DNA of 20,000 nucleotides, taken from the NCBI GenBank assembly GCA_049322255.1, contig JBMORE010000166.1, positions 44,060-64,059 of the forward strand, in the 5' to 3' direction. Below are positions 1-20,000 of this stretch, piece after piece. Position numbers and translations under genes: made by a program. The notes beneath the pieces are model-generated. The model made no database searches. It worked only from the letters and a program-made list of their open reading frames with translations, and was not told where the DNA came from. Each line of letters starts with the position of its first letter. Position 1 is the first letter of the stretch. The DNA comes from Myxococcota bacterium (lineage in GTDB: Bacteria > Myxococcota > Myxococcia > Myxococcales > Myxococcaceae).

Positions 1-128
1 CCACCCAGCTGTCGTCGGATGGAGGGTTTTGTCAGACCTCGACGGCGAGCACCTACGGCGGCGACCCCGACGCGGGCACTCCGGGCCAGCGGGGCACGCC
101 CGGCCTTCCCAACGAGCTGTGCCCATGA
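1..128 (+). CDS. 3' end of an upstream gene (partial); resembles the C-terminus of lamin-tail-domain secreted proteins
   Basis: Frame from position 3 reads TQLSSDGGFCQTSTASTYGGDPDAGTPGQRGTPGLPNELCP* (TGA 126-128). The C...YG...GTPG.PN..C ending is typical of myxobacterial LTD-containing proteins. Not in the ORF track because the start is outside the window. Confidence 0.55.
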   Translation, partial: TQLSSDGGFCQTSTASTYGGDPDAGTPGQRGTPGLPNELCP

Positions 129-132
129 ACCC

Positions 133-165
133 CCCTCTCCCCCTGGGAGAGGGTAAGGGTGAGGG
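133..165. repeat. REP-like palindromic intergenic repeat (CCCTCACCC..CCCTCTCCC..GGGAGAGGG family)
   Basis: CCCTCTCCCCCTGGGAGAGGGTAAGGGTGAGGG: hairpin CCCTCTCCC/GGGAGAGGG plus a GGGTGAGGG tail, directly after a stop codon. Confidence 0.75.
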
Positions 166-203
166 ACGTGAGCTGGAAGGCAATCCAGCTCTCCTGAAAC
201 TTC

Positions 204-366
204 AACAGCCGGGAGCGGGATCGGGAGCGGGAGCGGCTTCGGGCCCGGGGACGGGCCGGATTCACTGCGGTGGGAACGGCGACAGTCGCGCCGCGCACGT
301 GCCCGGCAACGATCCCCGTACCCGGTCCCCTTCCCGCGAACGAACCCGCTCCCGCTCCCGGCTGTT
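204..366. repeat. 163-bp segment bounded by a perfect 17-bp inverted repeat, built from CGGGAG-type hexamers
   Basis: AACAGCCGGGAGCGGGA (204-220) is the exact reverse complement of TCCCGCTCCCGGCTGTT (350-366). Hexamer tandems CGGGA(G/T) continue inward. Confidence 0.7.
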
Positions 367-832
367 CAGCAAGAGCCCCTTCGTCTTGGCAGCGCTGCTG
401 TGGACCGGCTGCTCCGCGCCGCCGTGCGGCCCCACCACCGGGGTGGTTGCCTCGGTCTCCGACGGGGACACCATCACCTTGGAGAGTGGAGAAAAAGTGC
501 GCTACCTGATGGTGGACACCCCGGAGACCAGCGGCACCGCCGAGTGCTACGGCCCGGAAGCGCGCACATTCAACCAGTCACTGGTGGTCGGCCGCGCGGT
601 GACATTGCGCTACGACCAAGAGTGCACCGACCGCTTCGAGCGGCTGCTCGCCTACGTCTCGGTGGACGGGCGGGAGGTGAACACCCTTCTCGTGGAGCGC
701 GGCTTCGCCTGCGTGCTCCACCTGCCGCCCAACGGCGACGACCGACTGGAGGAGTATCAGGCCCTCCAGGCCAAGGCCCAGTCCCAGAAGCAGGGCCTGT
801 GGGGAGCGTGCGCGACCAGTCCTTGCGGCTGA
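299..832 (+). CDS. Thermonuclease (SNase-like) family lipoprotein
   Basis: Motifs VSDGDTI, VRYLMVDTPE, DRFERLLAYV, VNTLLVERGFA and QGLWG; lipobox-like LLWTGC. Start is uncertain (GTG 299 chosen; the track start at 29 overlaps the upstream gene and repeats). Confidence 0.88.
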   Translation: MPGNDPRTRSPSRERTRSRSRLFSKSPFVLAALLWTGCSAPPCGPTTGVVASVSDGDTITLESGEKVRYLMVDTPETSGTAECYGPEARTFNQSLVVGRAVTLRYDQECTDRFERLLAYVSVDGREVNTLLVERGFACVLHLPPNGDDRLEEYQALQAKAQSQKQGLWGACATSPCG

Positions 833-851
833 GATTCGAAGAGCGTGCTCG

Positions 852-2273
852 CTACGGGTGGGCGACGTCGGCGGCGGTAAACCAGAGCGCTTGACCCGCG
901 TTGACCGCGGCGCGCACCGACTTGTCGGCCTGACCCCAAGCAGAGAACAACGCGAGGTGCACCCGCGGCGCTCCGCCGAGCTCGGCGGCGATCAGGCCTG
1001 CCCGAGTGCGCAGAGCGGACAGGTCCTCCCTCGTGACCGCGCCGCACTTGCACTCGCCGACCAAAAGATCGCCGTGGGCATCGACCGCCACGATGTCGAC
1101 TTGGTTTTGCGAGTGAGGATCCCACCACTCGCCGACCCGCATCGGGTGAATGGGCAACCGCTCTGTGTGGCGTACGAACTGACGACACACCTCTTCAAAG
1201 ACGGGACCCACGTGGGAAGAAAGGCGCGGTGCGATCGATTCCTTCCAGAGGCGATGGGGGGGAACCAAGCCGATGCTCCCCGCCTGGAGCAGAGGAGCGA
1301 TTTCGCGGTGCCAGAAGGTGACGTAGGGGTCGCTGATCCGATAGAGCGCGCGTTTTGAGCGCTGGGGCGCCTTTTCGGTCATCGGGACGATGCGCTCCAC
1401 CAGCCCCATGTCCTCCAGCCAGCGCAAGGGTCGCAAGAGAGAGCCACCGGTCTGCCCCACACGTTTGGTGATGCCACTCCAGGTTTGCTCCCCGAGGGAG
1501 ATGGCCTCGAGAATCGAGTAGTGGATTCGGGCGTCCGCAAGAAAAGCGTCGAGCATGTGCTGCGCGTTGTCCACCAGTGGCCCAGACGGATCGAGCAGGG
1601 CCTCACCGATGTTTTCGGTGAGCGAAACCTTCGGGTCGAGAATGGCGAGGTTTCCGGGCAGGTTGCCGAACACGGCGTAGGCCTCGAGCTGTTCCCGAAT
1701 GCCGTATTCGGGCAGGAATGCACGGGCGTCGGCGAAGGAGAATGGACCGAAGAAAAGGCGAGACGTGCGGCGCCCGTACAGCGGTTGGTCGGGACCCTCG
1801 AGCGCGCGCATGGCGGTGACGAAAGAGCCGCTCAGGACCAGCTTGAACCGTCCATCCGCCCACGGATGATCCCAGGATTTTTGGAGGATGGATGGCAGAG
1901 CAGGGGTCGCGGAAACGAGGTAGGGAAACTCATCCAGCACCAGCAGAAAAGACCTGTTCTGCGTGCGCTCCGTCAGGTAGTCGAGCAACCTTTCCCACGA
2001 AGGAAAGGCGACCCCCTGGCGAAGCGCGGGATCGTCGAAGCGCTCGCCGACGAGGCGCGTGAGCTGTAAAAGCTGTTCGGCTTCCGTGCGCTTGGTTGCT
2101 TGGTAATACAGTCCTCCCACTTCCCGGGCGAAGCGGGACAGCACGAAGCTCTTTCCCACCCGGCGGCGGCCGAGGACGAAGACGAGCTGCGGGCGCCGGC
2201 GGCCCCACAGGGTGGCAAGGGTGCGCCATTCCGCGTCCCGGTCGTAGACATCTGAGGGTTTAGAGGGTTCCAA
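852..2273 (-). CDS. ATP-binding protein (archaeal-type ATPase_2/AAA) with winged helix, DUF234 and C-terminal PD-(D/E)XK-like domain
   Basis: Walker A GRRRVGKS, Walker B LLVLDEFPYL, LVLSGS, PLYGRRT, YRISDPYVTFW, FEEVCRQ, and QVDIVAV..LVGECK. Confidence 0.88.
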   Translation of the reverse strand: MEPSKPSDVYDRDAEWRTLATLWGRRRPQLVFVLGRRRVGKSFVLSRFAREVGGLYYQATKRTEAEQLLQLTRLVGERFDDPALRQGVAFPSWERLLDYLTERTQNRSFLLVLDEFPYLVSATPALPSILQKSWDHPWADGRFKLVLSGSFVTAMRALEGPDQPLYGRRTSRLFFGPFSFADARAFLPEYGIREQLEAYAVFGNLPGNLAILDPKVSLTENIGEALLDPSGPLVDNAQHMLDAFLADARIHYSILEAISLGEQTWSGITKRVGQTGGSLLRPLRWLEDMGLVERIVPMTEKAPQRSKRALYRISDPYVTFWHREIAPLLQAGSIGLVPPHRLWKESIAPRLSSHVGPVFEEVCRQFVRHTERLPIHPMRVGEWWDPHSQNQVDIVAVDAHGDLLVGECKCGAVTREDLSALRTRAGLIAAELGGAPRVHLALFSAWGQADKSVRAAVNAGQALWFTAADVAHP

Positions 2274-2312
2274 CTTCTAAAGTTCCATTAATGGAAGTTC
2301 CAATAGTGGAAC
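2267..2312. promoter_or_regulatory. Operator-like array overlapping the ATPase start and promoter
   Basis: GTTCCA at 2267, 2282 and 2297 (15-bp period); perfect palindrome TTCCATTAATGGAA at 2283-2296; inverted repeat GTTCCA-ATAG-TGGAAC at 2297-2312; AT-rich patch in GC-rich DNA. Confidence 0.55.
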
Positions 2313-2362
2313 ATTTAACCGGGTTCGGTCAAGCCGACTGATCACAGCAAGTCCGCCGTCGG

Positions 2363-2602
2363 TCAGCGACCGGAAGGTGGAGGAAGCGACGGAGGAGGAG
2401 GGGGCGGCGGGCTGAAGCGGCTGTGGCAAAAACTGGTCGTCGGAGTCGGTGGCTCCCCCGGACTAGGCGCGACGCCCTGGGTCGCCTGCCAGATCCGACG
2501 TTCACCCCAGCCACACCCGTCCATCGGCTGCACGTGCCACAACGCGGCACCGACCCCTGCGGCAGCCGCTGCGACGATAGTGATCCATCCAATTCTTGCC
2601 AT
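2363..2602 (-). CDS. Small hypothetical protein with N-terminal hydrophobic helix and Pro-rich tail
   Basis: ATG start, MARIGWITIVAAAAAGVGAALW signal/TM segment; fills the intergenic space without overlaps. Confidence 0.45.
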   Translation of the reverse strand: MARIGWITIVAAAAAGVGAALWHVQPMDGCGWGERRIWQATQGVAPSPGEPPTPTTSFCHSRFSPPPPPPPSLPPPSGR

Positions 2603-2725
2603 CGTTCAATCCCTTGGTGCGAGCAGGATCTACCATCAACGCGCGAGGTCGCGAAGTGAAGTTCAGTTTTGAGGAGTGGCCGTCTCTGGCGCTCGCGGCG
2701 GGTCCTGTGCATTGATGAGCGGGTG

Positions 2726-4096
2726 ATGCGCGTGAGACGTTTCGCGGGGCTCTGGCTAACGGCCGTCGCGGTTCTTCACGGCTGCAGCTGCGACGATGTC
2801 TGCGCCCGCGCGACTGGGTACGACGGTCAGCCAGATTCGGAAGGGCTTCCTGTCTTCCCGGGAGCGGAGGGATACGGAACGCGCACCCCGGCTGGGCGGG
2901 CGGGTCGAACGCTCTTCGTGGAGAACCTCAACGACGATGGTCCGGGTTCTCTGCGCGCCGCGCTGGAGTCCGACTTCCCGCGAACGATCCTGTTTCGCAC
3001 CGGCGGCACCATCGAGCTCAGCCGGGATTTGGTCATCGCTTCCCCCTTCGTCACTGTCGCAGGACAAACGGCGCCCGGCCATGGCGTGACCTTGAAGAAC
3101 GCGAGCTTGGTGATTCAGACGCACGATGTGCTCGTTCGCTACCTGCGGGTTCGGCCGGGGGACGGAACGGGGCCCGCAGGCGAGGATCGCGATGGCATCA
3201 AGGTTCTCGGGAGGGACAGCGGTGGCGAGACGTACAACGTGGTCATCGACCACGTCTCGGTGAGCTGGGCCACGGATGAGAACATCTCCATCTGGTACGA
3301 CGCCCACGACGTGACCGTCTCATCGTCCATCATCGCCGAGGGGCTGTACTACTCCATTCACCCCGAGAAGCCGCACTCGATGGGCCTCATCACTGGGCCT
3401 CAGGCCACGCGCATCAGCCTGCTGCGAAATCTGATGTTCAACAACAATGCGCGCAACCCCTTCGTCACCGGCGGGGCGCTCCAGGTGGTGAACAACGTCA
3501 TCGTCAACTGGGGCGTCCTCGGCACCGACGCGCGAGGCCGTGAGCAAAGCATCCACGCGAACATCGTTGGCAACAGTTATCTGCCTGGCGTGCGTACCAA
3601 CCTCGGAGGAAGCCCGCTGCAGCTCTACTGCGAGAGCGACCAATACCATCTGTCAGGCAACGAGGGCCGTTTTCCGGACGGTTCCCTTCGCCGGGATTGG
3701 GAGCTGGTCACCGCGGGCGGCGGACTGACGAGCAGGGCGGGGCGAGCCGTCGACCTCTTTGCGGCTCCGCAGGCGACCGTGCTGTCCGCAGCGGAGGCGT
3801 TCGAGGCCGTCGTTGGCCAATCAGGCGCGCGCGTGCCGTTCACCGACCCGGTGGACCAGCGCATCGTGGTCTCGACCCGCGGGCAGGAGGGCGAAGCCGT
3901 GAGCTCTCCCCAAGACGTGGGCGGCTACCCGAGCTTGGAGCCGGGAGCCGCTCCGTTGGATCGAGACTCCGACGGGATACCCGATGGCGACGACCGGTTG
4001 CCCGAAGACTCGGAGAACGCTCTTCGTGACTTGAATGGCGATGGCTACAACGAGCTGGAGGAGTACATCGACGGTCTACTCCCCGGAGCGGGGTGA
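2726..4096 (+). CDS. Pectate lyase-like (PL1-type parallel beta-helix) lipoprotein
   Basis: FPGAEGYG..TPAGRAG, VENLNDDGPGSLRAA, TVAGQTAPG, VVIDHVSVSWATDEN, ARNP catalytic motif, C-terminal DRDSDGIPD / DLNGDGYNELEEY Ca-binding-type repeats; lipobox LHGC after ATG 2726. Confidence 0.85.
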   Translation: MRVRRFAGLWLTAVAVLHGCSCDDVCARATGYDGQPDSEGLPVFPGAEGYGTRTPAGRAGRTLFVENLNDDGPGSLRAALESDFPRTILFRTGGTIELSRDLVIASPFVTVAGQTAPGHGVTLKNASLVIQTHDVLVRYLRVRPGDGTGPAGEDRDGIKVLGRDSGGETYNVVIDHVSVSWATDENISIWYDAHDVTVSSSIIAEGLYYSIHPEKPHSMGLITGPQATRISLLRNLMFNNNARNPFVTGGALQVVNNVIVNWGVLGTDARGREQSIHANIVGNSYLPGVRTNLGGSPLQLYCESDQYHLSGNEGRFPDGSLRRDWELVTAGGGLTSRAGRAVDLFAAPQATVLSAAEAFEAVVGQSGARVPFTDPVDQRIVVSTRGQEGEAVSSPQDVGGYPSLEPGAAPLDRDSDGIPDGDDRLPEDSENALRDLNGDGYNELEEYIDGLLPGAG

Positions 4097-4119
4097 ACAA
4101 GAGGCGAACAACGCCCGAC

Positions 4120-4689
4120 TCAAAAGGCTACCCGAAGCGAGGGTTGAAGCACCCACGAGCCGCCCGACGTCCTGACCAGCGCCACCGTGGGCGTTGCCAC
4201 CGTCTCCCCGCCCTTGAACAGCTCCATCGACAGCATGGCGCCCAGCGCGGCGAAGGCGGGGGCGGCGAACATCGCCAACAGCACCGCGGCTGCCTCGTCG
4301 TCGGGTGTCAATGAGCGGCCCAGCAACAGCCCCACGCCCAGGCCGGCGAGCTCGCCCACTGCGGCACCCGCGGCGGAGAGCAAGAGGCTGGTGACGAAGC
4401 CGCGCTGGGAGAGGTCGAAGAGGCCAAAGGCCCACGCCGGACCGGCAGCGGCGAGCGCGGGAAGAAGGCCGATGAGGAGCACGTCGTTCGTGTCGGGCGG
4501 CAGGCTCACTCCTCCGCGGGGAAGGTTGAGGGCGATGCCGGCCAGAAGCCCAATGTAGCCGCCCGCCAGCCCCAGCCCCAGTTCGCCACCAGCGATGAGG
4601 AAGCTTGTGCTCTTCCTGGTTTCACTCACCCGGGAATGCTCGGTGGGACCAGCGGCGAGGTGGGCGGCGAGCAGGAGCGCGAGGGGCAT
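4120..4689 (-). CDS. Hypothetical membrane/exported protein with Gly/Ala-rich helices
   Basis: ATG 4689 gives MPLALLLAAHLAAG signal, several Gly-zipper-like hydrophobic segments, and a C-terminal amphipathic strand ending in F. The longer track ORF overlaps hepT. Confidence 0.7.
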   Translation of the reverse strand: MPLALLLAAHLAAGPTEHSRVSETRKSTSFLIAGGELGLGLAGGYIGLLAGIALNLPRGGVSLPPDTNDVLLIGLLPALAAAGPAWAFGLFDLSQRGFVTSLLLSAAGAAVGELAGLGVGLLLGRSLTPDDEAAAVLLAMFAAPAFAALGAMLSMELFKGGETVATPTVALVRTSGGSWVLQPSLRVAF

Positions 4690-4750
4690 AGGCGCGCAGC
4701 ATACCTGGTGGGTGCCGATTTCGAGCGCTGACGAGCCGGAAGCGTGGAGC

Positions 4751-5155
4751 TCATGGTGCGCCGGCCCGGAGCATTTCCGCGGCGAACCGCTCGAGGCGAG
4801 CCAAGTCGCGCAGCGCCGCGTCGACCCGTTTCCAGTCGACGTCGGTGTACTGATGGACGAGCACGTTTCGGAGCCCCACCGCCTCGCGCAGCTGCTTCGC
4901 CAGCTCACCGGTGACGATTCCGTGGCGGGCGAGGATGTCGAACTCTTCGCCCACCGTTCCCGGAGCGCCGAGGCCCCGGTCGGCAATCAGATGCTCTGCC
5001 AAGTCCGAGCAGAGCTCCACCGCCAGCACCAGGTAATAGGCCGCCAGGTCTCGTTCTTGCTCGTGCGGCGGCAGACCGCTCGGCGCGAGTGCCAAGAGCT
5101 TCGACAGGCGCTCCGAGAGGCGCTCTACCTTCCGGCGCATGACCTCCGCCGTCAT
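4751..5155 (-). CDS. hepT: HEPN (DUF86) RNase toxin, type VII TA system
   Basis: GLRNVLVHQY matches RX4HXY; ATG 5155 overlaps the mntA stop (ATGA); 134 aa. Confidence 0.9.
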   Translation of the reverse strand: MTAEVMRRKVERLSERLSKLLALAPSGLPPHEQERDLAAYYLVLAVELCSDLAEHLIADRGLGAPGTVGEEFDILARHGIVTGELAKQLREAVGLRNVLVHQYTDVDWKRVDAALRDLARLERFAAEMLRAGAP

Positions 5156-5553
5156 GGGTGGTGCTCCAGGAGACGCTTGATCCGCGCGTCGGTACACCGC
5201 CGCCACCTCGGGCCCCATTCTCGCCACTCGCGGAATGCCGCTCGCCGAAACTCGACCCAGTCTTCGTGTCGTCCGGCGATTTGCACGCCTTTGCTGATCT
5301 CGAGCTTCAAGAGGATATCGAGCGGATCGTCGAGGAATACCACGTCGACCCTTCGACCGACCGCCTTCGAGAGGTCCGCGACGAGCCCTCCGAGCTCCCA
5401 GCCGACGACCGGGCGCGTCAACCGCAGCGCGACATCGACGTCGCTCTTCGGCGAAAGCTCTCCTCGCGCCGCGGAGCCGAAGACGGCCGCAAGCCGGACA
5501 TCGGGCCGCCCCGCAAGCTCCTCGGTCAGCCGCGCAACGGCGTCGTCCATCAT
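5152..5553 (-). CDS. mntA: Minimal nucleotidyltransferase antitoxin, type VII TA system
   Basis: VFGSAARGELSPKSDVDVA matches GSX10DXD, followed by RRVDVVFL; lies immediately upstream of the HEPN gene. Confidence 0.9.
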   Translation of the reverse strand: MMDDAVARLTEELAGRPDVRLAAVFGSAARGELSPKSDVDVALRLTRPVVGWELGGLVADLSKAVGRRVDVVFLDDPLDILLKLEISKGVQIAGRHEDWVEFRRAAFREWREWGPRWRRCTDARIKRLLEHHP

Positions 5554-5812
5554 GTGGCCACGTTAGGAGCGCGGTTCCCCTGCGTCAACGCGCGCTGATG
5601 GCCACTCACGGTGCAGCGCGTCTCGCCCTCGCACAGGTCGAGGAGGGTGACGAAGCAGCCGCTGTGGCTGAAAAGAGGAGCGAGTGGGTCAGCAAGCGGG
5701 ACATGGGGACTCCGGGCGCTTCGGTTTTGGGCAGGCAGGCGGGCGAGTGGGCGCATGCGGGGCAGAGCCCTTTGGGGGGAACGGCCGGAAGAAAACCTGT
5801 GTTGGTCTTCTC

Positions 5813-6064
5813 ATGGATAGCTCGCTGCATGAGGAGTGGACGTCTCCCACCGGGTGGCGCCGAAGCCTGCGGCGGGTGCTGATTGGCGTCGCTGGAGGGC
5901 TGGTGTTGGCGGCGGGAGTGGTGATGGTGGTGCTGCCCGGGCCGGCGGTGCTGGTCATCCCCGCGGGGCTGGGCATTCTCGCCGCCGAGTTCCCCTGGGC
6001 CAAAAGCCTGCTTCGCCGGGTGCGCTTTCGGCTGCGGCGGGTGTTTCGCCGCCGTCGACGTTGA
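5813..6064 (+). CDS. PGPGW-domain small membrane protein
   Basis: GVVMVVLPGPAVLVIPAGLGILAAEFPWA hairpin followed by an Arg-rich tail; ATG 5813. Confidence 0.85.
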   Translation: MDSSLHEEWTSPTGWRRSLRRVLIGVAGGLVLAAGVVMVVLPGPAVLVIPAGLGILAAEFPWAKSLLRRVRFRLRRVFRRRRR

Positions 6065-6067
6065 CGG

Positions 6068-6679
6068 TCAACGCTGCTTGAGCGTCCCCAGGAGGGCGTC
6101 AATCCACCGGTGGCTGATGCCGAAGTTCATGGTGGGGTCGGCGAAGTGGTGCGCCATGTGGTGGCTGCGAATGGCCTTGCCCCACGGGGTCTTCGGGGTG
6201 CGGAAGTGGGTGGACCAGTGGGTGAAGTCGTAGAAGAGGTAACCGGCCACGATGCCGCAGAAGTAGGGGAGGGTGGCGGCGGGCCGACCCACCAGCGCGA
6301 GCAGGCCGCCGATGACCAGCGCCAGGGGAATGCTGCCGCCCAGAGGCATCACCAGCCGCGCCTCGTCGTCGGGGTACTTGTGGTGGTAGCCGTGCACGAT
6401 GTCGTGGATGCGCCGGCTGATGGGCCCGTTCCCCTCCCAATGGAAGTAGAAGCGGTGAATGGAGTACTCCATGAAGGACCAGGTGAGCCAGCCGAGCGCC
6501 GTGAATGCCACCGCCCACTTCCAGGTGGTGAGCCCGCTGTACAGCCCGTACCCCATCAGCCCGGTGACGATGGGGATGTAGAAGAGGAAGGGGGTGGAGG
6601 GGTGGACGCGAGAGCAAGCCTCGAGGAAGGAGTTCTCGAACATCCGCGTGGACGCGTGACGGGAGTAGTCCATCTTCAT
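6068..6679 (-). CDS. Fatty acid hydroxylase / sterol desaturase family protein (FA2H-like)
   Basis: His boxes EYSIHRFYFH, HGYHHKYP, YDFTHWSTH and HHMAHHF; RLVMP and NFGIS motifs. Confidence 0.92.
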   Translation of the reverse strand: MKMDYSRHASTRMFENSFLEACSRVHPSTPFLFYIPIVTGLMGYGLYSGLTTWKWAVAFTALGWLTWSFMEYSIHRFYFHWEGNGPISRRIHDIVHGYHHKYPDDEARLVMPLGGSIPLALVIGGLLALVGRPAATLPYFCGIVAGYLFYDFTHWSTHFRTPKTPWGKAIRSHHMAHHFADPTMNFGISHRWIDALLGTLKQR

Positions 6680-6691
6680 GGCCGCGGCTGT

Positions 6692-7594
6692 CTAGTCGAT
6701 TTCGGCCGGCGCTGACAATCTCTGGCAGCGCTGAATGGCTCCCTGGAGCTGCTCGGTGGAGAAGGGAGGCCGAAGGTAAATACGCGCCCCGCACGCCTTG
6801 GCGTCGGCGATGTCCAGGTCGTCTTTCACCCCGCAGATGATGAGCTGGGCGGAAAGTCGGGTGCCGGGAGGAAGCGCGCTTTGCAAGCCCAAGGTCGAGG
6901 CGATGAGCACCTCGTCGGGGCCGAGCGTCTCCAGTTGGTCGTCAGCCACCGGCTCAGCGGGGATGCCGGAGCGTTGAATCATCATTTGCAACGCGCGCAT
7001 CGCCGCCTCGTGCCAGCCGAACATTCGCACCGGCCGCGCAGGGGTGGCGTCTTTGCTTTCCTCCTCCACGGCCAGCTCGAGCTCGGCCTCAGTGGCGATG
7101 CCGACCGGTCGGGTGGGAGGCGGTTCGGCCGGCGGAGGCTCGTCCTCCTTGCCGTAGTAGAGCTTGGCGATGGCGCGCTCAATCTCGTCGTCGTGCGCAA
7201 GGTGCACCACCACCCGGCTCTTGCCGGAAACCGTGCGCAAGGCGTCGAGGGTCTCCATGTCGGCCGGAGCAGCCACCGCCGCCACCAACACCTCGCCGCG
7301 CTTGCCCTCCAGACGTAAAGGAACGGCACGCAACTTCTCGGCGCTGCGCACCGGAAGGACGTGGACCAGCTTGGACTGCAAGGTTTTCATGTCCAACCGC
7401 AGCACCGGGTGCCCGGTCTGGATGGACAGCGCCCGCATCACGTCGTCTTTGGAGCAGAACTGCTTTTCCACCACCGCCTTCCCCAGGCGTACGCCCCACT
7501 GCTGGTGATGGCCGAGCGCCGACTGCAGCTGCAGCTGGTCGATGGCGCCCATCTCCAGGAGGATTTCTCCCAGCTTTTTCTTGGTGCCTGCCAC
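6692..7594 (-). CDS. MshEN / T2SSE_N domain protein without ATPase; degenerate receiver-like C-terminus
   Basis: Tandem KLGEILLEMGAIDQLQLQSALGHHQ / RLGKAVVEKQFCSKDDVMRALSIQ motifs, AVPL..VAAPAD, and C-terminal AKACGARIYLRPPFSTEQL; no Walker A; GTG start 7594. Confidence 0.82.
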   Translation of the reverse strand: MAGTKKKLGEILLEMGAIDQLQLQSALGHHQQWGVRLGKAVVEKQFCSKDDVMRALSIQTGHPVLRLDMKTLQSKLVHVLPVRSAEKLRAVPLRLEGKRGEVLVAAVAAPADMETLDALRTVSGKSRVVVHLAHDDEIERAIAKLYYGKEDEPPPAEPPPTRPVGIATEAELELAVEEESKDATPARPVRMFGWHEAAMRALQMMIQRSGIPAEPVADDQLETLGPDEVLIASTLGLQSALPPGTRLSAQLIICGVKDDLDIADAKACGARIYLRPPFSTEQLQGAIQRCQRLSAPAEID

Positions 7595-9956
7595 GGTGAT
7601 GGTTGAAGTGTACCCCCGCCGCCGCGGAAGACCGAAAGCGCGGCCAGCACCACAAGGAACGAGAGCGACGGGGCCGACGCGCAGCCGCAGCCAAGGTCGA
7701 GGGGGCCGGCTGGGCGGCAAGTCACCGTCACCTCGATGCGTTGAACCGCCGAACCTTCCGCTCCTTGCGCCACGAGGTCGAACACCTGTGGCCCGGCCTG
7801 TCCGGGGGTGGGCCGCCAGGACAGCTCTCCGCTTTCGGTGTTGATGAACAGGCCCGCGGGCAGAGGCTGGGTGTCGGCGCCGCGCAGGAGGAAGGTGAAC
7901 GGACCTTGACCTTCGACCACCGGGCGGCCTAGCTCGGAGTAGAGGTAAGGCACATGGCAGCGTGCCTCACCCAGCGGGCTGGACAAAAAGCGCGGAGGGC
8001 CGGTACAGCGCGAGGCCCCGGGACAAAAGGTCGAGCTTCCATCACAAAGAAGCGTGGGGTCACAGCCGCAGGAGGTTCCGGCGGCGACAGGGCCGCACGT
8101 GCCGTCTTGGGTCGCTCCTGCGGCCACGCTGCACGATTGGCAGTCGGAGGCGCCTTGACCACAGGCCGACTCGCAGCACACCCCGTCGATGCAAAAGCCG
8201 CTCGCACACACCCCGGCGTTGGGGCACGGCTCACCTAACGCACGGGCGAGGCCGATGATGCGGCCGCGCACGCGGGTGACGTTCAAGGTGGGGAAGTCTT
8301 GGTAGCGCTCGTACGCCACCAGCGTTCGCCCGTTTCCATCGGAAGCAGCGACAGGGGAGCGCTCGTCGTAAGGTTCGGCGGAGACCGAAAAGTCTTGGGG
8401 GTCGACCACCGTGCCGTCGAGCGCCACCCGGGCGCCGCGGAGCTCGGTTTGCGCCCCCGCGAGGTGTTGCCAGACGACGAGGTAGTGCACTCCATCGAAG
8501 GCGACTTGTGGAAACTCTTGGTCCGAGGCAGCGGTGGAGATGACGATGCCGCCCGGGTCGAGGACGGTGGTGTCACTCACCCGCGCGCCGTAGATGTCGG
8601 AGGTGCCATTCCGGCGGTCCTTCCACACCACCAGGGCTTGCGTCCCGGTGGAGGCCAACGCGGGCGAGGTTTGGTCTACCGGCTCCGCAGTGATGCGAAA
8701 ACCCGAAGGGGGGTTGACTTGCGTTCCGGTGACGAGGGCGCCGTAGATGTCGTCGTCGCTGCCTCGCCCATCCGTCCACACCACCAGGTAGCCGCCACCG
8801 ACGAACGCCACCTGTGGGTCGAGCTGGTTGTCGGGCGTGGGCGCGGAAACGATGGCGAGCCCGTTGACGTCTTGTACCGTCCCCGCGCCGGTGACGCGCG
8901 CGCCGTAGACGTCCCAGCGGCTGCCCTGCGTGGCGTCGTTTCGAAAGTCCTGCCACACGACGAAGTAGTCGGTGCCATCGGAGGCGACAGCGGGGTTTCG
9001 CTGAGCGTTGGTTGCGCTGGAGACGACGAAAGCGGTGCCCAGCGCTGGTCCGTCGGACGACAAAAGGCGCGCGTTCACGTTGTCGTAGCTGCCCCAGGCG
9101 ACCAAGAAGCTCTGGCCGTTCGAGCCCACGGCGACTTGGCCGAGCGCATATTCGCTGCCGGCGACCGAAACGCCCGAGGGGTCCCGCACCTGCCCTGACG
9201 CATCCACGCGTGTGGCATACACGGCCTGCGTGTTTCCATTGCCACCTCGTGCATCGGCCCACACCAAGAGCCACTGCGTGCCTTCCCAGACAATCGCTGG
9301 GCGCGATTGAAGATTCGCGGCCCGAGTCAGCGGCGGGTTGATGGACGTGTTCGTCCCAGCGAGCGAAACGAGCCTCGCCTGGATTTGCCCTTCGTAGGCA
9401 TAGGTGAACAGGTACCCACCGCCTCCGAAAGCAATGTGCGGGTCGGAGGGTTGGGAGTCGCTCGGGAGAACGCCCCCAGGGTCCAACACGACGCCACCCG
9501 CCGAGACGCGCGAATAGCCCGCGGGGGACACGAATAGGTGGTGTAACAGGACCAGCCCACCAAGAAGTCGGTGTCGTCGGAAGCGACCGCGGGCCGGCCC
9601 TCCTCGGCCGTGGTGGCGATGACCGGAAAGGGCGCTCCCGCTGGCTGGCCATTGGTATCCACCCGAAGCGCATGCACGTCCGGTGGCCCGGCGCTGCTTC
9701 GCTCATAGGCGAGCAGGAATTGGGAGCCGCCGAAGGCAAGCGCGGGGAGCCGGTCGTCGCTGGGGTCGCTCACCAGCGCCAGCCCGGAAGCGTCGAGCAC
9801 CGCTCCGGAGGGCGCCACGCGCGCGCCATAAACGTCCCAGGTGACGTTGGTGCGAAAGTCCTCCCAGGCGACGAAGAAGCTTCCCCCGCCGACGGCCACC
9901 ATGGGCCGCGCCTGGTTGCCGACCGCCGCACTGATGGCGATGCCCGCGCCATCGAG
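7438..9956 (-). CDS. Large surface protein (5' partial, frameshifted near 9525): ~55-aa beta-rich repeats, Cys-rich domain, He_PIG/Ig-like domain, MYXO-CTERM-like tail
   Basis: Repeats P.VA.dG..ylVvW.D.R...DiYGARV...G.VlD occur in both ORF 9327-9956 and ORF 7438-9531; CASGFCIDGVCCESAC; LPAGLFINTESGELSWRP; GCGCASAPSLSFLVVLAAL. 5' end is lost in the gap. Confidence 0.78.
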
Positions 9957-10056
9957 NNNNNNNNNNNNNNNNNNNNNNNNNNNNNNNNNNNNNNNNNNNN
10001 NNNNNNNNNNNNNNNNNNNNNNNNNNNNNNNNNNNNNNNNNNNNNNNNNNNNNNNN
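9957..10056. other. Assembly gap (100 N)
   Basis: Run of exactly 100 N, typical of an unknown-size placeholder. Confidence 0.99.
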
Positions 10057-10134
10057 GCACGGGTGCAAGGCAGCGCCACCATCGCCACACAAGGCTACTC
10101 CAACACGCGAGCGGAAAAGCGTGGTGGCTGAAAG

Positions 10135-11217
10135 CTACGGAGTGGGAGCGGGCGCCCCCTCAGGAGCCGGCGGCGGCGCGGGCGGAGCAAAGGGCGGCTG
10201 CGCCTCCAGCTTCTTTTGCAGCTCGTACGCCCCGTCGGTGCCGCGCAGCTGGACGAGCGACTGTACGTAGTACACCAGCGCCCACAGCTTGTCCTCCTCC
10301 AGCACCCCCTTCCACCCGGGCATCGCCGCGCCGCCGATGCCCACCCCGATGGTGCGATAGAGGTCCTCCCGCTGCATCGCCTCGGTGTAGGCCACGTAGT
10401 TGTAGTCGCCCTCGTTCACCTCGGTGCCCACCGGGTAGGCGGTCTTCACCGGGTGGAAGAGGAAGTCTGGCGGCAAGAGCTGGTGGGTCTTGGTGGGCTC
10501 CCCCGCCTCGTCGTAGGCGATGGGGTACTCGCTGGCCTTGAGGGAGGAGCGGTACATCTCCTCGGAGAACTCGGTCACCGGGCTGGTCGGGTCGGCCTGC
10601 AAGGACATCTCGTAGATTTTCTGCTTGGTCTCGTAGGCGCGGTGGCAGCCGGAGCAGCCGGCCCCCCCCACCGCCACGTGGTAGACGCGGCTGCCCAAGG
10701 CAATTGCTTCGTCCTTCTTGCCCGCCCACGGGTCGGGAGCGATTTGAATCTCCGGGGGCACTCCTTCTTCCGTCCAGCGGGGAGAGAGAGTTTTCAAGTA
10801 AGCGATGAGGGCCTTGCGCTCCACCGCGGGGATGTCCCAGGGCAGCATCGGAGTGCCGTGGAGCCCGCGGCGAAGGGTGCGGTCGAGCGCGGCGTCCACC
10901 GGGAGCTGCCCGAAGGCGGTGCCGGGAAACTTGAACAGACCGCGCCCGAAGTTACGCGGAGGCGGGCGCATGGTCGCCGCCGAGGGGCCGTGGCCGTCGC
11001 CCTTCTCTCCGTGGCAGGCGTAGCAGTACATCATGTACGCCTCGTAGCCGTCGGTGAGCAGCTGCGCTGAGAGCACCTCGCCCGAGTTGGGCACCGCGTT
11101 GCCCTCGGCGTCGACCTTGTCGGCGAGCTTCAACGGCTCGGAAAACGACTTGCGGGTGCAACCTGCCGCCAGCGCCGCCACCGCCAACACCAAACCGAAG
11201 TACCCCTTGGGGGACAT
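10135..11217 (-). CDS. Di-heme cytochrome c lipoprotein (oxidase-associated)
   Basis: ATG 11217 gives MSPKGYFGLVLAVAALAAGC lipobox; CYACH and CSGCH; likely distal Met ligands in GTPMLPW and GAAMPGW. Confidence 0.9.
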   Translation of the reverse strand: MSPKGYFGLVLAVAALAAGCTRKSFSEPLKLADKVDAEGNAVPNSGEVLSAQLLTDGYEAYMMYCYACHGEKGDGHGPSAATMRPPPRNFGRGLFKFPGTAFGQLPVDAALDRTLRRGLHGTPMLPWDIPAVERKALIAYLKTLSPRWTEEGVPPEIQIAPDPWAGKKDEAIALGSRVYHVAVGGAGCSGCHRAYETKQKIYEMSLQADPTSPVTEFSEEMYRSSLKASEYPIAYDEAGEPTKTHQLLPPDFLFHPVKTAYPVGTEVNEGDYNYVAYTEAMQREDLYRTIGVGIGGAAMPGWKGVLEEDKLWALVYYVQSLVQLRGTDGAYELQKKLEAQPPFAPPAPPPAPEGAPAPTP

Positions 11218-11228
11218 CGACAGCCTCC

Positions 11229-11840
11229 TCACATCACGAAGATGGACACGAACATCAGCGCCCAGACGACTCCAACGAAGTGCCAATACATCGCCCACAG
11301 GCGCACCGGCAGGTACCGCGCGGCGCTGAACTCGCCGCCGAACGCACGCGCACAAACACGGCCTATCCCAGCCAGGCCCACCAGCACGTGTAGCGCGTGC
11401 AAGGCGGTGAGCCCGTAGAAGACGCTGGCGTAAGCGCCTCCGGCTTTCATGGTAAGCCCTTCGGCCCACAGCGACGCCCACAAAAGCGTCTGTAAGCCCA
11501 GGAAGAGGGCCCCCAACAGCAGCGCCCACAGCAGCGCCGGCCCCAGCGCCTTCACCTTCGCCCGCTGGACAGAGAAGAGCCCGTACTGCAGCGCTGCGCT
11601 GGACAGAGCGATGACCAAGGTATTCGCCAGAGGCAACCACAGGGGCAGCGCGGGCAAGTCCACCGGCGGCCAGGTGCCGGCCCGCGCGCGCACTCCGCCG
11701 TAGACGAAGAAGAGCGCGGCAAACATCATCGCCCAGGAGCCGAGGAAGATGACCATGCCGATGAAGGCGGTGGTTTCTTCCTTCACCCCCTTGGGGCGGT
11801 AGGGCAAAAGCTGGCCCACGGGCGTGGCGGCCTCGGACAT
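11229..11840 (-). CDS. Heme-copper oxidase subunit III family, second copy (5-TM)
   Basis: GMVIFLGSWAMMFAALF, YASVFYGLTALHALHV, MYWHFVGVVW. Confidence 0.9.
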   Translation of the reverse strand: MSEAATPVGQLLPYRPKGVKEETTAFIGMVIFLGSWAMMFAALFFVYGGVRARAGTWPPVDLPALPLWLPLANTLVIALSSAALQYGLFSVQRAKVKALGPALLWALLLGALFLGLQTLLWASLWAEGLTMKAGGAYASVFYGLTALHALHVLVGLAGIGRVCARAFGGEFSAARYLPVRLWAMYWHFVGVVWALMFVSIFVM

Positions 11841-11843
11841 CGG

Positions 11844-13643
11844 TTAGCTCTTCGCCCCCACCGCCGCCGGTTGGGCCGCGCCTCCCTGAGAGGAGGGCAG
11901 CTCTTCGGCTTGGCCAATCCAGTCGCGGCCCAGCGCCCGCTTCACCTCGGGGTTGGCGTACTCATGCGGCCCGCGCAGCACAGTGGGAATGGGGTGGTAG
12001 TTGTACCACTTGGGGGGCGACTCGCAGTGGGTCCACTCCAGGGTGCCCACCTGCCAGGGGTTGGCGTCTGCCTTCTTCCCCGCGAAGACGCTCTTGAAGA
12101 AGTTGATGACGAAGAAGAACTGGGAGATGCCCAGAAGGAAGGCGGCCCAGCTGGTCATCCGGTTGAGCGGGAGCAGGTGCTGTAAGAAGGTGTACTGGAA
12201 GGGGTCGTAGAGCCGCCGCTGCTGGCCCGAGTAGCCCGCCACCAGCTGCCCGCAGAACACCAAGGTGATGAAGATGACCGAGCCCCAGAAGTGGGCCTTG
12301 GCCAGGCCTTCGTTCATCTGCCGGCCGAACATCTTGGGGAACCAGAAGTAGAGGGCGCCGAAGCTGCCCAGGAAGGCGGCGGCGGCCATCGTCAGGTGGA
12401 AGTGGCCCACCACCCACATGGTGTCGTGCAGGTAGATGTCCGTCATGATGGTGCCCAGGTAGAGGCCGGTGAGGCCTCCTAGGCCGAAGACGAACACCGT
12501 GCCCAAGGAGAAGAGCATCGGGGAGGGGAAGCGGCTCGAGCCCTTCCACAAGGTGTGCAGCCAGTTGAGGAAAAGGACTTCGGCCGGCACCGAGATGATG
12601 AGGGTGAAAATCATGAACCCCTTGCCCAAAAGGGGGTTCATCCCGGTGAGGAACATGTGGTGCCCGTAGACGACCGCCGAGAGCACCGTCACCGACACCA
12701 TCGCCCAAACCGAGCCCTTGTACCAATAGGCGGGCTTACGGGCGAAGAAGGAGATGATGTCCGAGATGAAACCCCACGCGGGGAGAATGAGGATGTAGAC
12801 CTCGGGGTGCCCGAAAATCCAGAAGAGGTGCTGGAAGAGCAAGGGGTCGCCGCCGCCCTGCACTCCCGCGGCCCCGGCGATGAAGAACTGGGTGCCGAAG
12901 TGGCGGTCGAGGAGGAGAAGCAGACCCGCCGAGCCGAGCACCGGCACGAACAAGACGTTCAAGATGGCGGTGAGCCACAACCCCCACACGGTGAGCGGCA
13001 TGCGCATGTAGGTCATCCCCGGCGCCCGCATGCGAATGACGGTGGTGACGTAGTTCACCCCGCCCATGATGGTGGCCGCGCCGGTGACGAAGATGGCCGC
13101 CACCACCAGGGACTGTCCCATCCCCGGTGTTCCCACCTGAGTAGACAGAGGCGCATACGTCGTCCACCCCGCGCCCGCGCTGCCCAGCTGAGCCATGAAG
13201 CTGGCGATGATGAGGGCTTGGGAGAGGACGAAGGTCCAGAAGCTGTACATGTTCAGCCGCGGGAAGGCCATGTCCTGCGCCCCAATCATCAGAGGGATGC
13301 AGTAGTTGCCGAAGCAGCCAATCATGATGGGGGTAATCGCCCAGAACACCATGATGAGGCCGTGCATGGTGAAGATGGATTGGTACACCGCCGGGGTGAT
13401 GACGCCGCCCGAGCGGGGCAAGAACAGCCCGAACACCGGCACCGGCGTGCCCGGGTACGCCCACTGCCAGCGAATCATCATCGCAAGCAGGCCGCCCAGG
13501 GCGAGGAAGATGAGCCCCGCCCATAAAAACTGCTTGGCGATGACCTTGTGGTCGAGGCTGAAGAGGTACTTGCTGACGAAGGTGGTCGGCTCCGGGTGCA
13601 CCCCGGGAACTTCCTGGCCGTCGATGATTGCCCAGTGCGCCAT
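11844..13643 (-). CDS. ctaD: Cytochrome c oxidase subunit I (A-family-like, atypical K-channel)
   Basis: DHKVIA, TMHG, GNY, DMAFPRLN, GWTTYAPLS, FGHPEVYILILP, YGHHMF, LHDT, GHFH, QRR; ATG 13643 after GGAAGGAG. Confidence 0.96.
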   Translation of the reverse strand: MAHWAIIDGQEVPGVHPEPTTFVSKYLFSLDHKVIAKQFLWAGLIFLALGGLLAMMIRWQWAYPGTPVPVFGLFLPRSGGVITPAVYQSIFTMHGLIMVFWAITPIMIGCFGNYCIPLMIGAQDMAFPRLNMYSFWTFVLSQALIIASFMAQLGSAGAGWTTYAPLSTQVGTPGMGQSLVVAAIFVTGAATIMGGVNYVTTVIRMRAPGMTYMRMPLTVWGLWLTAILNVLFVPVLGSAGLLLLLDRHFGTQFFIAGAAGVQGGGDPLLFQHLFWIFGHPEVYILILPAWGFISDIISFFARKPAYWYKGSVWAMVSVTVLSAVVYGHHMFLTGMNPLLGKGFMIFTLIISVPAEVLFLNWLHTLWKGSSRFPSPMLFSLGTVFVFGLGGLTGLYLGTIMTDIYLHDTMWVVGHFHLTMAAAAFLGSFGALYFWFPKMFGRQMNEGLAKAHFWGSVIFITLVFCGQLVAGYSGQQRRLYDPFQYTFLQHLLPLNRMTSWAAFLLGISQFFFVINFFKSVFAGKKADANPWQVGTLEWTHCESPPKWYNYHPIPTVLRGPHEYANPEVKRALGRDWIGQAEELPSSQGGAAQPAAVGAKS

Positions 13644-13645
13644 GG

Positions 13646-14521
13646 CTACTGCTGCTCCTTCCACGCCCAGCCCCAGTGGGCCGAGGTGTCTTCAGGGTCG
13701 AACGCCCGCTTGCCGTTGATGCCCGCCTCGTGCTCCCACCGCCGGTAGTCCTCCTGGGAGTGCACGATGAGCTTGGCCTTCATCTTGTAATGGTGGGTGC
13801 CGCAGTGCTGGGCGCAGCCGATGTCGAACTCGCCCGGCTCCTTGGCGCGGAACCACAGCTGGTTCACCTGCCCGGGCACCGCATCCATCTTCACCCTGAA
13901 ATTCGGCAGGTAGAAGGAGTGAATCACGTCGGTGGCGGTCAATTGCAGGTGCACCGGGGTGTCCACCGGCACGTGGAGCTCGTTCCAGGTGAGGATGTCG
14001 TCGGGGCTGGGCGCGGCAGGCGTGGAGAAGCGCTTGTCTTCGCCGGCGTAGCGCCCGTCCCACGCCCACTGGTGGGCGTTCACCTCGATGCGCACCGTGT
14101 TCGCGTCGTTCTGGGGGATGGAGAAGTTCCAGAACGCTTTGTCCAGGCCGATGATGGTGTTGACGAAGAGGTTGCCGTCCACCACCGCGAAGATGAACGC
14201 CGAGAGGCACAGGGCGATGGTGACGCTGCGCTTGGACTCGCCGTGGTCGTACTCCGCCTCATGGTGGGCGTTGTGCTTGAAGCAGGCGACGGCCATCCAC
14301 ACACACATGATGACGAAGAGAATGATGTTGAAGACGTGGGTGACGTTGATGAGCCAGTCGATGAGGTGGCCGTCGTGGGAGACGTCGCGCGGCAGCCCCA
14401 AGCCGCCTTCTGGCTGCACCGCGGCGTGGGCGTAGCGGGCGGCGAGGGCCAAACCGGTGGCGACAAGCCCGAAGAGCGGCAAGCGCACGCGGCGAAGGAA
14501 GGAGCGAAGGGTGGGGTTCAT
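13646..14521 (-). CDS. ctaC: Cytochrome c oxidase subunit II (CuA), no fused cytochrome c
   Basis: AHQWAW, DVIHSF, KMDAVPG, CAQHCGTHHYKM; two TM helices; ATG 14521 overlaps the upstream stop (ATGA). Confidence 0.94.
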   Translation of the reverse strand: MNPTLRSFLRRVRLPLFGLVATGLALAARYAHAAVQPEGGLGLPRDVSHDGHLIDWLINVTHVFNIILFVIMCVWMAVACFKHNAHHEAEYDHGESKRSVTIALCLSAFIFAVVDGNLFVNTIIGLDKAFWNFSIPQNDANTVRIEVNAHQWAWDGRYAGEDKRFSTPAAPSPDDILTWNELHVPVDTPVHLQLTATDVIHSFYLPNFRVKMDAVPGQVNQLWFRAKEPGEFDIGCAQHCGTHHYKMKAKLIVHSQEDYRRWEHEAGINGKRAFDPEDTSAHWGWAWKEQQ

Positions 14522-14727
14522 GGGGACTCCGTCGAGTCGTCTTGCAGGGCGCGGCGAATGACCTGTCCCGTCACCAGCGCCACGCCAAAGGGAAGAAGAA
14601 TCATCGCGCCGAGCAAGAACACCTTGGTCACTCCCCCCTCGTCTCGGCCGGCGCACGCAGGACAGGCCAGGGCCAGGCGAGGAGCGAGGGTAAAAAGGAG
14701 CGCCGCCGCCCAAGCGAAGGTCTTCAC
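14518..14727 (-). CDS. Small exported membrane-anchored CxxC protein in the oxidase operon
   Basis: GTGA and ATGA overlaps with both neighbours; signal peptide ending ALA, then CPAC, then one TM helix. Confidence 0.8.
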   Translation of the reverse strand: MKTFAWAAALLFTLAPRLALACPACAGRDEGGVTKVFLLGAMILLPFGVALVTGQVIRRALQDDSTESP

Positions 14728-15044
14728 GGCAACAGCCTCCAGACCGCCTCGGCGATGAGCACGAAGGCGTACAGCGCCGGGAGGAGGAAGGGCAGCACCA
14801 CGGTCAGCTGGAGCGCCCGCATCTCCTGCTTGAGGTGCATGTAGTAGTAGCCGACGAAGCCGGCCTTGGTGAGCGCCATCAAGATGAGCGCGATGCCCAC
14901 GTTGCGACGGGAGATGCCCAACGCCGGGTTGGCCACCGCCACCTCGAGCACGGTGAGCACGAAGAGCACCCCGAACACCACGAAGTAGGGCTTGCGGCTG
15001 TGCGCGTGGCCGGCCGGCCCGTGTCCTTGTCCCTGATCCGCCAT
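14724..15044 (-). CDS. Cytochrome c oxidase subunit IV family (COX4_pro)
   Basis: YFVVFGVLFVLTVLEV and KAGFVGYYYMHLKQE; three TM helices. Confidence 0.9.
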   Translation of the reverse strand: MADQGQGHGPAGHAHSRKPYFVVFGVLFVLTVLEVAVANPALGISRRNVGIALILMALTKAGFVGYYYMHLKQEMRALQLTVVLPFLLPALYAFVLIAEAVWRLLP

Positions 15045-15055
15045 CGGTCGATGTC

Positions 15056-15688
15056 CTAGAGCAAGTAGATGAAGGTGAAGACGAGAATCCAGATGAGGTC
15101 CACGAAGTGCCAGAACAGGCCGAGCACCTCGACCTCGTTGTGGTCGGTCTTCCCGGCCATCGTCCGGACCATGGTGATGAGGATGTAGAGGGTCCCGGTG
15201 AGGACGTGCAGGCCGTGGAAGCTGGTGGTGACGTAGAAGGTGGAGGCGTAGGCGCTCTTGCCGAACACCAGCCCCTCGTGGGTCAGCCCGTGGCTGGCCA
15301 CCCCGAAGACGCCCCAGTACTCCTCCATCTGTCCGGCGAGGAAGAGGGCTCCGCCCAGAGCGGTGAGCGCCAGCCAGCGCACCGTGGCTTTGCGGTCATG
15401 CTCGGCTGCTGCGGCCACTGCCAGCACCATGGTGACCGAAGAGCAAATGAGGAGGAAGGTGAGCCCGGCGGTGAAGTTGATGCCCAGGGCTGGTTCGGTG
15501 GGCCCCCGCCACACCGCGCTGCCCCCGCGCAAGATGCCGTAGGCCAAAAGGAGCCCGCCAAAGGAGAAGGCGTCGGAGAGGAGGAAAATCCACATCCCGA
15601 TTTTGCCGGTAGTGGCGGTGCCGAAGTGCTCGTCGGGGGGAAGAACATGGGCGGCGTGTCCATGCTCAGCAGTCGCGGTGGCGCTCAT
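15056..15688 (-). CDS. ctaE: Cytochrome c oxidase subunit III, first gene of the operon (5-TM)
   Basis: KIGMWIFLLSDAFSF, TFLLICSSVTM, TSFHGLHV, GLFWHFVDLIWILVFTFIYL; ATG 15688. Confidence 0.92.
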   Translation of the reverse strand: MSATATAEHGHAAHVLPPDEHFGTATTGKIGMWIFLLSDAFSFGGLLLAYGILRGGSAVWRGPTEPALGINFTAGLTFLLICSSVTMVLAVAAAAEHDRKATVRWLALTALGGALFLAGQMEEYWGVFGVASHGLTHEGLVFGKSAYASTFYVTTSFHGLHVLTGTLYILITMVRTMAGKTDHNEVEVLGLFWHFVDLIWILVFTFIYLL

Positions 15689-15731
15689 GGTGTTTGGTCG
15701 TCCTCGCTCACGTGAAGCGAAACGGCGGGGT

Positions 15732-15761
15732 CGCGTAGCACGCACCGGTTTTGTGCGGCAA
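15732..15761 (-). promoter_or_regulatory. Candidate sigma70-type promoter for the oxidase operon
   Basis: Minus strand TTGCCG-N18-TACGCG with TG before the -10 (TGCTACG); weak match only. Confidence 0.25.
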
Positions 15762-15848
15762 CCAACTTTTTCTCATGTCCGGCGCGGACAGAGAGCAGAA
15801 CTGCACGCACTCAAAAGTGCAACCAATTTCGCGCGGCGAACGGGCGGA

Positions 15849-16388
15849 CTAACGAGCAAGAAGTGCGCGGCGCATCTCGTCCAGCTGGGTGCGTAAGGTA
15901 CCGTCGAACAGTTGCGAGCCGACCTGGGCCGCCGCTCCGCCGAGCACCTTGGGGTCCACCCGCGGCTCGAGCACCACGTCACGCTGGGTCAGCCGCTCGA
16001 GAGACTTTTCGAGCTTCTCCACCGCGTCTTTGGGGAGCGGCACCGCGCTCACCACCTTGCCGCGCACCCGGCCCGCCTTGACGTCGGTGAGGTCTTGATA
16101 GAGGCGGGCGATGTCCGGCAGATACCCCAGGCGGTTGCGCTCGATGAGCAGGCGAAGGAGGTTGGCCAACGTCGGTTGAAGCCCGCCGGCCGCGGTCATC
16201 ACCGCCTCCAGCACCGCCAGCCGCTGCGCGCGGGTGTAGGCCGGGTTTTGCACCACCTCGGCCAGCTCGGCGTTGGCCGCGAGCGCCTGCACGAAGCCGT
16301 TGAGCTCTGAAAGGACGGCGTCCGCCTGGGCCCCTGCCGCCTCGAGCAGGGCACGGGCATAGCGGCGCGCGACGGAGACATTGACCAT
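15849..16388 (-). CDS. atpH: ATP synthase F1 subunit delta
   Basis: VARRYARALLE, NLLRLLIERNRL, VVSAVPL, VDPKVLGG, FDGTLRTQL; 179 aa. Confidence 0.95.
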   Translation of the reverse strand: MVNVSVARRYARALLEAAGAQADAVLSELNGFVQALAANAELAEVVQNPAYTRAQRLAVLEAVMTAAGGLQPTLANLLRLLIERNRLGYLPDIARLYQDLTDVKAGRVRGKVVSAVPLPKDAVEKLEKSLERLTQRDVVLEPRVDPKVLGGAAAQVGSQLFDGTLRTQLDEMRRALLAR

Positions 16389-16461
16389 GGCGGCCGCCGA
16401 TTAACACGCGCACGCCGCACCGGCAACGCTTCGCTACAAAGCCGCGCTAGACTCCACCACA

Positions 16462-17160
16462 GTGCACGAGCCGTTCGTCATTCGCTATGAGTTCGCCTGG
16501 TCCGACGGAACCAAGCGGAGCTTCTTGGTCGAGCTCGATCCCACCACGCTGGCGATCGTGTCGCGAGCGCCCACATCGCCTCCGGAGTGGGCGAAGCTCG
16601 ATTATCAAAAGTGTCCCAATTGTCCTCTCTCCTCGATGGAGTTTCCCCATTGTCCGACGGCCGTTCAGGTGGCTGACGTGGTGGGAACCTTCGCCGAAAC
16701 CTATTCTTACGACACGGCGGAAGTTCATGTGTGGGTCTCCGGACGAGAGATCATCAAGAAGACGTCGGTACAGACGAGCCTGAGCTCCCTCTTGGGCATC
16801 TTCATGACGACCAGCGGTTGCCCCGTGCTGGCGAAGCTTCGGCCCCTTGTTCGTTTCCATTCGCCCTTCGCGACAGAGGAGGAAACCTTTTTCCGCTCCG
16901 TAGCGCTTTATCTGATCGCCCAGTACCTACGGCAACAATCAGGCCAAACCGCCGACTGGTCCTTGAATGGTCTGAGCGCCATCTATCAAGACATCGGAAC
17001 CGTCAATAAGGCGTTCGCCGAGCGGCTTCGAGTGGGCGGTTCCAAAGATGCCAACCTGAATGCCGTCATTCGCCTCGACATGTTCGCCAAGGGCATGCCC
17101 CAGGTCATCGAGGACGGGTTGGCCGAGCTACGGCCGCTCTTCGAAATCATGATGAGCTAG
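16462..17160 (+). CDS. DUF6901-like Cys-containing protein
   Basis: PEWAKLDYQKCPNCPL..CP.A, GIFMTTSGCP, LRPLVRFHSPFATEEETFFRS, DANLNAV; family assigned from memory of the motif pattern. Confidence 0.72.
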   Translation: MHEPFVIRYEFAWSDGTKRSFLVELDPTTLAIVSRAPTSPPEWAKLDYQKCPNCPLSSMEFPHCPTAVQVADVVGTFAETYSYDTAEVHVWVSGREIIKKTSVQTSLSSLLGIFMTTSGCPVLAKLRPLVRFHSPFATEEETFFRSVALYLIAQYLRQQSGQTADWSLNGLSAIYQDIGTVNKAFAERLRVGGSKDANLNAVIRLDMFAKGMPQVIEDGLAELRPLFEIMMS

Positions 17161-17211
17161 CCGGGGCACGTTGGGCGTGGTTGACTTTCACCTCCGCAGC
17201 GGACCGCACGC

Positions 17212-19020
17212 ATGAGCGAGCCTGTCATCGGCATCGACCTGGGAACGACCTTCAGCGCGGTGGCCACCGTGGAGGGAGGCCGCCCGCGCCTCATCCCCAC
17301 CCGCGCCGGAGGGCGCCTCACCCCCTCGATGGTGGGATTCACCAAGACGGGCGAGCGGGTGGTGGGGGAACGGGCGCGGCTGCTCTCCGAGGCTTTCCCC
17401 GAGCACGTGGCCTACGCCACCAAGCGCTTCATCGGCCGGCGGCACACGCCCGAGCTGTCCGTCGCCGCGCGGGCGCAGGTGCCCTACCAGCTGCTCCCCG
17501 GCCCCAGCGGAGAGGTGCGTATCAAGGTGGCGGGCCGCATTCTGCCCCTCACCCAGGTGAGCGCGATGATTCTGGGCGAGCTCAAGCTCGACGCCGAGGC
17601 CTACTTCGGGCGCCCGGTGACCAAGGCGGTGGTGACCGTCCCCGCCAACTTCGACGACGCCCAGCGCACCGCCACCAAGGAAGCGGCGCGCATCGCCGGG
17701 CTCGATGTCTTGCGCATCATCAACGAGCCCACCGCCGCGGCGGTCGCCTACGGGCTCACTGAAAAGTTCGAGGGCCGCGCCTTGGTCTTCGACTTGGGAG
17801 GCGGAACCTTCGACGTCTCCATTCTCGAGGTGGAGAAGGGCGTCTTCCAGGTCAAGGCCACCGGGGGCGACCCCCTCCTGGGAGGCGAGGACTTCGACAA
17901 CCGCATCGTGCAGTGGCTCATCGCCCAGCTGCCTGAGCCGTTCCGCGAGGCGGTGAGCAAAGACAAGCTCTCGCTGATGCGGTTGAAAATCGCCTCCGAG
18001 AAGGCCAAGCGCGAGCTCACCGAGCGCGAGGAGGCGTACATCTCGGTCTTCGACTTGGGAGACCAACAAGAGAAGAAGCTCACCTCTTTGGAGACCGCGC
18101 TCACCCGCACCTTCTTCCATCAGCTCTCCGAGCCGCTCACCCGCCGCTGCCTCGAGGTGTGCCAGCGGGTGATGAGCGAAGCGGCGGTCGACCCCAAGTC
18201 GATGAATGCGCTCCTTTTGGTGGGGGGGATGACCCGGGTGCCCCTGGTGCGGCAGCTGGCCGCCGATTTCTTCGGGCGCCACCCGGTTTCAGGGGTGAAC
18301 CCCGACGAGGTGGTGGCCCTGGGAGCGGCGGTGCAGGCGGCGGAGCTGGCGGGCAAGAGCGGGCAGGCGCTGCTCATCGACGTGGTGGGGCACTCCTTCG
18401 GGGTGGGTGTCTTGGGGGGCGTGGTGCGCAAGCTCATCACCAAGAACACTCCGGTGCCGGTGGTGGCCAAGGAGGTCTTCCTCCCCGGCCGCCACGGGCA
18501 GACTCAGGCGCGCATCCCGGTGTTCCAGGGCGAGAGCGAGTACGCCGACGAGGCGACCAAGCTGGGAGAGTTGGTGCTGCACGAGCTCAACGTCATTCAT
18601 CGGGCCGAGGTGCCCATCGAGGTGAGCTTCGAGCTGTCCAACGAAGGCACCCTCTCGGTACGCGCGGTGGACATGACCACCGGGCTGGCGGAGGCGATTC
18701 GAATCGAGGCGCGCACCGAGCTGTCGCCCACCGAGGTGGAGAAGCTTTCGCGCGAGCAGACCGAGTACGCCAAGGCCGCCCGGGGCAAAGACGCCGAGGC
18801 GGCGACGGAGAGCTTCAAGCGGGTGCTGGACAAGGCGGAGAAGTTCTGCCGTCTCCTGGAAAAGAGCGCTCAGGAGAACCCCAGCCCCGAGGCCGAGGCC
18901 ACCGTGGCGCGGGTGCGTTCGGTGGTGGAAATGGGCCGGGTGGCGCTGCGCCAGGGCCAGACTGTGCAGATGGCCGAAATGGCTCGTACACTGAAACAGC
19001 TGTTAGGAGCACCGAGCTAA
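17212..19020 (+). CDS. Hsp70 family protein (DnaK-like paralog)
   Basis: [73 protein letters not shown]; divergent substrate-binding domain. Confidence 0.95.
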
Positions 19021-19042
19021 CCATTCCTGGAGGGAGGCACCC

Positions 19043-19483
19043 ATGTCGACGAAGCGAGTCAATTCCAAGCGCATCAACAACGAGTTCATTCGCAAACCGC
19101 TGGAGAAGCGGTTGACGCCGCAAGGCGAGCTGAAGCTCGGCCCCAAGGTGAAGAAGAGCGACGTTGGCCCCGGCAAGCGCTTCTCCCAGACGGCCTTCGA
19201 GGAGGCCCGTGCCGCCGCCAACGCCTTCGGCACCTTCAGCGTGGCCGACGCCGAGCTCTACCGCCTCAGCCTCCACTCGAAGGACTACATCGTCGCCGCG
19301 GGGAAAGACTTGTACGGCGAAACCCCCGTGACCGAGCGCTTCGTGGTGCACTCTTCGAAAACGGGGAGCGTGGTGGCGCGTGGCCGGGTGGAGAAGGACG
19401 AAGAGGGTCCCCGCATCGTGTGGACGCGCTCGCACAACGGCAGCCGCCCGCGCCAGCCTACCGAGACCAACGACGCCGAGTAA
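19043..19483 (+). CDS. Hypothetical protein (146 aa, basic N-terminus)
   Basis: [12 protein letters not shown] before ATG 19043; high-GC3 codon usage; follows the Hsp70 gene by 22 bp. Confidence 0.75.
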   Translation: MSTKRVNSKRINNEFIRKPLEKRLTPQGELKLGPKVKKSDVGPGKRFSQTAFEEARAAANAFGTFSVADAELYRLSLHSKDYIVAAGKDLYGETPVTERFVVHSSKTGSVVARGRVEKDEEGPRIVWTRSHNGSRPRQPTETNDAE

Positions 19484-20000
19484 GCGCCACGAGCGTTAGC
19501 GCCAAGAAGGAAAAGCCGGCCCCGACGTGGCCGCAGCCGCACTTCACCTCGGTCTCGGTTTGGGGCGGGCAGGAGACGGTGACGGAGAAGCGCTGCACAT
19601 CCGAGCCCGCCGCGTGGGTCGCCCACACCTCGAGCTCGTGTGCCCCGGCTTGTTCGCGGCTGGGCACCCAGCGGATTTCTCCGGTGCGGGTGTCGATGGC
19701 GAAGCCTTCTGGGAGAGGCGCTCCACCTTTTCCCTGGGCGCCGAAGGTGAAGGTCCCCGCGTCGAGGGAAAGCTCCGGGCCTCCCTTTTCCGAGTAGCGG
19801 TACGGCACCCCGCATTCGGCGCTTGTCGCAGCGGTGGAGACAATCCGCGGTGGGCCCGCGTCGGAGGCAAACCCCACGGGAATGATTTCGAGCCTCCCGA
19901 CAAACCCGGGCTGAACGCCCGAAGAAGGCTCGGCGCCGTAGTGAGGGCCGAAACCTGACGTCGGTGTGGTGCCCGCCACGCCTGCCAGCACCGAAGCCGG
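19458..20000 (-). CDS. 3' end of a He_PIG/Ig-like + MYXO-CTERM surface protein (5' partial)
   Basis: Frame open to the window edge; LPEGFAIDTRTGEIRWVP; tail KCGCGHVGAGFSFLALTLVALTRRRWSR*. Confidence 0.85.
   Translation of the reverse strand, partial: PASVLAGVAGTTPTSGFGPHYGAEPSSGVQPGFVGRLEIIPVGFASDAGPPRIVSTAATSAECGVPYRYSEKGGPELSLDAGTFTFGAQGKGGAPLPEGFAIDTRTGEIRWVPSREQAGAHELEVWATHAAGSDVQRFSVTVSCPPQTETEVKCGCGHVGAGFSFLALTLVALTRRRWSR

Follow-up and report, generated by a model that had tools for sequence, protein, structure and literature searches.

An A1-type heme-copper oxidase clade without the K-channel lysine, present in myxobacteria, and a candidate proton path

The window analyzed here, a stretch of 20,000 nucleotides from a myxobacterial genome, carries the genes of a heme-copper oxidase in which the canonical K pathway (E101 of subunit II, and K362 and T359 of subunit I, in R. 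sphaeroides (Rs) numbering) is dismantled. The enzyme belongs to a clade of lysine-less oxidases, and we classify it as A1 by its phylogeny and its D-channel, not by its K-channel. We suggest that it is an A1 O2 reductase with a rebuilt proton path resembling those of the B- and C-family oxidases, a reading that we consider an even call.

Subunit I, its helix VIII and the neighboring genes

Window subunit I matched PF00115 with an E-value of 6.5e-131, and its best NCBIfam model, TIGR02891, scored 550 bits, under the cut-off of 671. The first-pass annotation of this DNA had read three substitutions in helix VIII by eye (T to A, G to E and K to L) and had listed the catalytic residues as retained. 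Alignments made with phmmer to the P. denitrificans (Pd) oxidase (1AR1), the M. tuberculosis oxidase (8HCR) and plant COX1, which run through helix VIII with zero gaps, confirmed all three substitutions. The six His ligands (H94, H279, H328, H329, H414 and H416), E281 and Y283 of HPEVY (12809-12795), the D-channel residues D124, N113, N131 and N197 and the Arg pair R476-R477 are all present, as claimed. No Lys occurs in residues 342-366, and misalignment as the source of the Lys loss is ruled out by the gap-free alignments. The K-channel set K354, T351, S291 and Y280 (Pd) reads Leu, Ala, Ser and Tyr, two of the four being lost. An AlphaFold2 model had the COX1 fold, with the R. sphaeroides and P. 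denitrificans oxidases as top Foldseek matches at a TM of about 0.78; because helix VIII had a pLDDT of 53-63 and active-site confidence was low in the monomer, the register of the helix was taken from the sequence alignment only.

Table 1. Features of the oxidase locus, with positions in the window
Feature	Position	Strand	Basis
Two-CxxCH cytochrome c, lipoprotein-like N-terminus	10135..11217	-	profile match
Subunit III homologue a (cox3a)	11229..11840	-	PF00510
coxA/ctaD, subunit I, 599 aa, A1 type (FGHPEVY), lysine-less	11844..13643	-	ORF, ATG 13643, stop 11844
Helix VIII motif IISVPAEVLFLNW	12561..12599	-	direct reading
Leu357 in helix VIII	12575-12573	-	at Pd K354/Rs K362
Glu355 in helix VIII	12581-12579	-	at Pd G352/Rs G360
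Ala354 in helix VIII	12584-12582	-	at Pd T351/Rs T359
Ser351 in helix VIII	12593-12591	-	equivalent of Pd A348
Asn360 in helix VIII, replacing S365		-	alignment
Helix VII polar set Ser311, Thr319, Ser322, Tyr326	12666..12713	-	alignment
Helix VI: His279, Glu281, Tyr283 kept; Ser294, Asp295	12759..12809	-	alignment
coxB, subunit II, all CuA ligands, without K-channel entry Glu	13646..14521	-	profile matches and alignment
Subunit II Asp115 in TM2, clade-invariant, in predicted subunit I interface	14177..14179	-	alignment and predicted complex
Subunit IV (caa3-type)	14724..15044	-	TIGR02229 above cut-off
Subunit III homologue b (cox3b)	15056..15688	-	profile match

The change is not a one-off. 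Among the query and the 120 best-matching homologs (at 71-89% identity), Leu357 is found in 121/121 sequences, Ala354 in 120/121 and Glu355 in 115/121; Ser351 is present and Lys absent in all 121. The dN/dS of the window gene against three relatives was 0.07-0.15. Conservation in homologs and low dN/dS rule out a sequencing or assembly error, a pseudogene or chance. The description of a conserved variant without the canonical K pathway holds, and the pattern of the subunit II entry Glu is missing too.

The genes lie in the order cox3b, cox4, coxB, coxA, cox3a and two-heme cytochrome c, all on the minus strand, and the same oxidase gene parts recur in most related loci. The cytochrome c gene adjoins coxA in most clade loci, and its product is likely the electron donor of the oxidase. 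The source genome (G000; 4.85 Mb, 99.6% complete), whose subunit I has its closest named homologs in Myxococcaceae, contains ctaB, ctaA and two PF00115 genes. The other PF00115 gene encodes an A2-type oxidase that keeps Thr and Lys; it lies behind genes for ActD, NrfD and SCO that belong to an alternative complex III. No cytochrome bd was detected in the genome. Just upstream of the oxidase genes is an ATP synthase delta gene (15849-16388, minus strand), the only atp gene recognised in the window. Elsewhere the window holds an archaeal-type ATPase with DUF234 (852-2273, minus), a nucleotidyltransferase and HepT-like pair that is probably an MNT-HEPN toxin-antitoxin module (4751-5553, minus), a fatty acid hydroxylase (6068-6679, minus), a large surface-protein gene (He_PIG domain) with a 100-base N gap (9957-10056) downstream of the cytochrome c, and an Hsp70 paralogue (17212-19020, plus).

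The lysine-less clade and its place among the oxidases

A search of GTDB with the pattern I-S-x-P-[A/S]-x-x-(non-Lys hydrophobic)-x-x-N-W-L-x-T gave at least 120 loci, of which 116 among the matches listed were COX1; the pattern itself fixes positions 351, 354, 357 and 360 for the loci that it drew. Among the matches listed, the taxa were Myxococcota, Bacteriovoracaceae, Omnitrophota, Marinimicrobia, Planctomycetota, Acidobacteriota and others. A tree of 243 rows was built from the pattern loci, 50%-cluster representatives and the relatives' loci, and rows that did not span the core were dropped. The window protein falls within a clade of 128 rows (120 distinct sequences), with which the Bacteriovoracaceae loci also group; in a 56-row tree this lysine-less A1 clade had an SH-aLRT support of 100 and a stem of 0.39. 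The Lys site is hydrophobic across the whole clade, and Lys is absent and Ser351 present in 25/25 of the members drawn neither by the pattern nor from the top-120 list.

Lysine loss recurs in many A-family lineages (50% cluster representatives P0122-P0271). Outside the clade, Ser occupies position 351 (Pd 348) in 24/37 lysine-less versus 1/78 Lys-bearing rows, these being related and non-independent. A single origin of all Ser351-type lysine-less lineages had a support of 40.5 and was absent from the 243-row tree. The window's family holds a second lysine-less A1 type (L017-L022), with Met at the Lys site, a helix VIII Glu one residue later than Glu355 and an Asp in TM2 of subunit II as well. 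A third lysine-less type (L016, L158-L161) occurs alongside the window's clade in G333-G336, so that both heme-copper oxidases of these genomes are without the Lys. Public sources attach the name 'cbb3-type cytochrome c oxidase subunit I' to many homologs that are A1 by sequence, a label that would lead surveys of high-affinity oxidases astray.

The six His ligands and the cross-linkable Tyr are those of a heme-copper O2 reductase. By the family definitions of PMC3084760, the D-channel residues (Pd D124, N113, N131 and N199), the helix VI Glu, a CuA-binding subunit II and subunit III are those of A1 enzymes; the A1 K-channel and the subunit II entry Glu are both missing. The protein aligned with A-family proteins at an E-value of 1e-112 versus 1e-9 with the B and C families. 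It retains the helix VI Tyr and the D-channel, unlike the B family, which has no D-channel and to which its similarity is weak, and unlike the C family, which has a helix VII Tyr where the window enzyme has Ser322 and cytochrome c subunits where it has a CuA subunit. NO reductases (cNOR, qNOR, eNOR, sNOR, bNOR, gNOR and nNOR) are defined by the absence of the cross-link Tyr (PMC11214002), which is present here as Tyr283.

Canonical A1 aa3 oxidases, whose K-channel residues and K362M behavior are described in PMC10341450 and PMC7601700, served as reference systems (R. sphaeroides 1M56/2GSM, P. denitrificans 1AR1 and the K362M mutant 3OM3). They share the fold, six His, HPEVY Glu and Tyr, D-channel, Arg pair and CuA with the window enzyme, which differs from them in having no K362, T359 or subunit II E101, a Tyr for Trp beside the His-His pair, two subunit III genes and a linked cytochrome c. 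It also has Gln for the R. sphaeroides Glu in the CuA loop, where the clade is mixed Gln/Glu. The A1 subtype a-III (two COX3 genes; Skermanella L032, Hymenobacter L031) likewise has a split subunit III and a subunit IV; its proteins are the best annotated matches (43-45% identity) and lie near the clade in trees, with a support of 40-46 for a sister relation, but they keep Thr/Ser and Lys. In acidophilic iron oxidisers (Acidithiobacillus and relatives), K354 and subunit II E78 are reportedly replaced and the D-channel kept, likewise; those oxidases keep T351, whereas the window's clade does not.

The first-pass annotation had left it open whether the clade was already described. The lysine loss is: Degli Esposti et al. 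2021 (PMC8239418, Tables S1 and S3) list an A1 subclade 'Oligoflexia: Bacteriovorax and other taxa' with the K-channel entry 'no, KC', among many other lysine-less A-family lineages. The window enzyme groups with Bacteriovorax/Halobacteriovorax COX1, lacks the Lys and the subunit II Glu, and has Asp at Pd H292. The Halobacteriovorax/Bacteriovorax rows of those tables read Y, S, K to F, T to S, N and D, with no subunit II Glu. These are the residues of the Bacteriovoracaceae loci found here, and we take the subclade to be the clade of the window enzyme, a match made by residues and taxon and not by accession; in the window enzyme the changes are instead K to L and T to A. The work is a sequence-only catalogue. 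Its tables include no myxobacterial member of the subclade and do not score Glu355, Ser351, Tyr326 or the Asp of subunit II. A characterization as a proton pump, or any biochemical study of the clade, was not found in our literature search, and an earlier description of Glu355 or the subunit II Asp is possible. The lysine loss is catalogued from sequence; the additions made here are the branch in myxobacteria, the finding that the Glu is optional, a polar set shared across the clade together with the Asp of subunit II, and cultured members in which both channels are missing.

Polar residues, subunit II and the genomes of the clade

A set of polar residues is widely kept in the clade. Among the 120 distinct clade sequences, Ser351 is found in 120, Asp295 in 119, Ser322 in 117, Ser/Thr311 in 116, Asn229 in 116, Tyr326 in 111 and Ser/Thr319 in 106. 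With the exception of D295, the positions listed carry a polar residue in <30% of the 78 Lys-bearing sequences; position 326, which is Tyr in the window enzyme, is Trp in 77/78 of them. Asp295 was rejected as a novelty of the clade, as Asp or Glu is common there in Lys-bearing enzymes (32/78). The cross-link Tyr283 occurs in 128/128 clade rows. Ser322, six residues ahead of the His-His pair, falls on the site of the C-family Tyr (loci L164-L167), an equivalence obtained by counting off the His-His pair because hhalign to a C-family protein covered the C-terminal part only. The bovine residues A313 and G317, equivalents of 351 and 355, presumably line the farnesyl tail of heme a3, and the hydroxyl of this tail is the end of the K-channel; Ser351 could therefore stand in for the lost Thr. 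No paper placing G360 was found in the literature search.

The pattern of the entry Glu (Pd E78, Rs E101) was not found in the subunit II proteins of the clade. An Asp is present in TM2 of subunit II at 88 of 89 clade loci (some loci being duplicates), and the remaining one is truncated. In the window protein, Asp115 is preceded by 15 hydrophobic residues and so would lie toward the outer half of TM2; its register against Rs subunit II is ambiguous. A predicted complex of subunits I and II scored 0.89 (best of three controls, 0.00) on a scale whose mark is reached by 116/157 solved and 2/215 mismatched pairs, and, as this is a textbook pair, the score may pass by likeness to solved structures. 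The runs agreed in at least 97% of contacts with a partner pLDDT of at least 85, and placed Met344, Ser351 and Glu355, together with Asp115, at the interface.

In 10 genomes, scored by PF00115 and bd matches only, no terminal oxidase other than the lysine-less enzyme or a further lysine-less type was found. The sole-oxidase genomes are drafts, which can miss genes, and completeness figures are given for a minority of them. It was the sole PF00115 match, with no bd over the cut-off, in 5 of the 31 non-myxobacterial clade genomes (G314, G315, G324, G330 and G332) and in 2 of the 53 genomes with the Glu motif (G089 and G077; 91% and 92% complete), and G334-G336 have two oxidases each, both lysine-less, and no bd. 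CtaB accompanied the enzyme in 16/16 and CtaA in 15/16 genomes, their genes often adjoining coxA. Since no second heme-copper oxidase was found in seven genomes, and genes for heme O/A synthases are often neighbors of coxA, the enzyme likely reduces O2, and NO or peroxide reduction is unlikely. The sole-oxidase genomes, the company of ctaA/ctaB and the invariant Tyr283 favor O2 reduction with farnesylated hemes. A heme b3 without the farnesyl tail was considered as a reason for the helix VIII changes and appears disfavored, because ctaB and ctaA are present in G000 and also, often adjacent to coxA, in the sole-oxidase genomes. At least one further PF00115 match exists in 51/53 Glu-motif genomes, G000 included, so that the enzyme need not carry respiration there.

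Proposed proton path and its rivals

In the mechanism that we propose, the enzyme would be a cytochrome c oxidase of the A1 type, equipped with CuA, CuB, two farnesylated hemes and a His-Tyr cofactor, and would turn O2 to water. CuA would receive its electrons from the two-heme cytochrome c encoded nearby. Protons of the reductive phase would take a clade-specific polar path among helices VI, VII and VIII and TM2 of subunit II, with its cytoplasmic end at Asp295/Ser294/Asn360, leading on through Ser311, Thr319, Ser322, Ser351 and Tyr326 up to Tyr283, and with Asp115 of subunit II as its buried carboxylate. Such a path would work like the lysine-free Ser/Thr/Tyr channels of the B- and C-family oxidases, in which protons are taken up without a Lys (PMC3084760). 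Glu355 would be an optional addition, common in myxobacteria and facing subunit II, and the intact D-channel of the window enzyme probably still pumps.

Counting against the rebuilt path, it could be that Leu or Phe, in place of the Lys, does no more than close the channel. The enzyme would then be a one-channel O2 reductase that takes all chemical and pumped protons through the D-channel; the new polar residues would adjust heme packing and the His-Tyr site, making a Lys unnecessary for reduction. The Lys site is indeed hydrophobic throughout the clade, the D-channel is intact in 121/121 close sequences, and a like proposal is published for the lysine-less oxidases of iron oxidisers (10.1101/2020.03.01.968255). 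We hold this reading to be unlikely but deserving of weight, given that the polar gains along helix VII would be superfluous with the D-channel alone and that D-channel residues too are lost in 19/128 clade rows, including named cultured Corallococcus, Pyxidicoccus and Myxococcus proteins (Asp124 to Gln or Gly, Asn131 to Ser, Asn113 to His). Seven coxA genes of Corallococcus, Pyxidicoccus, Myxococcus and Hyalangium (L065, L067, L081, L093, L013, L014 and L040) have no D132/N139 equivalents, and most have no N121. The dN/dS in this subgroup (0.10-0.25) indicates purifying selection, so that some other proton entry path is needed if the enzyme is active; the conservation of these members would be the best argument for a third proton route. 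That they are A-family O2 reductases, perhaps pumping, with neither textbook channel is possible, if doubtful. On another reading, Asp115 would let the protons of the reductive steps in from the periplasm, in the manner of cNOR; the resulting O2 reductase would conserve less energy and could work against a high proton motive force. The position of Asp115 toward the outer half of TM2 would suit this scenario, as would the Glu that nine clade rows, all without Glu355, have at position 344 close to the outer end of helix VIII (L007, L042, L076, L092, L098, L102, L107, P0122 and P0138), and the finding that myxobacteria mostly have the lysine-less enzyme as a second oxidase. We find it distinctly improbable, as conserved polar residues occur in the cytoplasmic half as well (S/T311, D295 and N360) and several genomes showed no other oxidase, a situation in which efficiency should matter.

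The first-pass annotation had suggested a Glu-based or absent K pathway, and the former would make Glu355 the functional replacement of Lys362. It is a buried Glu two residues from the Lys site; the exact motif occurs in 53/301 Myxococcota genomes (backward control, 0), 45/140 of the window's family and 14/20 of genus g13; and the second lysine-less lineage (L017-L022) also carries a Glu, one residue later. Conservation in homologs, proposed as a check, was found for Leu357 and, among close homologs only, for Glu355. Clade-wide, Glu355 is present in just 51/120 distinct sequences, a share lowered in the 243-row tree because the top 120 homologs were thinned to every fifth and all non-Glu ones were kept. 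A 35-tip subtree requires no fewer than 10 changes at this position, and the Bacteriovoracaceae and Marinimicrobia/Omnitrophota branches lack the Glu. Gln or Ile takes its place in L002 and L004, relatives with 80-84% identity, and the predicted complex puts Glu355 at the subunit II interface. Glu355 as the replacement of Lys362 is, therefore, highly doubtful, and as the defining feature of the enzyme it is not supported. The suggestion of a different substrate fared no better. A cytochrome c peroxidase-like enzyme might be expected from R. sphaeroides K362M, which loses oxidase and keeps peroxidase activity (PMC7601700). Tyr283, present in every clade row, is absent from NO reductases, which have Glu there (PMC11214002, PMC3084760); in addition, the full subunit II/III/IV set is accompanied by ctaA/ctaB and the enzyme is the sole or only type of terminal oxidase in the 10 genomes above. 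A peroxidase-like or NO-reducing enzyme seems to us very improbable indeed.

The surprise is limited: for the A family, with this clade among its members, published sequence tables already record the loss of the lysine, which has recurred in many lineages. Natural enzymes do without the Lys across several phyla. Because named cultured carriers exist (a Halobacteriovorax sp., Corallococcus coralloides DSM 2259 and C. exercitus), the question can be tested on wild-type proteins.
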